From positions 1 through 59,257 of IMG/VR virus record IMGVR_UViG_3300046169_000050: 59,257 nucleotides of DNA. One strand, given 5' to 3'. This stretch comes from a virus. Lineage: Duplodnaviria > Caudoviricetes. Positions 1-59,257 of the stretch are shown here, piece by piece; positions within the stretch are counted from its first letter, which is position 1, and every line of letters starts with the position of its first letter. Both the position numbers and the translations under genes were made by a program. The notes beneath the pieces are model-generated. The model was not told where the DNA came from, ran no database searches, and was given only the letters and a program-made list of their open reading frames with translations.

Positions 1-3000
1 TCGATGTCGCTGCCTCTTTGAGTGCAGCTTGCACCTGTGGCTCACCAAACAGCCCCACTTCCTTTTCGAAATCGTTCTGGAACTCGTCGACCTTTCTAGC
101 CGCCTGAGCAACCATGCCCAATCGTCCGTCTTTTCCGCCCTGCTGTGACCGGACATAGAACATGTCGGCGATCTCGTTACCGGCGTACGCGCGCATGACG
201 CCGTCTGCCGTCATAAGTACTTTCAGGATAGGCTTTACGCGTTTGTTGTACTTAAGGTCTCGGATACTCTTGCGCCAGTGTGCTGCCAGAGCCTCGCCGT
301 CTCTTTTAACGATGACTTCTTCTAGCTCCCTTACCATCGCTTTCCGAACAAAAGATGAACCGTTTTCTTTATTGGCTGGGTCTGCGTCTTTTAGCGGGCG
401 CTTTCTAGACTCCATAACAGAGTCCATGTACGTCTCGAAGTCCTGCGGTATCGTCCTGAAGTCAAAGCGGTCAGCTGCGCTACGCGCTGTTCGGCGCATA
501 GATCGATAAAGCGAACGAATTTTGTCGGCGAGAGCCTTAAAGTGTCTATCAGTTAAGCTTCTAGCTTTACGCTTCGCGTAGCGTTTACTCGCCCACTTGG
601 CGACATTGTCTGCATACCATTCTTCAAAGGCGAGTTCTTTGTCATCCTTGTATGCATTGAGGTACCGACTATGCATGGGGTCACTTTCAAATGCTTTTAG
701 TAAGCGTGTGTACAACGCCCTGTTCTCTAACGCAGTGCCAAGCTCCAACTTAAATAGGGCATGACCTAGCTCATGAGAAAGTACTAAAGCATCTTGTAGT
801 GAATTGCCGCTTTCTCTGATCAGGATCATGGGTGTGCCATCGGATTGCACCCACATACGGCCTCGAAATTTGTCCGACATAGCCTTTTTAACAAGCTCGC
901 GCGACTGGTAATCTGGGATCGCTTGCTCGAGTGCTTCGGGAGACAGTTTTGCTAGAGCTTGAATGTTGTAAAACTTAGGCTTCACCGGAAGCTTAAGAGC
1001 GCCAACCAAATCTTCTATGAACGCCCTGACGTCCGCGTCTATGATCCCCAGTATTTCTGGACCAGACTCTAAATTCCCGGTAGCGGGAGCTGTACCAGCG
1101 CGGCGATCAGGAGCGATGTCGTCACGGGGGTCGCCCATCATCTGCTCGACTTCGTTCTCACCTGCTTGCTGCTCAACTTCAGTAGGATCAAACTCGCTGC
1201 TTCGGCGCTCTACATCGAGGCCAAGCTCGTCTCCGAACCGTCTCTGTATTGCGTCTGCTTGCTCGTCTGTCGTTACGTCCTGCCTAAACGCAATACGGTT
1301 ATCGTCGTAGCGTTTACCTTCGGCAGTAACGTCGTAGACGACCATCGTGTCTGTATCGTTAGGGATGGTCTGCTCGGTCCTTAGCAGTTCCTTCAGACCA
1401 ACGACCTTGCCGTCCAGTATTGTTGCAGGGACATTCATCGAGTCAGGGATCTGATTGCCTACCTCGAAGAACGACTGGCCTCCGATCTGAACCTGATAGC
1501 CTTCAAGCTGTAGGTCAGCGAGTATCTCTTGCAGACCGCGCTGAGCTGCAAGTCTGGGTGTGCCGCCCTCGAATCCAGTGCCTTCTCTTGCGTCAACTAA
1601 CCGCTGCCCAGCGCGAGTCAGATCTACCAAGTTGACTTTGCTCGTTGTGCCATCTGGAGCCACAACCTCTACGGACGATCCGCGTGCGAATTTACTCTTC
1701 TTCGCTTTGGCGACCGCCCTAGGTAAGAACTCACTAAACGGAACCCGAACCTCGCCATCTTGGTCGCGCATGCGAATCAACGACTCAAAGTCGTCTCGTA
1801 TGACAGAGAAGCCATCACCCGTCTGCTCAATGGTAACAAGCGAGTTAGGGTTGGCGCGCTGCTGCTGTACTGCCTCGCGTAGAGCGGCCTCACTGATCCG
1901 CCCGAACTTAGGGTCAGCAAAGTCTGTAGGGCCAAACTCATTGATGTACTCTTGACGAGCTTGGTCGGTGTTATCGAATGTCTGGTTGGGGTCAGCCTTA
2001 GCTTGATAGGTACGAACTACCGTACGCTCTTCTGCCAGCTCACCTGAGTCGAGCATCTCCTGAAGCGTGTCCATTGACTCATCGTCGAGCATGTCTCGAA
2101 CGACTGGTCCCTGCTCTTGATCAAAGCGGGCTTTGCGCTCTTCGAGTGCCTTCTCGACAGTCGTTAGACGTACGTCTCCGCCATCTGGAGCCAGCCCCTT
2201 TGCGGATTCATACGCGTTGGTTAAATTATCCTGCGTCGTAACTTCTTCTGATATTACGTTGCCGTCCTTGTCGACAGCTTGGACTACGGTATCAGCCTCA
2301 GCAGCAGCTTTGGGCGAGCTATATCCAAGAGCAGCGGCCAACACTTCGTTCGACGCACGACTCGAAACAACATCGCGAACAACCTGCCTACTCGTAGAAA
2401 CTATAGTGCCTTGACCGGGGACATACGCCGCGAAGGCTGGTGTGCCGTCAACCGTGATCTGACGGACCTTATTGTCAGGCAGGTCGTACTTACGTTCGTT
2501 AGCCGCCCAAACAGCCTGCTTGGTACTAGACTCGTCAACCATTGCGCGAAGCTGGGCGTCTAGGTCGCTCTGTGCCTCACGAGTTGTATTGCCCGTCATC
2601 GTATCGCCGTACTGCTCACGGGTGATGTCGTTGTCTACTCGCTGCCCCTGTGCTCTATCCAGCAGGTCGCGCGCTTTAGCGGTGACACTTGCAGCTGTGT
2701 CTAACGCACTATTAGCTGCTCCGGGCACACGTTCTGCGGTAGTAACCAAACCTGCACCAGCGCCACCAGCTGCCGCACCCCCAAAAAACCCAACAAAGGC
2801 GGCCTCGGCGAGACGCATCTTTGCGTCTTCCTTCGTGAATGTGTCGTCAAGCGAGGCCCGGTTGAGTACCGAAATACCTTCTTGGGCCAGTTCAGTTCCT
2901 GCCTCAAGAGGGCCACTGCGTACCACCGTGTTAGCTACGTCGTCGGCAAGCTGGCCAAAGTAACTCTCTTTCTTGGTAGCGCGCTTTTTCGCTACGTCAC

Positions 3001-3739
3001 CAATCAGACGATATATAGCGATCTCACTACCCGCACCGATCGCTGCTTGAACCGTACCTAGCGCAGCAGCTCTCTGAGCTTGCTCGGAGCTTAATTCTTT
3101 GCCACTGTCTAACGCTTCGCTTAAGTTACTACCAGATATCGGAGCGTATTCAGCAGCAAATGCGCCTGCAAAGGCTCCGCCTTCAGTGCTCCGCTTACGT
3201 GCCTGCTGATAAGCGGCCCCGTATATGCGATCCGCTAATTCTTTCTCTGCAGCTGTCGCTGTACCTGCCGCAGCTCGCTTCATAGAGTCTTCAACAACGC
3301 GCTCTGCTGTTTTCTTAGCAGCCCCTTTCAGAGCGAACCGTGCGCCTAGTGCGCCTACGCCTGCGCCGGTTATAGAAGTAATCGCAGAAGGTACGACCTG
3401 ACCAGTCCCCTTGGACGCTTGCGCAAGGAAGCCACCAAAAGTTGGGTTTTCTACAAACTCGCTAAATGTTTCTAGGTCGGCCAGCGGTGCAGCAGCCAAC
3501 TCTTCGCGGACTAGTGCGCGACGTACGTTTTGCTCTGCGGCTTCTTGATCGCCAGTAAGCGTATTACCTAATGCTTTGAAGTACTCTAAGTCTGCGGCAA
3601 GCCCTTCTGCTCCAGACTGAACGCCCGCACCAAAGATTTCACCGAGACCCTGTCTGGCAGGTGATGCTCTTTCGCCCTCAGTTAAATCAGCCGGTGCTGG
3701 ACCGCTGTTGAGGAAATCTTGAAACAGCTCATCGGACAT
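1..3739 (-). CDS. Giant internal virion/ejection (polyvalent-type) protein, N-terminal part; continues across the window junction (about 1799 aa in total)
   Basis: ATG at 3739 (MSDELFQDFLNSG...). It is absent from the ORF track because no stop occurs before the edge. It reads ...VQAALKEAATS-K-ATSELSPLAQKVRQFLDK... across 1/59257 into the 511-aa ORF. Contains HELGH (761-775) and EEWYAD (608-625). Last of four ejection-type genes. Confidence 0.8.
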   Translation of the reverse strand, partial: MSDELFQDFLNSGPAPADLTEGERASPARQGLGEIFGAGVQSGAEGLAADLEYFKALGNTLTGDQEAAEQNVRRALVREELAAAPLADLETFSEFVENPTFGGFLAQASKGTGQVVPSAITSITGAGVGALGARFALKGAAKKTAERVVEDSMKRAAAGTATAAEKELADRIYGAAYQQARKRSTEGGAFAGAFAAEYAPISGSNLSEALDSGKELSSEQAQRAAALGTVQAAIGAGSEIAIYRLIGDVAKKRATKKESYFGQLADDVANTVVRSGPLEAGTELAQEGISVLNRASLDDTFTKEDAKMRLAEAAFVGFFGGAAAGGAGAGLVTTAERVPGAANSALDTAASVTAKARDLLDRAQGQRVDNDITREQYGDTMTGNTTREAQSDLDAQLRAMVDESSTKQAVWAANERKYDLPDNKVRQITVDGTPAFAAYVPGQGTIVSTSRQVVRDVVSSRASNEVLAAALGYSSPKAAAEADTVVQAVDKDGNVISEEVTTQDNLTNAYESAKGLAPDGGDVRLTTVEKALEERKARFDQEQGPVVRDMLDDESMDTLQEMLDSGELAEERTVVRTYQAKADPNQTFDNTDQARQEYINEFGPTDFADPKFGRISEAALREAVQQQRANPNSLVTIEQTGDGFSVIRDDFESLIRMRDQDGEVRVPFSEFLPRAVAKAKKSKFARGSSVEVVAPDGTTSKVNLVDLTRAGQRLVDAREGTGFEGGTPRLAAQRGLQEILADLQLEGYQVQIGGQSFFEVGNQIPDSMNVPATILDGKVVGLKELLRTEQTIPNDTDTMVVYDVTAEGKRYDDNRIAFRQDVTTDEQADAIQRRFGDELGLDVERRSSEFDPTEVEQQAGENEVEQMMGDPRDDIAPDRRAGTAPATGNLESGPEILGIIDADVRAFIEDLVGALKLPVKPKFYNIQALAKLSPEALEQAIPDYQSRELVKKAMSDKFRGRMWVQSDGTPMILIRESGNSLQDALVLSHELGHALFKLELGTALENRALYTRLLKAFESDPMHSRYLNAYKDDKELAFEEWYADNVAKWASKRYAKRKARSLTDRHFKALADKIRSLYRSMRRTARSAADRFDFRTIPQDFETYMDSVMESRKRPLKDADPANKENGSSFVRKAMVRELEEVIVKRDGEALAAHWRKSIRDLKYNKRVKPILKVLMTADGVMRAYAGNEIADMFYVRSQQGGKDGRLGMVAQAARKVDEFQNDFEKEVGLFGEPQVQAALKEAATS

Positions 3740-5678
3740 TGCTGGTATTCTTAACCGCTGCGTTGACAACCGCGTCCGCTAGTCTCTTATTCACCTTCTC
3801 CAGATCTCTAATAGTGATTGACGCCCCTTGTTGTTCTCGACTGCCATCAGACCCTACAGACTCACTTAGGTAGAAAAGCTCTGTCGGGTTCTTGGGGTCG
3901 TTAACTTTTACGCGCGCTAAATCAAAGTCACCGACTTGACCGTTTGCGTCAGACCGGAAGAAAGACATTACAGTCTGCAATATAGAGCTGTCACCATCGT
4001 TAGCATAAGCAGCAATAGATGCACTTAAACCGTCGTTTATTGCTGAACTGACTGCGTCGCGCCCGGCCTGAGTTGTGTACTTGCCTCGTCTCTGCAGCAT
4101 CTGCGGAATTTTAGTGGCAAATATTCTTATGGCCCTTTCATCGCCGACAAACTCGCCATCCTGATTGTAAAAGCCGACCTCTGGTGACAGGATGTTGTTC
4201 TCATAAATAGTGGCCGCGTACTCACGTGCATCAGCGGCGTCGCCAGTAAGGTCATCCTTCTGTGCTCTCAACTCGGTGAGGCGACTGGTGTATGCGCTAT
4301 ACGCCTGCGTAGCTGCGTTCTGATTCTGCCGCCGCGCCGAGTCTAGGTCTTTAGCACTGAACGACGTTGTGCCTGTCTCGAATATGTTTTCGATACCCTG
4401 TCGAAGAGACATGCGTTCAGAAGCATTGTCAGAAGAAGCAATCAACACTGCAGCAGCTACTGCTGCGTCGCGACGATTCATCTTTTGTAGATCGCTAAGC
4501 TTTTTGACTCCAGCTTCTTGCATTGCGACGCGGGTCTGAGAAACCAGCTGCGGCGTGACCTGCACCTCGCCCGACTCAACTGCGTTTTGGATCTCACCAG
4601 CGGATTTTTCTTCGAGCTTACCGCCGACTTCTTCGACAACTGGGAAGGCATCTGGCCCCCAGTTTAAGTCAAGCTTGATTGTCTTCTCACCATCGCGGTC
4701 ACCAAGGCGCTTGTTGATATCCGCCAACTCGGTTTCCAGATCTTCAATTTGTCGATCAATGCTCTGCCGGTTTGAAGTGGCGTTACGCCCTCGGTAACCT
4801 TCCTTTTTGCGCCCTCTCAATTGCGTTAATTTTTCTTCCACTCGCTCACGGCGACGCGCAGCTTGCTTATCCCGAGCAGCGCGTCGAATTCCGCCAGCCG
4901 TCCTCGGCTTTTTCTCAGGCTCCGCTTCAGGCTCTGGTTCTGTGGTAGTGGGTGCTGCTGAAATCGTCGGACCGCCAGTAACTGTGGCTAATTCATTGTT
5001 AGCCTCAACAAGATCCTGCCCTCCCAAACCAGCGACTACATTTATAGCGCCACGCTGCGCAGCTAAAGGCAACTGATTGACGTTAGCGGCTATGGCTTGG
5101 ATTTTGTCAAAGTAGTCTATTTGGTCGGATAGATTACGTAAGTTCATGACCGTCTGGTTAGGGGCGATCTTGTACGTAAACGTAGCGTTTATGTGGTTAA
5201 CCAAGTCTTCGTAGGAACCGAAGACAGCGGGCTTTGAATCCGGGTTACTAGAACCGTCCTCTGTAATAACGCCCGTAGACCCATCCGCGTTGTTAGCGCG
5301 CAAGACAAATGAGCCATCAGGTAGCTGATCTGTAGTTAGGCTTTCTACTGATGCGTCTACAAAACCACTGCCGCGAGCGAGGTTGTTGTTAACCTCGTCC
5401 ATAAAACCGGGGTCTTCTTTGGCTCGCGCTCTAAACTTATCTAGGTCGATAGCAGTCTTGTCCTCTGTTAAAAGGTCAAGCTGATCAAAATAAGTAAAAG
5501 ATTCGTTCGCCCTTCGAGTGTCGCCAGCACGAGCGGCAGTATCTGCCTCGCGATCGGCTTGAGCTTGCAAGCGCGCGTCCTGACGCAGTGCCATATCATT
5601 ATTGAAACGGCGCTGCTTCATGTCTTGGAACATGTTATATGAAGAAAGTACGCCTTCCCCGATAGCCCCTATACTCAT
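3729..5678 (-). CDS. Internal virion/DNA ejection protein (649 aa)
   Basis: Long helical, charged ORF in the podovirus ejection-protein position; function inferred from synteny. Confidence 0.6.
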   Translation of the reverse strand: MSIGAIGEGVLSSYNMFQDMKQRRFNNDMALRQDARLQAQADREADTAARAGDTRRANESFTYFDQLDLLTEDKTAIDLDKFRARAKEDPGFMDEVNNNLARGSGFVDASVESLTTDQLPDGSFVLRANNADGSTGVITEDGSSNPDSKPAVFGSYEDLVNHINATFTYKIAPNQTVMNLRNLSDQIDYFDKIQAIAANVNQLPLAAQRGAINVVAGLGGQDLVEANNELATVTGGPTISAAPTTTEPEPEAEPEKKPRTAGGIRRAARDKQAARRRERVEEKLTQLRGRKKEGYRGRNATSNRQSIDRQIEDLETELADINKRLGDRDGEKTIKLDLNWGPDAFPVVEEVGGKLEEKSAGEIQNAVESGEVQVTPQLVSQTRVAMQEAGVKKLSDLQKMNRRDAAVAAAVLIASSDNASERMSLRQGIENIFETGTTSFSAKDLDSARRQNQNAATQAYSAYTSRLTELRAQKDDLTGDAADAREYAATIYENNILSPEVGFYNQDGEFVGDERAIRIFATKIPQMLQRRGKYTTQAGRDAVSSAINDGLSASIAAYANDGDSSILQTVMSFFRSDANGQVGDFDLARVKVNDPKNPTELFYLSESVGSDGSREQQGASITIRDLEKVNKRLADAVVNAAVKNTSNVR

Positions 5679-5688
5679 AACTTACCCC

Positions 5689-6348
5689 TTAAAACGCCAT
5701 CGCAAAGATCGCAGCTGCTCCTAGCGAGCCTAAAGTCGAGTACGTTTGTGCGCGTGATTGCGCCCTTGCTGATTGATAGGCGCTTTCTCGGTTGGCGGCA
5801 GTCGCTGCTGCAGAACCAAGTTGGTCGAGCGATGACCGATTCAAGCCCTGTCCGATATTAATTAAGTCACTCTTTAGCTGAGTATTCGCCTCCCGTTGCG
5901 CGATACGGGCGTCATTAACGGACTGTATACCACCGAGCGTGTTTGCTCGCTGTAAACGTAGCCCTTGCTGCTGACGTTGCGCTGGCGTTAGAGCCGCGCC
6001 ATATCGCTGTGCGTTTCGTGACGCGATGCCCGAAGCAAGGCCTTGGGCAACCTGAACGTCTTCTCGGGCTTGATCGATAAGCCTAGTGTCATTCTGAGAT
6101 TGCTCAATCAGCTGGTTTTCAAAATCTTCGTAGTCACGCCGGTAATCAAGATAGTCTTGGCGCGTCATATCCGCATACACTTGTTCGGGGTCAGACACCG
6201 TAGGTAAGCTGGCTGAACCAACATTTTGGGTCTGGCCATATCCATACCCGCCGCCTCTGTTCGGCAGTCCGCCAACAGTGCCTCGGCTGTCGATACCTTC
6301 GACCATGTCAGGCGGTACCGCCATGCCCATGTTTGCTTGCATAACCAT
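5689..6348 (-). CDS. Internal virion/ejection protein (Gln/Ala-rich, hydrophobic C-terminus)
   Basis: Start re-called at ATG 6348 after GAGAGG; Q/A-rich helical sequence ending LGSLGAAAIFAMAF. Confidence 0.6.
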   Translation of the reverse strand: MVMQANMGMAVPPDMVEGIDSRGTVGGLPNRGGGYGYGQTQNVGSASLPTVSDPEQVYADMTRQDYLDYRRDYEDFENQLIEQSQNDTRLIDQAREDVQVAQGLASGIASRNAQRYGAALTPAQRQQQGLRLQRANTLGGIQSVNDARIAQREANTQLKSDLINIGQGLNRSSLDQLGSAAATAANRESAYQSARAQSRAQTYSTLGSLGAAAIFAMAF

Positions 6349-6358
6349 AACTAACCTC

Positions 6359-6907
6359 TCACCCTGTCTTTTCGCCGCCAAGGAACGTCTTACCATCCTT
6401 CATATTTTCCCCGCCCTGCAAGATGAAAGCAGTTCCAATTTGCGCCGCAGCCCCAAGACGTGCTGCCCTAACTTCTTGCTTACCGCGAGCGCGCTCAAGC
6501 GCTTTTGAAGACGAAATACGGGCTGCTTGAGCTAGTCCCTGAGAAGCGTCAGCTTGTTGTCCTTGGGCCGTGCCGACGACATTTGTTTTCATCCGGTTCT
6601 GAATATCAAGAGCGCTTTGATTAGCGACGCCGAGCTGCCCTTGATAGGCCTGCGCCATATCGCCTGCCGCTGTAGTGCTCTGAGTACTATCGTAGGTAGG
6701 TTGAGACGTGAGCGCCTGCATGGTGTCTGCGTTTGCGCGGCCTCTAAGAGTTGTTCCAACGTCATCCGTCATAGACTGATCGCGCATCTCTCGCAACAGA
6801 GGTGCATAGACTTGTCTAAACCGGTCTGCACGAGCTTTAGCTACTGAGGCGTTTACCTTCTCCGCCTCTGTTGCTTCGTAGTCTTGTTTTTTAGGTCCAC
6901 TACCCAT
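6359..6907 (-). CDS. Small internal virion/ejection protein
   Basis: MGSGPK.. N-terminus and Ala/Gln-rich composition typical of a first ejection protein; synteny. Confidence 0.55.
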   Translation of the reverse strand: MGSGPKKQDYEATEAEKVNASVAKARADRFRQVYAPLLREMRDQSMTDDVGTTLRGRANADTMQALTSQPTYDSTQSTTAAGDMAQAYQGQLGVANQSALDIQNRMKTNVVGTAQGQQADASQGLAQAARISSSKALERARGKQEVRAARLGAAAQIGTAFILQGGENMKDGKTFLGGEKTG

Positions 6908-7325
6908 CGGCTAAGTCCTTTGAATAAACTATGGTCTCTATATCCCATCCCATCTCTGTTAAGTAGTTCGACATCTTTGGGATGCGCGACTTAACAGTCA
7001 GCTTGCTAAACCCTGCGTCCTTCGCCACTTGCATAAAGAACTCCTCATGCACGTTGACCAATCCTTGGCCTTGAAATACCGCTGCAGCAAGCCAAACAAG
7101 TAACGCTCGCTCGCCGCTGAATGGATCTGTCTCACCAGTCGTGACTACAAATCCGTCGCTCGTGGTCCAAAGGTGCGCCTGCTCGTTAATACACGCGGCG
7201 TACACATCTTCTGGCCTAAAGGATAGGTACTTATCCTCAGCGAGGATGCCCTCTATCCCCGGTTTTACCCAGTCCCACTCAGCCCTGATATCGCTTAAAA
7301 CAGGGTCAGCGCGTTTCTCTTCCAT
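6900..7325 (-). CDS. GNAT-like virion assembly protein
   Basis: Likely start ATG 7325; LLVWLA...AKDAGFSKLTVKSR...GW pattern like the acetyltransferase-fold proteins that precede podovirus ejection genes. Confidence 0.5.
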   Translation of the reverse strand: MEEKRADPVLSDIRAEWDWVKPGIEGILAEDKYLSFRPEDVYAACINEQAHLWTTSDGFVVTTGETDPFSGERALLVWLAAAVFQGQGLVNVHEEFFMQVAKDAGFSKLTVKSRIPKMSNYLTEMGWDIETIVYSKDLADG

Positions 7326-7995
7326 ATCTATTTCTCTTCCTAGATAGCGGTGCATACAAACCGCCGTACTTCACCTTCCTAGCTACACCTTCATCAGCGT
7401 GGCGAGCGCGTCGCTCCGCATTGCCCATGTGCTCATTGAATAATGACCCGTAGACTTGCGCTCCTGCGAAGTCGGTCCAGTCTTTACTTGGGAGGCGCAA
7501 CAAACGGAACAAAGCGCCCGCTACGATTGCGTCTCTGTAGTCATTCATTACATCGTCATCACATGCAGTGGACTGATGCGTGGGCTTGAGTTGCACGCGG
7601 AGCACTGTTGATGACGCTTTTGTCTCGTTAGGCACTGGCACCAACCAGAAAATCGACTGAGACTGCTTTACGTAGTACTCGGGCTCACCGTAGTAGTTGC
7701 TATCACGCCATTTAGGTTTGCGCTGCTCCAGCAGATTCGTGCTGATCGGCTCTAGGTCTCGGCCTTCATGCACTACCCACATGATTTTGTGTACAGCGGT
7801 CTGGTTAGGCGCTTCGAGATCGTACTCAAAGATGCCGTTCACCGTGGTAACGGGGTCTAGCTCTGCTTGATAGACGCCTGTCTTCTCGCACAGCTCAATA
7901 ACAGCTGACCGAATGTTGTTTTCAATCAGCGTATCGGGACAACCCGGAACCATCGGGAGGATCTCTGGCAGCAAGGACTCATATGCTATAGCCAT
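7306..7995 (-). CDS. Head-tail adaptor protein
   Basis: VPGCPD..I...IR.A.IE.C N-terminus and GAL.RL..LP.K.W C-terminus; position after capsid. Confidence 0.6.
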   Translation of the reverse strand: MAIAYESLLPEILPMVPGCPDTLIENNIRSAVIELCEKTGVYQAELDPVTTVNGIFEYDLEAPNQTAVHKIMWVVHEGRDLEPISTNLLEQRKPKWRDSNYYGEPEYYVKQSQSIFWLVPVPNETKASSTVLRVQLKPTHQSTACDDDVMNDYRDAIVAGALFRLLRLPSKDWTDFAGAQVYGSLFNEHMGNAERRARHADEGVARKVKYGGLYAPLSRKRNRYGRETR

Positions 7996-7998
7996 GCT

Positions 7999-8697
7999 TT
8001 ACCCCATAGGTGTCGTTGGCGCGGGTCGGTTCTGATCTACGTTTGGTGTAGTTATAGCGTCGACCTGACCTTTACCTGTCACTGACGCGGTGAAGATCTG
8101 GTAGTGGTTAGCAGCACGCTGTGAGTTGCCTGCGTACTCTGCGTCTTTCATGTATGCCATATAAAGAACGTAGTTCATGACTGCGTTGGCATAGATGTCG
8201 GGGATATCGAGGTTATCTGACTGTGCGACCGCTGAGGGGTTCGCAGAGTAGATGATCTCTAGATAAGAGGCACCGCTAACACCGGGGTAAACGTAAAAGT
8301 TACGTGGGTTAGCCTCGTCGTATATGTAGTGCTTGATGACAGACGTATGTGCCGCGTCGCCGCCGACCGTAGGGTCGTGCCAGTCAGGTGTCTGAGCGTC
8401 GAGTACTTCGCGTGAAACCAACCGAACTGATCGCTTACCAGTGCCATTAGAAGCAGCAGACATGTTCCGTACTGCGCGCAACAACCGGTTGCCGCCACTA
8501 GGAATGGTTTGTTTGGTGCCTGTCACAAGAGTAACTGTTTCGTTCTTCGCTGATGAATCTGGCTTCAGAAGAGCGATCTCTCGCTGTGCGTCATTGATCC
8601 ACAGCACTAGCTCACTGACTACTGGCCAGCGAACGCCTGTGGTGTCTTGCAGCGTTGTTTGAACGCGGTCGATAACACTTTGTACTGTGACTGACAT
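7999..8697 (-). CDS. Head-tail adaptor/closure protein (DUF6682-like)
   Basis: LQD...VRW...EL..WINDAQREI, FYVYP and AY.KDAEYA.N..RA..H motifs. Confidence 0.7.
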   Translation of the reverse strand: MSVTVQSVIDRVQTTLQDTTGVRWPVVSELVLWINDAQREIALLKPDSSAKNETVTLVTGTKQTIPSGGNRLLRAVRNMSAASNGTGKRSVRLVSREVLDAQTPDWHDPTVGGDAAHTSVIKHYIYDEANPRNFYVYPGVSGASYLEIIYSANPSAVAQSDNLDIPDIYANAVMNYVLYMAYMKDAEYAGNSQRAANHYQIFTASVTGKGQVDAITTPNVDQNRPAPTTPMG

Positions 8698-8706
8698 ATA
8701 TACCTC

Positions 8707-9057
8707 TTACGAGTTTAGGGCCGTTTCCCAAGCAGCGAGGCGCTCGTCTGTTGACACAGTACGCCCTACGGCTTTGTTGACGACAGCGGCCTTTGGTGTG
8801 CCATCGGCCTTAAAATTCTGGGGGTCACCGTCTTTGATCAGCTCTTGCATCACAACGACGACTTCGTCGGTATTTACAGGCTCCTCGTAGTCTTCATCAG
8901 CTACGACCTCTACCCGACCTTCAACTTGCTTTGCGCCCATTTGCATGGCCATCAAACCAATCTCTTCCGCTACCTCGCGAGGCTCACCTGCTTGAAACAA
9001 AACAACTGCTCCAGAGGTCAACGCGATGCGGAGATCCTGTTCACTAACTACCTTCAT
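8707..9057 (-). CDS. Hypothetical virion-associated protein
   Basis: ORF with AAGGAG RBS directly after capsid gene; F.ADG.PK..V...VGR.VS..ER..AW motif. Confidence 0.6.
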   Translation of the reverse strand: MKVVSEQDLRIALTSGAVVLFQAGEPREVAEEIGLMAMQMGAKQVEGRVEVVADEDYEEPVNTDEVVVVMQELIKDGDPQNFKADGTPKAAVVNKAVGRTVSTDERLAAWETALNS

Positions 9058-9077
9058 TCTGACTCCTTAGAAGAAGT

Positions 9078-9099
9078 AAGCCCCTCCGAAGAGGGGCTT
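9078..9099 (-). terminator. cUUCGg hairpin after capsid gene (weak terminator or 3' stabiliser)
   Basis: AAGCCCCTC-TTCG-GAGGGGCTT on the minus strand followed by ACTTCTT (imperfect U tract). Confidence 0.65.
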
Positions 9100-9106
9100 G
9101 TCTGCC

Positions 9107-10252
9107 TTACTGCGCAGTGTCGAGACAGATCACGCCAAAGTCTTGGACTGATCCGCTAATGTCGCTGTTGTACTTAGGCTTGCGAAGGCCGAAGATCTTA
9201 CCGATTGAGATACCAGCTTGGTTCTCGTAGTCGAACGTATCTTCAACGATATCGGGGAGACCGATATCAGCCATTGCGAGTGACTGAGCACCACAGAACA
9301 GAGCACGTGCGCCGCTTACGTCTGCGTCTGCGCCCCACTTGTAACCAGCCGCGCCAGCGTTTGAAGAAGTACCAGAGGTAGCGCCTTCAGTGCTGAATAC
9401 GTGACGGAACTCGTGGATCATGACGCCATCTACCATCAAGCTCGCAGAACCTGAGAACAGAGAGTTAGATGCGCCGCGAACGCCAGCGTTACGTACGTTA
9501 GCCAAGAAGTCCGAATCGAGCTTCAGGTTGGCCATTTGCTGTGGAGTAACGAACATGTGGAAGATCTCGTCGTTACCAGCGCCTCGGATACCACGGATGT
9601 AGTTGTCCTTAGCGTATGCCTTCAGCTCAACAATGTGCTTGTAGCCAAGCTTGTCAGTAGCTGTAACAGCAGTAGTGTCGCCAGCAGCAATGCTGGTGCC
9701 TGAGATACGACGGTGACGATCGCCAGTAGGCGCAGATACGTCAGATGCGAACTCAAGGTCAACCAACTCGTGACCTGCAGATGCAGAAGTAGCGCGAAGG
9801 CCACCGTTTGTCTTGTGCGTGTACGCAACACCAGAAAGAGTCAAGAACGAGAGCTGGTCCATACGGTCGGCCATTGCATAAGCAAGTGCGTCGCGAGACT
9901 GCTCACGGAAGTTAACTACAGTCTTCTGGTCAGCCATGCGGCCAGCGATACGGTTAGCGAATCGGAGCTGGTCCAACTCGATAGTGATATCGTAGGCGCG
10001 GAGTGCTTCTTCGTTGCCTTCCAGAGTGTTGTCACCGGTGATACCGTCACCAGTCATGTCAGCAAGCAAGGTGATGTTCGCCTTGGTTCCTTTCTCTGAC
10101 TTAGTGAGTTCAGTTACGCGCTGAACGAGAGCGTTTTGGCCAGTTCCTGCGAACTGGTTAACGAAAGACATGTTGCGTGCAACACGCCAGAAATCCCGTG
10201 ACCAAGTCTGTAACTGGTCTCCGGAAAGCATTCCAAAGTTTGTAAGAGCCAT
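9107..10252 (-). CDS. Major capsid protein, N4-gp56/DUF4043 type
   Basis: 381 aa; ELTKSEKG, GD..LEGNEE.L, RALFCGAQ.LA, DYEN..GISIGKIFGL.KP, DFGVI..DTA motifs; strongly biased codons. Confidence 0.9.
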   Translation of the reverse strand: MALTNFGMLSGDQLQTWSRDFWRVARNMSFVNQFAGTGQNALVQRVTELTKSEKGTKANITLLADMTGDGITGDNTLEGNEEALRAYDITIELDQLRFANRIAGRMADQKTVVNFREQSRDALAYAMADRMDQLSFLTLSGVAYTHKTNGGLRATSASAGHELVDLEFASDVSAPTGDRHRRISGTSIAAGDTTAVTATDKLGYKHIVELKAYAKDNYIRGIRGAGNDEIFHMFVTPQQMANLKLDSDFLANVRNAGVRGASNSLFSGSASLMVDGVMIHEFRHVFSTEGATSGTSSNAGAAGYKWGADADVSGARALFCGAQSLAMADIGLPDIVEDTFDYENQAGISIGKIFGLRKPKYNSDISGSVQDFGVICLDTAQ

Positions 10253-10468
10253 GATGGGCCTCCATTAAATTGACAAATAAACACATGCAGCTGTGCTGCA
10301 ACTATTAGCCGACTTAAAGGAGCGGCTAATCCGTTTCCTCGTATCGTGAGGCGACGAACTAGCGCTTTGTTTACGAGGCGCGACCTCGGCTTTTTTTACG
10401 CCTCTGCAGGCGAGATTCGTTTTTAACGCCTACGGGGCGATCAACTATCGTGCTGACGGACGAATGTA
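10253..10468 (-). ncRNA. Candidate structured 5' leader RNA of the capsid gene
   Basis: Non-coding, seven predicted hairpins, two repeated structural units, anti-SD loop (see findings). Confidence 0.6.
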
Positions 10469-10474
10469 CTTCGT

Positions 10475-10503
10475 ATATTAGCGTCACTAATATTAAGACG
10501 CAA
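10475..10503 (-). promoter_or_regulatory. Sigma70-like capsid promoter overlapped by a 17-bp operator
   Basis: TTGCGT-17 bp-TAATAT on minus strand; operator TATTAGCGTCACTAATA at 10476-10492. Confidence 0.7.
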
Positions 10504-10506
10504 GCA

Positions 10507-10764
10507 CTACTTCTTCCTGCGTCTTCCTGACGCTGTAACGGCGTGTTTGATCTTGGCGGGGCCAGTCTTACGCCGGGCAGATGACGCCTTTTCTGCTTTC
10601 GTCATTTTCGCTGCAACGGCTTTTGGCCTGCACGAAGGATATGGGCGCTTGCTCTTCCCTTTCGCGGACTTACGACCACAAGGTTTGCCGGTCTTTACGT
10701 CGACCCAGCCCTCTTTAAACCATTTTCTAAGGGCAGCACCCTTCTTACTTTTTCTTACGGCCAC
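10507..10764 (-). CDS. Small basic protein (DUF5872-like)
   Basis: L.KWFKE.WVDVKTGKPCGR...RPYP.CRP motif; very K/R-rich. Confidence 0.75.
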   Translation of the reverse strand: MAVRKSKKGAALRKWFKEGWVDVKTGKPCGRKSAKGKSKRPYPSCRPKAVAAKMTKAEKASSARRKTGPAKIKHAVTASGRRRKK

Positions 10765-10903
10765 TTTTGTTACCCCAATTCTTAGCGCCTACTTTTCGGC
10801 ACTTGGCAACTGCACCTGACGCGTACGCCGACGGCCAAACCTTGTAACGGGCCTTGACCTTCTTAGCGCATGCGTCGCTTGCCTTCTTCTTTTTTGCTGG
10901 CAT
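10745..10903 (-). CDS. 52-aa basic protein (not in ORF track)
   Basis: MPAKKKKASDACAKKVKARYKVWPSAYASGAVAKCRKVGAKNWGNKSGRKKK; TGATG coupling to the upstream stop. Confidence 0.75.
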   Translation of the reverse strand: MPAKKKKASDACAKKVKARYKVWPSAYASGAVAKCRKVGAKNWGNKSGRKKK

Positions 10904-11103
10904 CACTTACTACTCACTGGTTGAGTCGTCATGAAGCGCAAAACCACGATACCGCTGGCCATTGCACACCCGATCATTGCCTGAACTGCTGGGTTTGCCG
11001 GTAAAAACCCGATAAACCCCTGCAATACTGAGAGAACTGCGATCGCAACGCCGTATTGCACGGTTCGTGACTTAAATGCCTGTTTCACGTGTGCTGGGAT
11101 CAT
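10903..11103 (-). CDS. 66-aa two-TM membrane protein (holin-like)
   Basis: Two hydrophobic segments; LR..TTQPVS C-terminus; ATGA coupling to the upstream gene. Confidence 0.55.
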   Translation of the reverse strand: MIPAHVKQAFKSRTVQYGVAIAVLSVLQGFIGFLPANPAVQAMIGCAMASGIVVLRFMTTQPVSSK

Positions 11104-11231
11104 TTTTTAGCCCTCTTCGCCTTTAGGCGCTTAAGACGAGCAAGTTCAGCCGCCTCAATCTTAGTTGGCTTACGTGTCATCTTAGGGTTGTAAGCCGCAC
11201 CACGTGGCGGGACTTTCTTTTTAACTGTCAT
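11100..11231 (-). CDS. 43-aa basic protein (not in ORF track)
   Basis: MTVKKKVPPRGAAYNPKMTRKPTKIEAAELARLKRLKAKRAKK; GAGG RBS; stop overlaps next start. Confidence 0.65.
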   Translation of the reverse strand: MTVKKKVPPRGAAYNPKMTRKPTKIEAAELARLKRLKAKRAKK

Positions 11232-11232
11232 A

Positions 11233-11322
11233 TCAATACCTCTTCTTTCGTCGAGTTGTGGGCTTTTTCTTTGGCTTCTTTTTGCTGCTTTTGCTGCAGC
11301 TGCAAGGTTTACCGTTATGCAT
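11233..11322 (-). CDS. 29-aa basic peptide
   Basis: MHNGKPCSCSKSSKKKPKKKPTTRRKKRY; GGAG RBS; starts 1 nt after previous stop. Confidence 0.6.
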   Translation of the reverse strand: MHNGKPCSCSKSSKKKPKKKPTTRRKKRY

Positions 11323-11323
11323 G

Positions 11324-11434
11324 CTAGTAACTCCGAGCTTTGCGTGCTGGGGCTTTGGCTTTAGACCGTTTCTTACACTTACCGGCCTTCTTACAGGCTG
11401 CTTTGGTTGTACAGGTTGCACAGGGCTTAAACAT
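11324..11434 (-). CDS. 36-aa Cys/Lys-rich peptide (not in ORF track)
   Basis: MFKPCATCTTKAACKKAGKCKKRSKAKAPARKARSY; strong TAAGGAG RBS. Confidence 0.7.
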   Translation of the reverse strand: MFKPCATCTTKAACKKAGKCKKRSKAKAPARKARSY

Positions 11435-11444
11435 GATTAACTCC

Positions 11445-11711
11445 TTACCATTTTTTGCACGACCAGTACCGTGCAGTTAGTTTGCTAGGTGGACTTGTGT
11501 CACATCGATGCCGTGCCCTGAACGACTTGCGTCGTCCGGGCTGACTTTTCTTGATAGTCATCTTGGCGTCGCCAAAACGAATGGTTTTTGTCTTATCACC
11601 CTGCTTTGCAACAACTACGAACTTTTTGGTCGGGTGACTCGGCGTTCGTTTCGGCTTGTTGTAGCCACTTACGCCTGCTCGCGCTAACTTCGGGTCTTTC
11701 TTGGCTGGCAT
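11445..11711 (-). CDS. Small basic protein (DUF6321-like)
   Basis: K.IRFGD..M.IKK..P.RRKSFRARH.C.....KL.ARYWSC..W motif. Confidence 0.8.
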   Translation of the reverse strand: MPAKKDPKLARAGVSGYNKPKRTPSHPTKKFVVVAKQGDKTKTIRFGDAKMTIKKSQPGRRKSFRARHRCDTSPPSKLTARYWSCKKW

Positions 11712-12724
11712 TACAGGATATCTCCGCGTAATCGTCTCAGCGTTGCTTCCGGCAGTGCATTGAACTCGTCTTCCGTCATGGAAGCGATGTCTAAGGCTTT
11801 CTCTCCACGTGCAGTCGACGACTCACCCGGCATTTCGGGCGGTTGTGACTCTGCGGCTTTAAGTTTTCGGCTAACTTCGGCTCTTTTCTTAGCAACTTCG
11901 TCTACGCGGGGCGCAGTTTCGCCAGAAAGCGATGGGGTAGCAGCTGCTTCGGTCATATCGACCAAGTCATACTCGCGAAGCACAAATTTTGCGGCCTTTG
12001 TAAGCGCTGCAACGGGGTTTTCGCCCTTCATAATAAACGCATCGCGCAAATCGATGACTTCTTGGGTGTAGCCTTCGTTGTATTGATCGGAATTTCTGTC
12101 AAAAACCGGGAAATTGTCCTCTAATTCCGATGCAGCTTGCTGCAAAGCAGTCGCTTGCTGGCTTTGAGACACGGATTCGCCGATTTTTGAGCTAAATTCG
12201 TACTCTAACTGCGCCCTTTCCGCCGTTCGGATCTCTTTTCGGAGAGCTGCAGCCTTCTGAGCCTCGCCATCGAGCACCAAATTCTGATATTCGACTTCTT
12301 TGGAGTCAAAATCGTAGGCTTCTGGTGCTTCGCCCGGCTCCTGCTTCTGCGCTCGTAGCTCGTCGAGCTGCTTTTCCAGCGCTTTCTGCTTGGCCAACAC
12401 CTCGTCAAGGCGCGACTTAGGCACCATGTGCTTGCGTGGCTCTTCAGGAGCAGGTTCTTCTGCTGCTTCTACTGCTTCTGTAACCGGCGTTTGGTCGCCG
12501 AGAGAAGGTGAATCGTCTTCTGCCACAGGTTCTTCAGCTTCCGCAACAGCTTCAACTTCAGTTTCTTCAGCTTCCGCAACAACTTCTTCATCTTCTGGCT
12601 CCTCCACAGGCTCTTCGCCCAATCCAAAGTTCAAATCAAGCTGCTCTGCAGCTGAGTCTTCAGGTGCATCTGATCCGGGCATGCGGTCATACACCAATTC
12701 GTCTTTCTGCTCTTCGTTAGACAT
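11711..12724 (-). CDS. Capsid scaffolding protein
   Basis: Acidic N-terminus, VPKSRLDEV, coiled coil, C-terminal MTEDEF.ALP...RLRGD; between portal and capsid genes. Confidence 0.8.
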   Translation of the reverse strand: MSNEEQKDELVYDRMPGSDAPEDSAAEQLDLNFGLGEEPVEEPEDEEVVAEAEETEVEAVAEAEEPVAEDDSPSLGDQTPVTEAVEAAEEPAPEEPRKHMVPKSRLDEVLAKQKALEKQLDELRAQKQEPGEAPEAYDFDSKEVEYQNLVLDGEAQKAAALRKEIRTAERAQLEYEFSSKIGESVSQSQQATALQQAASELEDNFPVFDRNSDQYNEGYTQEVIDLRDAFIMKGENPVAALTKAAKFVLREYDLVDMTEAAATPSLSGETAPRVDEVAKKRAEVSRKLKAAESQPPEMPGESSTARGEKALDIASMTEDEFNALPEATLRRLRGDIL

Positions 12725-12735
12725 CTCTCAATCTC

Positions 12736-14889
12736 CTATTGATTCTCAGGGGTCCGCATATTCGGTATGTTCACCTGTTGCGGCTGTTGCTGCTTTGCAG
12801 CGGTTTGCATTGCTGTAGCAGCAATTCGGGTTGCAGCAGCAGTTTCCTGCTGCGATCTGCGCGTCTCGTTGGTGAGATCAGACAGTTCACGGCGCAGCTC
12901 TAGCTCACGGTTCTTCATCTCAAGCTGCGATTGAAGTTCTGCCATACGCATCTGAGGCTGAACCTCAGCTGTGTCTTGTACTTTGGCAATGTTGACCGCC
13001 GCTTCAGACTGTAGTTTGCGTACTTCAGCTTCGAGCTTGGCAATTTCAAGCTGCAGCGTCTGCATGCCCATCTGCTGCTGCATCGCCGCTATCTGCTGCT
13101 GCTCTGGTGTCTTCTCTACGCCTGTCATCATGCGGATACGCTTGGCAAGCTCGCCCTTCTTGGCAAGATGGGAGTACTCGATAATGGCGTCATCTGGGAT
13201 GGCCACGCCGACCTGACGCAAGTTAAGCGCCTCTGCGAACTGCACTTCATCAAACGAGTCACGAGCAGGCGCTGTGGCGATGACTACATCGTACTCACCC
13301 AGCGTTAGGTCATTTACGATCTGGCCCTGCGGCGTCATCTGGTTGATAACCATCTCTTCGCGAGGCTGAAGCGGGTCGCTTTCATCAGTAATCATGATGA
13401 TGCGCTGCTCTGTGTAGAACGTCTGGATGAGATCGAGGATGCGCTCAGCCAAGTACTGTCGAGTCTTCCGCAGATTATCGAGCGGCACCTGAATCATGAT
13501 CGCACCACGATTCTGCTTAGCCTGAATAGCTACACCTGATACTTCAGCACTGTCAGTGCCGAGCATCGAATCGTTGATACCAGAGATCGCCTTGATGTTA
13601 AGCGCAGCTTTTTGGCTGATGCGGTCTAGGCCGGTGGGGATCTGGTTAGGCTGAATCTTCTGCGGAGGCTGTGAACCACGGTTGTACTCAAGCACGAGTC
13701 CTGTTTCTGCACCGTGCTCCTCTAAATCATCAGCTTGCATCCCGACTAGTGATCCACTCTCCACGACCCATCCGCTGTTGGCGGTGGTGTTAACGATGTG
13801 GAGTTCTTGGCTCGCTATCTTGTTGAGCTGCTCCTGTGGACTAAGGAGATTGCGGACCATGCCAAAAGGACGACCCCTACGGAAGTAAGCGAAATAAGGA
13901 ACAATAGTGAACCCATTGTAAGGAGACCAATCGTCGTGAAGAACAACGTGATCGCACGTAACGGTCCAACGAACCTTGCGCTTAACCTTTGAAATAATGT
14001 TGAGGCCATACTCCTTGGCGAACTTCTTAGCTTTTCTTTCGTTCCATGCTTCTGGTACATCTCTCTGGTCTCCTGTATCAGGGTCCACGAAACAATCTAC
14101 CCGATGCATGCGACGGTGTTGGCGCTCGATGACCCGCAAAGCCCTAATATTGCGGTACTCATCATCTCCGGGTGGTCCTGCACCCAGATAATCGTCAGCA
14201 GAAGACAGATCGCCGAAGCGGTTCTCTTCATACTCGATGGAGTCCCGGCCCATACCCGCGCCGTTTTCCGCAATAAACTGCAGCTGCTCAGCCTTCTTCT
14301 TGCCGTACAGCTCTTCAATCTCATCGAGGGTCATCCATTTGGTCTCAAAGACCTCGTTCCACGATTCGGGGTTCTGGTCCTTGGCATCGGGGTCGATGAG
14401 GATGTCTAGTGGATCTTTAGCCGTGATTCGTATTTCACCTTCCACGTGGTCGGAAAAGTCCATACGACAGTCAAAGTATCCGCGCCCATCGAGAATGAGG
14501 CCGTCGCTAAACACTTGCTGCTCGATCCAGTCGAGCTTGTTGTTGTCTGCAATCTGCAGGTACAACTTGGTCAGCGTGTGTGCGACTTCGGAGTCGCCGT
14601 TTCGGCGTGGTTTAAACTGCACATCTGCACGGCGCGTGGACTGTTCTCCAAGGACCGTGTTCACTGTTGGTAACACAGTGTTGATGGTCAGTGCAGGACG
14701 CCCCTCAGCTTCAAGCTGAGCAATATCATCGGGATCCCACTGGTCACCGCGATAGAAAGCATCGCAGCGTTTTGCGTTTTCAATATAGTCGAGGTGCCCA
14801 TTGTCGCGGGCACGCACGTAGCGATCCCATTGGCCTGAAGCGATTTCTGCCTCTTCACCGGGGGAAAGTCGTTTCTTTGGGTTGGCCAT
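12736..14889 (-). CDS. Portal protein (P22/N4-like, with Gln-rich C-terminal barrel)
   Basis: FY.GDQW, RP.LTIN, G.VR.L..PQ..LNK, SG.AI..KQ motifs; follows TerL. Confidence 0.9.
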   Translation of the reverse strand: MANPKKRLSPGEEAEIASGQWDRYVRARDNGHLDYIENAKRCDAFYRGDQWDPDDIAQLEAEGRPALTINTVLPTVNTVLGEQSTRRADVQFKPRRNGDSEVAHTLTKLYLQIADNNKLDWIEQQVFSDGLILDGRGYFDCRMDFSDHVEGEIRITAKDPLDILIDPDAKDQNPESWNEVFETKWMTLDEIEELYGKKKAEQLQFIAENGAGMGRDSIEYEENRFGDLSSADDYLGAGPPGDDEYRNIRALRVIERQHRRMHRVDCFVDPDTGDQRDVPEAWNERKAKKFAKEYGLNIISKVKRKVRWTVTCDHVVLHDDWSPYNGFTIVPYFAYFRRGRPFGMVRNLLSPQEQLNKIASQELHIVNTTANSGWVVESGSLVGMQADDLEEHGAETGLVLEYNRGSQPPQKIQPNQIPTGLDRISQKAALNIKAISGINDSMLGTDSAEVSGVAIQAKQNRGAIMIQVPLDNLRKTRQYLAERILDLIQTFYTEQRIIMITDESDPLQPREEMVINQMTPQGQIVNDLTLGEYDVVIATAPARDSFDEVQFAEALNLRQVGVAIPDDAIIEYSHLAKKGELAKRIRMMTGVEKTPEQQQIAAMQQQMGMQTLQLEIAKLEAEVRKLQSEAAVNIAKVQDTAEVQPQMRMAELQSQLEMKNRELELRRELSDLTNETRRSQQETAAATRIAATAMQTAAKQQQPQQVNIPNMRTPENQ

Positions 14890-14891
14890 AG

Positions 14892-16547
14892 TTATGCACT
14901 CATCGCAGATTTATTGCGCTCGGGTTTCATGAGGTGGTTAAGACGGTCTCGCCATGACGGTTCACGGACCACGGCAGGTGCTTGGTAACTAGCAAACTCC
15001 GTCATCATCAAACCTAGCCACGCGAGCGCGTCGACTTGGTCGTCATGCACCCCGTTCGGAAAACGTAAGAGTTCTGCGACTAACGGGCCGGTGAATAGCT
15101 CATCACGGGGGAGGAACACCATCCCCTGCTGCATACGGCCTTGGATCGCTCTAGCACGGGCTTCTTTATCCCGCCGCCCCGTCTTGAGGTCTTTGAAATA
15201 GGCTTCGTATAGTCCGCGCTCTCGGACACGCTTCTCTAGGAACGGACCAAGGGCCATCTCGATGTGGCCCTTTTCTATACCGATGATGGATGGGTGCCAC
15301 GTCTCATAGAGATCCAAGATCTGTTCTACAAGCTCGAAGCCGTCAAAGCGGCCCCGCACCACGTCCATTACGAATAGCTGATCATACTCGTTGACCCCTA
15401 TGACCATGCCGACTGAGTAGTCGTTGCGGTCTCGTTTGCCGATCGCCAAATCCCACGCAGCGTAGTAGCGCATGGCATCTAGGTCGACTTCTTCTGGGTC
15501 GTAGTAACGAATCATGTCACGGGTGAAGTAGTCACCGTCATCCGCAACTGGGTTTTGTTGGTACAGCGCCGACCAGTCTCTGGGGCCGACAGCTCGTTGT
15601 ATACGTTGCAGCGACTCAACGTCGTAGCGCTCTGGGTGTAGCGCGTCGCCCTGCTCCCGGAACTCTTCGTCTTCTTCCGCTATCGCGGGGTAACGAATGA
15701 CTTCCCACTCGTCGCCGCCGTCAGTAGAAGCTTTAAGCAAGCGGCCTGCTAAGTCATCATCATGCCAACGAGTGAGAATAACAAGTACTCCACCACCCGG
15801 AGCGAGGCGTGTGTAAGCAGTACTAGTATACCAATCCCAAGAACCATCCCGGTTGTTCTGGCTTTCAGCATCTTCTCGGTTCTTGACGGGATCGTCGATA
15901 AGAAGAATGTGCGCTCCCTTACCCGTAATACCACCTCCGACGCCAGCTGCAACGTAACCGCCGCCATTTGTAGTAAGCCAAGCTTCCGCAGACTGGCTGT
16001 CAGGATCGAGTCGAGTCTGAAACGCAGTTTTGTAAGTAGACTCGCGGAGGAGTTGTCGTACCTTTCGGCTGAAACCCATAGCAAGCGAACCCGAATACGA
16101 GCAACTAATAAATTCGTGGCTAGGATTTCGGCCCAGATGCCAAGCCGGGAACGCAACCGATGCAAGCGTAGACTTTCCGTGACGCGGTGGCATAAACAAC
16201 ATAAGCCTTGGACTTTTCTTGTCCACCACGTCTTGGCTGAACTTTTCGAGTCGTCGGCATATATCCTTGTGTACCCAGCCAGCCGAGTAGTCAGGATTAA
16301 ATCTCTCAACGAATGGTAGTAGCCGTTTGCGGGTGAGGAAACGTAGTGCGAGTTCTGCTTTTGCTTTGTTTTCAAGGGACGCCTCCTCTTCTTCTATCTC
16401 TACATCAGGAGTAGTTGGGGGTGGCAACGCTTCCGCATCATCCGCTTTGCAATAGACACACAGCCCACTTACCTCGTCTGCGTACAAGGTTTCGGGGTGT
16501 AAGTTCTTACAGCGTAAGCACTTACGTTTTGGTATCTCTGCATTCAA
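14892..16547 (-). CDS. terL: Terminase large subunit
   Basis: PPRHGKS Walker A, LLIDDP Walker B, TRWH.DDL.GR, WDLA, HDDQVDA; N-terminal CxxC..CxxC. Confidence 0.95.
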   Translation of the reverse strand: MNAEIPKRKCLRCKNLHPETLYADEVSGLCVYCKADDAEALPPPTTPDVEIEEEEASLENKAKAELALRFLTRKRLLPFVERFNPDYSAGWVHKDICRRLEKFSQDVVDKKSPRLMLFMPPRHGKSTLASVAFPAWHLGRNPSHEFISCSYSGSLAMGFSRKVRQLLRESTYKTAFQTRLDPDSQSAEAWLTTNGGGYVAAGVGGGITGKGAHILLIDDPVKNREDAESQNNRDGSWDWYTSTAYTRLAPGGGVLVILTRWHDDDLAGRLLKASTDGGDEWEVIRYPAIAEEDEEFREQGDALHPERYDVESLQRIQRAVGPRDWSALYQQNPVADDGDYFTRDMIRYYDPEEVDLDAMRYYAAWDLAIGKRDRNDYSVGMVIGVNEYDQLFVMDVVRGRFDGFELVEQILDLYETWHPSIIGIEKGHIEMALGPFLEKRVRERGLYEAYFKDLKTGRRDKEARARAIQGRMQQGMVFLPRDELFTGPLVAELLRFPNGVHDDQVDALAWLGLMMTEFASYQAPAVVREPSWRDRLNHLMKPERNKSAMSA

Positions 16548-17062
16548 GACGCGGCAGGCTCCAAGTAGGCGTTAGACTTCCCGGCTATCTCCAGTAACTC
16601 TTCATCAGACAGGCGCTCAAGCTGTTTTGCGGTCGCGTTGAGGTTGATGTTTATCTGAGTCGCTTGGTCAGGCAGACCTAAACCATGCAGCTTCACTAAT
16701 GAGTCGACAGTGTTCTTCATTTCTGTCGCGGTAGCGGACGAGGAGTACGCCTCCATATACATAGTGTGTGCGTTGGTCTTAGTGAACTTGACCTCTTCGC
16801 GCATCTGGTCGCGGAAATACTGTAGGGCTTGCTGCACCTGTGGCAGCTTAGACGCGGAGTACGCGGTCTGCGCAGACTTATATCCAGCTGCTCTACCAGC
16901 AGCGGAGACAGTCATGCCACTCGAAATCATTAGGACGAGCTTTTCTTGTTGCACAGTGAGTTCGCCAAGCTGCAACCCCATGTAAGGAACGTGGGATTGG
17001 AACTCGGTATGGCTCATATCTTTGGTATCACTAATGGATACGTCTTCGGACGCTTTCTCCAA
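16544..17062 (-). CDS. terS: Terminase small subunit
   Basis: LT.QQE...A.RAAGYKS HTH pattern, C-terminal LSDEELL.IA; directly upstream of terL (true start may be ATG 17017). Confidence 0.75.
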   Translation of the reverse strand: MEKASEDVSISDTKDMSHTEFQSHVPYMGLQLGELTVQQEKLVLMISSGMTVSAAGRAAGYKSAQTAYSASKLPQVQQALQYFRDQMREEVKFTKTNAHTMYMEAYSSSATATEMKNTVDSLVKLHGLGLPDQATQININLNATAKQLERLSDEELLEIAGKSNAYLEPAAS

Positions 17063-17297
17063 ACTGCTCCCTCATACCCTCGTCTTGGTAGATAAACACT
17101 GGTGCACGTGCACCCAGATCATCCAGCCCGATATTGACTACAAATTCATGCAGCGACAGGTGCGGTGGATCCATAAACATCACAAGTTCTTCGGCTAATG
17201 ACGCGTCATAAGCTAGAACTTCGACACCTGAAACGTAAGCTGTGCCTAGAAGAGCATCTTCTAGTCCCTCTATTGCAAGCATTTCGATCATTGTCAT
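17031..17297 (-). CDS. Hypothetical protein
   Basis: 88-aa acidic ORF downstream of operator 17305. Confidence 0.55.
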   Translation of the reverse strand: MTMIEMLAIEGLEDALLGTAYVSGVEVLAYDASLAEELVMFMDPPHLSLHEFVVNIGLDDLGARAPVFIYQDEGMREQFGESVRRRIH

Positions 17298-17304
17298 AGG
17301 CGAA

Positions 17305-17321
17305 TATTAGCCTTACTAATA
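17305..17321. promoter_or_regulatory. 17-bp palindromic operator
   Basis: TATTAGCCTTACTAATA, intergenic. Confidence 0.75.
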
Positions 17322-17324
17322 TAT

Positions 17325-17789
17325 CTAATCAATAGACATGTCGTGTATGTTTTTGACCCACCACCAAAACATGTCTATCGAGAGCGTGTGGCGCATGATA
17401 TTTATGCGGTACGCCACGAGCTGAACATTTTCTGGCGTGTACCCAGACTCGGGACTTACGCGGTCAATACTGGCGTTGAATTCTTTATGGCCAGTGCCGT
17501 CTATATGGTGGGTCATATTGACACCCGAAATAGCACACTTGCCGTTCTGTGCCTCCCATATGTCTATAAGGTCTTCAGGTTCTAGCCGCCATTCGTGCGT
17601 TTCTTTGCGGGAGTACTTTAGTTTGGAGCACAGACGCCTTAGATACTGTTCGTACCCGGCGCTAACTAATTTATTGCGCGAAACGGATTTGCAAGAATTG
17701 CAGATACCACGCGCCCCGCCTTTCTTGTACTTCTCAAACTGCTCTATCGGCAGATCGCGCTTGCAGCTTTTGCAAGTCTTGGTACCCAA
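17325..17789 (-). CDS. HNH-type endonuclease with N-terminal zinc ribbon
   Basis: CxxC..CxxC; QNGKCAISG, SIDRV...GYTPENVQLV...N motif. Confidence 0.8.
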   Translation of the reverse strand: MGTKTCKSCKRDLPIEQFEKYKKGGARGICNSCKSVSRNKLVSAGYEQYLRRLCSKLKYSRKETHEWRLEPEDLIDIWEAQNGKCAISGVNMTHHIDGTGHKEFNASIDRVSPESGYTPENVQLVAYRINIMRHTLSIDMFWWWVKNIHDMSID

Positions 17790-17806
17790 AGACCGTGCCC
17801 CCCGGT

Positions 17807-17823
17807 CATTAGTTGAGCTAATA
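17807..17823. promoter_or_regulatory. 17-bp palindromic operator at start of the late arm
   Basis: CATTAGTTGAGCTAATA. Confidence 0.7.
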
Positions 17824-18039
17824 ATACGTACCAGAAATTTTTTTGCAAAATTTATTTATGAATCGCTCACACACTATCTCCCCCCTGCCGACTAGACCCA
17901 GCCCTTTCCCCGATCACGGACATTGAACCTTGTTTCGTGATTCGTGGCTGGAACCTTGTCCGGCAGTAACCCCTTTTACTCACTCGTTCCTCATTCGTTG
18001 TCGTTTGTCTTTGTGTCTTTAACTAATAGGAGATAAGAC

Positions 18040-18234
18040 ATGATCTACGCAGACGCAATATGGTTCGTTACTCTTGTTCTAGTAATACCCTCACTAATCA
18101 TGTGGTCTTTATCCACGATTCTTGATCCACGGCCCACGGTTCGTGGTGCAAGGCGCTTGACCGAGCATGAGTGGGCCATGAAGTGGCAACGTGCTGAGTG
18201 GGAGCGGCGTCGTCGCGCGCGGCGGGGGGTGTGA
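18040..18234 (+). CDS. First early gene, membrane-anchored basic protein
   Basis: AGGAG RBS; N-terminal TM; Arg-rich tail. Confidence 0.6.
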   Translation: MIYADAIWFVTLVLVIPSLIMWSLSTILDPRPTVRGARRLTEHEWAMKWQRAEWERRRRARRGV

Positions 18235-18528
18235 CAGCACTTTTACGGTGTGACACCACAATTTGCAACGTGTCACACCTCAGCAAGTCATTGATATTGC
18301 TACACATTCTTTGCTTTAGCACTGGGGTGTGACAGGTGTGACACCTCAACTAAGTTAGTACAGAAACGTATCTGTTTATTTAATACTTTTACTTTTGAAC
18401 TTAACTTTTTAACTATTTGCTGTCACACCTGTCACACCTTTCTTCTTTACTGTTGTAAATCAACAACTTACATAATTTCTCGTGGTGTCACACTCGCGTC
18501 ACACTCGCGTCACACCTAGTGTCACACC
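18228..18528. repeat. Iteron array / putative replication origin
   Basis: 11 copies of the GTCACAC core in both orientations around an AT-rich tract (about 18360-18420), plus two IHF-consensus sites. Confidence 0.75.
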
Positions 18529-18560
18529 TCAACGAACCACGGTCCACGGAGGACGATTCA

Positions 18561-18743
18561 ATGTTCATATACATCTTATTCTTATTTGCAGTCTTACTAA
18601 CCTTGCTTGCAGCGGCTGTTACTGCTGTATGCATGTTTGCTGGTACATATTTACTGGCTGCACTGTCCTTTCTTCATCTATGTGCTGGCTGCTTGATGGT
18701 AAGCACAATGTACACCGCCATAACTTGGAGGACTCAACAATGA
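18561..18743 (+). CDS. Small hydrophobic membrane protein
   Basis: GGAGG RBS, ATG 18561; almost entirely hydrophobic. Confidence 0.6.
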   Translation: MFIYILFLFAVLLTLLAAAVTAVCMFAGTYLLAALSFLHLCAGCLMVSTMYTAITWRTQQ

Positions 18744-18985
18744 TCGGTAGCACAATGTATCGCGACTTCGCTAAATCACGTAGCTGGAAACGTGAACCAC
18801 GAGCCAAGCTTAACTATCTATGGCTTCACTGGCTTATGGAAACAGAGACTGGTTATTCGTGGTTCAAGACTTACCACGTGTTCGCTGCTTGGATGCAAAG
18901 GCACAGCTGGAAGCTGGTAGTACTTATGTTACTTGGTCACGCGTACGAAGGCTGGGGTATTACGGCCTCGTTCCTCGGCCTTTAG
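18740..18985 (+). CDS. Trp-rich hypothetical early protein
   Basis: GGAGG RBS, ATG 18740 coupled to the previous stop. Confidence 0.6.
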   Translation: MIGSTMYRDFAKSRSWKREPRAKLNYLWLHWLMETETGYSWFKTYHVFAAWMQRHSWKLVVLMLLGHAYEGWGITASFLGL

Positions 18986-19032
18986 TCGTTATGTTTTGTG
19001 AGCACAACGCTCTTAACCAACAGGAGGTTGCT

Positions 19033-19218
19033 ATGCAACAGACGTTTGACTTCACTCCCAGACACCACGCTGTCTGGTCAAACTTACGCACTGGGTTTCG
19101 TAACACTTGCACTTGGGCAATGGAGAACCCTGCTGAACTTCTCATCGCTGTGATGGCTGTCATACTGATGGACATCGATGAGTCACTAGACAATATTGAG
19201 GAGGCAACTGATGCTTAA
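19033..19218 (+). CDS. Hypothetical early protein
   Basis: AGGAGG RBS, ATG 19033. Confidence 0.6.
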   Translation: MQQTFDFTPRHHAVWSNLRTGFRNTCTWAMENPAELLIAVMAVILMDIDESLDNIEEATDA

Positions 19219-19381
19219 TCCACTCCCCTTAAACTTTGAGTCAGACCATTGGGACTGGCTCGTAGACCACGAAGCACAACTCGTGGAGCATGGTACACAC
19301 GACGTGGACCTTGATTCTGTGCTTCAAACTATTAGCCCAGCTAATATTACAACCACTCTAGAGGAAACTAGCTATGACTAA
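19211..19381 (+). CDS. Hypothetical early protein
   Basis: GGAGG RBS; contains operator 19330-19346. Confidence 0.5.
   Translation: MLNPLPLNFESDHWDWLVDHEAQLVEHGTHDVDLDSVLQTISPANITTTLEETSYD
19330..19346. promoter_or_regulatory. 17-bp palindromic operator
   Basis: TATTAGCCCAGCTAATA, 27 bp upstream of the 204-aa gene. Confidence 0.75.
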
Positions 19382-19988
19382 CCAGACATTCATCAACCAA
19401 GCCTTCTATGCACTCTGTGAATACAAGGGCTTCAAGGGCGACACAGCAACGTACGTGTCTAATCAGCAAGCAGCTACTGTCATTGAACAGTACGTCGAGG
19501 CTTTCTTGACAGCTGCTGAGAACGAAGACGCAGTTGTTCACCGCTTGTCAGTACTTGGTTCGTTGCAAGATCTCATGAACAAAGTCTCGTGGAACGCTCG
19601 CAAGTTGTTCAAGGCTAACAACGCCAACAGCGGTATGGACAACAACGGCGCACCTTGGGGTCTTGAGTCTTCTGAGCGTGTACGTCAGCTGGTCGATGTC
19701 GACGCTGACAATGAGACGCTTGCCAAGATCATCGAGTCTGACTTCGAGTCACTGCAGATGGTACACACTATCCTCAGTCAACAGACTGGCATCGATACTC
19801 CGCTCTACTACTTCGTAGAGACTGAGCGTCAGCCAAACGGCGACTGGGTTGACGTTACCAACGCAACCACGTTCGACGATGCAATGACTGCAATGGACGA
19901 CATCGTGGACAAGCTCAACGAGAAGTCACGTGAAGACATTCGCAAGTCCGTACGCGACGCACTAGGCAGCCTCAAGAAAGCAGCCTAA
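19374..19988 (+). CDS. Acidic early protein of unknown function (204 aa)
   Basis: GAGGA RBS, biased codon usage, followed by a terminator. Confidence 0.8.
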   Translation: MTNQTFINQAFYALCEYKGFKGDTATYVSNQQAATVIEQYVEAFLTAAENEDAVVHRLSVLGSLQDLMNKVSWNARKLFKANNANSGMDNNGAPWGLESSERVRQLVDVDADNETLAKIIESDFESLQMVHTILSQQTGIDTPLYYFVETERQPNGDWVDVTNATTFDDAMTAMDDIVDKLNEKSREDIRKSVRDALGSLKKAA

Positions 19989-19994
19989 CCACCT

Positions 19995-20029
19995 AGCCCT
20001 GCTGGCCCTACGGTCAGTGGGGCTTTTTT
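19995..20029 (+). terminator. Rho-independent terminator
   Basis: AGCCCTGCTGGCC-CTAC-GGTCAGTGGGGCT followed by T run. Confidence 0.8.
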
Positions 20030-20092
20030 ATGTTCGGGGTACCCACGATCCACCACCGAGCCAACCACAACCCACCGGGGAGACAGCGTGCC

Positions 20093-20392
20093 ATGTTTTT
20101 GACAGGTCTTATTGCAGCACTTGCAATCATATTTCTTCTACTCAAGTTCAACTTCCGTCGTGTGCTCAGCCACGACATCAGTATCGACATCGGCGTCACA
20201 GTCCTGTTGTGCGTGCTGTTTGCCGGTACCTTCGCAGGCATGATGACTGGCCTTATGGCTGGTTGCATCATCTCTGCCTTCCTTTACTTCAGCAAAAAGT
20301 TCTACGGCTACGAGCGCTTCGGTGTCATCAAGACCGACAAGTTCCCGTACCGCAAGTTCGGCTGGATCAACGTGCCACCGGGAGGTAAGTAA
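20093..20392 (+). CDS. Multi-pass membrane protein
   Basis: GGGAG RBS, ATG 20093; three hydrophobic segments. Confidence 0.7.
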   Translation: MFLTGLIAALAIIFLLLKFNFRRVLSHDISIDIGVTVLLCVLFAGTFAGMMTGLMAGCIISAFLYFSKKFYGYERFGVIKTDKFPYRKFGWINVPPGGK

Positions 20393-20571
20393 TGGACTTT
20401 GATCTTAAGTACTGCATCCACATTGACGAGGACACGTGGTGGGAATACGACGCAAAAGGCATAGCGTTGTGCCGTGTCTGCGTTAAATGCAAAGCAACCA
20501 AATTAGCAGCCTATCGCAAAGACGTACTAAGCGACCCTAACTACGAAGCAGATGAGGACATTGAACCATGA
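20392..20571 (+). CDS. 59-aa Cys-containing protein (not in ORF track)
   Basis: MDFDLKYCIH...WWEYDAKGIALCRVCVKC...YEADEDIEP; GGAGG RBS, coupled at both ends. Confidence 0.7.
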   Translation: MDFDLKYCIHIDEDTWWEYDAKGIALCRVCVKCKATKLAAYRKDVLSDPNYEADEDIEP

Positions 20572-20762
20572 GCGACGAATCACGAACCATCAAAACTGAG
20601 CACGATGTCTTGCTCACCTTGATTCATTACATCCAGTACCACTACCTCAAGGTCAGTGAAACAGGCGAGACCAACGTCGTCGTGCCATTCGACCCAGTCG
20701 AACTAACCCAGTGCATCGCAGTACTTGCACGTGCACAAACTATGCGAGGTATACAACCATGA
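20568..20762 (+). CDS. Hypothetical protein
   Basis: GAGGA RBS; ATGA overlaps. Confidence 0.6.
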   Translation: MSDESRTIKTEHDVLLTLIHYIQYHYLKVSETGETNVVVPFDPVELTQCIAVLARAQTMRGIQP

Positions 20763-20974
20763 GCAATGGAGACATTGTCGTAAACCTTTTGTTATCACCC
20801 ACCGAGCTTAACTTCTTGCAGGTCGCAGTTGACGACCTTATCGATGTGCAACGCAGCATAATCATTGACCACGTTAACCAATCACATCCTTTGTTCGATG
20901 CATTTGACGACGCTGTTCAACGGTTACGCGATGGTCTCGAACTCAAGCAAACATTGGAGATATTTAACCCATGA
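20759..20974 (+). CDS. Hypothetical protein
   Basis: GAGGT RBS; ATG 20759. Confidence 0.6.
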   Translation: MSNGDIVVNLLLSPTELNFLQVAVDDLIDVQRSIIIDHVNQSHPLFDAFDDAVQRLRDGLELKQTLEIFNP

Positions 20975-21177
20975 ACCGTGAACCATGCAGCATCACCGAC
21001 GATCCGTACAACGACTACTCCGACTATGTCGAGGGTGAAGGTGTGTACAAATCCAACGACGAAGACGAGGACAAAGCCTACGAAGAGCAACGACAGAAAG
21101 AAATAGACAACAAGCACCCGCTAGAACTTTACGCAACATTCATCAACAGCCTTATGGAGAGACACAGTGCAAAATAG
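20971..21177 (+). CDS. Acidic hypothetical protein
   Basis: GGAG RBS; coupled to neighbours. Confidence 0.6.
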   Translation: MNREPCSITDDPYNDYSDYVEGEGVYKSNDEDEDKAYEEQRQKEIDNKHPLELYATFINSLMERHSAK

Positions 21178-22171
21178 AGCAATCCGCCCATCTGACCTAG
21201 CCAAGGAATTGCGTGCCAACGCATTGGCTGACATCCCATCAATGATCTGGGGTCCACCCGGCATTGGTAAATCCGACATCGCGTATCAGTTTGCTACATC
21301 TATGAACGCCAAGCTGTTCGAGCTGCGCGCTAACCTGTTCGACCCCGTCGATGTACGTGGTGGCCTCAAAGTTGTAGAGCAGGAAGACGGTACATACCGC
21401 ACACGCTACGGTGTTCCAGAAGATTACCCAGACACTGACTATCAGGGCGCTGTGGTTCTCTTCATCGACGAGCTACCCAACGCACCCAAAGCAACACAGA
21501 ACGCGCTGCTGCAGCTGTTGCTTAACAAGCGTATCGGTACATACCAACTACCCGCTAACACGATCATCCTTGCCGCAGGTAACCGCGCTCAAGATCGTGC
21601 CGCAGTACATGAAATGCCTACTCCAGTACGTAATCGTTTCGCGCACTACACACTCGAAGCTAACGTCGACGACTGGGTCAAGTGGGCTATGACAAACAAT
21701 GTGCACGACAGCATCACAAGTTTCATCCGCATGCGTCCCTCACTGCTGCACAGTACAGACGGTACCGACTATGCGTTCCCAACTCCACGTACGTGGGCAA
21801 TGCTCGACCGTAAGTTGCCGCACATGGCTGACGACTTCTATGGTTGTTCATCCATGATTGGTGACGGCCCTGCTGGCGAGTACCTCAGCTACAAAGCCAT
21901 CTACAAAGATATGCCTGACATCGACACCATCATCGACAAGCCCGGCACATCAACTGTACCAACCGATACATCAGTGCTGTTTGCTGTGTCCGGTGCATTG
22001 GCTTCACGCGCTGACAAAGACAACTTCGACAACATCATGCGATTTGTTCGCCGGATGCCCGCCGAATATCAGGTCATCACTATCCGCGACTCTATCGCTA
22101 AGCAACAAGACTTGGTCACTCTTGACTGCTTCACCAAGTGGACCACGGACAACGCAGCAGTATTGCTGTAA
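21167..22171 (+). CDS. MoxR-like AAA+ ATPase
   Basis: WGPPGIGKS Walker A, LFIDE Walker B, AAGNR sensor, NRF arginine finger, PTPRTW. Confidence 0.9.
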   Translation: MQNRAIRPSDLAKELRANALADIPSMIWGPPGIGKSDIAYQFATSMNAKLFELRANLFDPVDVRGGLKVVEQEDGTYRTRYGVPEDYPDTDYQGAVVLFIDELPNAPKATQNALLQLLLNKRIGTYQLPANTIILAAGNRAQDRAAVHEMPTPVRNRFAHYTLEANVDDWVKWAMTNNVHDSITSFIRMRPSLLHSTDGTDYAFPTPRTWAMLDRKLPHMADDFYGCSSMIGDGPAGEYLSYKAIYKDMPDIDTIIDKPGTSTVPTDTSVLFAVSGALASRADKDNFDNIMRFVRRMPAEYQVITIRDSIAKQQDLVTLDCFTKWTTDNAAVLL

Positions 22172-22181
22172 GGAGAATCAC

Positions 22182-22883
22182 ATGGCATCAGTACGTTTAT
22201 CCCGCGACCTTCGTTCAACGATCAAACGCAATGCAATGCAAGCGTTTGACGTGAGCACGCCCGAGCCACAGTTTGCGACGAACGACATCAACTTCATGGT
22301 TGACGCCGTCCTGCAGTCTGACGCTCAAGCTACTATCAGCGTTATTGCTCAGACTTACGAAAAGCTCCCAAAATGCCGTACCTCATGGGGCTACAACCGC
22401 GAACTTAGGCCAGCTTTTGGTTTTGACAGTCCTTTTGAAACAAAGGTAAGCAAGATTACTTTTGTGCTTGACCCAAGAAACGAAGCTAAGGGTCACCGCA
22501 CTACAGTTGACCTCAATCGATCTGTTCAGATGTACTCTGCTTCCAACACTGCAGAAGTACCTATCGACGTAATCCAAGACCCTGCAGAACGTGCGCGTAT
22601 AGTAGAAATACTCGACACGTACGAGAAACGCCACCAAGACTACAGAGATTCACGTGCAAACTACAACGTCACAATCGACAGGCTTCTTGATGAATGCACT
22701 ACGCTCAAGCAGTTCTTGCAAGCATGGCCTGCTGGTGAATCGTTTGTACCTCAAGACAAGATCAACGAGCTACACACCAAAGTAACTCGCATCCAGAAAG
22801 CACGGCAAATCAAAGAAGACATCAACTTCGATGACACAGTCGTTAACAAAGTAGTACTAACCGCCAAACTAATGGGTAACTAA
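22182..22883 (+). CDS. Nmad5-like helical protein
   Basis: AAGGAG RBS, ATG 22182; MASVRLS..LR..I N-terminus and TTLKQ..QAWP motif. Confidence 0.55.
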   Translation: MASVRLSRDLRSTIKRNAMQAFDVSTPEPQFATNDINFMVDAVLQSDAQATISVIAQTYEKLPKCRTSWGYNRELRPAFGFDSPFETKVSKITFVLDPRNEAKGHRTTVDLNRSVQMYSASNTAEVPIDVIQDPAERARIVEILDTYEKRHQDYRDSRANYNVTIDRLLDECTTLKQFLQAWPAGESFVPQDKINELHTKVTRIQKARQIKEDINFDDTVVNKVVLTAKLMGN

Positions 22884-22884
22884 T

Positions 22885-23982
22885 ATGTCTGCAGAGAGCC
22901 TATTGCTCAAAGCCCGCACTGCGCTACTGATGGAGCAGCCGTTCTTCGGGACGCTGGCCATCAGGCTCAAGCCTGTTGCTGACGACGAAATTAAGACTGC
23001 GGCCACGGACGGCCAACGTCTTATCTATGCTCCGTCGTACATCAGCAAGCTGACATCACCGCAGCTCAAGGGTCTGATTGCACACGAAGTCATGCACTGT
23101 GTGTTCAACCACATGACACGGAGACAGGACCGTGACCAAAAAGTCTGGAACTCAGCATGTGACTACGCTATCAACAGTCACCTCATTGATTGTGGTTTCA
23201 TCCTTCCTGATGGTGGGCTTATCGACAAACAGTTCGCTGGCCTCACTGCCGAGGAGATATACAACCGCATTGCTGATGAGCCGCCCAAGCCCTGTGCGTG
23301 GGGCAAAGTACTCGATGCAGGTCAGGGCACTGTAGCTGGTAAATCCAATGCAGCTATGGAATCCGACTGGCAGATGGCTGTGACCGAAGCAGCTGAGGTA
23401 GCAAAGCAACGCGGTAAGCTGCCGGGTGCCATTGCTTCTTTCATCAGTGACATCATCAGCCCCAAAGTCGATTGGCGCTCAGTGTTGTGGCCCTTCTTCA
23501 CCAACCTAGCTACCGATGACTACAGCTGGCGCAAGCCACACCGAGCTTACATCAGTGAAGATGAGTATCTACCCAGCATGCACAACGAGGGTTGTGGCCC
23601 TATCGGCTTTGTCATGGACACCAGTGGCAGCACATCAAGCTTCTTTCAACAGTTCGCATCAGAGCTAGACGCTGTATTGGCACAGGTGCTACCCGAATCA
23701 GTTCACGTTGTGATGGGTGACACCGAGGTTACTGACGCATTCGAGCTAGACCACGGATCACGACTACAGGATCTGGAAGTCAAAGGCGGCGGTGGCACAG
23801 TACTTGCCCCGTTGTTCAAGCACATCAGTGACAAAAACCTCGAAGCCATTGTCTGCCTCACTGACCTTGAGATGCACGAGTATGATTGGGAGCAGATATG
23901 CCAACTCGACTTACCACCTATCCTTTTCGTCTCAACTAACCGGTCGTTGGAAGCACCAATCGGCACAACTATTTACATCTGA
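22885..23982 (+). CDS. Metallopeptidase-like + VWA domain protein (MoxR partner)
   Basis: TAATDG, HEVMH, WN.A.DYAIN; DTSGS MIDAS, GGGT, LTD. Confidence 0.85.
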   Translation: MSAESLLLKARTALLMEQPFFGTLAIRLKPVADDEIKTAATDGQRLIYAPSYISKLTSPQLKGLIAHEVMHCVFNHMTRRQDRDQKVWNSACDYAINSHLIDCGFILPDGGLIDKQFAGLTAEEIYNRIADEPPKPCAWGKVLDAGQGTVAGKSNAAMESDWQMAVTEAAEVAKQRGKLPGAIASFISDIISPKVDWRSVLWPFFTNLATDDYSWRKPHRAYISEDEYLPSMHNEGCGPIGFVMDTSGSTSSFFQQFASELDAVLAQVLPESVHVVMGDTEVTDAFELDHGSRLQDLEVKGGGGTVLAPLFKHISDKNLEAIVCLTDLEMHEYDWEQICQLDLPPILFVSTNRSLEAPIGTTIYI

Positions 23983-23983
23983 T

Positions 23984-24000
23984 TATTAGTACTGCTAATG
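23984..24000. promoter_or_regulatory. 17-bp palindromic operator
   Basis: TATTAGTACTGCTAATG, intergenic, abutting the TAAGGAG RBS. Confidence 0.7.
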
Positions 24001-24012
24001 TAAGGAGTTCAC

Positions 24013-24228
24013 ATGAAGGACGCGGAAGAATATATCCAGCTCAGCAAGAGCACACCAAGCGATTTCGAGTTCGATCGCTTTGTCAGAGTGTGGGTTGAGT
24101 CACGTAAACCAGAGATCGCAGAGGAACTGTTGTCTCGGTACCAGCATCTAGCTGGGGATATCTACGCGCACATCGAAGCGGAAAGTAGGAGGCGACAGCA
24201 TGAAGATGGACCAGACATTCCCTTTTAA
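24013..24228 (+). CDS. Hypothetical protein with DIPF C-terminus
   Basis: TAAGGAG RBS; ends GPDIPF, like the SSB C-terminal tip. Confidence 0.65.
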   Translation: MKDAEEYIQLSKSTPSDFEFDRFVRVWVESRKPEIAEELLSRYQHLAGDIYAHIEAESRRRQHEDGPDIPF

Positions 24229-24544
24229 GAACTGCGTAGGACAACACATCGTCCTCAACCCACGTCATATACAAGCACGAGACTGGGCAGCTGTTGCTGA
24301 CTACACCAATCTCGAAACACCAACCGCATGGAAAAAAGTGCCCGCCGAAGACAGCGTGCACTATGAACGCTTAATTGTGGAAGACGGCCTTAGCTTTGCC
24401 TACGTGTCACTGCTGCAAGTGTGTCGTCGCAACAATATAGATTGGATCTATTTTACTTGGACCGCTCCGCTCGCTGGGGGACTGGAGGTATTTGATGAGC
24501 ATTGGCCTGATCTCAGAAAACAAGATTCGCGAGAAGCTGCGTAA
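24200..24544 (+). CDS. Hypothetical protein
   Basis: AGGAGG RBS. Confidence 0.6.
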   Translation: MKMDQTFPFKNCVGQHIVLNPRHIQARDWAAVADYTNLETPTAWKKVPAEDSVHYERLIVEDGLSFAYVSLLQVCRRNNIDWIYFTWTAPLAGGLEVFDEHWPDLRKQDSREAA

Positions 24545-24668
24545 AGAAATAAATAAAGATATCAAGAAATTTCTTGATAACGGCGGCGAGATTACTCGCT
24601 GCGAGTTAGACGAAAGAAACTTCGAATACGGCTACAAAAATAGGGGGAAAAATGTTCAGCAAAAGTGA
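24495..24668 (+). CDS. SutA-like RNA-polymerase-binding small protein (not in ORF track)
   Basis: 57 aa, GGAGG RBS; REKLRKEINKDIKKFLDNGGEITRCE resembles the SutA core (..EEFLSRGGKVQEI). Confidence 0.65.
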   Translation: MSIGLISENKIREKLRKEINKDIKKFLDNGGEITRCELDERNFEYGYKNRGKNVQQK

Positions 24669-24846
24669 CCAAGCCTATGTAAACGACGTCGTATTAGCAC
24701 TTGAAGCTGCAGAAACAATGGCAAACAGACACGGTGAAGACACCTGTGTCCTTCAAGACTTAAGAGTTGTTCTACTTCGGTTCAGCAACGAAACGCCTCT
24801 CGAAATTGTTAGGCCAAGAAACTACAGAGGGAGCGCTCTTGACTGA
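24652..24846 (+). CDS. Hypothetical protein
   Basis: AGGGGG RBS; overlaps polymerase start. Confidence 0.6.
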   Translation: MFSKSDQAYVNDVVLALEAAETMANRHGEDTCVLQDLRVVLLRFSNETPLEIVRPRNYRGSALD

Positions 24847-26653
24847 TATCACGCTTGATTTCGAGACTTACTTTGACACCAAGGTCTCGCTAACCAAACT
24901 CACCACAATGGAATACATCAAACACCCCATGTTCAAAGTGTGGGGAGTCGGAATCAAATACGACGATTGTGACACCGTGTGGTTTACCGAAGACGAAGTA
25001 GAAGATGAGCTTGCAGACATCGACTGGACTGATGTCCGACTCATCTGCCACAACACCCCTTTCGATGCATACGTTCTATCACAGTACTTCGGGTACATAC
25101 CCGCATACTTTATAGACACAGCTGCAATGTCACGAGGCAAGTACCCCGGCCAATCTGCCAGACTTGCCGACACAGCTATACGTCTATTCCCCAATGATGA
25201 AAGTATGCGGAAGGGGGGAGAGTTAGCGGAGGCAAAAGGAACCTTCGACCTCTCCCCCGAACAAGACGAGTCGCTTGGACGCTACTGCATACAAGACGTC
25301 GACCTAACATATGCTATCTGGAAACAGATGGAGCCTGACTACCCACAGTCCGAGTTGGATCTTATTGATCTAACAACACGGATGTTTGTAGACCCGGTCA
25401 TAGAAATAGACCGTGAACGACTAACCACGTACTTAGAAACAGAAACCAAGAACCGTGAAACAAAGATAGAAGCAGCAGGTATCTGCCCCAAAATCCTTAG
25501 TTCCAACGATAAGTTCGCTGAACATCTACGATCTATCGACATAGAACCACCGATCAAACGCAGCCCCAACACAGGTAAAAACATCCCAGCTTTCGGTAAA
25601 AACGATGCAGGCTGGAAACAAATGGTTGCAATGTACCCAGAGCACAACCATCTCTGGAATGCTCGCGAAGCTGTAAAGTCACGACTAACAGAGACAAGAG
25701 CGCAGCGCTTCCTCGATGCTGCTTTAGACGACAACCGTATCCCAGCACCGTTGCGTTACTACGCTGCGCACACTGGGCGGTTTGGTGGCACCGAAAAGCT
25801 CAACATGCAAAACCTTCCTCGAGGTGGCGAGTTACGTCAATGTCTCGTCGCACCCAAAGACCACCTAGTTTACGTAGCTGACCTGTCAAACATTGAAGCG
25901 CGCATGCTGGCTTACGTTGCAGATCAACAAGACCTCATCGAGCAGTTTAGACGCGGCGACGACATTTACTCCAACTTCGCAAGCGTCATCTACGAACGCC
26001 CTATCAATAAAAAGAAAGACCCCACCGAACGATTTGTAGGTAAAACTGCAATCCTTGGGCTGGGCTACGGCATGGGGCACAACAAATTCCAAGCCACGCT
26101 CAAGTCTGGAGCAATGGGTCCACCCCAAGATTTCACCCAGCGAGAAGCACTTGAGATCGTTACTAAGTACCGCACTACTTACAACAAGATTGCGCTGCTA
26201 TGGAGCAGGCTTCAAGACCAGCTACAACTAACCCTCCACTCCGAAAACTACGGCATGAAATATGGTCCGTTCTTTACTGTAGAAAGAAACGGATTCCGGC
26301 TGCCGAACGGTATGTCTCTTCACTACACAGACCTGTCGCCTGAAGCGACAGGTGGGTATGCGTATCTATCACGCGGTAAAAAAGAGTACACGTACGGAGG
26401 GCGAATCACTGAAAACCTTATACAAGCACTGTCTCGTATTGTAATTACAGACAGCATGCTACGGCTGCAGAACAAGATGCCTGACGCACGAGTCGCGCTA
26501 ACGGTTCACGATGAGATAATTATTATTGCAGCTAATACCCACCCTGATGCTACAATGAATACGATCATTGACGATCTATGCATCGCTCCAGAGTGGGCAC
26601 CAGATCTTCCTTTAGCTGCTGAGGGTGGTTACGACACCGTATATAGTAAATAA
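24839..26653 (+). CDS. polA: Family A DNA polymerase with 3'-5' exonuclease
   Basis: Start TTG 24839; LDFET, HN..FD, YC.QDV exonuclease motifs; HTGRFGG, NMQNLP, DLSNIEAR (A), RFVGKTAILGLGYG (B), VHDE (C). Confidence 0.95.
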   Translation: MTDITLDFETYFDTKVSLTKLTTMEYIKHPMFKVWGVGIKYDDCDTVWFTEDEVEDELADIDWTDVRLICHNTPFDAYVLSQYFGYIPAYFIDTAAMSRGKYPGQSARLADTAIRLFPNDESMRKGGELAEAKGTFDLSPEQDESLGRYCIQDVDLTYAIWKQMEPDYPQSELDLIDLTTRMFVDPVIEIDRERLTTYLETETKNRETKIEAAGICPKILSSNDKFAEHLRSIDIEPPIKRSPNTGKNIPAFGKNDAGWKQMVAMYPEHNHLWNAREAVKSRLTETRAQRFLDAALDDNRIPAPLRYYAAHTGRFGGTEKLNMQNLPRGGELRQCLVAPKDHLVYVADLSNIEARMLAYVADQQDLIEQFRRGDDIYSNFASVIYERPINKKKDPTERFVGKTAILGLGYGMGHNKFQATLKSGAMGPPQDFTQREALEIVTKYRTTYNKIALLWSRLQDQLQLTLHSENYGMKYGPFFTVERNGFRLPNGMSLHYTDLSPEATGGYAYLSRGKKEYTYGGRITENLIQALSRIVITDSMLRLQNKMPDARVALTVHDEIIIIAANTHPDATMNTIIDDLCIAPEWAPDLPLAAEGGYDTVYSK

Positions 26654-26655
26654 CA

Positions 26656-26853
26656 ATGTCAAGACTAGTCCTGTCAAGAAAGATCAAACAAGGAGTTACC
26701 ATCCACAAAGATGGTAAGGTCTTAGCAAGCTTGGAAGTACACAAAGTTGACCGCAACTCGGTCACATTAGCGTTTGTCGCAGACACGGAAATAAAAATAG
26801 ATCGCGACGAAATTTATAGCAAGGAGTCAGAGACTAATAAGTCAGATTATTAG
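26656..26853 (+). CDS. csrA: CsrA/RsmA-like RNA-binding protein
   Basis: LVLSRK...V.I ... V.LAF.A...IKI.R.EI matches the CsrA fold pattern, including the conserved Arg. Confidence 0.75.
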   Translation: MSRLVLSRKIKQGVTIHKDGKVLASLEVHKVDRNSVTLAFVADTEIKIDRDEIYSKESETNKSDY

Positions 26854-26864
26854 TTGCGCTATTA
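26848..26864. promoter_or_regulatory. 17-bp palindromic operator
   Basis: TATTAGTTGCGCTATTA just upstream of the primase-helicase RBS. Confidence 0.6.
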
Positions 26865-26876
26865 ACGGAGGGATCT

Positions 26877-29384
26877 ATGCGCGTTACGTTTCTAGAGGCG
26901 ACCAACGGTGTCCGCCTCACAAAACACTACTCAAAGAACAAAGTTACGCCCTACCCTTATGTCAAAGAAGTAACGAGCCACGAACACAAGATCACGGTAG
27001 ACCAAGCAGGACTCGACGAGCTTTACAATCTGATCCAATACCACGGATCGCTCGGACACTGCATGCTCAAAGGCGGACTCAAACGCGACCTTGTACAGGA
27101 AAGTCGCAAAGGCCAGTCAGAACGCAACGCACTTAACGGCCTTTTAGTTCTCGACGTAGACGGCATCAAACTCAACCGAGCATTACCAAGTAAGCAATTG
27201 TCGGCTGCCGTTGTTGAGTCTCTTACCGAACAAGTAATCAACACATTGCCCCCGGCATTTCATGATGTGTCTTACATATCGCAAGCCTCAGCTTCACTAG
27301 GTATGAAAGGAGACAAAGTCTCGCTGCACATCTTCATGCTTCTTACGGTGCCAATGCCACCTAAATCAATCAAGCTGTGGTTACAACACGTCAACCTCAA
27401 CTCAGACTTGTTCCAACCACAGATCGAACTAAGTTCTAATGGTCAATCGCTCAAGTACCCGCTAGATGTGTCACTTGCTGACAACTCAAAGCTAGTATTT
27501 ATAGCAACGCCTACCTTTGACGACCCGTCAGTTAACCCATTTGTCAGTGATAACGACCGTACAATCTCAATCACAAGGGGTAATGCAACAGTCGACTTGG
27601 CAGCCGAAATGGGTTCTATTCACCCAGAAATCATCCACCAGCAGTCTATCAAACACAAAGATGAGCTACGCGTAGACGCAGGCATGAAGCGCAAAAACGG
27701 TAAGGTCCAGTCAATGACTATCGATAACGAAGTCAAAGACGTACTAACTAACCCAGACCGTATGCACATCACTGTAGTCGACAGCTTCTCGTTCCCGTTC
27801 GTCCGTTGCAACATCAACAACGGCGACAGCGCAGCGTATTACTTCAACGCCGAGCGCCCTATCTACATGTACAACTTCAAAGACGAACCGTTGTTCGAAA
27901 TAGAAAAAGCTGACCCCGACTTCTACAAAGGTATCTTCGATATGTTCGAAGATGAGATGAAAGAGATAGGCAAAACCGAATACCCTGTTGTACTACGTGA
28001 CTACCATACCGACATGTACTTCAACGGAGTATTCGACCCCAATCTCAATCAATTCACTACAGAGTATCCGCTTACACAAACAAGCAGAGCCAGTGTTGAG
28101 TCCTTTATGTTGAGCCACGGACGTGCAGCACCAGACTTCATCCCTGATGCACGTATCATCTTTGACCCGACTAAAGACGACGTAGCAGTCAACCTCAAAA
28201 AGGTGCCTTACTACGTCAACACGTACACTCGCAGCAAGTACATGCTTGAAGCAGTCGACCCCGACGAGCCGTTAGAGTTCGGTCACGCAAGAAACATTCA
28301 ACACCTGACCCCGAACATCTTTCTTTTGCTCGACCACATACTTGGTAACGGGCAAGAAGAGTTTGAGCGCTTCATTAACTGGATGGCTTACATCTACCAG
28401 ACTCGACAAAAGACTAAGACCAGCTGGGTACTTAGCGGTACACAGGGCACAGGTAAAGGTTTGTTCTACAACACAGTCATCAAACCACTGTTTACTGAGT
28501 CGCAAGCCCCCATGCGAGCGCTTGAGTCTATCGAAGAGCAGTTCAACCTGTTCATGCGTAATGCACTCTTTTTAGTCGTTGACGAATTTCACATGGGTTC
28601 AGCCAAAACAGGCACTAGTAAGATTGCTGACAAACTCAAAAACTGGATTGCAGAAAAGAATGTGTCAATTCGAGCAATGCGTAGCAACAGCGTACAAGTC
28701 GAAAGCTACTGCAACTTCTTGTTCTTCACCAACAGACTAGATGCAGTCAAGATAGATACGGGTGACCGACGTTACAACATCGCACCTCGACAGGACACTA
28801 AGCTTCTTGACGCGCACCCTGAGCTGCCAGACAAGTTGTACAACATGGACAACGAATTACGAGCCTTCGCTGGTGTACTAAACACCTTCAAATACGAAGA
28901 ACGATTCATCCACGTACCTATCGACAACCGTGCTAAAGAACAAATGCGCACCGTTGGCATGACAGTCTTTGAAGAGTTCTGCAAAGCTATCAGCGACGGA
29001 AACCTTGGCCACTTTGCAGACATTCTCGACATCAACACAGGTACAGTCGCGTTCGCAAACGAAATCATGACGGCTCAGCGTTTCGTTAAAAACTGGATTG
29101 CAGAAGCTGGAGACCCATACGTCATACTACCAACAGAGCACTTACGAACCGTATTCCACATACAAACCGAACAAAACCCACGTCTTAGCCAACGTGAGTT
29201 TATCAAGCGGTTACAACGTCATGGGTTAGAGCCAACGCGTAAGCGCCCATTCGCTATCTCAGGCGACAAATCGCAGTCCGTCATCAGAGGTATAGAAACA
29301 AAATGGAATATCTCAGATAAAAATCTGCAAGCCATCATCGATACTCACTTTGAGGACGAAGATAGAAAGCTCTTGCGAGCTTAA
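26877..29384 (+). CDS. Primase-helicase (N-terminal primase-like, C-terminal SF3/DUF5906-type helicase)
   Basis: LDVDG and SLHIF N-terminal motifs; GTQGTGKG, VVDE, FFTN, DRRY. Confidence 0.85.
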   Translation: MRVTFLEATNGVRLTKHYSKNKVTPYPYVKEVTSHEHKITVDQAGLDELYNLIQYHGSLGHCMLKGGLKRDLVQESRKGQSERNALNGLLVLDVDGIKLNRALPSKQLSAAVVESLTEQVINTLPPAFHDVSYISQASASLGMKGDKVSLHIFMLLTVPMPPKSIKLWLQHVNLNSDLFQPQIELSSNGQSLKYPLDVSLADNSKLVFIATPTFDDPSVNPFVSDNDRTISITRGNATVDLAAEMGSIHPEIIHQQSIKHKDELRVDAGMKRKNGKVQSMTIDNEVKDVLTNPDRMHITVVDSFSFPFVRCNINNGDSAAYYFNAERPIYMYNFKDEPLFEIEKADPDFYKGIFDMFEDEMKEIGKTEYPVVLRDYHTDMYFNGVFDPNLNQFTTEYPLTQTSRASVESFMLSHGRAAPDFIPDARIIFDPTKDDVAVNLKKVPYYVNTYTRSKYMLEAVDPDEPLEFGHARNIQHLTPNIFLLLDHILGNGQEEFERFINWMAYIYQTRQKTKTSWVLSGTQGTGKGLFYNTVIKPLFTESQAPMRALESIEEQFNLFMRNALFLVVDEFHMGSAKTGTSKIADKLKNWIAEKNVSIRAMRSNSVQVESYCNFLFFTNRLDAVKIDTGDRRYNIAPRQDTKLLDAHPELPDKLYNMDNELRAFAGVLNTFKYEERFIHVPIDNRAKEQMRTVGMTVFEEFCKAISDGNLGHFADILDINTGTVAFANEIMTAQRFVKNWIAEAGDPYVILPTEHLRTVFHIQTEQNPRLSQREFIKRLQRHGLEPTRKRPFAISGDKSQSVIRGIETKWNISDKNLQAIIDTHFEDEDRKLLRA

Positions 29385-29387
29385 AAC

Positions 29388-29404
29388 TATTAGCTATACT
29401 AATA
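29388..29404. promoter_or_regulatory. 17-bp operator within a promoter-like sequence
   Basis: TATTAGCTATACTAATA; TTGCGA-16 bp-TATACT. Confidence 0.75.
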
Positions 29405-29429
29405 ACAACGAAGCAGGAATATTCGTACT

Positions 29430-30185
29430 ATGAATCTTACCCAGAGCCAACGGCCTGATATAGACAAGGCTTTTGAAGTACCTGAACAACTCGGACCAGT
29501 TAAAGCATGGTCCTACTCAGCCCTAAAAGTTTTTGAAGAATGCCCTTACCGCACCTACATATCACGTGTGCGACGAGTCCAAGAGCCATCCAGCCCAGCA
29601 GCTGACCGTGGCACACAGATACACCAAGAGGCTGAAGACTACGTCAACGGCACGCTCGGTGACTTCCCACAAAGTCTAGCTAAGTTCCGAGACGACTTTG
29701 AAGAACTGCGCAGTATGTATGCAAACGCTAAAGTCGAACTAGAAGGCGAATGGGGCTTTAACACAGAATGGGCACCTGTCGGATGGATGGAGCCTAAGAC
29801 ATGGGCACGCATCAAACTAGATGCCCTTGTGCACGAAGACGAAGGTAGTGCACGAGTCATCGATTACAAGACAGGCAAAAAGTTTGGCAACGAGATTACC
29901 CATTCGCAGCAGTGTCTGTTGTACGCAATCGGCACGTTCTTTCGCTACCCACACCTCGACTTTGTACAAACCGAGCTGTGGTACCTAGATAAAGGCGAAA
30001 TGACAACCAAGACATACACACGAGCCGATGCTATGCAGTTTGCCCCCGGCTTTCACAAACGCGCCATCGCTATGACAACGTGTGAAGACTTCGCGCCTAC
30101 ACCCAGTAAGCAGGCGTGTCGCTGGTGCTCGTTCAAAAACACCAATGGTGAAGAACCCGCTGAATGTCAGTGGGGCGTTAGTTAA
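29430..30185 (+). CDS. PD-(D/E)XK RecB/Cas4-like exonuclease
   Basis: WSYS.L..F..CP, RGT.IH, KLDA, IDYKTG, Q..LY, CRWC. Confidence 0.9.
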   Translation: MNLTQSQRPDIDKAFEVPEQLGPVKAWSYSALKVFEECPYRTYISRVRRVQEPSSPAADRGTQIHQEAEDYVNGTLGDFPQSLAKFRDDFEELRSMYANAKVELEGEWGFNTEWAPVGWMEPKTWARIKLDALVHEDEGSARVIDYKTGKKFGNEITHSQQCLLYAIGTFFRYPHLDFVQTELWYLDKGEMTTKTYTRADAMQFAPGFHKRAIAMTTCEDFAPTPSKQACRWCSFKNTNGEEPAECQWGVS

Positions 30186-30215
30186 TCCCTCTAAGTTGCG
30201 GCACAACTTAGTGTT

Positions 30216-30250
30216 GCCCCGGTAGGTGAGTGGTCTACCGGGGCTTTTTT
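30216..30250 (+). terminator. Rho-independent terminator (preceded by a hairpin at 30191-30211)
   Basis: GCCCCGGTAG...CTACCGGGGC-TTTTTT. Confidence 0.85.
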
Positions 30251-30267
30251 ATGTCTGGAGATAAAGC

Positions 30268-30459
30268 ATGGACCACAAACAAGAACAACGGGCCACGAGC
30301 CTTCTACTTGGCGGCATAACTGAAGATGTCGTCTTCGATGTGTTAGCGATGGAAGCTGACGCAAACGGCAAACCATTCGACGAGTTCCAACTCGAAGACT
30401 TGCCAGTGCACATAAAACAACTCAACGATCGAATCAAATCACAGGGGGAGGTTTCATGA
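30268..30459 (+). CDS. Hypothetical protein
   Basis: GGAG RBS. Confidence 0.6.
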   Translation: MDHKQEQRATSLLLGGITEDVVFDVLAMEADANGKPFDEFQLEDLPVHIKQLNDRIKSQGEVS

Positions 30460-30698
30460 GTTTTTTCTTTCGACTACTCACCGTAGTTGAACTCATTCAT
30501 TGGCTTAAACGACTTAAGGAAACAGGCTATGCAGATGTGGCACAGACGGGAAAACAAGACTCTGATCGAGTTTGTAATTGTGACCGACCCACCAGAAGCC
30601 ATGTACTGGATGACATACAAGCTAAAAGTTGCGGACATCCGTCTTGTTACCAAAGTACCCAAAGCAGACAAGACACACATCAGGAGAGAAATCTATGA
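30456..30698 (+). CDS. Hypothetical protein
   Basis: GGAGG RBS, ATGA coupling; overlaps next ORF extensively. Confidence 0.45.
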   Translation: MSFFFRLLTVVELIHWLKRLKETGYADVAQTGKQDSDRVCNCDRPTRSHVLDDIQAKSCGHPSCYQSTQSRQDTHQERNL

Positions 30699-30810
30699 AG
30701 ACATTGTCGCCCGTGAAAGAGCGCCGCACACGAACGCGGTATCTAAAAAGCGTAAAGACGCCGTCCGTGACAATGCTAAAACCCGGCGGAAACAACAAGA
30801 AACTGGGTAG
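30529..30810 (+). CDS. Hypothetical protein
   Basis: TAAGGA RBS, ATG 30529; protein-like composition. Confidence 0.55.
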   Translation: MQMWHRRENKTLIEFVIVTDPPEAMYWMTYKLKVADIRLVTKVPKADKTHIRREIYEDIVARERAPHTNAVSKKRKDAVRDNAKTRRKQQETG

Positions 30811-31381
30811 TAAGGTCACCACTGGCGCTTGGAAAAATGCTGCAATCTACAGCCTGACGCTCGAAGAACGCACCACCTGCCCTTCCGACTGCGAACAATG
30901 GGACACCTGCTATGGCAACAACATGCCGTTTGCTGCGCGTTACGATCATACACACCCTATGTTCCTCACCAATCTAGAAGAAAACATCAGCGATCTAATC
31001 TGCAAACACATATGGAAAGGACAACCATTAGCTATCAGGCTGCACGTACTAGGCGACTTCTTCAGTGTCGACTACGTTAACTTCTGGAACGACTACGTTG
31101 TTGGATGGGACATGCTTCACGTATGGGGGTACACGCACCACGATCCACAGTCCGAGATCGGTGAAGCCATTACCCGCATGAACACAATGGACAACTGCTA
31201 CGTTAGGTTCTCCGACTCAAAGTTCACAGCACCAATGAACCTACAAGCCAACGTCATTGCTTCAGAAAGAGAGCGATATACTGGCCTCATCTGCCCTGAG
31301 CAAAGAGGCATCAAACTCAGCTGCGGTGATTGCGCCATGTGTTGGACTAGCAACAAAGCCATCAATTTTTTGCAACATTAA
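30695..31381 (+). CDS. GP88-like Cys-rich (radical-SAM-like) protein
   Basis: N.KLG, TCP..C....CY, RLHVLGDF, WGYT, VRFS, CP.Q....C..C..CW. Confidence 0.7.
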   Translation: MKTLSPVKERRTRTRYLKSVKTPSVTMLKPGGNNKKLGSKVTTGAWKNAAIYSLTLEERTTCPSDCEQWDTCYGNNMPFAARYDHTHPMFLTNLEENISDLICKHIWKGQPLAIRLHVLGDFFSVDYVNFWNDYVVGWDMLHVWGYTHHDPQSEIGEAITRMNTMDNCYVRFSDSKFTAPMNLQANVIASERERYTGLICPEQRGIKLSCGDCAMCWTSNKAINFLQH

Positions 31382-31398
31382 TATTAGCTGTGCTAATA
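31382..31398. promoter_or_regulatory. 17-bp operator within a promoter-like sequence
   Basis: TATTAGCTGTGCTAATA; TTGCAA-18 bp-TAATAT. Confidence 0.75.
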
Positions 31399-31427
31399 TT
31401 CTTAAACAGAAAGGTGCCATTAGGATT

Positions 31428-32780
31428 ATGAAACCGTTCAAACATCAAACTACAACCACCGACTTCATCCTTAGTAAGCCCGGTGTACTCATTACCTCCG
31501 ACCCCGGTACAGGCAAAACACGCAGCGTAATTGATGCGTTTGTTAAGCGTGGCTTCGGTGACGGTCGTATGCTTGTACTTGCTCCGCTTTCTATCCTAGA
31601 AGCCTCGTGGGGTGACGACATACGTAAGTTTGCACCGCAGCTGTCGTACTCAGTTGCATACGCCAAGAACCGTATGAAAGCGTTTGATGAAGAAACAGAC
31701 GTCGTTATCACCAACCACGACGCAGTCAAATGGCTCGCAAAAAACCCCGGCTACCTTGAGCCATTCAGCACTATCTGCATCGACGAGTTCACAGCATTCA
31801 AAAACGCAAACAGCCAGCGCTCCAAGAATGCTGCAAAGATCATGACTAACTTTGACTACCGCATTGCAATGTCAGGTACACCTAACAGCAACACCATCCT
31901 AGACGTGTGGCACCCAACACTTCTAGTAGACGATGGTGAACGCCTCGGTAAACGGTTCTACAGTTTCCGTAGCGCGGTGTGCCAGCCACAGTTCAACGGC
32001 TTTGCTAACGTGTGGATAGACAGACCCGATGCACAAGAGATTGTTGCCTCTGCTCTCTTCGACATCAACATTCGCTTCTCCCTTGAAGAATGTATCGACA
32101 TGCCGAAACAGGTTGTGTCTACGCGCTACGTTGACCTCAACAAACAAACGATGGATGCGTACAAGATCCTTGCTGAAGACAGCGTCTTATACACACCGCA
32201 AGGCACAATCAACGCAGTCCATGCCGGTGCCAAGGTTAAGAAGTTACTGCAGCTGTGCACTGGCGCAGTCTATGACGAAAACGGTAAAGCTCAGGGCATA
32301 CACGCTGAGCGTTACGACCTAGTAATGCAACTAGTGCAGGAGCGTAAGCACTCGCTGGTTGCATTCAACTGGAAACACGAGCGAGACCATCTGGTCGAAC
32401 TTGCTGAAAAGCTATCGATTAAGTACGGCGTGATCGATGGCTCCACAGCCGCACACAAACGCAAAGACATTGTTGACCGCATGCAGGCGGGGCAGCTTCA
32501 GGTTGTATTCGCCCACCCGCAGTCTGCAGGACATGGTCTCACCATGACCAAAGCAACCACGGTGATCTGGGCGTCTCCCACTTATAACGCTGAGCACTAC
32601 CAGCAGTTCAATCGACGCATCTATCGCGCTGGTCAAACCCAACGCACAGAGGTCATACGGATTGCTGCTCAGGATACTTGGGAACCTGAAGTTTACGACA
32701 AGCTAGAAACCAAACTAGGCCGAATGGATGAACTACTCGGCATACTCAACCAAACCACATCGTTAAGAGAATCAGCATGA
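31428..32780 (+). CDS. SNF2-family helicase
   Basis: Start ATG 31428; DPGTGKT, IDEFT, SGTP, SAGHGLTM, Q...RIYR.GQ. Confidence 0.9.
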   Translation: MKPFKHQTTTTDFILSKPGVLITSDPGTGKTRSVIDAFVKRGFGDGRMLVLAPLSILEASWGDDIRKFAPQLSYSVAYAKNRMKAFDEETDVVITNHDAVKWLAKNPGYLEPFSTICIDEFTAFKNANSQRSKNAAKIMTNFDYRIAMSGTPNSNTILDVWHPTLLVDDGERLGKRFYSFRSAVCQPQFNGFANVWIDRPDAQEIVASALFDINIRFSLEECIDMPKQVVSTRYVDLNKQTMDAYKILAEDSVLYTPQGTINAVHAGAKVKKLLQLCTGAVYDENGKAQGIHAERYDLVMQLVQERKHSLVAFNWKHERDHLVELAEKLSIKYGVIDGSTAAHKRKDIVDRMQAGQLQVVFAHPQSAGHGLTMTKATTVIWASPTYNAEHYQQFNRRIYRAGQTQRTEVIRIAAQDTWEPEVYDKLETKLGRMDELLGILNQTTSLRESA

Positions 32781-33142
32781 ATATTAATGAACTAATAGAA
32801 CAACGCGTAACCATCAAAAATCAAATCGATGAACTAAATGCGCAAACCAAAGACCTGCAAGAACAGCTTCGTGGTAACGAAACTATCTTGCTCAAAGAGT
32901 TGGATGCACAAGGATTGTCACGTACAGCTAATGACAAAGCCTCCGTATCCATCAACGAAGACACGGTCCCCGATGTCACCGACTGGGATGAACTCTACGC
33001 CCACATCGTTGACACTAGAGACTTCAGTCTTCTCCAACGCAGACCAAGTAGTACTGCTTACAAGGAGATACTCAAGCTCGGCGAGAATGTCCCCGGCCTG
33101 CAGCCACGAACCGTTCGCAAACTAAATATGCGCAAACTCTAA
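32777..33142 (+). CDS. Coiled-coil replication/recombination accessory protein
   Basis: N-terminal coiled coil, V.DWD, LLQRR, VPG motifs; precedes SSB candidate. Confidence 0.6.
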   Translation: MNINELIEQRVTIKNQIDELNAQTKDLQEQLRGNETILLKELDAQGLSRTANDKASVSINEDTVPDVTDWDELYAHIVDTRDFSLLQRRPSSTAYKEILKLGENVPGLQPRTVRKLNMRKL

Positions 33143-33152
33143 GGATCAAGTT

Positions 33153-33845
33153 ATGCCTAAATCAGCAGTAGCAGTAAAAGAATCAGCAGCAATCTCTCTC
33201 GTATCAAACGACGTTCCAGCACACGTGCGCGCAGCACAAGGTGCGGGTCGTGGTAATGAGGATGTCGGTAGCGCAATCGCAATACCACGCATCAAGTTGC
33301 TGCAGAAAATGTCTCCAGAGGTCGACAAGTATTCGCCCAAGCACATCGCTGGCGCAGACGTTGGCCACTTCATCAACAGCATCAGTAGCGAAGTCTACGG
33401 TGAAGAGCTGTACGCCGTCTCTCTCAAGTTCAAAGTAGAGTATGTCGTATGGCGTAACATGGAAGCAGGCGGTGGCTTGCTCGGTAACTTCACCAACCAA
33501 GCAGATGCTGAAGCAGCAGTAGCCGCTCAGGAAAAGCCAAGCGAGTACGAGATCAAAGACACGCACTCACACATCTTGTTGCTTAAGAATCCCGAGACAG
33601 GTGACCTGTCCCATCCAATCATCATGGACTTTACCAGTTCAAAGCTACGTGTCTCACGCAGCTGGAACACGCAGATTGCCAGCAAAGGCGGCGATCGGTT
33701 CAGCAGCTTGTGGCGTCTCAAGTCACAACCCGTTGAGTCACGCACTGGTCAACAGTTCATGAACCTCGACGTCGAGTGGGTTGGCTGGGTAACTGACGAG
33801 GACTATGCAGTTGCCGAAGGGTTATTCGACCAGTTCTCTGGGTAA
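33153..33845 (+). CDS. Putative single-stranded DNA-binding protein
   Basis: IPRIKLLQ.MSPEV motif; position in the replication module. Confidence 0.55.
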   Translation: MPKSAVAVKESAAISLVSNDVPAHVRAAQGAGRGNEDVGSAIAIPRIKLLQKMSPEVDKYSPKHIAGADVGHFINSISSEVYGEELYAVSLKFKVEYVVWRNMEAGGGLLGNFTNQADAEAAVAAQEKPSEYEIKDTHSHILLLKNPETGDLSHPIIMDFTSSKLRVSRSWNTQIASKGGDRFSSLWRLKSQPVESRTGQQFMNLDVEWVGWVTDEDYAVAEGLFDQFSG

Positions 33846-33848
33846 TGA

Positions 33849-34274
33849 ATGAACGAGCACGGATTCGTAAGGTCCGTGCATCGTCAGTTATCTCCTGACG
33901 TTTTTGTCTGGAAGATTAACGACAAGTATGCGGGCGGTGTGCCAGATGCGTTTTACGCTGGTCCTGCCCGCTGTTTATTCGTTGAATACAAGTACGTAAA
34001 GCTACCTAAGCGGGACACAACGCTTGTCAAAACAAGCCTGTCTGAACAACAAAAGCTTTGGTTGGACAGGATGTTAGCTATGGACAAGCAGGTAGCTCTA
34101 GTTATAGGATCAGTATTAGGAAATATAATAATTGATAAGGACTGGGACTCCCCAATCCCGACAGAACTATTTAGACAGCGCGCTATGTCTACGAAAGCTG
34201 TTGCTCAGTGGATATCAGCGTTCTGTTTGGAAAAATGCCATGACTACGAAGAAGGATTCTTCCGTGGCTGCTAA
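33849..34274 (+). CDS. VRR-NUC/Holliday-junction-resolvase-like nuclease
   Basis: MNE..F, GVPD, FVEYK, LS.QQ..W. Confidence 0.8.
   Translation: MNEHGFVRSVHRQLSPDVFVWKINDKYAGGVPDAFYAGPARCLFVEYKYVKLPKRDTTLVKTSLSEQQKLWLDRMLAMDKQVALVIGSVLGNIIIDKDWDSPIPTELFRQRAMSTKAVAQWISAFCLEKCHDYEEGFFRGC
34114..34130 (+). promoter_or_regulatory. Operator variant overlapping a TATAAT upstream of the repressor
   Basis: TATTAGGAAATATAATA; TATAAT at 34124-34129, about 110 bp before ATG 34240. Confidence 0.55.
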
Positions 34275-34602
34275 TAACCTGAGAAAAATTTGGGACTTAA
34301 GAAAGTCCGAAATAGGCGTCACTCAAACCGAAGCAGCCAAAAAGCTAGGTTGGACACAGGGCGCACTCGCCCAATATCTAAACAACATCACAGAGCTTAA
34401 CCCGCCTGCGGTTATCAAGCTGGCAAATTTTCTAGGGGTAGATCCTCGAGAAATTGACCCCAGCGCTAACCTTGATGACTACCCTCAGTACCTCAGCTTA
34501 CCCACCGGTGCGCGGTCAAAAATTACAATAGACCTATCACGTAAATGGAAAGCAACTGTGCACGACAACGGGTCAATTACGATTACACCAAGCAAAAAAT
34601 AA
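34240..34602 (+). CDS. Lambda-CI-like HTH repressor without S24 peptidase domain
   Basis: LRKIWDLRKSEIGVTQTEAAKKLGWTQGALAQYLN aligns by eye with the lambda CI N-domain; 120 aa. Confidence 0.8.
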   Translation: MTTKKDSSVAANNLRKIWDLRKSEIGVTQTEAAKKLGWTQGALAQYLNNITELNPPAVIKLANFLGVDPREIDPSANLDDYPQYLSLPTGARSKITIDLSRKWKATVHDNGSITITPSKK

Positions 34603-34673
34603 CTGTCTCATTGGGACAGTTCAATGCTAAACAAAGTGAAATAACGTGTACTTAGCACACTACTATAGTGAAC

Positions 34674-34686
34674 TAACGTGTTGATT
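34674..34686 (-). promoter_or_regulatory. IHF consensus site in attP
   Basis: AATCAACACGTTA matches WATCAANNNNTTR. Confidence 0.55.
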
Positions 34687-34715
34687 TTATTAACATCGTG
34701 CCTGCAAACGGAGAA

Positions 34716-34734
34716 AATCCCTCTCTCTCCGCCA
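34716..34734 (+). other. attP core resembling the 3' end of a tRNA-Ser
   Basis: AATCCCTCTCTCTCCGCCA = T-arm 3' strand, acceptor strand, discriminator G and CCA; immediately upstream of int. Confidence 0.8.
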
Positions 34735-34805
34735 GTTCTCGCAAACCCTTGCAGTACAAGGCTTTCCGGGGGTATGCTGTTTCTTTTGAGACACAAGAGG
34801 GACAG

Positions 34806-35855
34806 TTGGCCACTATAATAAAGAGAGACGGTAAGTTCTACGTCCGCGTTCGCAAAGCAAACTTCAAACCCGAAAACCGCACCTTCGACACACGTACTGC
34901 AGCCAAACAATGGGCGCTTCAAACAGAAGCAGCTATGGCCAATGGATCGTGGATCTCGGACCGTGAAGCACGTATCACGAATCTTGATTCAATATTTCGC
35001 CGGTACATCGCCGAAATTCACGGGGCAAAGCCATTCGGCAAAAGTAAACTCGCAACAGTAAGAAGCACGGCACGAAGAGTCGGACACTTGCGTCTTTCAG
35101 ATCTGTCTCCCGCCTTTGTTTTATCCTATGCAAAACAGCGTGCCAGCGAAATCGCCCCCTCTACCCTGAACCAAGAACTAACCTACTTCGCGCAAGCCAT
35201 CGATGTAGCACGGACCTTGTGGAACGCTCCACTAAAAGACAACCCTGTGCGCGCAGCAATCGGCGTCTTATCTCAGGTAGATGTAGTACAAGGCAGTAGA
35301 AAACGTAACAGGAGACCCACGGACCACGAACTACAAACCCTGCTTAACCTAGCCAAAGGCAGTTGGATCAGGCCCATGATCGAGATAGCTGTCGAAACAG
35401 GGTTACGTGAGTCAGAAATTCACGCACTCAAATGGTCAGACGTGGACTTTGACCGTGGTACGTTGCTCATTCGAGACCGAAAAAACCCTAAGCAAAAGAT
35501 CGGAAACGACCAGCTAATACCGCTTTTACCGGCGTCGAGAGAGGCGCTCCTACGTGAAAAGCAGCAAAGTAAACAGGGTGGTAGGGTGTTCGAGGACGTT
35601 CTCCGCGCCGCCAGTATTAGCGATAAATTTGCCAAACTAAGAAAAAAGGCTGAGATCTACGACCTACGGTTTCACGACCTCCGGCACGAAGCAATTAGTC
35701 GAATGTTCGAAAAAGGAATGACTATTCCAGAGGTAGCAGCTATCAGCGGGCACAAGACGTGGACCAGCCTAAAGCGTTATACGCAGCTAAGTCCTAGATC
35801 TCTGTCGACTGCGTTCGCAAAGCAGCCTGCATCTGAGAGACCACCTCAGTTGTAG
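34806..35855 (+). CDS. int: Tyrosine integrase
   Basis: Start TTG 34806 after GAGGGA; TGLR..EI, RK, FHDLRHEA, SGHK, KRYT catalytic residues. Confidence 0.95.
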   Translation: MATIIKRDGKFYVRVRKANFKPENRTFDTRTAAKQWALQTEAAMANGSWISDREARITNLDSIFRRYIAEIHGAKPFGKSKLATVRSTARRVGHLRLSDLSPAFVLSYAKQRASEIAPSTLNQELTYFAQAIDVARTLWNAPLKDNPVRAAIGVLSQVDVVQGSRKRNRRPTDHELQTLLNLAKGSWIRPMIEIAVETGLRESEIHALKWSDVDFDRGTLLIRDRKNPKQKIGNDQLIPLLPASREALLREKQQSKQGGRVFEDVLRAASISDKFAKLRKKAEIYDLRFHDLRHEAISRMFEKGMTIPEVAAISGHKTWTSLKRYTQLSPRSLSTAFAKQPASERPPQL

Positions 35856-36015
35856 GAAACAAATACTTCTTCCCCCTCTTCACATATGGAAGATCTACCT
35901 TGTCAGCATATAGCTGATTGTAAAGCGTTGTTTTTTTAATTTTTAGCACTTCAGCCAGCTCACCAACGTCCATAAAAGGACCATATTTTTCGAGCATCCA
36001 TTCAGTCATTGGCAA
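35794..36015 (-). CDS. xis: Excisionase-like HTH protein
   Basis: M...ELAEVLKIKKTTLYN...LPY.K.GK..LF; convergent with int. Confidence 0.7.
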   Translation of the reverse strand: MPMTEWMLEKYGPFMDVGELAEVLKIKKTTLYNQLYADKVDLPYVKRGKKYLFPTTEVVSQMQAALRTQSTEI

Positions 36016-36220
36016 GCTCCTCTACTAGTCTATCCAAATACCAGCGAGCTTTCCGTAAATCTTCGACTGGCTTCCCCTTGTATGACATACGCCAGACATA
36101 CTTTTCTACGTTGCCTTTGAGGTAACCGATGAATTGCTCGGAAGACATAGACGCTTTGATTGCATCTATGCATTCAATGTCGCCGGTCTTATAGTGCGAA
36201 GGGTTGTTTACAGCATCCAT
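36002..36220 (-). CDS. DUF3310 protein (T7 gp1.7-like nucleotide kinase family)
   Basis: D.VN.PSHY..G.IECIDAI, GN..KY.WR...KG...EDL.KA.WYL. Confidence 0.85.
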   Translation of the reverse strand: MDAVNNPSHYKTGDIECIDAIKASMSSEQFIGYLKGNVEKYVWRMSYKGKPVEDLRKARWYLDRLVEELAND

Positions 36221-36242
36221 GTATTGTCATCCTGACATTGTC

Positions 36243-36259
36243 TATTAGCTGTACTAATT
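36243..36259. promoter_or_regulatory. 17-bp operator overlapping a minus-strand TATAAT upstream of DUF3310-xis
   Basis: TATTAGCTGTACTAATT; TATAAT at 36262-36257. Confidence 0.7.
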
Positions 36260-36325
36260 ATACTTCTTTTTCTTCCTCTTACTACCCTTTGGCTTCTGAT
36301 TTATGCAGGGTTGTCCCTTATGCAT
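36254..36325 (-). CDS. 23-aa basic peptide (not in ORF track)
   Basis: MHKGQPCINQKPKGSKRKKKKYN; TAAGGAG RBS; similar to the peptide at 11233-11322. Confidence 0.6.
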   Translation of the reverse strand: MHKGQPCINQKPKGSKRKKKKYN

Positions 36326-36336
36326 CACTTTTCTCC

Positions 36337-39300
36337 TTATCTCATACCAATTACTAAACCGTTTACTTCACCGATCTGGTCAGCCGTGCTGCCAGTATCA
36401 CTATTACCGACTCCAGAACTACCGTACCTAGTCATATCTAACTTCAAATCAACGGTACCTGTAGTACGTCTGCCTAGCGTGCCGGAGATAGCAAACGGCA
36501 TATATAGACTTGTACTGGCTTTAAAGCGCGTTTCGCCAACTAGCTGATAGGTATTAGACGCCGACACAGTAATCGTATTACTTGTGCTGAAATAAGCAGT
36601 CGTATAGTACAGCGTTGTCACGTTGGTTGAGCTGCTGTAGAGCGCGCTAGTAACAGTACCTGATGAAGACCCGTTGCTAAGTACGCTGCCTTGAGGAGCG
36701 TCAAATCGTTTATCGCCGCTAAACGTCGCGTAGTGTAAGGTTGCTGATCCTTTGCTACCCCCCTGTGTCCCTACCGACGTGGGCGACCCCAAAGTAGTAG
36801 AAGCAGTTGAGTTATCCTTCATCCACATTCGTATGCTATATGTCTTTGAGTTCGTAGAGTTAAACCAACCGCTGCACTGCGCATACGGTATATGCCCCAC
36901 AGTTGAGTGGGAAGTCGCTGGAAGATCTTCCTCTAAGAAAATAAGCGTGCCTCCATACGTACCAGTGTTAGCACCCCCCGCAAACTGCTGAAGAGTAGTG
37001 TCTCTAAACGAACGCATGATACTCACATCGCCGAGTAGATTACCTGCGTAGACGTTGGTGCCCTGCATCACAGTAGCGCTAATGCTGCCAGAAGTTATCT
37101 GGTTCGCTTCTATAGCGTTTACCTGAAGTGCTCCAGTATTCGGGTTAGACGTAAGCGTCGTGCTATCGATGTTAAGACGGTTGGTGTCTATCGTGCCCGC
37201 AGTAATCTTGTCAGCAGACAAGTTGGCAATCTTCGCGTTGTCGATCGCAGCGTCGCCAATCTTGGCATTGGTTATCGTGCCGTTCTTAATAAAACCATCG
37301 GCTATGTACACACCGGCAGGTACAGTCTCGCCGTTAATTACCTGCTGGCTAGTAATAACGCTAAACGGAACAGTAGGATTGCCAGTGTCACTAGCACTAC
37401 CTAACAACGCAAAACGGTCAGCGTTTACAATAAATTCACTAACAATGTTCCCCGCTGCTGTAGTCGTAGACGCCAGACCAAAACCAGCTACAGCTCCGTT
37501 TAGGTCGACCTTTACGGTGTACTGCGCTTCCAGATCCTCACCATCTGCCTTGGTATAGAAATTCTGCTGAACCGCCGCCGTAGTCGCGTAACCGCCAAGC
37601 GTAGACGTGGACACCAAGTCCGTCGTAGCCGAGCTAATCGCCGAGTTCATGTCAGTTGTTGTCGAATAATCGGTAGTCAGCGTTGCAGTAGTAACGTAGT
37701 CACTAAGCGCTGTTGTCTGATCTGTGTCAGTAACGTAATCGCCTAATGCATTATTAAGAGCCGTAGTAGAGACCAGCGTTTGCGTCGCATTACTTATCGC
37801 CGTGTCAGCTTCCGACCTTGTGTAGTAGTTCGTAGTAAGGTCCGATGTACTTGTGTAATCACCAAGCGCTGTAGATAAACCGCTAGTAGAGACAAGGTTC
37901 TGTGTCGCTACGCTGATCGCACTATTCGTCTCTGTCTCAGTCAGATAGTTATTAGTCAGCGTGCTGTTATTTACGTAGTCACCTAGCTCGTCAGACAGAT
38001 CCGTAGTTGAAACCAGACTTTGAGTTGCTGTACTAATTGCGCTGGTAGTCTCTGTCTCAGTTAGGTAGTTGTTAGTCAGCGTCGCATTAGTCGCGTAGTC
38101 ACCCAACTCATCAGACAAGTCAGTCGTCGAAACCAAATTTTGCGTCGCCTGTGATATCGCGTTGGTAGTCGCTGTCGACGTAAGATAATTGTTAGTCAGG
38201 TTAGCGTTAGTCGCATAGTCTGAAAGCTCTGTCGCTAAGCCACTACTCGACACTAAGTCCTGTGTCGCGGAGCTAATCGCACTCTCTGTATCAGTTTCAG
38301 TCAGGTAATTCGTAGTCAGATACGAGGTAGTCGGGTAGTTACCTAGCGTGGTGGTAAGGTCTGTAGTCGACACCAGACTTTGCGTTGCGTTAGTAATCGC
38401 AGTGTCTGCCTCACTGCTAGTGTAATAGTTGGTCGACAGCGTTGAGTTAGTAACGTAGCTACCTAGCGCATTTGTTAGGTTAGTAGACGACACAAGGTCT
38501 TGCGTCGCTGTGCTGATTGCACTATCTGCGTCAGTACGTGTGTAGTAGTTGTTAGTCAGCGTTGCAGTAGTCGCGTAGTCATCTAGCGTGGTGTCTAAGT
38601 CGCTGTCCGTTACGTAGTCTACCAGCTCATCTGCAAGCGACGAATTGGACACTAAGCTCTGTGTTGCCGAGCTAATCGCAGCATCAGCTTCAGTAATCGT
38701 GTAGTAACTGTTGGTTAACGTAGAGTTCTGAACATAGGGATTCAGCGCCGTCGAAAGGTCTGTAGTCGACACAAGACTCTGCGTAGCACTACTGATCGCG
38801 CTATCTGCTTCTGTGATTGTGTAGTAATTGGTCGTCAACGTGCTGTTAGTGACATAACCAGACAGCGCCGTATTAGACACAAGGTTCTGAGTTGCCTGCG
38901 ATATTGCAGAGTCAGCCTCTGCACTCGTGTAGTAATTGTTTGTAAGCGTAGATGTCGTAGCGTACGGAGAAAGCGCTGACGTTAGGTCAGATGTAGACAC
39001 AAGGCTCTGAGTAGCTGTGCTAATCGCGCTATCCGCTTCTGTGATTGTGTAGTAGTCGTTTGTCAGCGTTGCGTTAGTTACGTAGTTGTTTAACGTCGTG
39101 TTCGATACAAGGCTCTGAGTAGCTGTGCTAATCGCACTGTTGGTTTCTGTTGCAGTCAGATAGTCATTTGTTAGCGTTGCGGTTGTCGCATAATCGCTCA
39201 GCTCAGTAGTCAGGTCTGTGTTTGACACAAGGCTCTGCGTAGCAGATGAAATCGCGCTATCAGCCTGAGTTTTTGTATAGTGGTTTGTCGTCAGCGTTGC

Positions 39301-41037
39301 AGTCGTCGCATAACTACCCAGAGTCGTGGTCAGGTCTGAGTCCAACACGTAATCGTCAAGCGTGGATGACGATACAAGATTCGTGGTGGCCTGCGTAATC
39401 GCACTGTTAGTGCCAGTCTCAGTCAGATAGTTGCTGGTTAAGTGGGCTGACGTCACGTAGTCGTCAAGGTCAGTAGTAGACGCCAGACTGCTTGTTGCCG
39501 TACTTATTGCACTATTTGTATCTGTCGCGGTCAGGTAGTCATTCGTCAACGTCGCTGTTGTCGCGTAGTCACCCAACTCATCGTCTAACTCGGTCGTTGA
39601 TACAAGCGACTCAGTAGCCGTGCTAATCGCCGAGTTTATATCGGCAGTAGTTGAATAGTTAGTAGTAAGCGTGCTGTTCGTTACGTAATCGCCCAAATCA
39701 GCAGTCGAAGCCAGCCCTGTTATCGCAGTACTGATGGCGGAGTTCATATCCGATGTTGTGGAATAGCTAGTCAACAAGGTTGAGCGAGTAGCGACAAGAC
39801 CCGTTGTTGCGTCGTTTACAGTGCTTTGTAGCCCCGCAATAGCTTGAGCAGCAGCAGAAGAAGACGTTGCGCTCACCGTATTTAAAGACGTGATTGACGC
39901 AGAGTTTGCTGATACCACATCAGCGAGACTGTCGTAGTCCCCAATCAACTCCCAGTAAGTAGTGTTGGTAGGGAGATTACCCGACGTACTTTGCTTCGCT
40001 CTGTACAGGCTATCGCTGTACGTAACCAAGTCTCCAGTCGAGTACGAGGTAGAGCCGTCGTAAGCAGATACACCAACAATGTCGTTGATCTGACTTTGCA
40101 AGGTGTTGGCCGAGTTCGTGATAGCTGTAGCACGGGCCGAAGCTTCGTTCGATATAGCAGTAGCACGGGCTGACGCCTCCGCACTAACAGCGCTTGTAAT
40201 CGCTGTGCCTCGATTAGTCACCTCAGTTGCTATTGAGGACGATATCGCAGAGTTACGAGCCTCGACTTCATCATCTATAGCGTCAGTAATCGCTGTAGCA
40301 CGGGCCGACGCTTCGCTCGATATAGCAGTAGCGCGAGCGTTGGCCTCTGCTGCAACTTGCGCTGCCACCGAACCAGCTACTGTCGCTGGCGAGTCAATTA
40401 GATCTATGCGGGTAGTGAGAGCGTTCGCAAGCTCAGACTCTGTAATAGCCCCTTCTATGATCTCAAGGATGTGCTCTACGTCCGTAGCCGTAGCTATTTC
40501 TAGACCAGCTGTAGCGTGGTACGGCCCCGGCTCTTCGTTTATGTTCACGTGCCGAAGCCAATAGTACCTAGTAAGCCCTGCGCCAATTGGGTCTACAAAA
40601 GATATACCAGAGCTAATACCAACGAATTGTGCGTCGCCAATCGTGTCGGCGTCAAAGCGCCAAATCTCAGTAAATGAATGCCCACGATATGTCGGCAAGT
40701 CCCAATAAATCTGGGCGACAGCATATCCACCAGCGCCAGTTACGCCCGTAGGCGCAGTAGGTGTCTCTACATCTCCAGAATTGCCAGTTGATGGCGGAAG
40801 AAAATCAGTGCTAGGCGTGTTCGGATCGAAAGGCCGGTTGGCTAAATCAACGGCAAGACCTGTGTCAATAAGCTCACGAAGGGTAATAGCACGATCACGA
40901 ACATCGCCCCTTCTTCCCAGCCTGATCTCAAGTGCCTCAGAAATGCTTTCAAGGTATCTCCTTAACTGTGGTGACACATCCGCCGGGGGTTTCGGAAAAC
41001 CCGGAACCTTAGTCGGATTATTAGTGCGTACAGTCAT
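36337..41037 (-). CDS. Tail fibre/tip protein with CBM5/12-like module, Thr-rich repeats and DUF1983-like domain
   Basis: Y..GDLVTY...LYRAK...PT.TTYW module; 18 repeats; YTVKVD.NG.VAGFGL, F.VNADRFA, I.NAKI. Confidence 0.8.
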   Translation of the reverse strand: MTVRTNNPTKVPGFPKPPADVSPQLRRYLESISEALEIRLGRRGDVRDRAITLRELIDTGLAVDLANRPFDPNTPSTDFLPPSTGNSGDVETPTAPTGVTGAGGYAVAQIYWDLPTYRGHSFTEIWRFDADTIGDAQFVGISSGISFVDPIGAGLTRYYWLRHVNINEEPGPYHATAGLEIATATDVEHILEIIEGAITESELANALTTRIDLIDSPATVAGSVAAQVAAEANARATAISSEASARATAITDAIDDEVEARNSAISSSIATEVTNRGTAITSAVSAEASARATAISNEASARATAITNSANTLQSQINDIVGVSAYDGSTSYSTGDLVTYSDSLYRAKQSTSGNLPTNTTYWELIGDYDSLADVVSANSASITSLNTVSATSSSAAAQAIAGLQSTVNDATTGLVATRSTLLTSYSTTSDMNSAISTAITGLASTADLGDYVTNSTLTTNYSTTADINSAISTATESLVSTTELDDELGDYATTATLTNDYLTATDTNSAISTATSSLASTTDLDDYVTSAHLTSNYLTETGTNSAITQATTNLVSSSTLDDYVLDSDLTTTLGSYATTATLTTNHYTKTQADSAISSATQSLVSNTDLTTELSDYATTATLTNDYLTATETNSAISTATQSLVSNTTLNNYVTNATLTNDYYTITEADSAISTATQSLVSTSDLTSALSPYATTSTLTNNYYTSAEADSAISQATQNLVSNTALSGYVTNSTLTTNYYTITEADSAISSATQSLVSTTDLSTALNPYVQNSTLTNSYYTITEADAAISSATQSLVSNSSLADELVDYVTDSDLDTTLDDYATTATLTNNYYTRTDADSAISTATQDLVSSTNLTNALGSYVTNSTLSTNYYTSSEADTAITNATQSLVSTTDLTTTLGNYPTTSYLTTNYLTETDTESAISSATQDLVSSSGLATELSDYATNANLTNNYLTSTATTNAISQATQNLVSTTDLSDELGDYATNATLTNNYLTETETTSAISTATQSLVSTTDLSDELGDYVNNSTLTNNYLTETETNSAISVATQNLVSTSGLSTALGDYTSTSDLTTNYYTRSEADTAISNATQTLVSTTALNNALGDYVTDTDQTTALSDYVTTATLTTDYSTTTDMNSAISSATTDLVSTSTLGGYATTAAVQQNFYTKADGEDLEAQYTVKVDLNGAVAGFGLASTTTAAGNIVSEFIVNADRFALLGSASDTGNPTVPFSVITSQQVINGETVPAGVYIADGFIKNGTITNAKIGDAAIDNAKIANLSADKITAGTIDTNRLNIDSTTLTSNPNTGALQVNAIEANQITSGSISATVMQGTNVYAGNLLGDVSIMRSFRDTTLQQFAGGANTGTYGGTLIFLEEDLPATSHSTVGHIPYAQCSGWFNSTNSKTYSIRMWMKDNSTASTTLGSPTSVGTQGGSKGSATLHYATFSGDKRFDAPQGSVLSNGSSSGTVTSALYSSSTNVTTLYYTTAYFSTSNTITVSASNTYQLVGETRFKASTSLYMPFAISGTLGRRTTGTVDLKLDMTRYGSSGVGNSDTGSTADQIGEVNGLVIGMR
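37560..39780 (-). repeat. 18 tandem 36-53-aa Thr/Ser-rich coding repeats
   Basis: SAIS.AT..LVS...DY.T..TLT.NY.T recurs 18 times; boundaries approximate. Confidence 0.85.
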
Positions 41038-42737
41038 AGGGCAGCTATCTCATCCATGCTCTGAGCGAGACATACCTCATCGATTTCTACAGCGCCTTCT
41101 ACCTCTACCTCCCAAACTTGGCCCACGACAGCAGGCAAACGCATGATAGGTTCACGCAGCGTGCCCGATGAAGCGCCCGATGGCACAGTCACCGACTGCG
41201 TGTACACGTTGTTCGAATATGAAAGCGAGTAAACAGCGATCTGTGTCCCATCAACCCACACTCGCACAGTCACCGGATATGCTTGAGCGTGTACTGACAC
41301 CCAACCCATGCTGACAGGTTTAGGCGTGACGTACTGTTTAGACTTCCATTTTAAAGTTTTATTGGCCGTACCTCCACGGTACTTTTTAATCTTATTACCT
41401 ACGATTATGTACAACTCACCGTCTTTGGGATGCATGTACCCGCCACGCACTTCACCTGTGTAACTAAGATTAGAGAGCGCTGCCTCACCCGCACGTGGGT
41501 CATAAACAAAACCGCCGCCGTTCCAGAAGGCAACGTACGTGTTCTCGTGCCTGAACGCCCGATACGTAGTTGGGTTAAAGTCGTCGTTCCACTGTCTGGC
41601 AGAGATCAGACCGTTAGTTACAACCTCACCCTCGCCACCTGACACAGCGACCAGCCCGTCTGGACCGGCGTATAGCAGGTACTCGCCCATGTCTACGACG
41701 CTCTTATCGTTGACGCAAGCCTGTGCTATGTCGAGCTTGATTGCTGTCATAGCACTGGGGTCAACGCCCGTTACAAAATACGGAGCGCCATCTGTAAGAG
41801 CCACAATACCGTTGGTGACAGAGCCAATAGCAACAATGTCTTCCTCAAGCGTTATGCGATAGTCGATAGGCCACGCATGAGGTAGGAAAGGTTCACTAAG
41901 ACAAAGACGTTTGCCCGTAAAACCAGCAAAAACGCCGTTAGCAACAGCAATAAGGCCAACAAGCGGCCCGTTAGGATATAGGCTCGTATCATCGTCCGGC
42001 GGACCAATCCATGTACCGCTTGGTAACACTTCCCCGAGCGCAAACGACTCAGAGCTATCATCATACGTAGTTGTTGCAAAGGACACCTCCGCGACAAACT
42101 GGAACGTCGTGTTTGTACTACCTGTGTTTGATCTATAAATACGCTTCTTCGCGCCCGTGCCGAAGTTGTAATTCCCGCTAGGGTGCTCAGTAGATGGTAA
42201 AGGAATCGTTATCGTTTCCGTATCGGTACGTTCCAACACGTTGCTTGCTGGGCTGGGCGGTCCTTCTTCGCCGAAGGCAGTAACGAACGTATAAACGTAC
42301 GCTACGTCGTCAGGCGTTTGCGTGTCGTCCGCGTCACCTGTCTTGGTGATGGCTGGAGCAGCGGACGGAGCTGGTACGCCTAACCTAAAACTTGAAGCTG
42401 GGTAACTTGACCCTGCCACAATAGTCGCAGCCGTGCCCATACGTGGGTAGTCTTCCCCCGTCCAGTAAAGACGGTCTAGTGTGTCGGCGGGTATTGGACC
42501 CTGAACCACGGATACTCCATCGTCGTTCCACTGCAACCAGTTGGTATCACGATAAAAGAAGATAGAGCGGCGTGCGGTGTTAGTCAGCGTAAATGTGTCA
42601 GAGTCTGAAGTAACTGGCTTCAGACGACCTGATTCAAAGTCTACGTTTTCTGCTGTTTGAGCGAATTGCTCAGAGAGAAGTCTTGGGGAGACTCCGGGGG
42701 CGATACCACTAAAACTGTCGCGTTTAAAATACGCCAT
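41034..42737 (-). CDS. Tail tubular/nozzle (stabilisation) protein
   Basis: F.GI.P..SPRLL...AQ.A.N, YVYT.VT..GEEGPPS, SEP.LPHAWP, WKSK motifs. Confidence 0.75.
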   Translation of the reverse strand: MAYFKRDSFSGIAPGVSPRLLSEQFAQTAENVDFESGRLKPVTSDSDTFTLTNTARRSIFFYRDTNWLQWNDDGVSVVQGPIPADTLDRLYWTGEDYPRMGTAATIVAGSSYPASSFRLGVPAPSAAPAITKTGDADDTQTPDDVAYVYTFVTAFGEEGPPSPASNVLERTDTETITIPLPSTEHPSGNYNFGTGAKKRIYRSNTGSTNTTFQFVAEVSFATTTYDDSSESFALGEVLPSGTWIGPPDDDTSLYPNGPLVGLIAVANGVFAGFTGKRLCLSEPFLPHAWPIDYRITLEEDIVAIGSVTNGIVALTDGAPYFVTGVDPSAMTAIKLDIAQACVNDKSVVDMGEYLLYAGPDGLVAVSGGEGEVVTNGLISARQWNDDFNPTTYRAFRHENTYVAFWNGGGFVYDPRAGEAALSNLSYTGEVRGGYMHPKDGELYIIVGNKIKKYRGGTANKTLKWKSKQYVTPKPVSMGWVSVHAQAYPVTVRVWVDGTQIAVYSLSYSNNVYTQSVTVPSGASSGTLREPIMRLPAVVGQVWEVEVEGAVEIDEVCLAQSMDEIAAL

Positions 42738-42744
42738 AGCTACC

Positions 42745-42987
42745 TCACTTCATGAGCAAGGTGACAATAAGCCCTGCCATACCGCCTAATAGCATTACCC
42801 CTAGAGTGAACATTCGCTTGTTCATTGTTTCTAGGGAGTCGTCGATGCGGTCCAGACGATTAAAGATTGTCTTAGACCGCTCTTCACACATAGCTTCGTG
42901 GGAAGCGATACGGTTGATCGCCTCCCAGTATCGATCTACCGAGTCACTCTGACTCGATGACCTCGGCTGCGTCGTCACTGTTTTCAC
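42745..42987 (-). CDS. XhlA-like small membrane protein
   Basis: HE..C.ER...I..RLDRI coiled coil plus C-terminal TM. Confidence 0.55.
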   Translation of the reverse strand: MKTVTTQPRSSSQSDSVDRYWEAINRIASHEAMCEERSKTIFNRLDRIDDSLETMNKRMFTLGVMLLGGMAGLIVTLLMK

Positions 42988-43186
42988 TTTTCACTCGCTG
43001 GCTGATTAGGGAAGCGAGGTTTGTGACTGACACTTCGTGAATCACGGCCTGTCTTCGAGCGCCAACCATCATGTCATTTGCTTGAGCATGTAGTGACAGC
43101 AACTCTTTTACCTCGTCAGAAAGATCTTCGATTTGGTATTCCACTTCGTCGATCGTTACAGTTTGGACTTGTGATCCATCGGTCAT
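42944..43186 (-). CDS. Small acidic protein
   Basis: AGGAG RBS; TID..EY.IEDLS motif. Confidence 0.65.
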   Translation of the reverse strand: MTDGSQVQTVTIDEVEYQIEDLSDEVKELLSLHAQANDMMVGARRQAVIHEVSVTNLASLISQRVKSENSDDAAEVIESE

Positions 43187-43226
43187 TTGCTAACTCCTAT
43201 AGGGCATAAACATCTATCCGTCATTT

Positions 43227-43243
43227 TATTAGCTGTGCTAATT
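43227..43243. promoter_or_regulatory. 17-bp operator within a minus-strand promoter-like sequence
   Basis: TATTAGCTGTGCTAATT; TTGCAA-16 bp-TAAAAT. Confidence 0.7.
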
Positions 43244-43253
43244 TTTGCAACTA

Positions 43254-43787
43254 TTAGTTGCCACCTAACGGGTTTGTAGCATCAATCGCCATCCAAAGGT
43301 CATTCATATCGCGTTCGTACTTTTTGAGGCGGTCGTTTATCGTGCTTAGGGCTTCCAACTTACCCGATACGCGCAGCTCTGTTTCAGACGATGTCTTCTC
43401 GACAGATGCTATCCGGTCCCTTATATCCAGCAGCTCCTGCTGTGCGTCCATAATCTGCATAAGGTTCGCACCTAGCTCGGCGAGCTTGCCTTGCAGGTTC
43501 TCGACATCTGCCGCTGTCATGGCCTGCTCCATTCCGGCAAGCTTCTTGTCCATATCCTGCAAACGGAGAGCGTTAGATTCGCGTAGATCATCAAACCTTT
43601 TGGCCAACCCTTCGGCCTGCGATGTTGCTGCAACTACTGCCTCAGACTGCTCGTTTAACTGAGAAAAGAACTGGGACGCTGCCCAGATACCGCCGCCAAT
43701 TGTTGAGGCAAATGACAGCACAATAGCGATCCAAACGCCTTTTATCTGCGTGCCGCCTACATTTAACTCTAAATCTTCAAGGGCCAC
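43254..43787 (-). CDS. Membrane-anchored coiled-coil protein
   Basis: N-terminal TM followed by about 130 aa of coiled coil. Confidence 0.7.
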   Translation of the reverse strand: MALEDLELNVGGTQIKGVWIAIVLSFASTIGGGIWAASQFFSQLNEQSEAVVAATSQAEGLAKRFDDLRESNALRLQDMDKKLAGMEQAMTAADVENLQGKLAELGANLMQIMDAQQELLDIRDRIASVEKTSSETELRVSGKLEALSTINDRLKKYERDMNDLWMAIDATNPLGGN

Positions 43788-44613
43788 CGTTTAAACACTC
43801 CTCTTGGTTCGCCGAAAACCAGCAACCGCCTTCTGGGGACGTGATCCAGAAGTCGTCTGTTTCGGCTTCAGTTAACACGTCCTCTGCAGAGACAAAGTAG
43901 TTGCCGACCTGCAGACCTTGAATGGTGCTACCACCATCAAAAGATACCCACACGGCTTGCGTTGCTAAATCAAAGAAAACCGACGCGGTTTCTTCGTAGG
44001 TGACACGCATGTCATACGCCATGTCGTTTGCCTGTTCTAGAAGCGTCTCATCCCCCGCAACAGCCATGTAAGCAGCGGCTGTTTGTATTGCCGCCTCTGT
44101 ATTTGATAGGGCGTCGTTGTACTCGGTAATATCAGAGTCTGTAAGCGTGACGTCGTTAGCCGCCATGAACTCTTGCAGCTCCATCGCTTCGCGCTGGTCA
44201 GGCGCTGCTTGAGCGTCCTGAGCCATTTCATTGACAGTGGCAACCATGATGACTTGCTGAGCGGCCTCTACATAGGCATCGATCATCTCGGACACAACGT
44301 CCATAGCCTGATCGGCTTGATCTTGGAAGTACTCGTCTGCACCGGGGTCGTAGGTGTATGTGGCCGCCGCTACTGCTGCGACCGCTTGGTTATATGCGTC
44401 TTGTTGGGATTTACTAATATGACCGTTCTCAGCCATCGCAGGCGCGATATTACCATCCCATGCGTAGGAGGAACCGCCAGCAATTGTCTTAATACCGTAG
44501 GCAAACGTATCGCGGATGCTTTGCGATGTGTCGACTAGATCATCAATCTCCGTCGCGTAGAGTGGAGCGGAAGCGATCGCTAATACTACGCCCATCAGAA
44601 CTCTCACCGTCAT
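43777..44613 (-). CDS. Secreted-type acidic helical protein
   Basis: ATG 44613; signal-peptide-like MTVRVLMGVVLAIASAPLYA; C-terminal Cys pair. Confidence 0.65.
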   Translation of the reverse strand: MTVRVLMGVVLAIASAPLYATEIDDLVDTSQSIRDTFAYGIKTIAGGSSYAWDGNIAPAMAENGHISKSQQDAYNQAVAAVAAATYTYDPGADEYFQDQADQAMDVVSEMIDAYVEAAQQVIMVATVNEMAQDAQAAPDQREAMELQEFMAANDVTLTDSDITEYNDALSNTEAAIQTAAAYMAVAGDETLLEQANDMAYDMRVTYEETASVFFDLATQAVWVSFDGGSTIQGLQVGNYFVSAEDVLTEAETDDFWITSPEGGCWFSANQEECLNGGP

Positions 44614-45217
44614 TGCTGTTACCCCCAAGTAATAGTGCGTCGTAAAACTCCTTATCTTCGTGATAGTCTGGAATCCACATCTCCGGGTTAGACTTGACTT
44701 CCAGTAGCGCCGTCTTCCCCACTAACAACCTTCCGCCCCTAATGATCGGGCACGGGGTTGCACTCATAAACATAGCCCGCCAAACCTGAGCGTTCTGGCA
44801 CATCAAGCTAACGCTTGCGACCTTCATCCCCATATTTGAGAGCGTAATCGCGTTGAGCCTGCGGTTACATTCTTCGTCTTGCGTGTATTTACCAGACGAG
44901 ATGCCCACCGACATCAGCTGCAGACCGCCCGACAAAGACTTAAGACATGACTGCTGCCCGCTGCTCATAAGGCTCGGGCTAACTGCTGTCGTGACGGGCA
45001 TGGACCGAGAACCAGCTCCGTTGTACGTCTTAGTCACGTTGCCGTTATTGGAGTTCGACGTATTGAGGTCGCCCTCGATGTTGGTATCGTCACCACCCCC
45101 CTCAAAATCAGGCTCGTACTCGCTGTCTCTCGTAGGCGCTGGGTCTATATCTGGTACCGGCTCAATTTGCGCAAAAGCCAAACTTGGAACCAGCACCAGT
45201 ATTAGCAGCCTTTTCAT
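44543..45217 (-). CDS. Secreted-type Cys-containing protein
   Basis: Signal peptide MKRLLILVLVPSLAFA; four Cys. Confidence 0.7.
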   Translation of the reverse strand: MKRLLILVLVPSLAFAQIEPVPDIDPAPTRDSEYEPDFEGGGDDTNIEGDLNTSNSNNGNVTKTYNGAGSRSMPVTTAVSPSLMSSGQQSCLKSLSGGLQLMSVGISSGKYTQDEECNRRLNAITLSNMGMKVASVSLMCQNAQVWRAMFMSATPCPIIRGGRLLVGKTALLEVKSNPEMWIPDYHEDKEFYDALLLGGNSNDGESSDGRSISDRFRSTLRDGD

Positions 45218-45723
45218 CCGACAGTTAATTCCATCAGCGTAAGGTGCGGTGCCACCTCTCGCGCGTTCTCGGTTAGTGTTGCGCCAATAGCATCTGCAGT
45301 CTGTCGATTTAGCAGGTGGGCGTGTACTGGTGTGTTTGCACCCGCCGTTTCTAGCGTCCAGCTCGTAATACCGATCTCGGCCCAGTAAGCGTTGCGAGCG
45401 TTACGATAGTCTTCGTTGTAGAGGTACGACTTGCTTCCGCTCGCGTCAGGCTTTACCAGCCCAACCAGCCACTGCGCTGTCGTCCCATCCTGTATGCCTG
45501 CGTTAAGCATTAGCACGCCGTCACCATCCGATACGGTCCACGCGAAGCCGTCCGCCATAACACGATTAAAATTGCTTCGCATATGATCGCGCTTCTCTAG
45601 ATCTGTCAGCGTCCCATATAAATGCCACGGGTAGCTTCCTGCATCTAGCGACGGCAAGGACGCCCAAAACAAATCATTGAACTCGATGTCGTCGACGCTG
45701 GTTATTGTCTCGAAAGTAATCAT
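45214..45723 (-). CDS. Hypothetical protein
   Basis: 169 aa, ATGA-coupled. Confidence 0.6.
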   Translation of the reverse strand: MITFETITSVDDIEFNDLFWASLPSLDAGSYPWHLYGTLTDLEKRDHMRSNFNRVMADGFAWTVSDGDGVLMLNAGIQDGTTAQWLVGLVKPDASGSKSYLYNEDYRNARNAYWAEIGITSWTLETAGANTPVHAHLLNRQTADAIGATLTENAREVAPHLTLMELTVG

Positions 45724-45962
45724 AAGTCTGGCGGGTCCATTGGTACGCGAGCGAGGTTTGGGTTTTCTGCAATGTCTTCATCCATACGATCTTCCATCTC
45801 ATGGACCAAGGCCACAGTAGCCCCCATGTCGATAACGCCGTTTGTCCTAATAATAGGAACTCGAAACGTCACAGGAGTTTCCTGCGTTATTGCAGGTGAG
45901 CGCACCTCGCCCTCAAGAAAAACAGCGTCTTCGGCAGGAGTATCGTAGACCAGTGTTCTCAT
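45720..45962 (-). CDS. Hypothetical protein (possible fibre chaperone)
   Basis: 80 aa, ATGA-coupled. Confidence 0.55.
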   Translation of the reverse strand: MRTLVYDTPAEDAVFLEGEVRSPAITQETPVTFRVPIIRTNGVIDMGATVALVHEMEDRMDEDIAENPNLARVPMDPPDL

Positions 45963-46522
45963 GGCTTAACCGCTACCTTGATATTTCCTGAGCCGTCCCA
46001 CTCGGTAGTAATGTTGCTTATCTCTGTTGTGTCGAGACCGTTAGATAAACTCCAAGCCCAACGCCTTCCATAGCCGCCGCGAGTTGATGTCGTTGACGAC
46101 TCAGCAGTAGTCATTACTGTTGTAGCCCCGTTTGCTACAAACGAAATTCTCGAGTACTCGTTTGCAGGAATGGCTGATGAATAGACAACCTCAAATTGAA
46201 AAAACATCCCAGAGGAGGCGTTTACTCTCGCGCACTCTTCAATATGATTAAGATTGACGCCTCTCACATTGGATGGAGACGCAGAGCCTGTACTGAAGTC
46301 GTCATAAAAACCGCGCGAAGTCGAGTATTGCTGACTAAGCGTCCCCTGAGTCACGGTAATAACCGTGACCCCATAACAACTACCAATGGCAGATGCCCCT
46401 GACGCTGACCCCGCTACAGCACGAATGTCTGAATCACCTAGGGACACAGTGGTGCCCGAGGTTCCTCCCATCTCAACATGGATGTCATTCAGCGATATAG
46501 CGCCAGAGGTCTGAAGGGCCAT
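45959..46522 (-). CDS. Distal tail-fibre/adhesin-like protein
   Basis: MALQTSGAISLNDIH.E.G N-terminus typical of small distal fibre adhesins. Confidence 0.65.
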   Translation of the reverse strand: MALQTSGAISLNDIHVEMGGTSGTTVSLGDSDIRAVAGSASGASAIGSCYGVTVITVTQGTLSQQYSTSRGFYDDFSTGSASPSNVRGVNLNHIEECARVNASSGMFFQFEVVYSSAIPANEYSRISFVANGATTVMTTAESSTTSTRGGYGRRWAWSLSNGLDTTEISNITTEWDGSGNIKVAVKP

Positions 46523-46782
46523 TAGTCAGTCCAGACCGCCGCGCAGATGTCCTGAACCATCTGGTCTTCGCCAGTAACGTCAGTAGCCGTAGTTGTTGGA
46601 TTTCCGTCGTCATCTAATGTCGTCGTGTTTCTCATTAAGCTCACAACCGTTGTAGTGGTAGTAGGCAGTCGATCATCATCTGGATCATCGAACGTGTTGA
46701 TATAAAAAACATTAACAACCGGATCATCAGTCGAGGGTGATACTTCGATTCTCTCTACTGTACGTGTGTTAGTGATCGCCAT
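46522..46782 (-). CDS. Tail-fibre-associated small protein
   Basis: ATG 46782; D.TGED..VQ.IC.AVWT C-terminus. Confidence 0.6.
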   Translation of the reverse strand: MAITNTRTVERIEVSPSTDDPVVNVFYINTFDDPDDDRLPTTTTTVVSLMRNTTTLDDDGNPTTTATDVTGEDQMVQDICAAVWTD

Positions 46783-49700
46783 TTTCAAGCTCCTCTATTC
46801 GCTTGGTTAAAGTATCGATTTGGGATTGCTGCTGCTTTACAACGTCCCAAAGAAGGGCTGACATCCTGCTGTAATCAAGAGTCAGTTGTGTATCCTGCAC
46901 CTCTCCGGTGGCTGGATCTTTGCGTTCATTTTCCTTAACAAAGACATCTAGACCTGCGGCTTGTACATCCTGCGCGATGAAGCCAATATCGTCTTCGCCA
47001 GTCTCTTTCCAGCGGTAACGCTTGGCATCAAGCTTCGAGAAGATCTCCATAGAGTTGCCAATAGGCTCTATGTCTTTCTTTAGCTTTCGATCGGAGTAGG
47101 CTGTGACGTTGCCGCCGAAGACGGCGTCGTTATTTTCAAGATTGATTTCGAGTGGCCAGCGACTTGCATATTGGGTCCAGCTTGTTGAGTTAGTGCCGGA
47201 ACCGCGCAACACGTAGAAGATGTTGCTATTGCAGTGAACCATTGACGAGCGGTTGTCTGTGTCCTGCAAGTAAACCGTTGGCGAACCGTTGTTGATAAAT
47301 AGATTGCCGTCTAGTACTGCGCCTGACGTATTAATTCTTAATTTATGAGAGTTACTTTGGGCTCTACGCAGGATTAAGTCTTCGTCATACGAGTCAACAA
47401 CTCCCTCATCGACAACAATTCGCTTGTTAAAGTAAAACTGGGCGCGATCCGTCTGGAAATGCATGAAACTAGAGTTCTGCGGACCGAACTCTAAGTACCC
47501 ATAGTTGGTTGTTAGCGTGGCATAGTTGAGTCGATGATCTCCGGTTTGCTTGATGTGGAAGACCTTAGCAGGACCGTCGTACTCCTGAACAATGCCGCCG
47601 TAGCCATACTGGTGAAACTGAAGCTGAGGCTTACGAGAACTAGCACCATAGTTACCTGATTGAATTTGAATTGCTGTTGACGAAACAATACCGGGAGTTT
47701 GCCAGCCACCGTCGCCTGTCCAATGCGATGTGCCGCCCTGTGTGCTATAATATGCCGAATAGTCGTTAGCATAGTAATCATACTCGTCAGTATGGCCGCC
47801 CTTAGCAAAAATCTGTCCATCGACGACAAGTTTCGATGAATCTCTTGCATCTCCAGAGTGCCACTTACCAAGACGCCATCCTGCAGTACCTGCCCCGTTG
47901 CTGTCTACAGCAAAGGTGATTCCTCTATCGTAACTAGAGGTAGAGAGCATTGTAGTAATTAGTAGGTCGTGCGCCTGTGTAGCGTCAGCGGCAAGCCCAC
48001 TAGCCTGAGATTTTGAGTTCGCAGAGCCAGTAAACCACGTACCGTTACCTGCTCCAACCCAGAAATGGTCGTGCCCCTGAAAATGCACATTGGTCTGATA
48101 ACCAAAGCCCACGGTATCCCAACCAGAGCTTACCCCGAAATCATGGCGCTTGGCGTCGGCATCAACTGAACCTCCGATATAAAGACTGTTAACAACGCGG
48201 ACGTTACTATCCCCTTTACCCACCGACATAATTTCAGAGCCAGTGAAAGGAGAATTATTGAAGAAGCGAGTACCCCCATAGGTAGGTTCAGCACCTATTT
48301 CTACTCCGGTATGCCAGCCCAAAACTAGTCGGCTATGAGTCGAACTACCGTTATTATAATGCCGCGGATAAATCATGTAATACGGATTGTTGTCCGTACG
48401 CTGACCCCACGTAATCCCTCGTACTGTAGCGGTGCCTACTCCTACAGCAGAAGGGTCGCTTGTATTATCAGCAAAGTTTACAAATCCTGAAGTACCACTA
48501 TTCGTGCCCCAACGGAACATGAACGTGCCATCAGTGTTCTTGTAGCTGTTTGTTTGAAGCGAAATTGCCGAAAAATCATCTTCATAAGTCAACGTGCCAG
48601 CGCTGTTCATAGACAGCATACGACCAATAGAGCCGCTAATGTGAAAGCCCATAGCCGCGATTGATGAGGCACCACCATACGACTCAACCATCAACGATCC
48701 GGTGTAGTAGTTGGTCGCGTTGTTTTTGCGGAATAACTGCGTAGCCTGATCAAAAGTAATGACGCCTGTCGACGTGTCATTCGCGTCTGAGCGCAAGAAC
48801 TGCGAAGCGTGAAGGTTGTCTACCATGTCAGCATCGAGGCCAGATGCAGAACCATGATTGCCAGCGTTCCAAACCGTGTAGCCCCTGTGCTTAGGCTCCA
48901 TATGAGTCTGACCACCAAAGTCAGAGATATTTGTGACGGTTGGTGATGAATAAAATACCGTCGTAGCGCCGCCGCTGGTAGGATTAGATGTTTGATAGCT
49001 GTGCCCGTAGGTTTTGGCATGTACCGTAAAACCGGCGTAATACCTAGCTTCAGCAAACAGGTCTATGTAGTACGTGGGCTGACCTGAGTGATTCCAGCCT
49101 GCCGATACCGGCGTACCCATAACAAATCTAAAGTCGCCAGCAAGCGGACCATGCGCCTCAGTGAGGTGCAGTTGGAGCATGGTGTTCTGGTTTCCGCCAG
49201 TGTAATCACCCTGCATCCTAAACTTGAGCGTAGCTGACTCGTAGGTTTCCGCCGTTATATGAAATTCAATGTTCTGCCAGTTGCTGTCCCAATGTGCCGG
49301 ACACCCATACAAACGAGCGATATGGAATCGACGGGACTGTGCGGCACTTGCGCTGATACCGGTCCACTTCTTCCCTTTCTCGAAGTGATCGAAATCATCC
49401 TTGTGGAATCCATCAAGTAGGTCAGCATCTAAACCTGAACCTGATCCGTCGTTTCCGCCATGCCAGATTGCGTTGCCGTTGACCATTGCTGCGCCGCCAC
49501 CGTCTTGGATGTGAACCGTGCCGCTTGTAGATGCTGAGCGGATGTACCAGTCACCTGTTGATCCGTAGTGGATGTGGCTTACTCTGGTTCCTCTGCCGCT
49601 GTCAGGCGTAAATCTGGCGGTGCCGTCAGTCGTATTTAAGCCCGTTACATGAAACCGAGCGTCGGTAGTTGCTGGTACTGAACCAACCCCAAACGGACCT

Positions 49701-52700
49701 TTTATATAGGATCGACCATCACCGTTTATCTGGAACTCAGTATCCCAGCCGCTAGAGAACACGCCCCAAGATTTGGAGCTGTCGATGTGCTCGCCGATAA
49801 ACTGAGTTCCGAACACCCCGCGTGAGGTTGAACCCTTGATTAGGTAGTTATCCCAGCCCGTACCTCGTTGCCACTCAACCACCGCTGAACCTGTTTCATC
49901 GGTGTTAGCCGTACTAAAGCCACCGACCTTTATGCCGGTACTACCTGTCCTAGATAAAACATTGTTGGTTCGCAAATAACCGTAGACGTAAGCGTTACCA
50001 CTGGTATCTAAAGCAAAGGTATCATTGCCAAGTGCAGTTGAGAAAATATGGAACCCTGTTGTGTTGCCAATCCCTGCGCTTGTGCGAATACCCGCATACC
50101 AGTAGTTGGTCACACTGTTTTTAAAGCGCACCATCTGCTCTTTTTCTACGGGTGCTTCGATCATTATGTAGTTGTGATCTGTGTGCGTAAACGTAGCTTG
50201 CCGTGCGGTAAGGTCACGATTGGAGTCGATGACGGTTGTACCGCTGACGCGGTAGCCTGTGCCGTCAAAAATTCCTGTCGTGCCTATCTGAGCTACATAC
50301 GAACCGCTGTAGTTGAACCTAAACGCTTCGCCTGCTACGCCATTAGATCGGCTCATCCCTATGCGCCAGTAGTCGCTGTACCAACCGTATTCATGGCCAG
50401 CCACAATATCGTTCGTTGTGTAACTGGAAGCCATGTAGGTCTGGATCTCTCGACCTTCAGTGCCAGTTCTTGCGATGTTTCCTGTGGTTGTTATCGAGTT
50501 GTTTTGGAAGTTTGCAGAAGAACTAGATAGCTCAAGCTCAATACCGCCACTAGCCCCGGTGGTGTAGAACCTGAGAAGGTTTCCGTTAGCGGAAATTAAA
50601 GGATTGTTAGACCCATACCCCCCAGCCCACGCGATATCAGCGCCGTCATTCAGTCTCAACTGCCCACTTGAGGTAATGTTTCCGACGTTGCTTATGTTGC
50701 GATTAGAGTCAATAAAGACTTGATCATTTACCGCGTAGCCTTCATTGGTCTCTATCTTGCCCGTGGTCTGAATTGCGTAATCATTACGGTTTAGAGCCGT
50801 TACGACAAGCGTAGCGTCATACAAACTATTGTACGTTGGCTCCGTACCAGCACTGAGCGAGCTGACAACGCCGCTGTCGTTCATCGAGACATGAAGATTT
50901 CCATTAGAGGTCGTAATGGAATTCAGCTTTACCCAAATCTCATAGGTGGCACCGCTTACAAATTTGGTGCGCACCTCCATGAGCTTCGAATCGTTGTAGC
51001 GGGTGCTTGGGAACTTCATGATGTTCGCTTTCATCCCATACGACGAGCCTGAGATAAAGAAGGTGTCGGTAGCGATTGTGTTATCGCCGCCAGCAGACAC
51101 TCGCATCGTGATAGCTTTTACGCCCCCAGAAAAGGACGCTACCTTGTACCACTGAACACCTGAACCTACAGCCCGAGTAAGAGTGTTACTAGAATAGCCA
51201 AAGCCCATCCCAGTGAAGCCAGTGCCATCGGTGCCGATGTCTTGAGTGTTTAACTTCCCGATATTGGTCAGGTTACGGCTAGAGTCGATGACGGTTGTAG
51301 TGCCAACTTGAAATGCGCCGCTATCTAAAAAGGTAAACAAGGTGGCAAACGCCTGAGATTTAATTACCAAGCCGCGTGTAGCTTCCGTCGTTCCGCGATA
51401 GTAACCAAAATCCATGAATCGGAAGTTTGCGCCTTCGGTGCCGTATCTTGTCAGTGCATACTCCCCCCATGACTGACTTGGGTTACGAAGGCTTTCTATA
51501 ATGGTGGCATTAGCCACAAGAGTCTGAGCACCCGAGGAGATGGTGCCTGCTGTAATGTTGCGGCTAGAGTCGATGACGACTGTTGACCCCACGTAATACC
51601 CGCGAGTTGCTGACGCGTGGATTCCGCTACCATCTATATAAGCATCAATGTCAGTCCAACCGCCGAAGGTAACACCATAATCTCCGTCAAGGTTGATAGT
51701 GCCTGTTGCGTGACCAGCGACACTTCCGCCCTGCCAAGAACGACCAAAGAAATGAATTGTATTTCTTTGAGTAGTTGTGCCCTCGTAATATCTAATACGT
51801 CCGTAGTCGCCAGTTCCAGTTCCTGACTTTATTTGGATGCCTTGGTTGCTGCCGCTAGCCGAACCGAATATGCCTTCGGCACCCGTCACACTCGATCCTG
51901 CATCAATCGTTGAAGCCGCTATAATTGCCCCTGCCCAACCCATATTTGCGCCTTCAAAGGAAAGAGCGCGGAAAGACGTGCCGTTGGGGAATCTAAAGTA
52001 AGTATTAGAGTTGGTAGTGTTGCCGTTCGGGTAGTAGTGAACGTAGACGTTATTGTTGCTGTACCGGTTATGGTAGTAGTGACCCGTAAAGTGGTTTGAG
52101 GTTGCCGAATTTCCTAGATTTAAAGTCCCGTTTACGTTTATGTCGTTGATGTTTGTGAAATTAACGACTGTCGGGAAGTTAATGGAACCTCGTAGGTTCT
52201 GTATCTCTACGTTGCCAAAATTGTGGTTGATCTTGAACTGATCAGGGGCACCTGTCGCACTAGAGTTACCGGACTTCAGTATGACGCCGAGATCGTTGAC
52301 GTGGCTGTCAATCGTCCCAGTCATCGTACCGCCAGCTAATGGGAGCTTGGTCGCAATCGAGTTGGTTACTGTGGTCGAGAAGTTGGCGTCGTCACCCAGA
52401 GCTGCCGCAAGTTCGTTCAGCGTGTCCAAGCTACCGGGGGCTGCATCTACGATGTTGTCGATCGCAGTTGTCACATAGGCAGTAGTCGCTACCTTAGTGC
52501 TGTTGTCTGAGGCTAACTGGGTTGTTGCCGTAACTGATGAAACAAGGGAGCCTGAGTAAGAACTCGCAGTGATAGCGCCCGAAGAGATTGTGCCTACACT
52601 AAGGTTTCGGCTAGAGTCGAGGACGGTTGTACCGCTTACAGCAAGAGCGACCGTGCTCCCAACGAGACCGTCGCCGCCTGAACGAAGGTTTAATCCCCCG

Positions 52701-54118
52701 TTTGCCGATATGGTTGCCCGTCCTGTATCGCCGTTATCTCGGAAAATGTATGCACTACCTGTTCTAAAATACGTGTGACTCGCGTTGGCAAAATAAAAGC
52801 GGTTGTATCCATCGCTAGACTGATGCCAGTTGTTATGCTCAAACCGTGCGCCAGTAGAAAGAGCGCCCAGCGTCACATTGTTAATTGACCTTGCACTGTT
52901 GATGACGGTTGTGCCGTTGATTTGCACGCCCCCCGTCTTAGTATTCAGATTGCGCTTGGCTACTAAGTCGCCGCTTGTTGTCAACGCAAACACGTCATCA
53001 GCTAGTGCGGTAGAATAGATGTGGAAGTCTGCCGTCGAAGCAATCCCCGCAGAAGTACGAATACCCGCATACCAGTAGTTGGACTCACTATTCTTAAAGC
53101 GCACCATCTGCTCTGCGTTTATAGATGCTTCGATTTTTACGTAGTTGTGAGTTGTGTGCGTAAACGTAGCTTGCCGTGCGGTAATGTCGCGGTTAGAGTC
53201 GATGACGGTTGTGCCGCCCATCATTAAGGACCCTTCAAGAATGTTTACGTTACCATTTCCCGCGACATGGAATCGAGGTCCGTAAGCCGTCCCGTTGTAT
53301 CCGCCCAGCTTTACCCCTGAGTAGTCGGATAATGCAAGGTGAGCGCTTTCACGAAATATAATCGGTGCGCTCCAACCGTTTGCAATGTTGTTGGTAAATA
53401 CCAGACGTGTCGCTGTTTCAAGATCACTGCTCGCAGAAATCTTACCACTGCTAGTAATAGCGCCCGAGGAGATGGTGCCCACACCACTAAAGTTGCCGCC
53501 CTTAAAGTCAAAAGAGCCTCCTGCGGAGATGCTTAACCTTTCTGTGCCGCTGGTAGCAAATGCTAAAGGCTTTTCCTCAAACTGCCATACAAAGCCGTGG
53601 ACACCGTTCAACCCAATCCGCATGCCGTCAGCACCACCAGTACCTTGTGCATTGGTTTGGATTCTTAGACCGACATTGGAGTTACCGCGAACATATTGGT
53701 CGTAGTTGGATGCAGTGCTTCCTAAGATAGCGCTGCCGTTGACGGTTAGCCCCGGCGTCGTGAGAGAGCCAGTCATCGTATCCCCAGAGATGGAGACCGA
53801 TTCGGTGTCGGCGGCTGAGCTGATGTCGTCTAACGCAGCAGCAGTGACACGAAGTTCTACCTTCGTGCCATTAGAAAAAGAAGAGGCAGTCGTTCCATCC
53901 TGCCCACGCACGACTGTCAAAGTGTTGGTGCTTACACCAGTGACCTTGACGACTTCGATAGTGGGCGAGTTGGTGTCTGTATCAATCGTAAGATAGATGT
54001 AGTCGCCAGACGACAGCGTCGGCAACCCAGACGCATCAGCTACGCTGATTGTAGTTTGAGTTGCGTTAATCGCTGCCGAAAGCGTCGTACTTACGTTGTT
54101 AGCAAACTTGACTGCCAT
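46769..54118 (-). CDS. Long modular tail fibre with C-terminal S74 intramolecular chaperone
   Basis: 2449 aa; LDTLNELAAALGDD, GSGSGLDADLLDG, repeated GTTVIDSSRN; SDRKLKKDI..GFIAQDV..DY. Confidence 0.9.
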   Translation of the reverse strand: MAVKFANNVSTTLSAAINATQTTISVADASGLPTLSSGDYIYLTIDTDTNSPTIEVVKVTGVSTNTLTVVRGQDGTTASSFSNGTKVELRVTAAALDDISSAADTESVSISGDTMTGSLTTPGLTVNGSAILGSTASNYDQYVRGNSNVGLRIQTNAQGTGGADGMRIGLNGVHGFVWQFEEKPLAFATSGTERLSISAGGSFDFKGGNFSGVGTISSGAITSSGKISASSDLETATRLVFTNNIANGWSAPIIFRESAHLALSDYSGVKLGGYNGTAYGPRFHVAGNGNVNILEGSLMMGGTTVIDSNRDITARQATFTHTTHNYVKIEASINAEQMVRFKNSESNYWYAGIRTSAGIASTADFHIYSTALADDVFALTTSGDLVAKRNLNTKTGGVQINGTTVINSARSINNVTLGALSTGARFEHNNWHQSSDGYNRFYFANASHTYFRTGSAYIFRDNGDTGRATISANGGLNLRSGGDGLVGSTVALAVSGTTVLDSSRNLSVGTISSGAITASSYSGSLVSSVTATTQLASDNSTKVATTAYVTTAIDNIVDAAPGSLDTLNELAAALGDDANFSTTVTNSIATKLPLAGGTMTGTIDSHVNDLGVILKSGNSSATGAPDQFKINHNFGNVEIQNLRGSINFPTVVNFTNINDINVNGTLNLGNSATSNHFTGHYYHNRYSNNNVYVHYYPNGNTTNSNTYFRFPNGTSFRALSFEGANMGWAGAIIAASTIDAGSSVTGAEGIFGSASGSNQGIQIKSGTGTGDYGRIRYYEGTTTQRNTIHFFGRSWQGGSVAGHATGTINLDGDYGVTFGGWTDIDAYIDGSGIHASATRGYYVGSTVVIDSSRNITAGTISSGAQTLVANATIIESLRNPSQSWGEYALTRYGTEGANFRFMDFGYYRGTTEATRGLVIKSQAFATLFTFLDSGAFQVGTTTVIDSSRNLTNIGKLNTQDIGTDGTGFTGMGFGYSSNTLTRAVGSGVQWYKVASFSGGVKAITMRVSAGGDNTIATDTFFISGSSYGMKANIMKFPSTRYNDSKLMEVRTKFVSGATYEIWVKLNSITTSNGNLHVSMNDSGVVSSLSAGTEPTYNSLYDATLVVTALNRNDYAIQTTGKIETNEGYAVNDQVFIDSNRNISNVGNITSSGQLRLNDGADIAWAGGYGSNNPLISANGNLLRFYTTGASGGIELELSSSSANFQNNSITTTGNIARTGTEGREIQTYMASSYTTNDIVAGHEYGWYSDYWRIGMSRSNGVAGEAFRFNYSGSYVAQIGTTGIFDGTGYRVSGTTVIDSNRDLTARQATFTHTDHNYIMIEAPVEKEQMVRFKNSVTNYWYAGIRTSAGIGNTTGFHIFSTALGNDTFALDTSGNAYVYGYLRTNNVLSRTGSTGIKVGGFSTANTDETGSAVVEWQRGTGWDNYLIKGSTSRGVFGTQFIGEHIDSSKSWGVFSSGWDTEFQINGDGRSYIKGPFGVGSVPATTDARFHVTGLNTTDGTARFTPDSGRGTRVSHIHYGSTGDWYIRSASTSGTVHIQDGGGAAMVNGNAIWHGGNDGSGSGLDADLLDGFHKDDFDHFEKGKKWTGISASAAQSRRFHIARLYGCPAHWDSNWQNIEFHITAETYESATLKFRMQGDYTGGNQNTMLQLHLTEAHGPLAGDFRFVMGTPVSAGWNHSGQPTYYIDLFAEARYYAGFTVHAKTYGHSYQTSNPTSGGATTVFYSSPTVTNISDFGGQTHMEPKHRGYTVWNAGNHGSASGLDADMVDNLHASQFLRSDANDTSTGVITFDQATQLFRKNNATNYYTGSLMVESYGGASSIAAMGFHISGSIGRMLSMNSAGTLTYEDDFSAISLQTNSYKNTDGTFMFRWGTNSGTSGFVNFADNTSDPSAVGVGTATVRGITWGQRTDNNPYYMIYPRHYNNGSSTHSRLVLGWHTGVEIGAEPTYGGTRFFNNSPFTGSEIMSVGKGDSNVRVVNSLYIGGSVDADAKRHDFGVSSGWDTVGFGYQTNVHFQGHDHFWVGAGNGTWFTGSANSKSQASGLAADATQAHDLLITTMLSTSSYDRGITFAVDSNGAGTAGWRLGKWHSGDARDSSKLVVDGQIFAKGGHTDEYDYYANDYSAYYSTQGGTSHWTGDGGWQTPGIVSSTAIQIQSGNYGASSRKPQLQFHQYGYGGIVQEYDGPAKVFHIKQTGDHRLNYATLTTNYGYLEFGPQNSSFMHFQTDRAQFYFNKRIVVDEGVVDSYDEDLILRRAQSNSHKLRINTSGAVLDGNLFINNGSPTVYLQDTDNRSSMVHCNSNIFYVLRGSGTNSTSWTQYASRWPLEINLENNDAVFGGNVTAYSDRKLKKDIEPIGNSMEIFSKLDAKRYRWKETGEDDIGFIAQDVQAAGLDVFVKENERKDPATGEVQDTQLTLDYSRMSALLWDVVKQQQSQIDTLTKRIEELENGDH

Positions 54119-54146
54119 AGGTTAAAACCTCAATATATTCAATAAC

Positions 54147-54572
54147 TTAGGAGACGGTGACCTGCCAAGTTATCGTCATCGAATCCTGAGAACCTTTATT
54201 CACGACTGAGAAGGTGGTTCTGCAGAGCATGTCTCCGCTCGAAGAAGCGTTGAACAAACCGGCCTCAGTAATCGCACCGGTGCCGTCGCCAGCGCCGAAG
54301 CTTGCGACGTAGGTCACTACGTTGCTTGAGACAGTTGTTGAGGTAAGGGCCGAACGGTGTGACTCGCTACCAAGAGCTGTGTTACCAGCTGCTGGGCTTG
54401 TGCTACCGGTACCAATTGCCATGTGAGACATAGCGTTAGTGGTACTGTCCTTCATACGGCTCGCAACAAATGCTTTACCAGCACTTACCACGAGGTTAGG
54501 CACCTCGCTAACAACTTCTCCGTTGATAGCAATAGACAGGTGCCCCTTTAGCGTCAGATCATCATTTAACAT
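54147..54572 (-). CDS. Tail fibre collar/baseplate-type protein
   Basis: NLVV..G, MAIGTG, L.SE, AITEAGLFN, .R..F.V.NK, ITW motifs. Confidence 0.75.
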   Translation of the reverse strand: MLNDDLTLKGHLSIAINGEVVSEVPNLVVSAGKAFVASRMKDSTTNAMSHMAIGTGSTSPAAGNTALGSESHRSALTSTTVSSNVVTYVASFGAGDGTGAITEAGLFNASSSGDMLCRTTFSVVNKGSQDSMTITWQVTVS

Positions 54573-54581
54573 GGATCACTC

Positions 54582-56435
54582 CTAGTTGTTGATCGGTGCG
54601 AAATTAATGGCACCTGCGTTTAAAAGGGAAGAGGCTGTTGACCTCTTAGCCAAAACAAGAGACTCACTGATCGATACCGCATCAGTAGGTGCCTTGTTTA
54701 TCTGTTTAGACTCCTGCTCTGATACAGAGAAAGAGTCGGATTCGGGGGTAGATAAGGCGATAGTCGCCTGCTCTGAGATAGTTGCAGTGTCGCTCTTACC
54801 AAGACCTGTGCTCAGCGTTTCGCTATCACTGAAAGATACTGAGTCAGCGAAGGATCTAGAGGCTACAAACACACGGCTAAGTACATCAGTCACGCCAATG
54901 ACGTTGCCTTTTTGAGACTGGGTGTCCTTGGTTAGCGCACCAACTGTAGCTGCGTCATCAAGCGTAAACGCGTCCGTAAACGTGCGGCTGAACGTGACAA
55001 CGCGGGAGAATACATCCGACAGCGCAACGGCTTCTGTCTGTGGTAGTTCGACTGACAGCGACGAATCATCAGTAACAGATGCAGTTTCAGTGAACGATCG
55101 CTGTGATGTCACTACTCGGTCGAACGAATCTGTGACTGTGGTCGTGTCGTCTTTACCAAGACTCGTGGCTCGTGATTCAGAGTCAGCAAAAGACACTGTC
55201 TCGGTCACGTCTCTAAACGATGTAACAACTCGGCCAAATGTCTCGGTTACGGAAACGCCATCAGCCTTCGCGAGCTGTGGCTCCAGTACCGCCGACTCTG
55301 AGAGACTTGCTGCATCACTAAAGCTACGCTCTGAAACAACCACGCGAGAGAATACGTCGCTGACCGATACGCTGTCGTCTTCGGGTCTGCTGTAGTCAAT
55401 AGCAGGGCTGTCACTTAGAGTCGCCACATCGGCGAGCGGCTTCGCGAGCGCAAAGCTGTGGTCGTCGGTGGGCGTAAAGGCGTCTGTTTTTAGGAGACCT
55501 AAATCAAAAGTAGCGTCCTCTGACAGCGTCGGAGTGTCTGTAAACGTGCGGTTAAAGGACACAACTCTTGAGAGGACGTCGCTCACACCGAACACATTGC
55601 CCTTGGTCGAGGTAGTGTCTTTGACGAGCGCACCTACAGTGGCCAAATCGTCAATTGTGAAGGCGTCAGTGAACGTGCGCTGGAACTGCACTACCCTGCT
55701 GAAAGCTTCTGATACGGCGAAGCTGTCAGATGGCGCTTTGTCGAAAAGCAGCACAGCCGCGTCAGACAGCGACGTGCTGTTTTGAAAGTCGCGTATAAAC
55801 GATACCGTTCTGGCAAGCGACTCGGTTACGCTGGTTGTATCAGTCAGCGCTTTATCAAAGTCGTAGTCAAGATCTTCGGTCAGAATCGGCGTATCGTTCA
55901 GCACCTTGCCTACCAGCTTAGATCTGAACTCATTTAATGTGACCGCATCGGCTACATTCTTACCTGTCTCGATCACAGCAGCTTCGGCTAATGCGACGCT
56001 CTCTTCAAAGAACCGGTTAATAATAAGTAGAACAGTCGCAAGGTCCGTAACACCGAAGCTGTCTGTTTGTGGTTTGCTAACGCCTAATGCTGCCAACTCC
56101 AACATATCGACCTGATCGTCAGGCCGCTTGGTAAACAGCAGTCTGGCCTGCTCAGTAAGGCCGAGCGACTCACCATCACTACCTCGGAAGTAGCGGTTCT
56201 TAGTGTCCGGGTCTAGTACGACATCGGTTGTATTGAGGTTGAGGTAGTTGACTGACGTCATCAAACGTCGGTACGCGGTCATAGCCTGCAGGTCAGAATA
56301 GGTTACGACCGTCTGATAAGTAGGGCGACTGATTGATATGCTGGCTTTTTGAAACGCGGGCGCAACTACTTTCGGGCTGTTGAATTCAACAGACGCTCGT
56401 ACGTTGGATACGTGAACAAATAGCCTAATCGCCAT
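54582..56435 (-). CDS. Repetitive beta-strand virion protein
   Basis: About 19-aa period (F.R.F.D...(L/V)SD); S/T/D-rich. Confidence 0.7.
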   Translation of the reverse strand: MAIRLFVHVSNVRASVEFNSPKVVAPAFQKASISISRPTYQTVVTYSDLQAMTAYRRLMTSVNYLNLNTTDVVLDPDTKNRYFRGSDGESLGLTEQARLLFTKRPDDQVDMLELAALGVSKPQTDSFGVTDLATVLLIINRFFEESVALAEAAVIETGKNVADAVTLNEFRSKLVGKVLNDTPILTEDLDYDFDKALTDTTSVTESLARTVSFIRDFQNSTSLSDAAVLLFDKAPSDSFAVSEAFSRVVQFQRTFTDAFTIDDLATVGALVKDTTSTKGNVFGVSDVLSRVVSFNRTFTDTPTLSEDATFDLGLLKTDAFTPTDDHSFALAKPLADVATLSDSPAIDYSRPEDDSVSVSDVFSRVVVSERSFSDAASLSESAVLEPQLAKADGVSVTETFGRVVTSFRDVTETVSFADSESRATSLGKDDTTTVTDSFDRVVTSQRSFTETASVTDDSSLSVELPQTEAVALSDVFSRVVTFSRTFTDAFTLDDAATVGALTKDTQSQKGNVIGVTDVLSRVFVASRSFADSVSFSDSETLSTGLGKSDTATISEQATIALSTPESDSFSVSEQESKQINKAPTDAVSISESLVLAKRSTASSLLNAGAINFAPINN

Positions 56436-56809
56436 TAGTCGAAGTCGCTCCTTACTTTGAGCTTGATTAGGTCGTTGACAGTCTGCTTCCCGCCACCGGC
56501 GAACGTGATTTCGAGTTCAGCCTCGAAAGTGCCAGCTGCGTCTAGAGTGCCTTCAGGGAAATCAGTCGCTACCTTGCCGCCTGTTGCATCTGTGACAGAA
56601 CAAGTCAAAGTGCTCTTTACAGAAGTACTGCCAAGCTCACGGATGCGCAGAATCACCGAAGCACCCGTCAAATCAATAGGTGCCCACGTCGCGTCATTGT
56701 TCTGGTCAAGGGTCAATCCGGTGGCCGCTGTGTTGCTGTCCTTCAGTGTGAAAGTCAGCTCTGGCAACGTATCGCCCGTGACTAGATTGAGAGTGTCTGA
56801 ATATGCCAT
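56435..56809 (-). CDS. BppU-like baseplate upper protein
   Basis: GDT.P.L.FTL, PIDLTGA.V, AG.F.AE.EI.F..G..QTV. Confidence 0.75.
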   Translation of the reverse strand: MAYSDTLNLVTGDTLPELTFTLKDSNTAATGLTLDQNNDATWAPIDLTGASVILRIRELGSTSVKSTLTCSVTDATGGKVATDFPEGTLDAAGTFEAELEITFAGGGKQTVNDLIKLKVRSDFD

Positions 56810-56836
56810 TTTTGCTCCCTACCTAACGAGGCAGTA

Positions 56837-56853
56837 TATTAGTATTGCTAATA
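56837..56853. promoter_or_regulatory. 17-bp palindromic operator upstream of the tail operon
   Basis: TATTAGTATTGCTAATA, intergenic. Confidence 0.75.
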
Positions 56854-56865
56854 AATTTACACCCA

Positions 56866-57213
56866 CTAATAGACCCACATGACCCGGTTATCAGGCCTGA
56901 TGTCTACGTGGACAAACGATTTGGCGATACCGATGCCATTGAAGCAGCCCATCTTCAGTGCTTCGTGGACGATATTCATGCGCTCGAAGCCATTAGAGAC
57001 AGCTATGTCGCAGGCGATACCTTCGGTATGCCGCCCCGGACGTGCTTTTTTGGCCTCTATGCTGTGAGATTTACTCCTGTAACCACTGGTGACAGTGAAG
57101 GCAAAGCCGCACTTCTCCCGCAGCTCGTCCAGTTTATGGATGAACTCCTCAGACATCTCGTTCTCGCCAGTCTCTTGGCAGTCAAATTCTTCCATGCTGA
57201 AATACTTAAACAT
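56866..57213 (-). CDS. Endolysin, peptidase M15A family
   Basis: F...EFDC, LD.LR, TSGYR, H..G.A.DI, FVHVDIR. Confidence 0.9.
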   Translation of the reverse strand: MFKYFSMEEFDCQETGENEMSEEFIHKLDELREKCGFAFTVTSGYRSKSHSIEAKKARPGRHTEGIACDIAVSNGFERMNIVHEALKMGCFNGIGIAKSFVHVDIRPDNRVMWVY

Positions 57214-57588
57214 CACTTCTTCCTTAAGTTCATTAACTTATCAGCGCCTCGAATACCGAAGCTCGCGCTCACTGCTAAAAACAATAAGTACTGGTACCAC
57301 TCCGGCAAGGTATTGAGAGCAGCGAAAGGCCAAATCGACGCGCTCGATCACAGCCACGTCGTCCATTGCTATGGCGTAGCCGATCATGAAGACTGGAGCC
57401 GCTAGTACAAGGGTCCAGAATTCGTCTTTCCAGCTCGATGACGACGCATCAGCCATCTTGGACTCCCACTCAGCGCCGTTAGCGATGACCTGCATCTTGG
57501 CTTGGTGGCGTAGCTTCTTCTCTTCTGCCTTGTTTTGCAGGTAACCAGAAGCGAGATCGGCGACTGGTCCTAGTAACATTTTCAGCAT
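57213..57588 (-). pseudogene. Holin with apparent +1 frameshift (probably a sequence error)
   Basis: SWKDEFWT..L..P motif; removing one T at 57325-57327 restores ...AFAALNTLPEWYQYLLFLAVSASFGIRGADKLMNLRKK, whose stop overlaps the endolysin ATG. Confidence 0.7.
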
Positions 57589-57596
57589 AGTGCCTC

Positions 57597-59257
57597 CTAC
57601 AGCTGGTTGTAGATCGGAACAATCCGATCCTTCAGTGTCTTACTGACGTTGAAACCGTTCTCCAAAGCTGTGTCGATAGTCTCAGCAGTTGGGCCTAAGA
57701 ACGGCAAGGCCGCTCCCGGTATAACGTAGCCTGTACCCCACTCGATGTTCTGGTGTGACATTGCTCCTAGCGTTAGCGGACCTAAGAAACCAGACCGATC
57801 AATGATCTCGCCTGCGTACTCAGGCCAGTCCATACGGTCAGAACGGAAGTACTTATCAGATGCGTCTACGCCGGGTAGGAGCCATGCCAGACCGTTCTTT
57901 GCGTATTCACGCAGCTCCATTGCGAGCATAGCCAGAGGCATTGTTGCGACCGCTGTCAGGGCAAAAACCGCTGCAGTAGCTGTCAGGTTTGCTAAAGGGT
58001 CATCTGTCTCTTTACTACGGCTTTTCGCCTCGCGCATGGCACCGCCGATGATTACTTTGTAGTAAGAGTAGAGGTAGGACTTGAGCTGCCAGATCAGTGC
58101 CCAATGTGGGTCACTAGCCCAGATAGGTCGCTCAGCCGCGTTAGGTCTAAGGATTGAAGACTCAGTAAACCGCTGTAGCCCCTGCTTTACCTTCTTCCCT
58201 TCCGGGGTGTCTAGTCGTCTCCCGCTCTTCTCCCAAGCGAGCACATCCTCTCGTGTTAGCCCCAACTCGTCTAAGTATCGCTCAGAGCGTGGGTTATCGA
58301 ACTCATTCTGGGCATGCTTGAGTATGAACCGTGTGCCCATCTGAGCGGCAAATTCGCGGGTAAACTTGGTGTAGAAGTCCAAGCCGATCATACGGAAGAA
58401 CGTATCCGACATTTGTCGAACGCGAGGGTCCATATAATCTTGCTCAGCTTGTGTAACCCAAGCGTTTGCAACGGTCTCGTGCGTAATTACGCCGAGATCG
58501 CGGGCAAACTGATTAGCCTCCTCCCGGTTAGTAATCGTCGCGCCGATCGCCTTGAACGCAGTAGTTACGTCGCTGAACTCTTTGGAGTTAATCAGTGGGC
58601 CAGCTAGTTCTGGTAATGACGCAATCGTTGCAAAAGGCAGGATTGTCACGAACTGCAGGAACTGACCATAGCTGTTTACTTTGCGCCAGAACGGGCTAAG
58701 TGGCTCACGCTGGTACCCAAGGTAGGCGCTGATAATTTCTTTCGCGACTTCTTGATCGTTGTCTTTGAGCTTGCTCAAGCGCTCTTGCAAGATGTCCTTG
58801 CCATTCGCATCCTTTGTCGCATTGTTCCACTCGACGCGCTTCACAACGTGGCGAATGTACTGCACAAACGAATCGGCTGGCGGCTGCAAGAACCCTGCTT
58901 GTTGCATAACCTCACGATCAATGTTCTTAGTAAGAAGCAGTGCTTCCTCGACGCCCGATGCAGGGTCAGTCGGGTCGATCTTGATAGGCTTATCGTCCAG
59001 TAACGACTGGTTGTAACGCTCTAAGTTTTTGACTGCACGCGTAGCAATTGTCCGATTTAGCTCTGGGTTATTAGCCAGTAGCAGATCAATGAATGCGTCA
59101 GGGTTGTCTGCTATCGCCAAGAAGTTCAGCACAACCGGGAAGTAGTTGTCCTGCTTACCGATATCCGTGTTTGAAGGCGCGATATAGTCGTCGTAGACGT
59201 TCTTATCGAGGAACTGACGTACCTTTTGCGCTAGAGGTGATAATTCCGACGTAGCTT
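57597..59257 (-). CDS. Giant internal virion protein, C-terminal part
   Basis: Frame is open to the window edge and in frame with 3739->1; F..E....P....RP.W, QLKSY, LGP motifs of podovirus large ejection proteins. Confidence 0.8.
   Translation of the reverse strand, partial: ATSELSPLAQKVRQFLDKNVYDDYIAPSNTDIGKQDNYFPVVLNFLAIADNPDAFIDLLLANNPELNRTIATRAVKNLERYNQSLLDDKPIKIDPTDPASGVEEALLLTKNIDREVMQQAGFLQPPADSFVQYIRHVVKRVEWNNATKDANGKDILQERLSKLKDNDQEVAKEIISAYLGYQREPLSPFWRKVNSYGQFLQFVTILPFATIASLPELAGPLINSKEFSDVTTAFKAIGATITNREEANQFARDLGVITHETVANAWVTQAEQDYMDPRVRQMSDTFFRMIGLDFYTKFTREFAAQMGTRFILKHAQNEFDNPRSERYLDELGLTREDVLAWEKSGRRLDTPEGKKVKQGLQRFTESSILRPNAAERPIWASDPHWALIWQLKSYLYSYYKVIIGGAMREAKSRSKETDDPLANLTATAAVFALTAVATMPLAMLAMELREYAKNGLAWLLPGVDASDKYFRSDRMDWPEYAGEIIDRSGFLGPLTLGAMSHQNIEWGTGYVIPGAALPFLGPTAETIDTALENGFNVSKTLKDRIVPIYNQL

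Follow-up and report, generated by a model that had tools for sequence, protein, structure and literature searches.

Translational riboswitch expression platforms, such as that of thiM, are built from anti-Shine–Dalgarno (anti-SD) and anti-anti-SD strands. In leaders repressed by CsrA/RsmA, GGA motifs are presented in loops, and one of them lies over the Shine–Dalgarno (SD) sequence. The cIII mRNA of phage lambda reportedly adopts two folds around its start, one of which closes the SD, and the balance between the two is said to set the initiation rate. Translational control of the late structural genes of double-stranded DNA phages is otherwise poorly charted, and we know of almost nothing on late-gene translational control in uncultured marine phages. 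The alternative cIII structures are credited to Altuvia et al. (1989) in a review (PMC6524683), and PMC10690425 reports five candidate RNAs upstream of a major capsid family.

Here, we describe the leader of a capsid gene from a marine phage. The window, the whole stretch of DNA that was analysed, is a complete virus record of 59 kb (59,257 nucleotides). Its major capsid gene, on the minus strand at 9107–10252 with the ATG at 10252, is the gene that would be regulated. The earlier note took this gene to encode the capsid protein, and the 381-residue product indeed matches Pfam Phage_capsid_3 (E 4e-48) and PHROG 334, major head protein. By capsid protein, the closest cultured relatives are the Pseudomonas phages KPP25 and phiR18 (51% identity), while the identity is 45% to Aeromonas phage phiA008 and 29% to Burkholderia phage CSP3. 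A by-eye comparison of the regions upstream of the KPP25 and phiA008 capsid genes found no similar leader. Contigs of uncultured marine phages, by contrast, have this leader in front of the capsid gene in hundreds of cases.

In order to compare these leaders, we scanned for relatives by capsid protein, and obtained at least 597, at least 593 and at least 556 in viral contigs and at least 418 in metagenomes. The 320 loci fetched, with some contigs repeated, yielded 150 unique upstream sequences. Two alignments were used: A1, of 90 unique leaders, and A3, of 112 distinct segments from P0 to P2 (two helices described below), made with MAFFT and fitted to no structure. The covariation counts given below ignore phylogeny and rest on MAFFT alignments. 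We favour a two-state translational switch, to which we assign a rough probability of 0.45: P0 and P2 would compete, and P0 would release an anti-SD segment onto the ribosome-binding site (RBS).

Promoter, transcript and leader hairpins

A conserved sigma-70-like promoter and, after it, a structured 5′ untranslated leader of about 215 nt precede the capsid gene, and the entire intergenic region is conserved. The hexamers of sigma-70-type promoters lie 16–18 nt apart, with the transcript start just downstream, and the same spacing is found on the minus strand here. The −35-like hexamer TTGCGT (10498–10503) stands 17 nt before the −10-like hexamer TAATAT (10475–10480), a spacing kept in A1 with the −35 hexamer as TTGC[AG]T. 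The −10 hexamer belongs to the palindrome TATTAG-N5-CTAATAT (10492–10475), and its columns are nearly invariant in A1. An automated promoter scan missed the site because the −35 hexamer fits only 4/6 positions.

Where does the capsid transcript begin? The leader and the capsid ORF are joined on metatranscriptome contigs of four runs (for example, 9902–10452). The runs come from four studies, three of them dating from one year, and the material consists of contigs, not reads. All four RNA contigs terminate at 10452 or 10453 (minus strand), 22–23 nt downstream of the −10 hexamer, and we take this site as the approximate 5′ boundary. In the four RNA runs, no contig covers 10454 to 10716, which says little by itself for data consisting of contigs only. 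The contig ends thus give a weak hint that the capsid mRNA begins at its own sigma-70-like promoter.

The full 219-nt leader is unusually stable, with a minimum free energy (MFE) of −73.6 kcal/mol and a z-score of −4.18, and none of 200 shuffled sequences was as stable. A 111-nt local fold is ordinary (z −1.25; 20/200 shuffles as stable). RNAalifold applied to the 90 unique leaders found 34 pairs, 21 of which have compensatory changes, and these pairs form the hairpins H1–H4, P1 and P2, all on the minus strand. H1 (10441–10456), with the loop ACGAUA, pairs A1 columns 93–97 with 107–111 and has many compensatory changes. H2 (10427–10439; columns 112–115 with 122–125) is followed by UUAAAAA, and its inner pairs interchange among UA (41), GC (37) and CG (12) in A1. 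H3 (10399–10412; columns 145–149 with 155–159) is followed by UAAAAAAA and has CG replaced by UA in 13 sequences, and H4 (10374–10388; columns 170–175 with 181–185) is followed by UAAAC. P1 (10337–10351) has the form CCUC-ACGAUAC-GAGG and lies inside P0; 96.4% of its alignment cells are paired, and 4/4 pairs have changed on both sides. In this region, the energy model can err, as its MFE structure refolds H2 and H3 unlike the covariation-backed hairpins of RNAalifold.

Closer to the gene, a small hairpin, P3 (10286–10300, minus strand; TGCAGC-ACA-GCTGCA, 6 bp), keeps its structure while its sequence varies. Among the 76 distinct spacers between P2 and the SD, 71 fold with at least four pairs, and their stem sequences differ by clade.

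Not every leader carries the downstream part of this architecture. P1 and P2 are absent altogether from two natural leader types, L073 (4 loci) and L227 (6 loci), so the P1/P2 module is dispensable. Two further candidate functions were rejected. Ribosome-stalling attenuation through a leader peptide was dismissed on the grounds that, by eye, the frame of the stop codon seen in the P0 5′ strand (see below) has another stop four codons upstream and no start. A BoxA-like reading of CGCUCCUUUAA was abandoned, given that UUUAA within it is variable and one half of CGCUCCUUUAA is inside a stem.

Hairpin P2 and the competing helix P0

The earlier note described a hairpin with an 11-nt loop at 10330–10304, followed by the small hairpin at 10300–10286, and all of these elements are present on the minus strand. 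In the former, P2 (10304–10330), the stem is formed by the DNA sequences ATTAGCCG (10330–10323) and CGGCTAAT (10311–10304), and the loop is CTCCTTTAAGT (10322–10312). As RNA, P2 reads AUUAGCCG-[CUCCUUUAAGU]-CGGCUAAU from 10330 to 10304, and the loop CUCCUUUAAGU is the anti-SD segment. The core is 91.7% paired, and 7/7 core pairs have changed on both sides; pair 71:84, for example, is GC in 95 of the 112 A3 segments, AU in 10, UA in 4 and GU in 2. The stem has been rewritten repeatedly: GCCG/CGGC is replaced elsewhere by GUCU/AGAC, GCCA/UGGC, ACCG/CGGU, ACUG/CAGU, GUCA/UGGC, GUCG/CGAC and GUUG/CGAC. Judged by this covariation, counted with phylogeny ignored, P2 is a real hairpin.

Does the conserved unit act in RNA or in DNA? 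It could be an operator, or P3 with a U-rich tail could terminate transcription as an attenuator, since P3 scores as terminator-like in the window and ATTAG...CTAAT in P2 echoes the palindrome TATTAG-N5-CTAATA of the same genome. However, the G-U pairs work on the sense strand only (pair 66:89 is UA in 57 segments and UG in 43). We also discarded P3 as an intrinsic terminator, because its U-tail is not conserved, the tail being poor in U in many relatives, and the RNA-library contigs read through P3 into the gene. Moreover, the P1/P2 core occurs once in the 59-kb genome, which rules out a repeated promoter-like element. Action at the level of DNA or transcription is therefore hardly credible.

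The second helix, P0, encloses P1 and is formed by GCUAGUUCGU (10354–10363, minus strand), located by the folds and by covariation in A1 and A3, and ACGGAUUAGC (10325–10334, minus strand), located by covariation and constrained folds. The last 6 nt of ACGGAUUAGC double as the 5′ strand of P2. In most relatives, UAG, UAA or UGA occurs within the P0 5′ strand. The outer half of P0 is the part that overlaps P2 (A3 columns 19–23 with 65–69). It is 93.8% paired among the 112 segments, and 4/5 of its pairs have changed on both sides, as at 21:67 (UA 87, GU 12, AU 7); pair 19:69 is GC in 97 segments, AU in 7 and GU in 4. When the partners are slid by 1–3 columns, just 25–50% of the cells pair, and A1 agrees. 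As far as sequence comparison can tell, P0 is a real conserved helix, rather than an artefact of a single sequence.

P0 and P2 share A3 columns 65–69. They are thus mutually exclusive helices, each of which has been kept in evolution by counts that ignore phylogeny. At the shared column 67, our reading of A3 is that both partners are compensated in the L272 clade, and the P0 partner alone in the L201 and L094 clades. Likewise, in the L106 clade, the A of “GGA” (A1 column 234) has changed in step with the two bases that pair with it. By eye, the overlap between P0 and P2 shrinks to just 1–2 nt in some distant clades. The capsid protein itself is only about 80–85% identical among the relatives, whereas GCGCUAG and ACGGAUUAGCCG in the leader are near-invariant. 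Dual pairing, in P0 and in P2, would constrain these words and may thereby account for their near-invariance.

We then calculated the energies of the two folds. In the full-length folds of the window leader (MFE and centroid), P2 is absent, P0 is present, and the loop is paired with the SD. With P0 formed, a nested helix composed of CUCC/GGAG, UUAAGU/AUUUAA, GGC/GUC and AAUA/UGUU is predicted, with P3 at its tip. The pair probabilities are 0.86–0.99 in the A/U part and 0.35–0.93 for CUCC:GGAG. This agrees with the “alternative fold” that the earlier note had offered, as P0 competes for the P2 5′ strand and is predicted to free the loop for the SD in the window.

The outcome depends on how much of the leader is folded. 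For the P0-to-P2 module alone at 37 °C, the energies are −23.5 kcal/mol with P0 enforced and −23.7 kcal/mol with P2 enforced, so that P2 minus P0 is −0.2 kcal/mol; the difference is −0.5 kcal/mol at each of 5, 15 and 25 °C. When the RNA extends to the AUG (37 °C), the corresponding values are −41.3 and −35.8 kcal/mol, a difference of +5.5. For the whole leader, P0 and P2 give −73.6 and −68.7 kcal/mol at 37 °C (+4.9), −92.8 and −86.8 at 25 °C (+6.0), −109.6 and −101.9 at 15 °C (+7.7), and −126.6 and −118.6 at 5 °C (+8.0). In the window, the two folds are therefore locally iso-energetic from 5 to 37 °C, and P0 is favoured by 4.9–6.3 kcal/mol once the RBS is included. As a check on RNA-thermometer behaviour, we followed the margin by which the closed fold is predicted to be preferred; between 5 and 37 °C it shrinks from 8.0 to 4.9 kcal/mol, and the balance of P0 and P2 in the module is constant.

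Among the 112 relatives, some enforced pairs are mis-aligned in distant clades and produce outliers in the energies that follow. For the module alone, the median difference is +2.1 kcal/mol, and 37 relatives lie within 2 kcal/mol of balance. Up to the AUG, the median is +3.3 kcal/mol, with a margin above 2 kcal/mol for P0 in 73 relatives and for P2 in 14. When the RBS is included, P0 gains more than 1 kcal/mol on P2 in 61/112, and the shift goes towards P2 in 23/112. At full length, 84 of 108 leaders lose more than 2 kcal/mol when P2 is imposed.

Predicted pairing of the P2 loop with the ribosome-binding site

The predicted partner of the loop is an A/U-rich tract together with the SD GGAGG (10263–10259), which occupies 10259–10270 on the minus strand and has loop-pair probabilities of 0.35–0.99 in the full-length fold. 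The target proper, at 10270–10260, reads ATTTAATGGAG in DNA and AUUUAAUGGAG in RNA. It can pair with the loop through nine Watson–Crick pairs and one G-U pair, with one U-U mismatch, in agreement with the complementarity at 10 of 11 positions pointed out in the earlier note. The loop binds the 22-nt RBS with −9.1 kcal/mol in RNAduplex, as compared to a mean of −4.5 kcal/mol for 500 loop shuffles, 1.8% of which were as good; this calculation was run on L001, whose leader is identical to that of the window.

Is this pairing maintained among the relatives? The first four bases of the loop are CUCC in 84 of the 112 segments. The remainder have CACC (7), CCCC (6), UACC (5), AUCC (3), GCCC (3), UGUC (3) or UCCC (1), and no compensating SD change was found in the clades with these seven variants. 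The CC is kept in 109/112 and the 3′ AAGU in 91/112, even where the stem sequence is wholly changed. Across 73 loop/RBS classes, the median duplex energy is −6.7 kcal/mol: 30 classes are at −8 kcal/mol or better, 21 lie between −8 and −6, and 22 are weaker than −6. Where CUCC and GGAG occur together (45 classes), the contiguous extension past the CUCC core averages 1.22 pairs, as compared to an expectation of at most 1.03 (0.97 for permuted loops), and 11% of 5000 permutations reached as high a value. The mean loop–RBS energy is −8.50 kcal/mol versus −7.88 permuted, and 0.08% of the permutations were as good, with relatedness ignored. Between the L143 and L167 groups, a by-eye reading finds one loop–RBS A-U to U-A swap.

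In one whole family of relatives, in which the RBS flank is ACGCA..., CUCC persists and an A-A clash invariably adjoins the core, so the 10/11 match is a trait of the window's own clade. That match appears to owe much to the near-palindromic UUUAA words in both partners, and the pairing beyond CUCC:GGAG, on comparison of the sequences, is clade-specific and mostly reflects A/U richness. The loop–SD complementarity whose conservation the earlier note had named as a check is kept at its core in most relatives, through CUCC and especially CC, and is not conserved in its extended form, which is at −6 kcal/mol or weaker in 22/73 classes. In the predicted ensembles of 108 full-length leaders, the first four loop bases pair with the RBS with P>0.5 in 52 and with P<0.1 in 48. 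Most of the latter 48 keep CUCC, and their SD is predicted to pair locally instead.

These data bear on the first option of the earlier note, a pseudoknot: the loop would kiss the SD while P2 stays closed, and the resulting H-type structure, whose connecting loop would hold P3, would partly block the ribosome. CUCC:GGAG is the sole loop–RBS pairing common to nearly all clades (84/112), relatives unable to extend it still keep CUCC beside the A-A clash, and a 4–5 bp helix stacked on P2 should be sterically possible, to judge from the geometry. However, ten pairs within an 11-nt loop are sterically impossible with P2 closed, and four base pairs are marginal against the pseudoknot penalty. Two loop bases, C and U, also pair inside the loop in the nested folds, and P2 lies outside the predicted ensemble of most full-length leaders, owing to the cost noted above (84/108). 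We consider this arrangement improbable.

The same comparison can be read in favour of a static, structured 5′ untranslated region. Such a leader might protect an abundant late mRNA from RNase, load ribosomes through A-rich single-stranded spacers, or bind a protein at conserved loops; in that case, neither the CUCC–SD complementarity nor the overlap of P0 with P2 would play any part in regulation. The loops named as candidates for such binding are ACGAUA in H1 and P1, and YCC...AAGU in P2. The exceptional stability of the whole leader (z −4.18) and the seven hairpins kept by covariation fit this explanation, as does the P2 loop itself: its ends are kept (CC 109/112, AAGU 91/112), the RBS leaves AAGU unexplained in many clades, and protein recognition would suit such a pattern. 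The weak loop–RBS covariation and the failure to predict loop–SD pairing in half of the relatives point in the same direction. A static leader nevertheless leaves unexplained why the outer half of P0 covaries with the nucleotides that P2 uses, why both folds come out locally iso-energetic in the window, and why the loss of CUCC accompanies a weakened P0. Regarding the last point, P0 is intact (at least 9/10 pairs) in 79/87 leaders with CUCC versus 11/21 without it, an association that rests on a handful of clades. On balance, we regard a purely static leader as rather unlikely.

The proposed switch, its possible effectors and known systems

How might the two-state switch operate? Transcription from the sigma-70-like promoter would produce a capsid mRNA headed by the ~215-nt leader with the conserved hairpins H1–H4, P1, P2 and P3, and the 3′ module of this leader could assume two mutually exclusive folds. 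In fold A, P2 would be formed, the CUCC(+A/U) anti-SD would be kept in its loop, and the SD would be free or weakly contacted. In fold B, 10363–10354 would pair with ACGGAUUAGC, creating P0 around P1 and taking the 5′ strand of P2. The released loop and the P2 3′ strand would then zip onto the A/U tract and GGAG, with P3 at the tip, and the RBS would be closed. The A/B balance would set the amount of capsid translated, provided that SD pairing matters in vivo, as we infer. The balance might be shifted by the 30S subunit itself, by a phage or host protein, or by a ligand sensed by H1–H4. The layout of the leader may well set how easily ribosomes start on the capsid gene.

The proposed switch is weakened because 48/108 leaders lack the predicted loop–RBS pairing, inclusion of the RBS shifts the balance towards P2 in 23/112, and the loop–RBS covariation is weak. 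Nor is it evident why a highly expressed capsid gene should need a closed RBS. Were the two-fold design borne out, it would offer a compact and testable account of how the dose of a phage's most abundant protein is set. RNA engineering would gain a new, natural module that sequesters the SD, and there would be a defined RNA for testing what phage-encoded CsrA homologues do.

What might toggle the leader? The earlier note favoured the phage CsrA-like protein or the adjacent basic peptides. Nothing supports the small basic peptides, which are encoded at 10507–11711. The CsrA-family assignment of the ORF at 26656–26853 (plus strand) is sound: the product matches PF02599 at 32.8 bits, against a cut-off of 27, and PHROG 9500, and a CsrA homologue scores above the Pfam cut-off in 8/8 near-complete relatives. 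The two putative sites to which the note had drawn attention, ACGGAU and AUGGAG, do occur in the leader (ACGGAT at 10334–10329 and ATGGAG at 10265–10260, minus strand), and both fit A(N)GGA. By binding them, the protein would repress capsid translation or re-set the fold. For Burkholderia phage CSP3, a distantly related podovirus, a CsrA-family gene is reported directly upstream of the major capsid gene (PMC10269572); this adjacency is a lead, not evidence.

The leader itself speaks against such a toggle. CsrA leaders have at least two conserved GGA motifs, typically in loops or single strands, one of them at the SD. Here, the SD has its GGA trivially, while the upstream junction reads ACGGA in 79 segments, UCGGA in 1, ACGGG in 24, ACGGU in 5 and AGGGU in 3, so that only 80/112 have the GGA. 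The invariant ACGG is accounted for by its pairing with UCGU in P0, and it lies in a helix, P0 or P2, in both folds, rather than in a loop. No GGA was found in any hairpin loop of the leader. The protein is divergent, with no PDB match, to CsrA or otherwise, at E 0.01 or better, and its gene is situated between the DNA polymerase and primase-helicase genes of the replication module, not beside the capsid gene. The gene is thus real, but nothing links it to the leader, and we judge the CsrA-like protein very unlikely to be the toggle.

The whole leader might instead belong to an undescribed class of riboregulators, in which H1–H4, with their ACGAUA loops and hairpin-UAAAA units, would sense a phage protein or metabolite, and P0, P2 and the anti-SD would serve as the expression platform. 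We regard this broader proposal as possible, though doubtful. If it were true, capsid translation would be timed or dosed by the leader across an abundant lineage of uncultured marine phages. The leader is in any case among the most conserved non-coding stretches of that lineage in hundreds of ocean virome contigs, and it also appears in metatranscriptomes.

We compared the leader with the known systems. No Rfam family reached its gathering score in the window or in 20 diverse relatives, and the window has two sub-threshold matches only, GP20-b (E 3.6) and STnc250 (E 5.8). The leader matches no Rfam family and is homologous to none of the systems compared here, and it may already be among the candidate RNAs of PMC10690425. 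GP20-b (RF03003), a putative cis-regulatory RNA that precedes the GP20 structural genes of phages, resembles it in standing upstream of a phage head gene and in having the words GGCGUAAAA and UAAAAAAGC in common with the H2–H4 region. However, the window scores 15.3 bits, below the gathering score of 36.2 bits, covariation backs hairpins other than those of the GP20-b model, and the match misses the P2 element.

What this leader has in common with those repressed by CsrA/RsmA is a GGA over the SD, another A(N)GGA farther upstream (in the window) and a CsrA-family protein, here encoded by the phage. In contrast, the upstream GGA of the present leader is not conserved and is paired in both folds, and its hairpin loops are free of GGA. 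The riboswitch platforms are closer in design, as the P0 5′ strand, the shared strand, the anti-SD segment and the SD would correspond to their parts, and H1–H4 could act as the sensor. Unlike riboswitch aptamers, H1–H4 look like independent stem-loops followed by A-runs, rather than a junctioned fold.

By analogy, the closest known counterpart would be the alternative-structure control of lambda cIII, together with the riboswitch expression platforms. The two phage leaders differ in that they have no sequence or structural homology, and the gene downstream is a late structural gene here. The competing helices are also 60–110 nt upstream of the start in our leader, which is 215 nt long and contains four further hairpins. 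As in lambda cIII, the proposed control would reside in a phage mRNA with two alternative folds, one of which closes the SD, and it would need neither a leader peptide nor a small-molecule aptamer.

The genome-wide palindrome and its surroundings

The palindrome TATTAG-N5-CTAATA(T) occurs about 13 times in the intergenic regions of the window, at 10475–10493, 17304–17322, 17806–17824, 19329–19347, 23983–24001, 26520–26538, 26847–26865, 29387–29405, 31381–31399, 34113–34131, 36242–36260, 43226–43244, and 56836–56854. When both strands were counted separately and up to three mismatches were allowed, 38 matches were found, as compared to 9.6 expected, and none of 100 shuffles reached 38. The copy at the capsid gene overlaps the −10 hexamer. 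Some of the other copies have a TTGC-type −35 hexamer 17–18 nt upstream; in others the spacing is different. The palindrome probably serves either as a site to which a phage regulator binds or as a promoter signature of the phage itself.

The capsid promoter and a scaffold-like gene (11711–12724) bound a row of short ORFs on the minus strand (10507–11711); one is membrane-like, and the others have highly basic, K/R-rich products. The DNA of one of these ORFs (10745–10906) matches segments of cyanophage “structural” proteins in 28 Synechococcus phage records, and this ORF also matches PHROG 727. The divergent CsrA-family gene (26656–26853, plus strand), which has the DNA polymerase gene on one side and the primase-helicase gene on the other, is kept in all eight near-complete relatives.

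The ends of the capsid coding region

Directly 3′ of the capsid stop codon, the minus strand encodes a strong terminator-like hairpin (9078–9099) with nine pairs, followed by a U-containing tail. Together with the promoter, this hairpin suggests that the capsid transcript is largely monocistronic; however, RNA contigs from two runs extend beyond it.

At the 5′ end, the start region is predicted to close differently in the relatives with an ACGCA flank at the capsid ribosome-binding site (L009, L019, L068, L106, L113, and L151). In these relatives, UGCGU in codons 6–8 is the predicted partner of ACGCA, and when P0, the helix that competes with hairpin P2, is formed, GCUGACU (codons 8–10) is predicted to pair with the P2 3′ strand, AGUCGGC. 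The sequences folded were truncated at +30, and end effects may influence the folds.

The hairpins of the capsid leader

H1 (10462–10441) and P1 (10358–10337), both on the minus strand and given here with the UUCGU preceding each, share the loop word ACGAUA. UCGU could pair with the loop ACGA to form a small pseudoknot at each hairpin, or the loops could be twin protein sites; since all of the bases involved are invariant, covariation is uninformative on this choice.

Two natural leader variants (L073–L076; L227, L230–L232, L302, and L304) retain H1–H4 and wholly lack P1 and P2, and thereby provide ready-made comparisons for the function of this module. H2, H3, and H4 are GC-rich hairpins (10439–10366, minus strand), each followed on its 3′ side by U(U)AAA(A), which places single-stranded A-runs at regular spacing. 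The H2–H4 region bears a weak, sub-threshold likeness to the Rfam family GP20-b.

Follow-up and report, generated by a model that had tools for sequence, protein, structure and literature searches.

The interval between the scaffold and major capsid genes of the tailed phage sequence analyzed here (59,257 nt, referred to in its entirety as the window) is occupied by seven coupled micro-genes on the minus strand (positions 10507-11711), six of which encode Lys/Arg-rich proteins and one of which encodes a membrane protein. Comparisons with related sequences indicate that all seven are genuine, conserved genes subject to purifying selection. The same comparisons mark the interval as a hypervariable cassette island that occupies the 3' end of the portal-scaffold transcription unit and turns over between near-identical phages. 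The most likely reading, to which we assign a probability of about one half, is that the basic proteins are virion-associated, DNA-binding cargo analogous to the internal proteins of phage T4 or DarA/Hdf of phage P1.

Organization of the island

The island lies between two recognizable head genes, all features being encoded on the minus strand. Upstream, the scaffolding protein gene (11711..12724) encodes 337 aa that match the head scaffolding family phrog_8865 (E = 1.5e-6), and its stop codon overlaps the ATG of the first micro-gene by 1 nt. This gene, p88 (11445..11711), encodes an 88-aa basic protein that anchors the island and is followed by p36 (11324..11434; 36 aa with four Cys in the arrangement CxxC-x5-C-x5-C and a Lys-rich tail), p29 (11233..11322; 29 aa, Lys-rich), p43 (11100..11231; a 43-aa basic cassette), p66TM (10903..11103; 66 aa with two hydrophobic segments), p52 (10745..10903; a very highly conserved module that contains a Cys pair and the motif WPSAYASG), and p85 (10507..10764; an 85-aa basic protein with a GTG start). 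The successive gaps are 10, 1, 1, -4, -1, and -20 nt. The downstream border is formed by a conserved promoter-like element and structured capsid leader (10253..10506), followed by the major capsid protein gene (9107..10252; Pfam Phage_capsid_3, E = 4.1e-48), relatives of which are encoded in at least 597 IMG/VR stretches. A sigma-70 scan detected no promoter-like site within the island, and no Rfam family was detected in positions 10150-11800.

An earlier note on this sequence had proposed six Lys/Arg-rich ORFs of 88, 36, 29, 43, 52, and 85 aa plus a 66-aa membrane protein, and both their positions and their coupling are borne out. The six basic proteins have isoelectric points of 10.4-11.7, consist of Lys and Arg to 30-45%, and together carry a net charge of +106. 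Most were said to contain Cys or His, and this is the case: Cys is present in five of the six, three of which also contain His, and p43 has neither. Only six of the 570 ORFs of at least 29 aa in the six frames of the window comprise at least 20% Lys, and five of these six are in the island interval. Same-strand ORFs tile the interval completely (100%), whereas 1000 first-order Markov resamples averaged 0.57 and did not exceed 0.97. This tiling and the concentration of Lys-rich ORFs go beyond chance. A default ORF minimum of 60 aa would miss p36, p29, p43, and p52.

All seven island genes have relatives, and substitutions are mostly synonymous where divergence permits testing. The comparative checks suggested at the outset were dN/dS and synteny. 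Purifying selection was detected on p88, p36, p66TM, p52, and p85 among related loci, and of the 64 such loci with a scaffold match, 58 carry p88 after the scaffold gene. The pN/pS ratios were 0.00-0.09 for p88 (seven comparisons), 0.00-0.08 for p66TM (97-100% identical in six loci), 0-0.07 for p52, and 0.02-0.03 for p85 (four comparisons; the fifth, with locus L007, comprised only two changes).

Contigs from seawater libraries labelled transcriptomic cover p88 at positions 11406-11689 (X1, with no differences, probably DNA) and 11405-11632 (X2). The capsid leader is likewise covered by contigs in four runs labelled transcriptomic; RNA libraries may contain DNA, contigs give no levels, and stretches without coverage carry no weight.

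The p36, p29, p43, and p66TM genes

A TAAGGAG ribosome-binding site (RBS) had been noticed before position 11434 and is real; it is located 6 nt upstream of the p36 start and shares the TAA stop codon of p88, the ATG of which has a GGAG 10 nt upstream. The p29 ATG is located 1 nt past the p36 stop with a GGAG 8 nt upstream. It had further been claimed that a 62-aa ORF in this region is better explained as two genes (11324-11434 and 11233-11322). In the stretch shared by the p36 and 62-aa frames, the changes across loci L007, L009, and L011 comprise 10 synonymous and 1 non-synonymous when read in the p36 frame, versus 1 synonymous and 9 non-synonymous when read in the 62-aa frame. Moreover, the GTG start of the 62-aa ORF is missing in L007, and relatives carry p36-like genes without p29-like genes and vice versa. 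Collectively, these observations uphold the claim and indicate that the 62-aa ORF is an artefact of p36 and p29 (36 + 29 aa), with p29 corresponding to its 3' part.

A degenerate DNA signature of p36 was identified in 86 IMG/VR stretches, and the 80 loci analyzed contained 46 distinct ORFs, all of 24-51 aa, among which the signature residues are conserved by construction because the search pattern fixes them. The p29-like family, which is characterized by the N-terminus MH[ND]GKPC, comprised eight distinct forms in 10 loci and included genes that have their own RBS and occur without p36 in several loci (L012, L025, L058). Substitution data for p29 itself are thin, comprising four synonymous and two non-synonymous changes in L009.

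When compared to L007, L009, and L011, p43 is an exact, gene-sized insertion of 132 nt with GAAGAGG-N(7-8)-ATG at both junctions. No match to p43 was detected in the 80 related loci, in isolate phages (tblastn), or in IMG/VR by a degenerate pattern. Screening of a large protein collection revealed seven clusters of p43 homologs with an invariant core, two of which are fused to another island module.

The start of p66TM overlaps p43 in an ATGA, and Kyte-Doolittle hydropathy peaks in windows starting at residues 15-19 and 39-40. When compared to holins and other small phage membrane proteins, the protein has the two hydrophobic segments but only a weak match to DUF7940 (E = 0.054) and no PHROG match, and no endolysin gene adjoins p66TM.

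Turnover and distribution of the micro-genes

The gap between the scaffold and capsid genes varies from 268 to 2580 nt across 65 related regions, and four island layouts were identified among relatives with 97-100% identical capsid proteins. In six of the 65 regions the island is absent and the capsid leader is present; these contigs are fragments (13-37% complete for the five rated), and the search for p88 in five of these island-less relatives, which detected none, is to be read with this incompleteness in mind. Three of the island-less regions are included in the 13-sequence alignment of the leader, for which RNAalifold predicted 44 pairs, 22 of them with compensatory changes.

The micro-gene families are also distributed well beyond this lineage. 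Among 79 IMG/VR loci with the p36 signature, p88 was encoded on the same strand within ~2.5 kb in 46, a 131-aa family in 27, a 54-aa family in 26, p85 in 15, and p52 in 10, with five of the 79 lacking any of these families. The portal and scaffold of this phage are present in only 16 of the 79 loci and absent from 63, and in seven of 10 such loci, the neighbors located on the same strand up to 5 kb away have tail-fibre, tail, virion structural, terminase, or lysis functions. Island modules are also fused in single polypeptides (P0009, P0278/P0279, P0282, P0285, and a cyanophage protein described below). Based on this gene content, the micro-gene families co-occur in unrelated phage backbones within late or structural operons. 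Matching genes of the p52, p85, and p88 types are adjacent to one another, and unannotated, in the isolate Roseobacter phage CRP-901.

The p88 family

The p88 protein matches the PHROG family of unknown function phrog_7595 over its full length (E = 2e-26; residues 2-88 aligned to positions 2-96 of the 96-position profile), and island variants of p88 match this profile with E values as low as 4.3e-43. A profile search (E <= 1e-3) revealed 2335 representative clusters in the family. Relatives were identified in spindle-shaped viruses of Nitrosopumilaceae and, by weak structural matches, in giant viruses.

Several observations place p88 at the edge of the Tlr6F/DUF5754 family of polinton-like viruses, virophages, and giant viruses, the members of which are likewise small and basic. 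The DUF5754 profile (PF19058) scored 14.8 bits against p88 (E = 0.029), which is below the Pfam gathering cut-off of 27.4, and it matched only two of 82 aligned p88 relatives at E <= 0.01 (best 0.0032), so that p88 and its close relatives stay under the Pfam threshold. One Atlas cluster scores 0.95, and 16% of the members of this cluster carry PF19058. Structural searches of BFVD returned weak matches to proteins of Tunisvirus, Chloriridovirus, and CeV-01B (E = 0.13-0.95, TM = 0.45-0.59). A link between p88 and Tlr6F/DUF5754 is plausible. Passages in three sources (PMC4642659, PMC12220804, bioRxiv 10.1101/2022.07.28.501842) describe Tlr6F as a small basic viral protein of unknown function that is also present in 'some poorly characterized phages.' According to a passage in the last of these, a few Tlr6F peptides were detected in purified PgVV particles, below the significance threshold. 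The literature on DUF5872, DUF5754, and DUF7940 yielded listing-type mentions only.

The AF2 model of p88 had a pLDDT of 84.4; an earlier model based on 35 close sequences was poor (pLDDT 59.8) and was discarded. A Foldseek search of the PDB with the model returned nothing at E <= 0.001 (best 1.2), and VIA-align against 48,161 chains returned a single, insignificant row (Z = 2.2) for the SSV1 A100 protein. Searches of PDB sequences with the p88 profile, p52, and p85 returned no meaningful match. Predictions of a complex between the scaffold and p88 (alignments A8 and A3) scored 0.00 in two runs without controls, a result that weighs neither way on binding.

The p88 domain is also part of long proteins. 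A Pfam scan identified LysM in six of 33 such proteins, two of which also had a weak ART-PolyVal match. A PHROG scan of 21 long proteins identified phrog_7348 (2564 columns, labelled endolysin) in six and phrog_22602 (virion structural protein) in one, and in 16 of the 21 the p88 domain reaches the last residue of the protein. One island variant of p88 aligns to phrog_220 (labelled 'minor head protein and DNA pilot'; columns 535-617, E = 4.7e-8), and relatives in BFVD are named XkdF (283 aa) and ChaB (371 aa).

The p52 and p85 modules

The p52 gene starts with ATG, with an alternative GTG at 10906 that would yield 53 aa, and overlaps p66TM in a TGATG stop/start. Its product matches columns 263-308 of the 450 columns of phrog_727, which correspond to the WPSAYASG module (E = 2.2e-17). 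Homologs were identified in 2052 clusters (28-91 aa; E <= 1e-3), and identities among the 120 matches listed are 76-100% over the aligned part. The Cys pair is retained in 31 of 32 aligned sequences. Conservation of p52 is well beyond that needed for a generic polycation, suggesting a specific partner. A homology suspected on visual comparison, between p52 and the N-terminal half of the common 131-aa island family, was dropped (hhalign probability 7%).

The GTG start of p85 is kept in all five close relatives, and the gene overlaps p52 by 20 nt. The protein scored 25.7 bits against DUF5872 (PF19197), as compared to a cut-off of 27.5, with the match limited to profile positions 49-90 of 116, and relatives with 59-63% identity to p85 pass the cut-off with 55.9-85.9 bits. 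This suggests that p85 carries the C-terminal module of DUF5872 (W..W.D...G.PCGR...YP.CRP) rather than the whole domain. The protein also matches phrog_23735 (E = 5.7e-10).

Modules of the p85 type (DUF5872-like) and the p52 type are fused in the 207-aa protein QBP06184 of cyanophage S-B68 (phrog_727, E = 2e-47), homologs of which were identified in 365 phage records. In this protein, the two modules form one polypeptide in the reverse order, whereas the window encodes them as two separate genes. Residues 18-52 of QBP06184 are 60% identical (over 35 residues) to residues 63-97 of the S-B68 major capsid protein; in contrast, p52 in the window comprises the module alone, without such an N-terminal, capsid-like segment. 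The GenBank note for QBP06184 reads 'structural protein ... cyanophage only T4-like GC0119,' and a passage of PMC3037559 traces such T4-GC 'structural' labels to virion mass spectrometry of S-SM1, S-PM2, and Syn9.

Putative function of the basic proteins

We infer that the basic proteins would be products of late expression that enter the virion, bind the packaged DNA or lie next to it, and exit together with the genome when a cell is infected. On this view, the rapid turnover of cassettes by gain, loss, and shuffling would represent adaptation to hosts or host defenses, including a possible anti-defense role. Several lines of evidence argue for this cargo role. The island overlaps the end of the scaffold gene by 1 nt and has no internal sigma-70-like promoter; the p88 domain is fused C-terminally to large virion-type proteins; modules of the p85 and p52 types are fused in a cyanophage protein annotated as structural; the basic families co-occur across backbones near structural genes; the observed cassette turnover is typical of accessory or cargo loci; and Tlr6F peptides have been seen, below threshold, in PgVV particles.

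Known systems provide precedents for such cargo. The internal proteins IPI, IPII, and IPIII of T4 are small basic proteins whose genes lie among head genes; they are packaged in the head and enter the host along with the DNA. The T4 internal-protein locus varies between close relatives, and at least one of its members counters a host nuclease. T4 internal proteins carry a cleaved N-terminal capsid-targeting peptide, and neither a capsid-targeting signal nor a cleavage site was recognized, short of a motif search, in the proteins of the window. The T4 proteins share no sequence similarity with the island proteins, the packaging of which is putative. In P1, DarA/Hdf are described as bound to the inner capsid surface, touching DNA, missing from emptied heads, and having a role in counter-defense (PMC12810830); these proteins are much larger and belong to unrelated families, so that only the mechanism would be comparable to that of the island proteins. 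The polyvalent proteins and MuF-linked cargo of phages, as described in a passage of PMC5512222, consist of many small domains strung together that are delivered with DNA and rapidly shuffled. Some p88-bearing proteins resemble these in their LysM and weak ART-PolyVal matches, whereas the modules in the window are mostly free-standing micro-genes. The main text of PMC5512222 contains no mention of LysM, Tlr, 'lysine-rich,' or cyanophage. A literature search on lysine-rich internal phage proteins returned nothing on these families, and the word 'proteome' is absent from the cobavirus paper.

Other observations count against the cargo role. The island is dispensable, with the leader alone being present in six of 65 regions; p88 relatives occur in very different particle types; the clusters adjoin tail-fibre rather than head genes in other lineages; p52 is conserved beyond the needs of a generic polycation; and scaffold acidity does not track island charge as a carrier model predicts. 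The earlier proposal of basic proteins packaged in the head agrees with the indirect evidence as a whole, including the position of the island, the p88 fusions, and the cyanophage fusion; packaging and DNA condensation are putative. One set of proteins contributes a charge of +106 versus 118,514 DNA phosphates, making bulk protamine-like neutralization implausible unless hundreds of copies are present.

An alternative is that the basic proteins are made late and remain unpackaged, and that they bind RNA, ribosomes, or host DNA as ribosomal mimics, translation modulators, or nucleoid remodelers, including by action on the capsid leader. We consider this unlikely, although p52 and p88 are strongly conserved across viruses of many hosts, which would fit a universal, specific target, and the adjoining leader is a real structured RNA. 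Viral Thx genes have reportedly been found, and one p52 homolog (P0163; 82 aa, known from one contig of 1569 bases) is continuous with an upstream-read peptide that passes the Pfam cut-off for ribosomal protein Thx (35.6 versus 29.7 bits); however, no Thx-like gene was identified in the window or in the related loci examined. Virus-encoded small ribosomal proteins do exist, and bS21 and similar proteins in passages of PMC6375957, the main text of which contains no mention of Thx, resemble the island proteins in being tiny, basic, and from aquatic phages, without a family match to them. Ribosomal mimicry is argued against by the lack of a match between any of the six proteins and a ribosomal-protein family (Pfam, E <= 1; NCBIfam, E <= 0.1) and by fusion partners that are of the virion type rather than translation factors. 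The suggested action on the leader is unsupported because the leader also exists without the island in the six regions noted above, and 63 of the 79 loci with the gene set lack the portal and scaffold of this phage.

It is also conceivable, though decidedly unlikely, that the proteins assist assembly or packaging and are lost from the mature particle, acting as counter-ions or chaperones for the acidic scaffold or as aids to scaffold exit or DNA entry. The close translational linkage between p88 and the scaffold gene would fit such a role, as would the p88 relative named XkdF (a prohead protease/scaffold-type name) and the scaffold itself, which has a net charge of -47 and an extremely acidic N-terminal third (-32 in the first 110 residues). 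However, scaffolds of island-less relatives are equally or more acidic (-55 to -65). Charge compensation between scaffold and island was not supported: scaffold charges ranged from -42 to -65 with or without an island, and the correlation (Spearman rho = +0.37) had the sign opposite to the model, in a table that is imperfect because duplicate islands had been dropped from it. The association of the gene set with tail-fibre genes in other lineages and the structural annotation of the cyanophage fusion, which implies retention in the particle, also argue against a transient helper.

The presence of acidic, membrane, and larger genes in the islands of relatives raises the question of whether the interval is a landing pad for unrelated morons that share no function (the membrane protein might act in superinfection exclusion, for example, and assorted peptides in host takeover), with the basic composition being partly a side effect of Lys/Arg codons that provide an RBS for the next cassette. 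Cassette ends such as AAG-AGG do supply the Shine-Dalgarno sequence of the next gene, and among 36 distinct small basic ORFs of the islands, 14 have a terminal Tyr preceded by K/R/G codons. Nevertheless, the same basic families occur together across unrelated backbones and fused in single polypeptides, which argues for a shared function, and their conserved cores are not low-complexity sequence; we regard the landing-pad explanation as improbable. That any of the short ORFs is spurious is highly improbable, since the scant substitution data for p29 and the absence of p43 from all 80 related loci are set against purifying selection on the five other genes, independent homologs of p43 and p36, p29-like genes with their own RBS in relatives, and an ORF tiling that speaks against chance.

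Implications

Few viral proteins without a known function are as widespread as the Tlr6F-like and DUF5872 proteins, which have not yet been placed in any process. Here, the p88 family is found at the head of a shuffling row of micro-genes behind the scaffold gene in a very abundant marine phage lineage, with several island genes being below the size of routine gene calling. Genomic context and fusions lead to a testable hypothesis of virion cargo on DNA, and the micro-gene families are also present in cultured, non-pathogenic phage-host pairs, with carriers including Roseobacter phage CRP-901, Puniceispirillum phage HMO-2011, Lentibacter phage ICBM2, and T4-like cyanophages. A broader and rather doubtful extension is that the mobile Lys-rich kit (p88, which is Tlr6F-like and whose fold resembles no solved structure, DUF5872 modules, the WPSAYASG module, the four-Cys p36, and others) may be a genome-coating set shared among aquatic viruses, including tailed phages of many hosts, archaeal spindle-shaped viruses, and, via Tlr6F/DUF5872, polinton-like and giant viruses. 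Such a set would be packed and delivered with the DNA, its cassettes being freely exchanged as an adaptive layer. If the cargo hypothesis is true, these proteins would add a class of small packaged proteins that are systematically missed by tryptic proteomics and annotation pipelines.

Gene Content and Coding Status of the Island

The minus-strand interval between the scaffold stop and position 10507 had been described as a row of small, strongly basic genes plus one membrane protein gene, and all seven ORFs were recovered there at the positions given: p88, p36, p29, p43, p66TM, p52, and p85, named by length in amino acids. The ATG of p88 overlaps the scaffold stop, successive genes are separated by 10, 1, 1, -4, -1, and -20 nt, and a Shine-Dalgarno-like motif lies upstream of five of the seven starts, the remaining two of which overlap the preceding gene. 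Same-strand ORFs tile the island completely, which occurred in none of 1,000 Markov resamples. The membrane protein p66TM (66 aa) has two hydrophobic segments, while the basic character of the other six was confirmed (pI 10.4–11.7; net charges summing to +106). Just six of 570 six-frame ORFs in the window (≥29 aa) contain ≥20% Lys, and five of these are within the island.

Values of pN/pS were calculated from the window versus related loci, in comparisons that share ancestry and hence are not independent. These values were 0.00–0.09 for p88 (seven comparisons), 0.00–0.08 for p66TM (six), 0–0.07 for p52 (six), and 0.02–0.03 for p85 in four comparisons, with a fifth (locus L007) having two changes only. 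The 62-aa ORF called across the p36 and p29 region had been suspected to comprise two genes. This is correct, since each type is found where the other is missing, p36-like genes in L074, L076, and L077 and p29-like genes in L012, L025, L058, and others (every one with its own ribosome-binding site), and substitutions are specific to frame: relative to three relatives, the p36 frame has 10 synonymous changes and one non-synonymous change, compared to one synonymous and nine non-synonymous when the same nucleotides are read in the 62-aa frame. The GTG start of the 62-aa ORF is also missing in L007.

IMG/VR was searched with a degenerate signature based on the N-terminus of p36; 86 stretches matched, and the 80 loci analyzed yielded 46 distinct ORFs, all of which stop after 24–51 codons. 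A four-Cys core is kept in this family and the Lys-rich tails are variable, where residues fixed in the search pattern are conserved by construction. No p43 was found in any of 80 related loci; it is inserted as precisely one gene-sized unit of 132 nt, flanked at either end by an identical short GAAGAGG-N(7–8)-ATG junction. Its homologs elsewhere form seven clusters with an invariant core, in two of which p43 is fused to another island module. The gene with the thinnest support is p29, the family of which is kept in 10 loci with few informative substitutions.

Among small basic ORFs from the islands of related loci (L007–L086) and the p36 family (L093–L171), 14 of 36 distinct sequences have a C-terminal Tyr, typically as ...K/R-(G)-Y-stop. 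The final codons (AAG AGG, GGT TAT, and similar) also provide the following cassette with its Shine-Dalgarno sequence.

The Phage and Its Lineage

At 59,257 bases, the window comprises an entire IMG/VR virus record (completeness rating 100%), in which no tRNA genes were found. It encodes a P22-type portal (12736–14889; Pfam E = 9e-123), a scaffolding protein (11711–12724), a major capsid protein (9107–10252; Phage_capsid_3, E = 4.1e-48), a large terminase, internal virion proteins, and tail fibers, along with a family A DNA polymerase, a primase, a helicase, and a tyrosine integrase (34698–35855; phrog_1, E = 1.3e-50), the last of which suggests that the lineage is temperate. The closest isolates at the DNA level are Pseudomonas phages KPP25 and phiR18, with similarity confined to part of the capsid gene (64–69% identity); their capsid gene follows almost directly after its preceding gene. 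A capsid relative is encoded in at least 597 of 598 pattern-matched IMG/VR stretches, and the lineage is common in public viromes. The related loci examined here are the best 80 of these at least 597 stretches (capsid identity 84–100%). The first ~100 residues of the scaffold are almost purely Glu, Asp, Ala, Pro, and Val (net -32 over the first 110), and the N-terminus is of this kind in all 44 complete scaffolds of relatives, where scaffold net charge is -42 to -65.

Upstream of the capsid gene lies a conserved element belonging to that gene (10253–10506, minus strand), comprising a promoter-like TTGCGT-17 nt-TAATAT and then a leader of ~200 nt. Several hairpins form in this leader, with compensatory changes in 22 of 44 predicted pairs (13 relatives), and the element matched no Rfam family. 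Within the leader is also a hairpin resembling a terminator (10286–10300, minus strand; TGCAGCACAGCTGCA), with a T-rich run after it, just upstream of the capsid ribosome-binding site.

Hypervariability of the Island

Across 65 regions (the window and 64 loci), the scaffold stop and the capsid start are separated by 268 to 2,580 nt, with six regions (268–322 nt) containing the capsid leader alone. Homologs of p88 were present in 58 of 64 loci with a scaffold match, usually as the first gene. Four layouts were identified among relatives with 97–100% identical capsid protein: that of the window; the same set without p43 (L007, L009, and L011); the set without p36 and p43 and with a different p29-type gene (L012); and a non-Cys 103-aa p88 variant with a 59-aa protein, p66TM, and a 131-aa protein (L008). 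Clustering of all island ORFs yielded 50 clusters, including 22 singletons. Recurrent clusters were mostly basic families (p88, 49 loci; the 131-aa protein, 28; p29-type, 10; an 80-aa repeat protein, 9; p52, 8), and acidic or membrane proteins were a minority of island genes. Modules were found both split and fused: the 131-aa protein combines phrog_17747 and phrog_14910, the halves are separate genes with another gene between them in L074, and protein P0009 is a fusion of phrog_14910 with p88.

Protein Families

The p88 protein belongs to phrog_7595 (E = 2e-26), and 2,335 representative clusters match its profile at E ≤ 1e-3, of which 822 remain at E ≤ 1e-10. Its match to Pfam DUF5754 is weak (14.8 bits; cut-off 27.4), and this domain was detected at E ≤ 0.01 in two of 82 p88 relatives and is carried by 16% of members of one Atlas cluster. 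DUF5754 is described as the Tlr6F protein of polinton-like viruses, virophages, and giant viruses, found also in "some poorly characterized phages" and resembling no known domain according to the same accounts (PMC4642659, PMC12220804). Because the DUF5754 matches are only weak, we file p88 as Tlr6F-like, short of proven membership. A confident AlphaFold2 model (82-row alignment; pLDDT 84.4, pTM 0.69) predicts a short helix, a long beta-hairpin (residues 29–48), and two helices. It matched no solved structure, and its 18 matches in BFVD at E ≤ 0.001 were all its own relatives. In a 35-row alignment, the two Cys positions were occupied by Cys/Cys in six rows, by Lys or Arg with Asn or Asp in 26, and by a single Cys in none. 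The Cys pair is a subclade trait, and this pairing, never with a lone Cys, suggests that the two positions are in contact.

The p85 protein carries the C-terminal module of DUF5872 (25.7 bits, against a cut-off of 27.5, and 55.9–85.9 bits for its relatives), and p52 is the WPSAYASG module of phrog_727. In the range of 28–91 aa, p52 has 2,052 clusters; their identity is very high, and a pair of Cys residues is almost invariant. No curated family matched p36, p29, p43, or p66TM.

Distribution Among Other Phages

Only 16 of 79 IMG/VR loci with the p36 signature share the portal and scaffold of the window phage. Partners in these 79 loci, on the same strand as the p36-type gene and mostly ≤2.5 kb away, were p88 (46 loci), the 131-aa family (27), a 54-aa family (phrog_16028; 26), p85 (15), and p52 (10); five loci had none of these families. 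Same-strand neighbors within 5 kb were tail-fiber, tail-fiber-assembly, tail, "virion structural," terminase, or lysis genes in seven of 10 loci from other lineages, and no informative PHROG was found among neighbors in the other three. A conserved ORF of ~117 aa, with no PHROG match, directly adjoins the p36-type gene ~360 nt upstream in loci of several further phage lineages (L098, L117, L122, L132, and others).

Relatives of p88 were detected by tblastn in 63 isolate or assembled phage records, including roseophages (CRP series, SIO1), pelagiphages, HMO-2011, and phages of marine Synechococcus, Vibrio, Methylophilales, and Flavobacterium. In Roseobacter phage CRP-901 (L004), p52-type, p85-type, 47-aa, and p88-type genes are consecutive, downstream of a large LysM protein gene. 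Three of these small ORFs (54 aa, 3000–3164; 91 aa, 2768–3043; 47 aa, 2644–2787; all minus strand) are conserved yet unannotated in GenBank and sit between gp68 and gp67, the latter a p88 relative labeled "HVA1 family protein." Also among the 63 records are two of Nitrosopumilaceae spindle-shaped viruses (H123 and H124), which encode p88 relatives (49–50% identity over residues 18–88; E = 6e-15 and 2e-15). Archaeal spindle-shaped viruses and tailed phages belong to different virus realms. The three p88-relative contexts inspected were all late or structural regions.

Links to the Virion and Candidate Functions

Three lines, namely p88 fusions, a cyanophage p85 and p52 fusion, and operon position, point to the virion. 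The p88 domain is last in the protein in 16 of 21 long relatives (PHROG scan), and its fusion partners include LysM (6 of 33; Pfam scan), phrog_7348 (6 of 21; PHROG scan), and phrog_22602, "virion structural protein" (1 of 21; PHROG scan). One island p88 variant aligns to an interior segment of phrog_220 (E = 4.7e-8), which is labeled "minor head protein and DNA pilot," and names among BFVD relatives of p88 include XkdF and ChaB. Protein QBP06184 of Synechococcus phage S-B68 (L003, 2485–3108), which has homologs in 365 phage records, combines p85-type and p52-type modules; its record labels it as structural and places it in T4-like gene cluster GC0119. Such T4-GC "structural" labels are described as based on mass spectrometry of virions from three cyanophages (PMC3037559). 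Residues 18–52 of QBP06184 are 60% identical to residues 63–97 of the S-B68 major capsid protein (L089, 2411–3793). The stretch resembles a piece of capsid protein copied in front of Lys-rich modules, as would be expected if QBP06184 inserted into the capsid lattice or docked onto it. In the contexts examined, the micro-genes were always within late or structural operons. For the virophage-like PgVV, Tlr6f is reported to be transcribed, with a few peptides in purified particles, under the significance threshold (bioRxiv 10.1101/2022.07.28.501842).

We consider it about an even chance (~0.5) that the basic proteins are small virion-associated DNA-binding cargo, for which the T4 internal proteins provide an analog. 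A further analog is DarA/Hdf of phage P1, described as lying on the inner capsid surface, contacting DNA, and exiting with it (PMC12810830). Of the earlier proposal of head-packaged, DNA-condensing proteins, packaging agrees with the fusions and structural-operon position; bulk condensation is implausible at fewer than hundreds of copies, given that one protein set offsets <0.1% of the genome's charge, which also counts against the cargo reading. So do the absence of the island from six of 65 regions, an acidic scaffold charge that does not follow island charge, relatives in viruses with very different particles, and the extreme conservation of p52, more suggestive of a specific partner than of generic charge.

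It is unlikely that the proteins instead act inside the cell on RNA or the ribosome, as was alternatively proposed; the best clue is P0163, an 82-aa ORF on a single 1,569-base contig in which a peptide above the Pfam Thx threshold (35.6 bits) runs into a p52-type module and which could be a Thx-like micro-gene of a related island, or a fusion, but no Thx-like gene was found in the window or the related loci examined. Action on the capsid-gene leader failed a co-occurrence test, in that the promoter-like element and leader are present with or without the island and the set occurs in loci without this portal and scaffold.

The component families were already known as uncharacterized DUFs or PHROGs, and variable loci encoding packaged proteins also have precedent. 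What appears to be new is a co-traveling set of mostly unannotated micro-genes led by a Tlr6F-like protein, its position immediately after the scaffold gene in a marine lineage that is abundant, the fusions linking it to virion proteins, and a confident predicted model of p88 that resembles no solved structure. The open-access literature searched yielded no account of a co-traveling set of this kind. If the basic island proteins are virion-associated DNA-binding cargo, the turnover of their cassettes would be consistent with an adaptive accessory layer.
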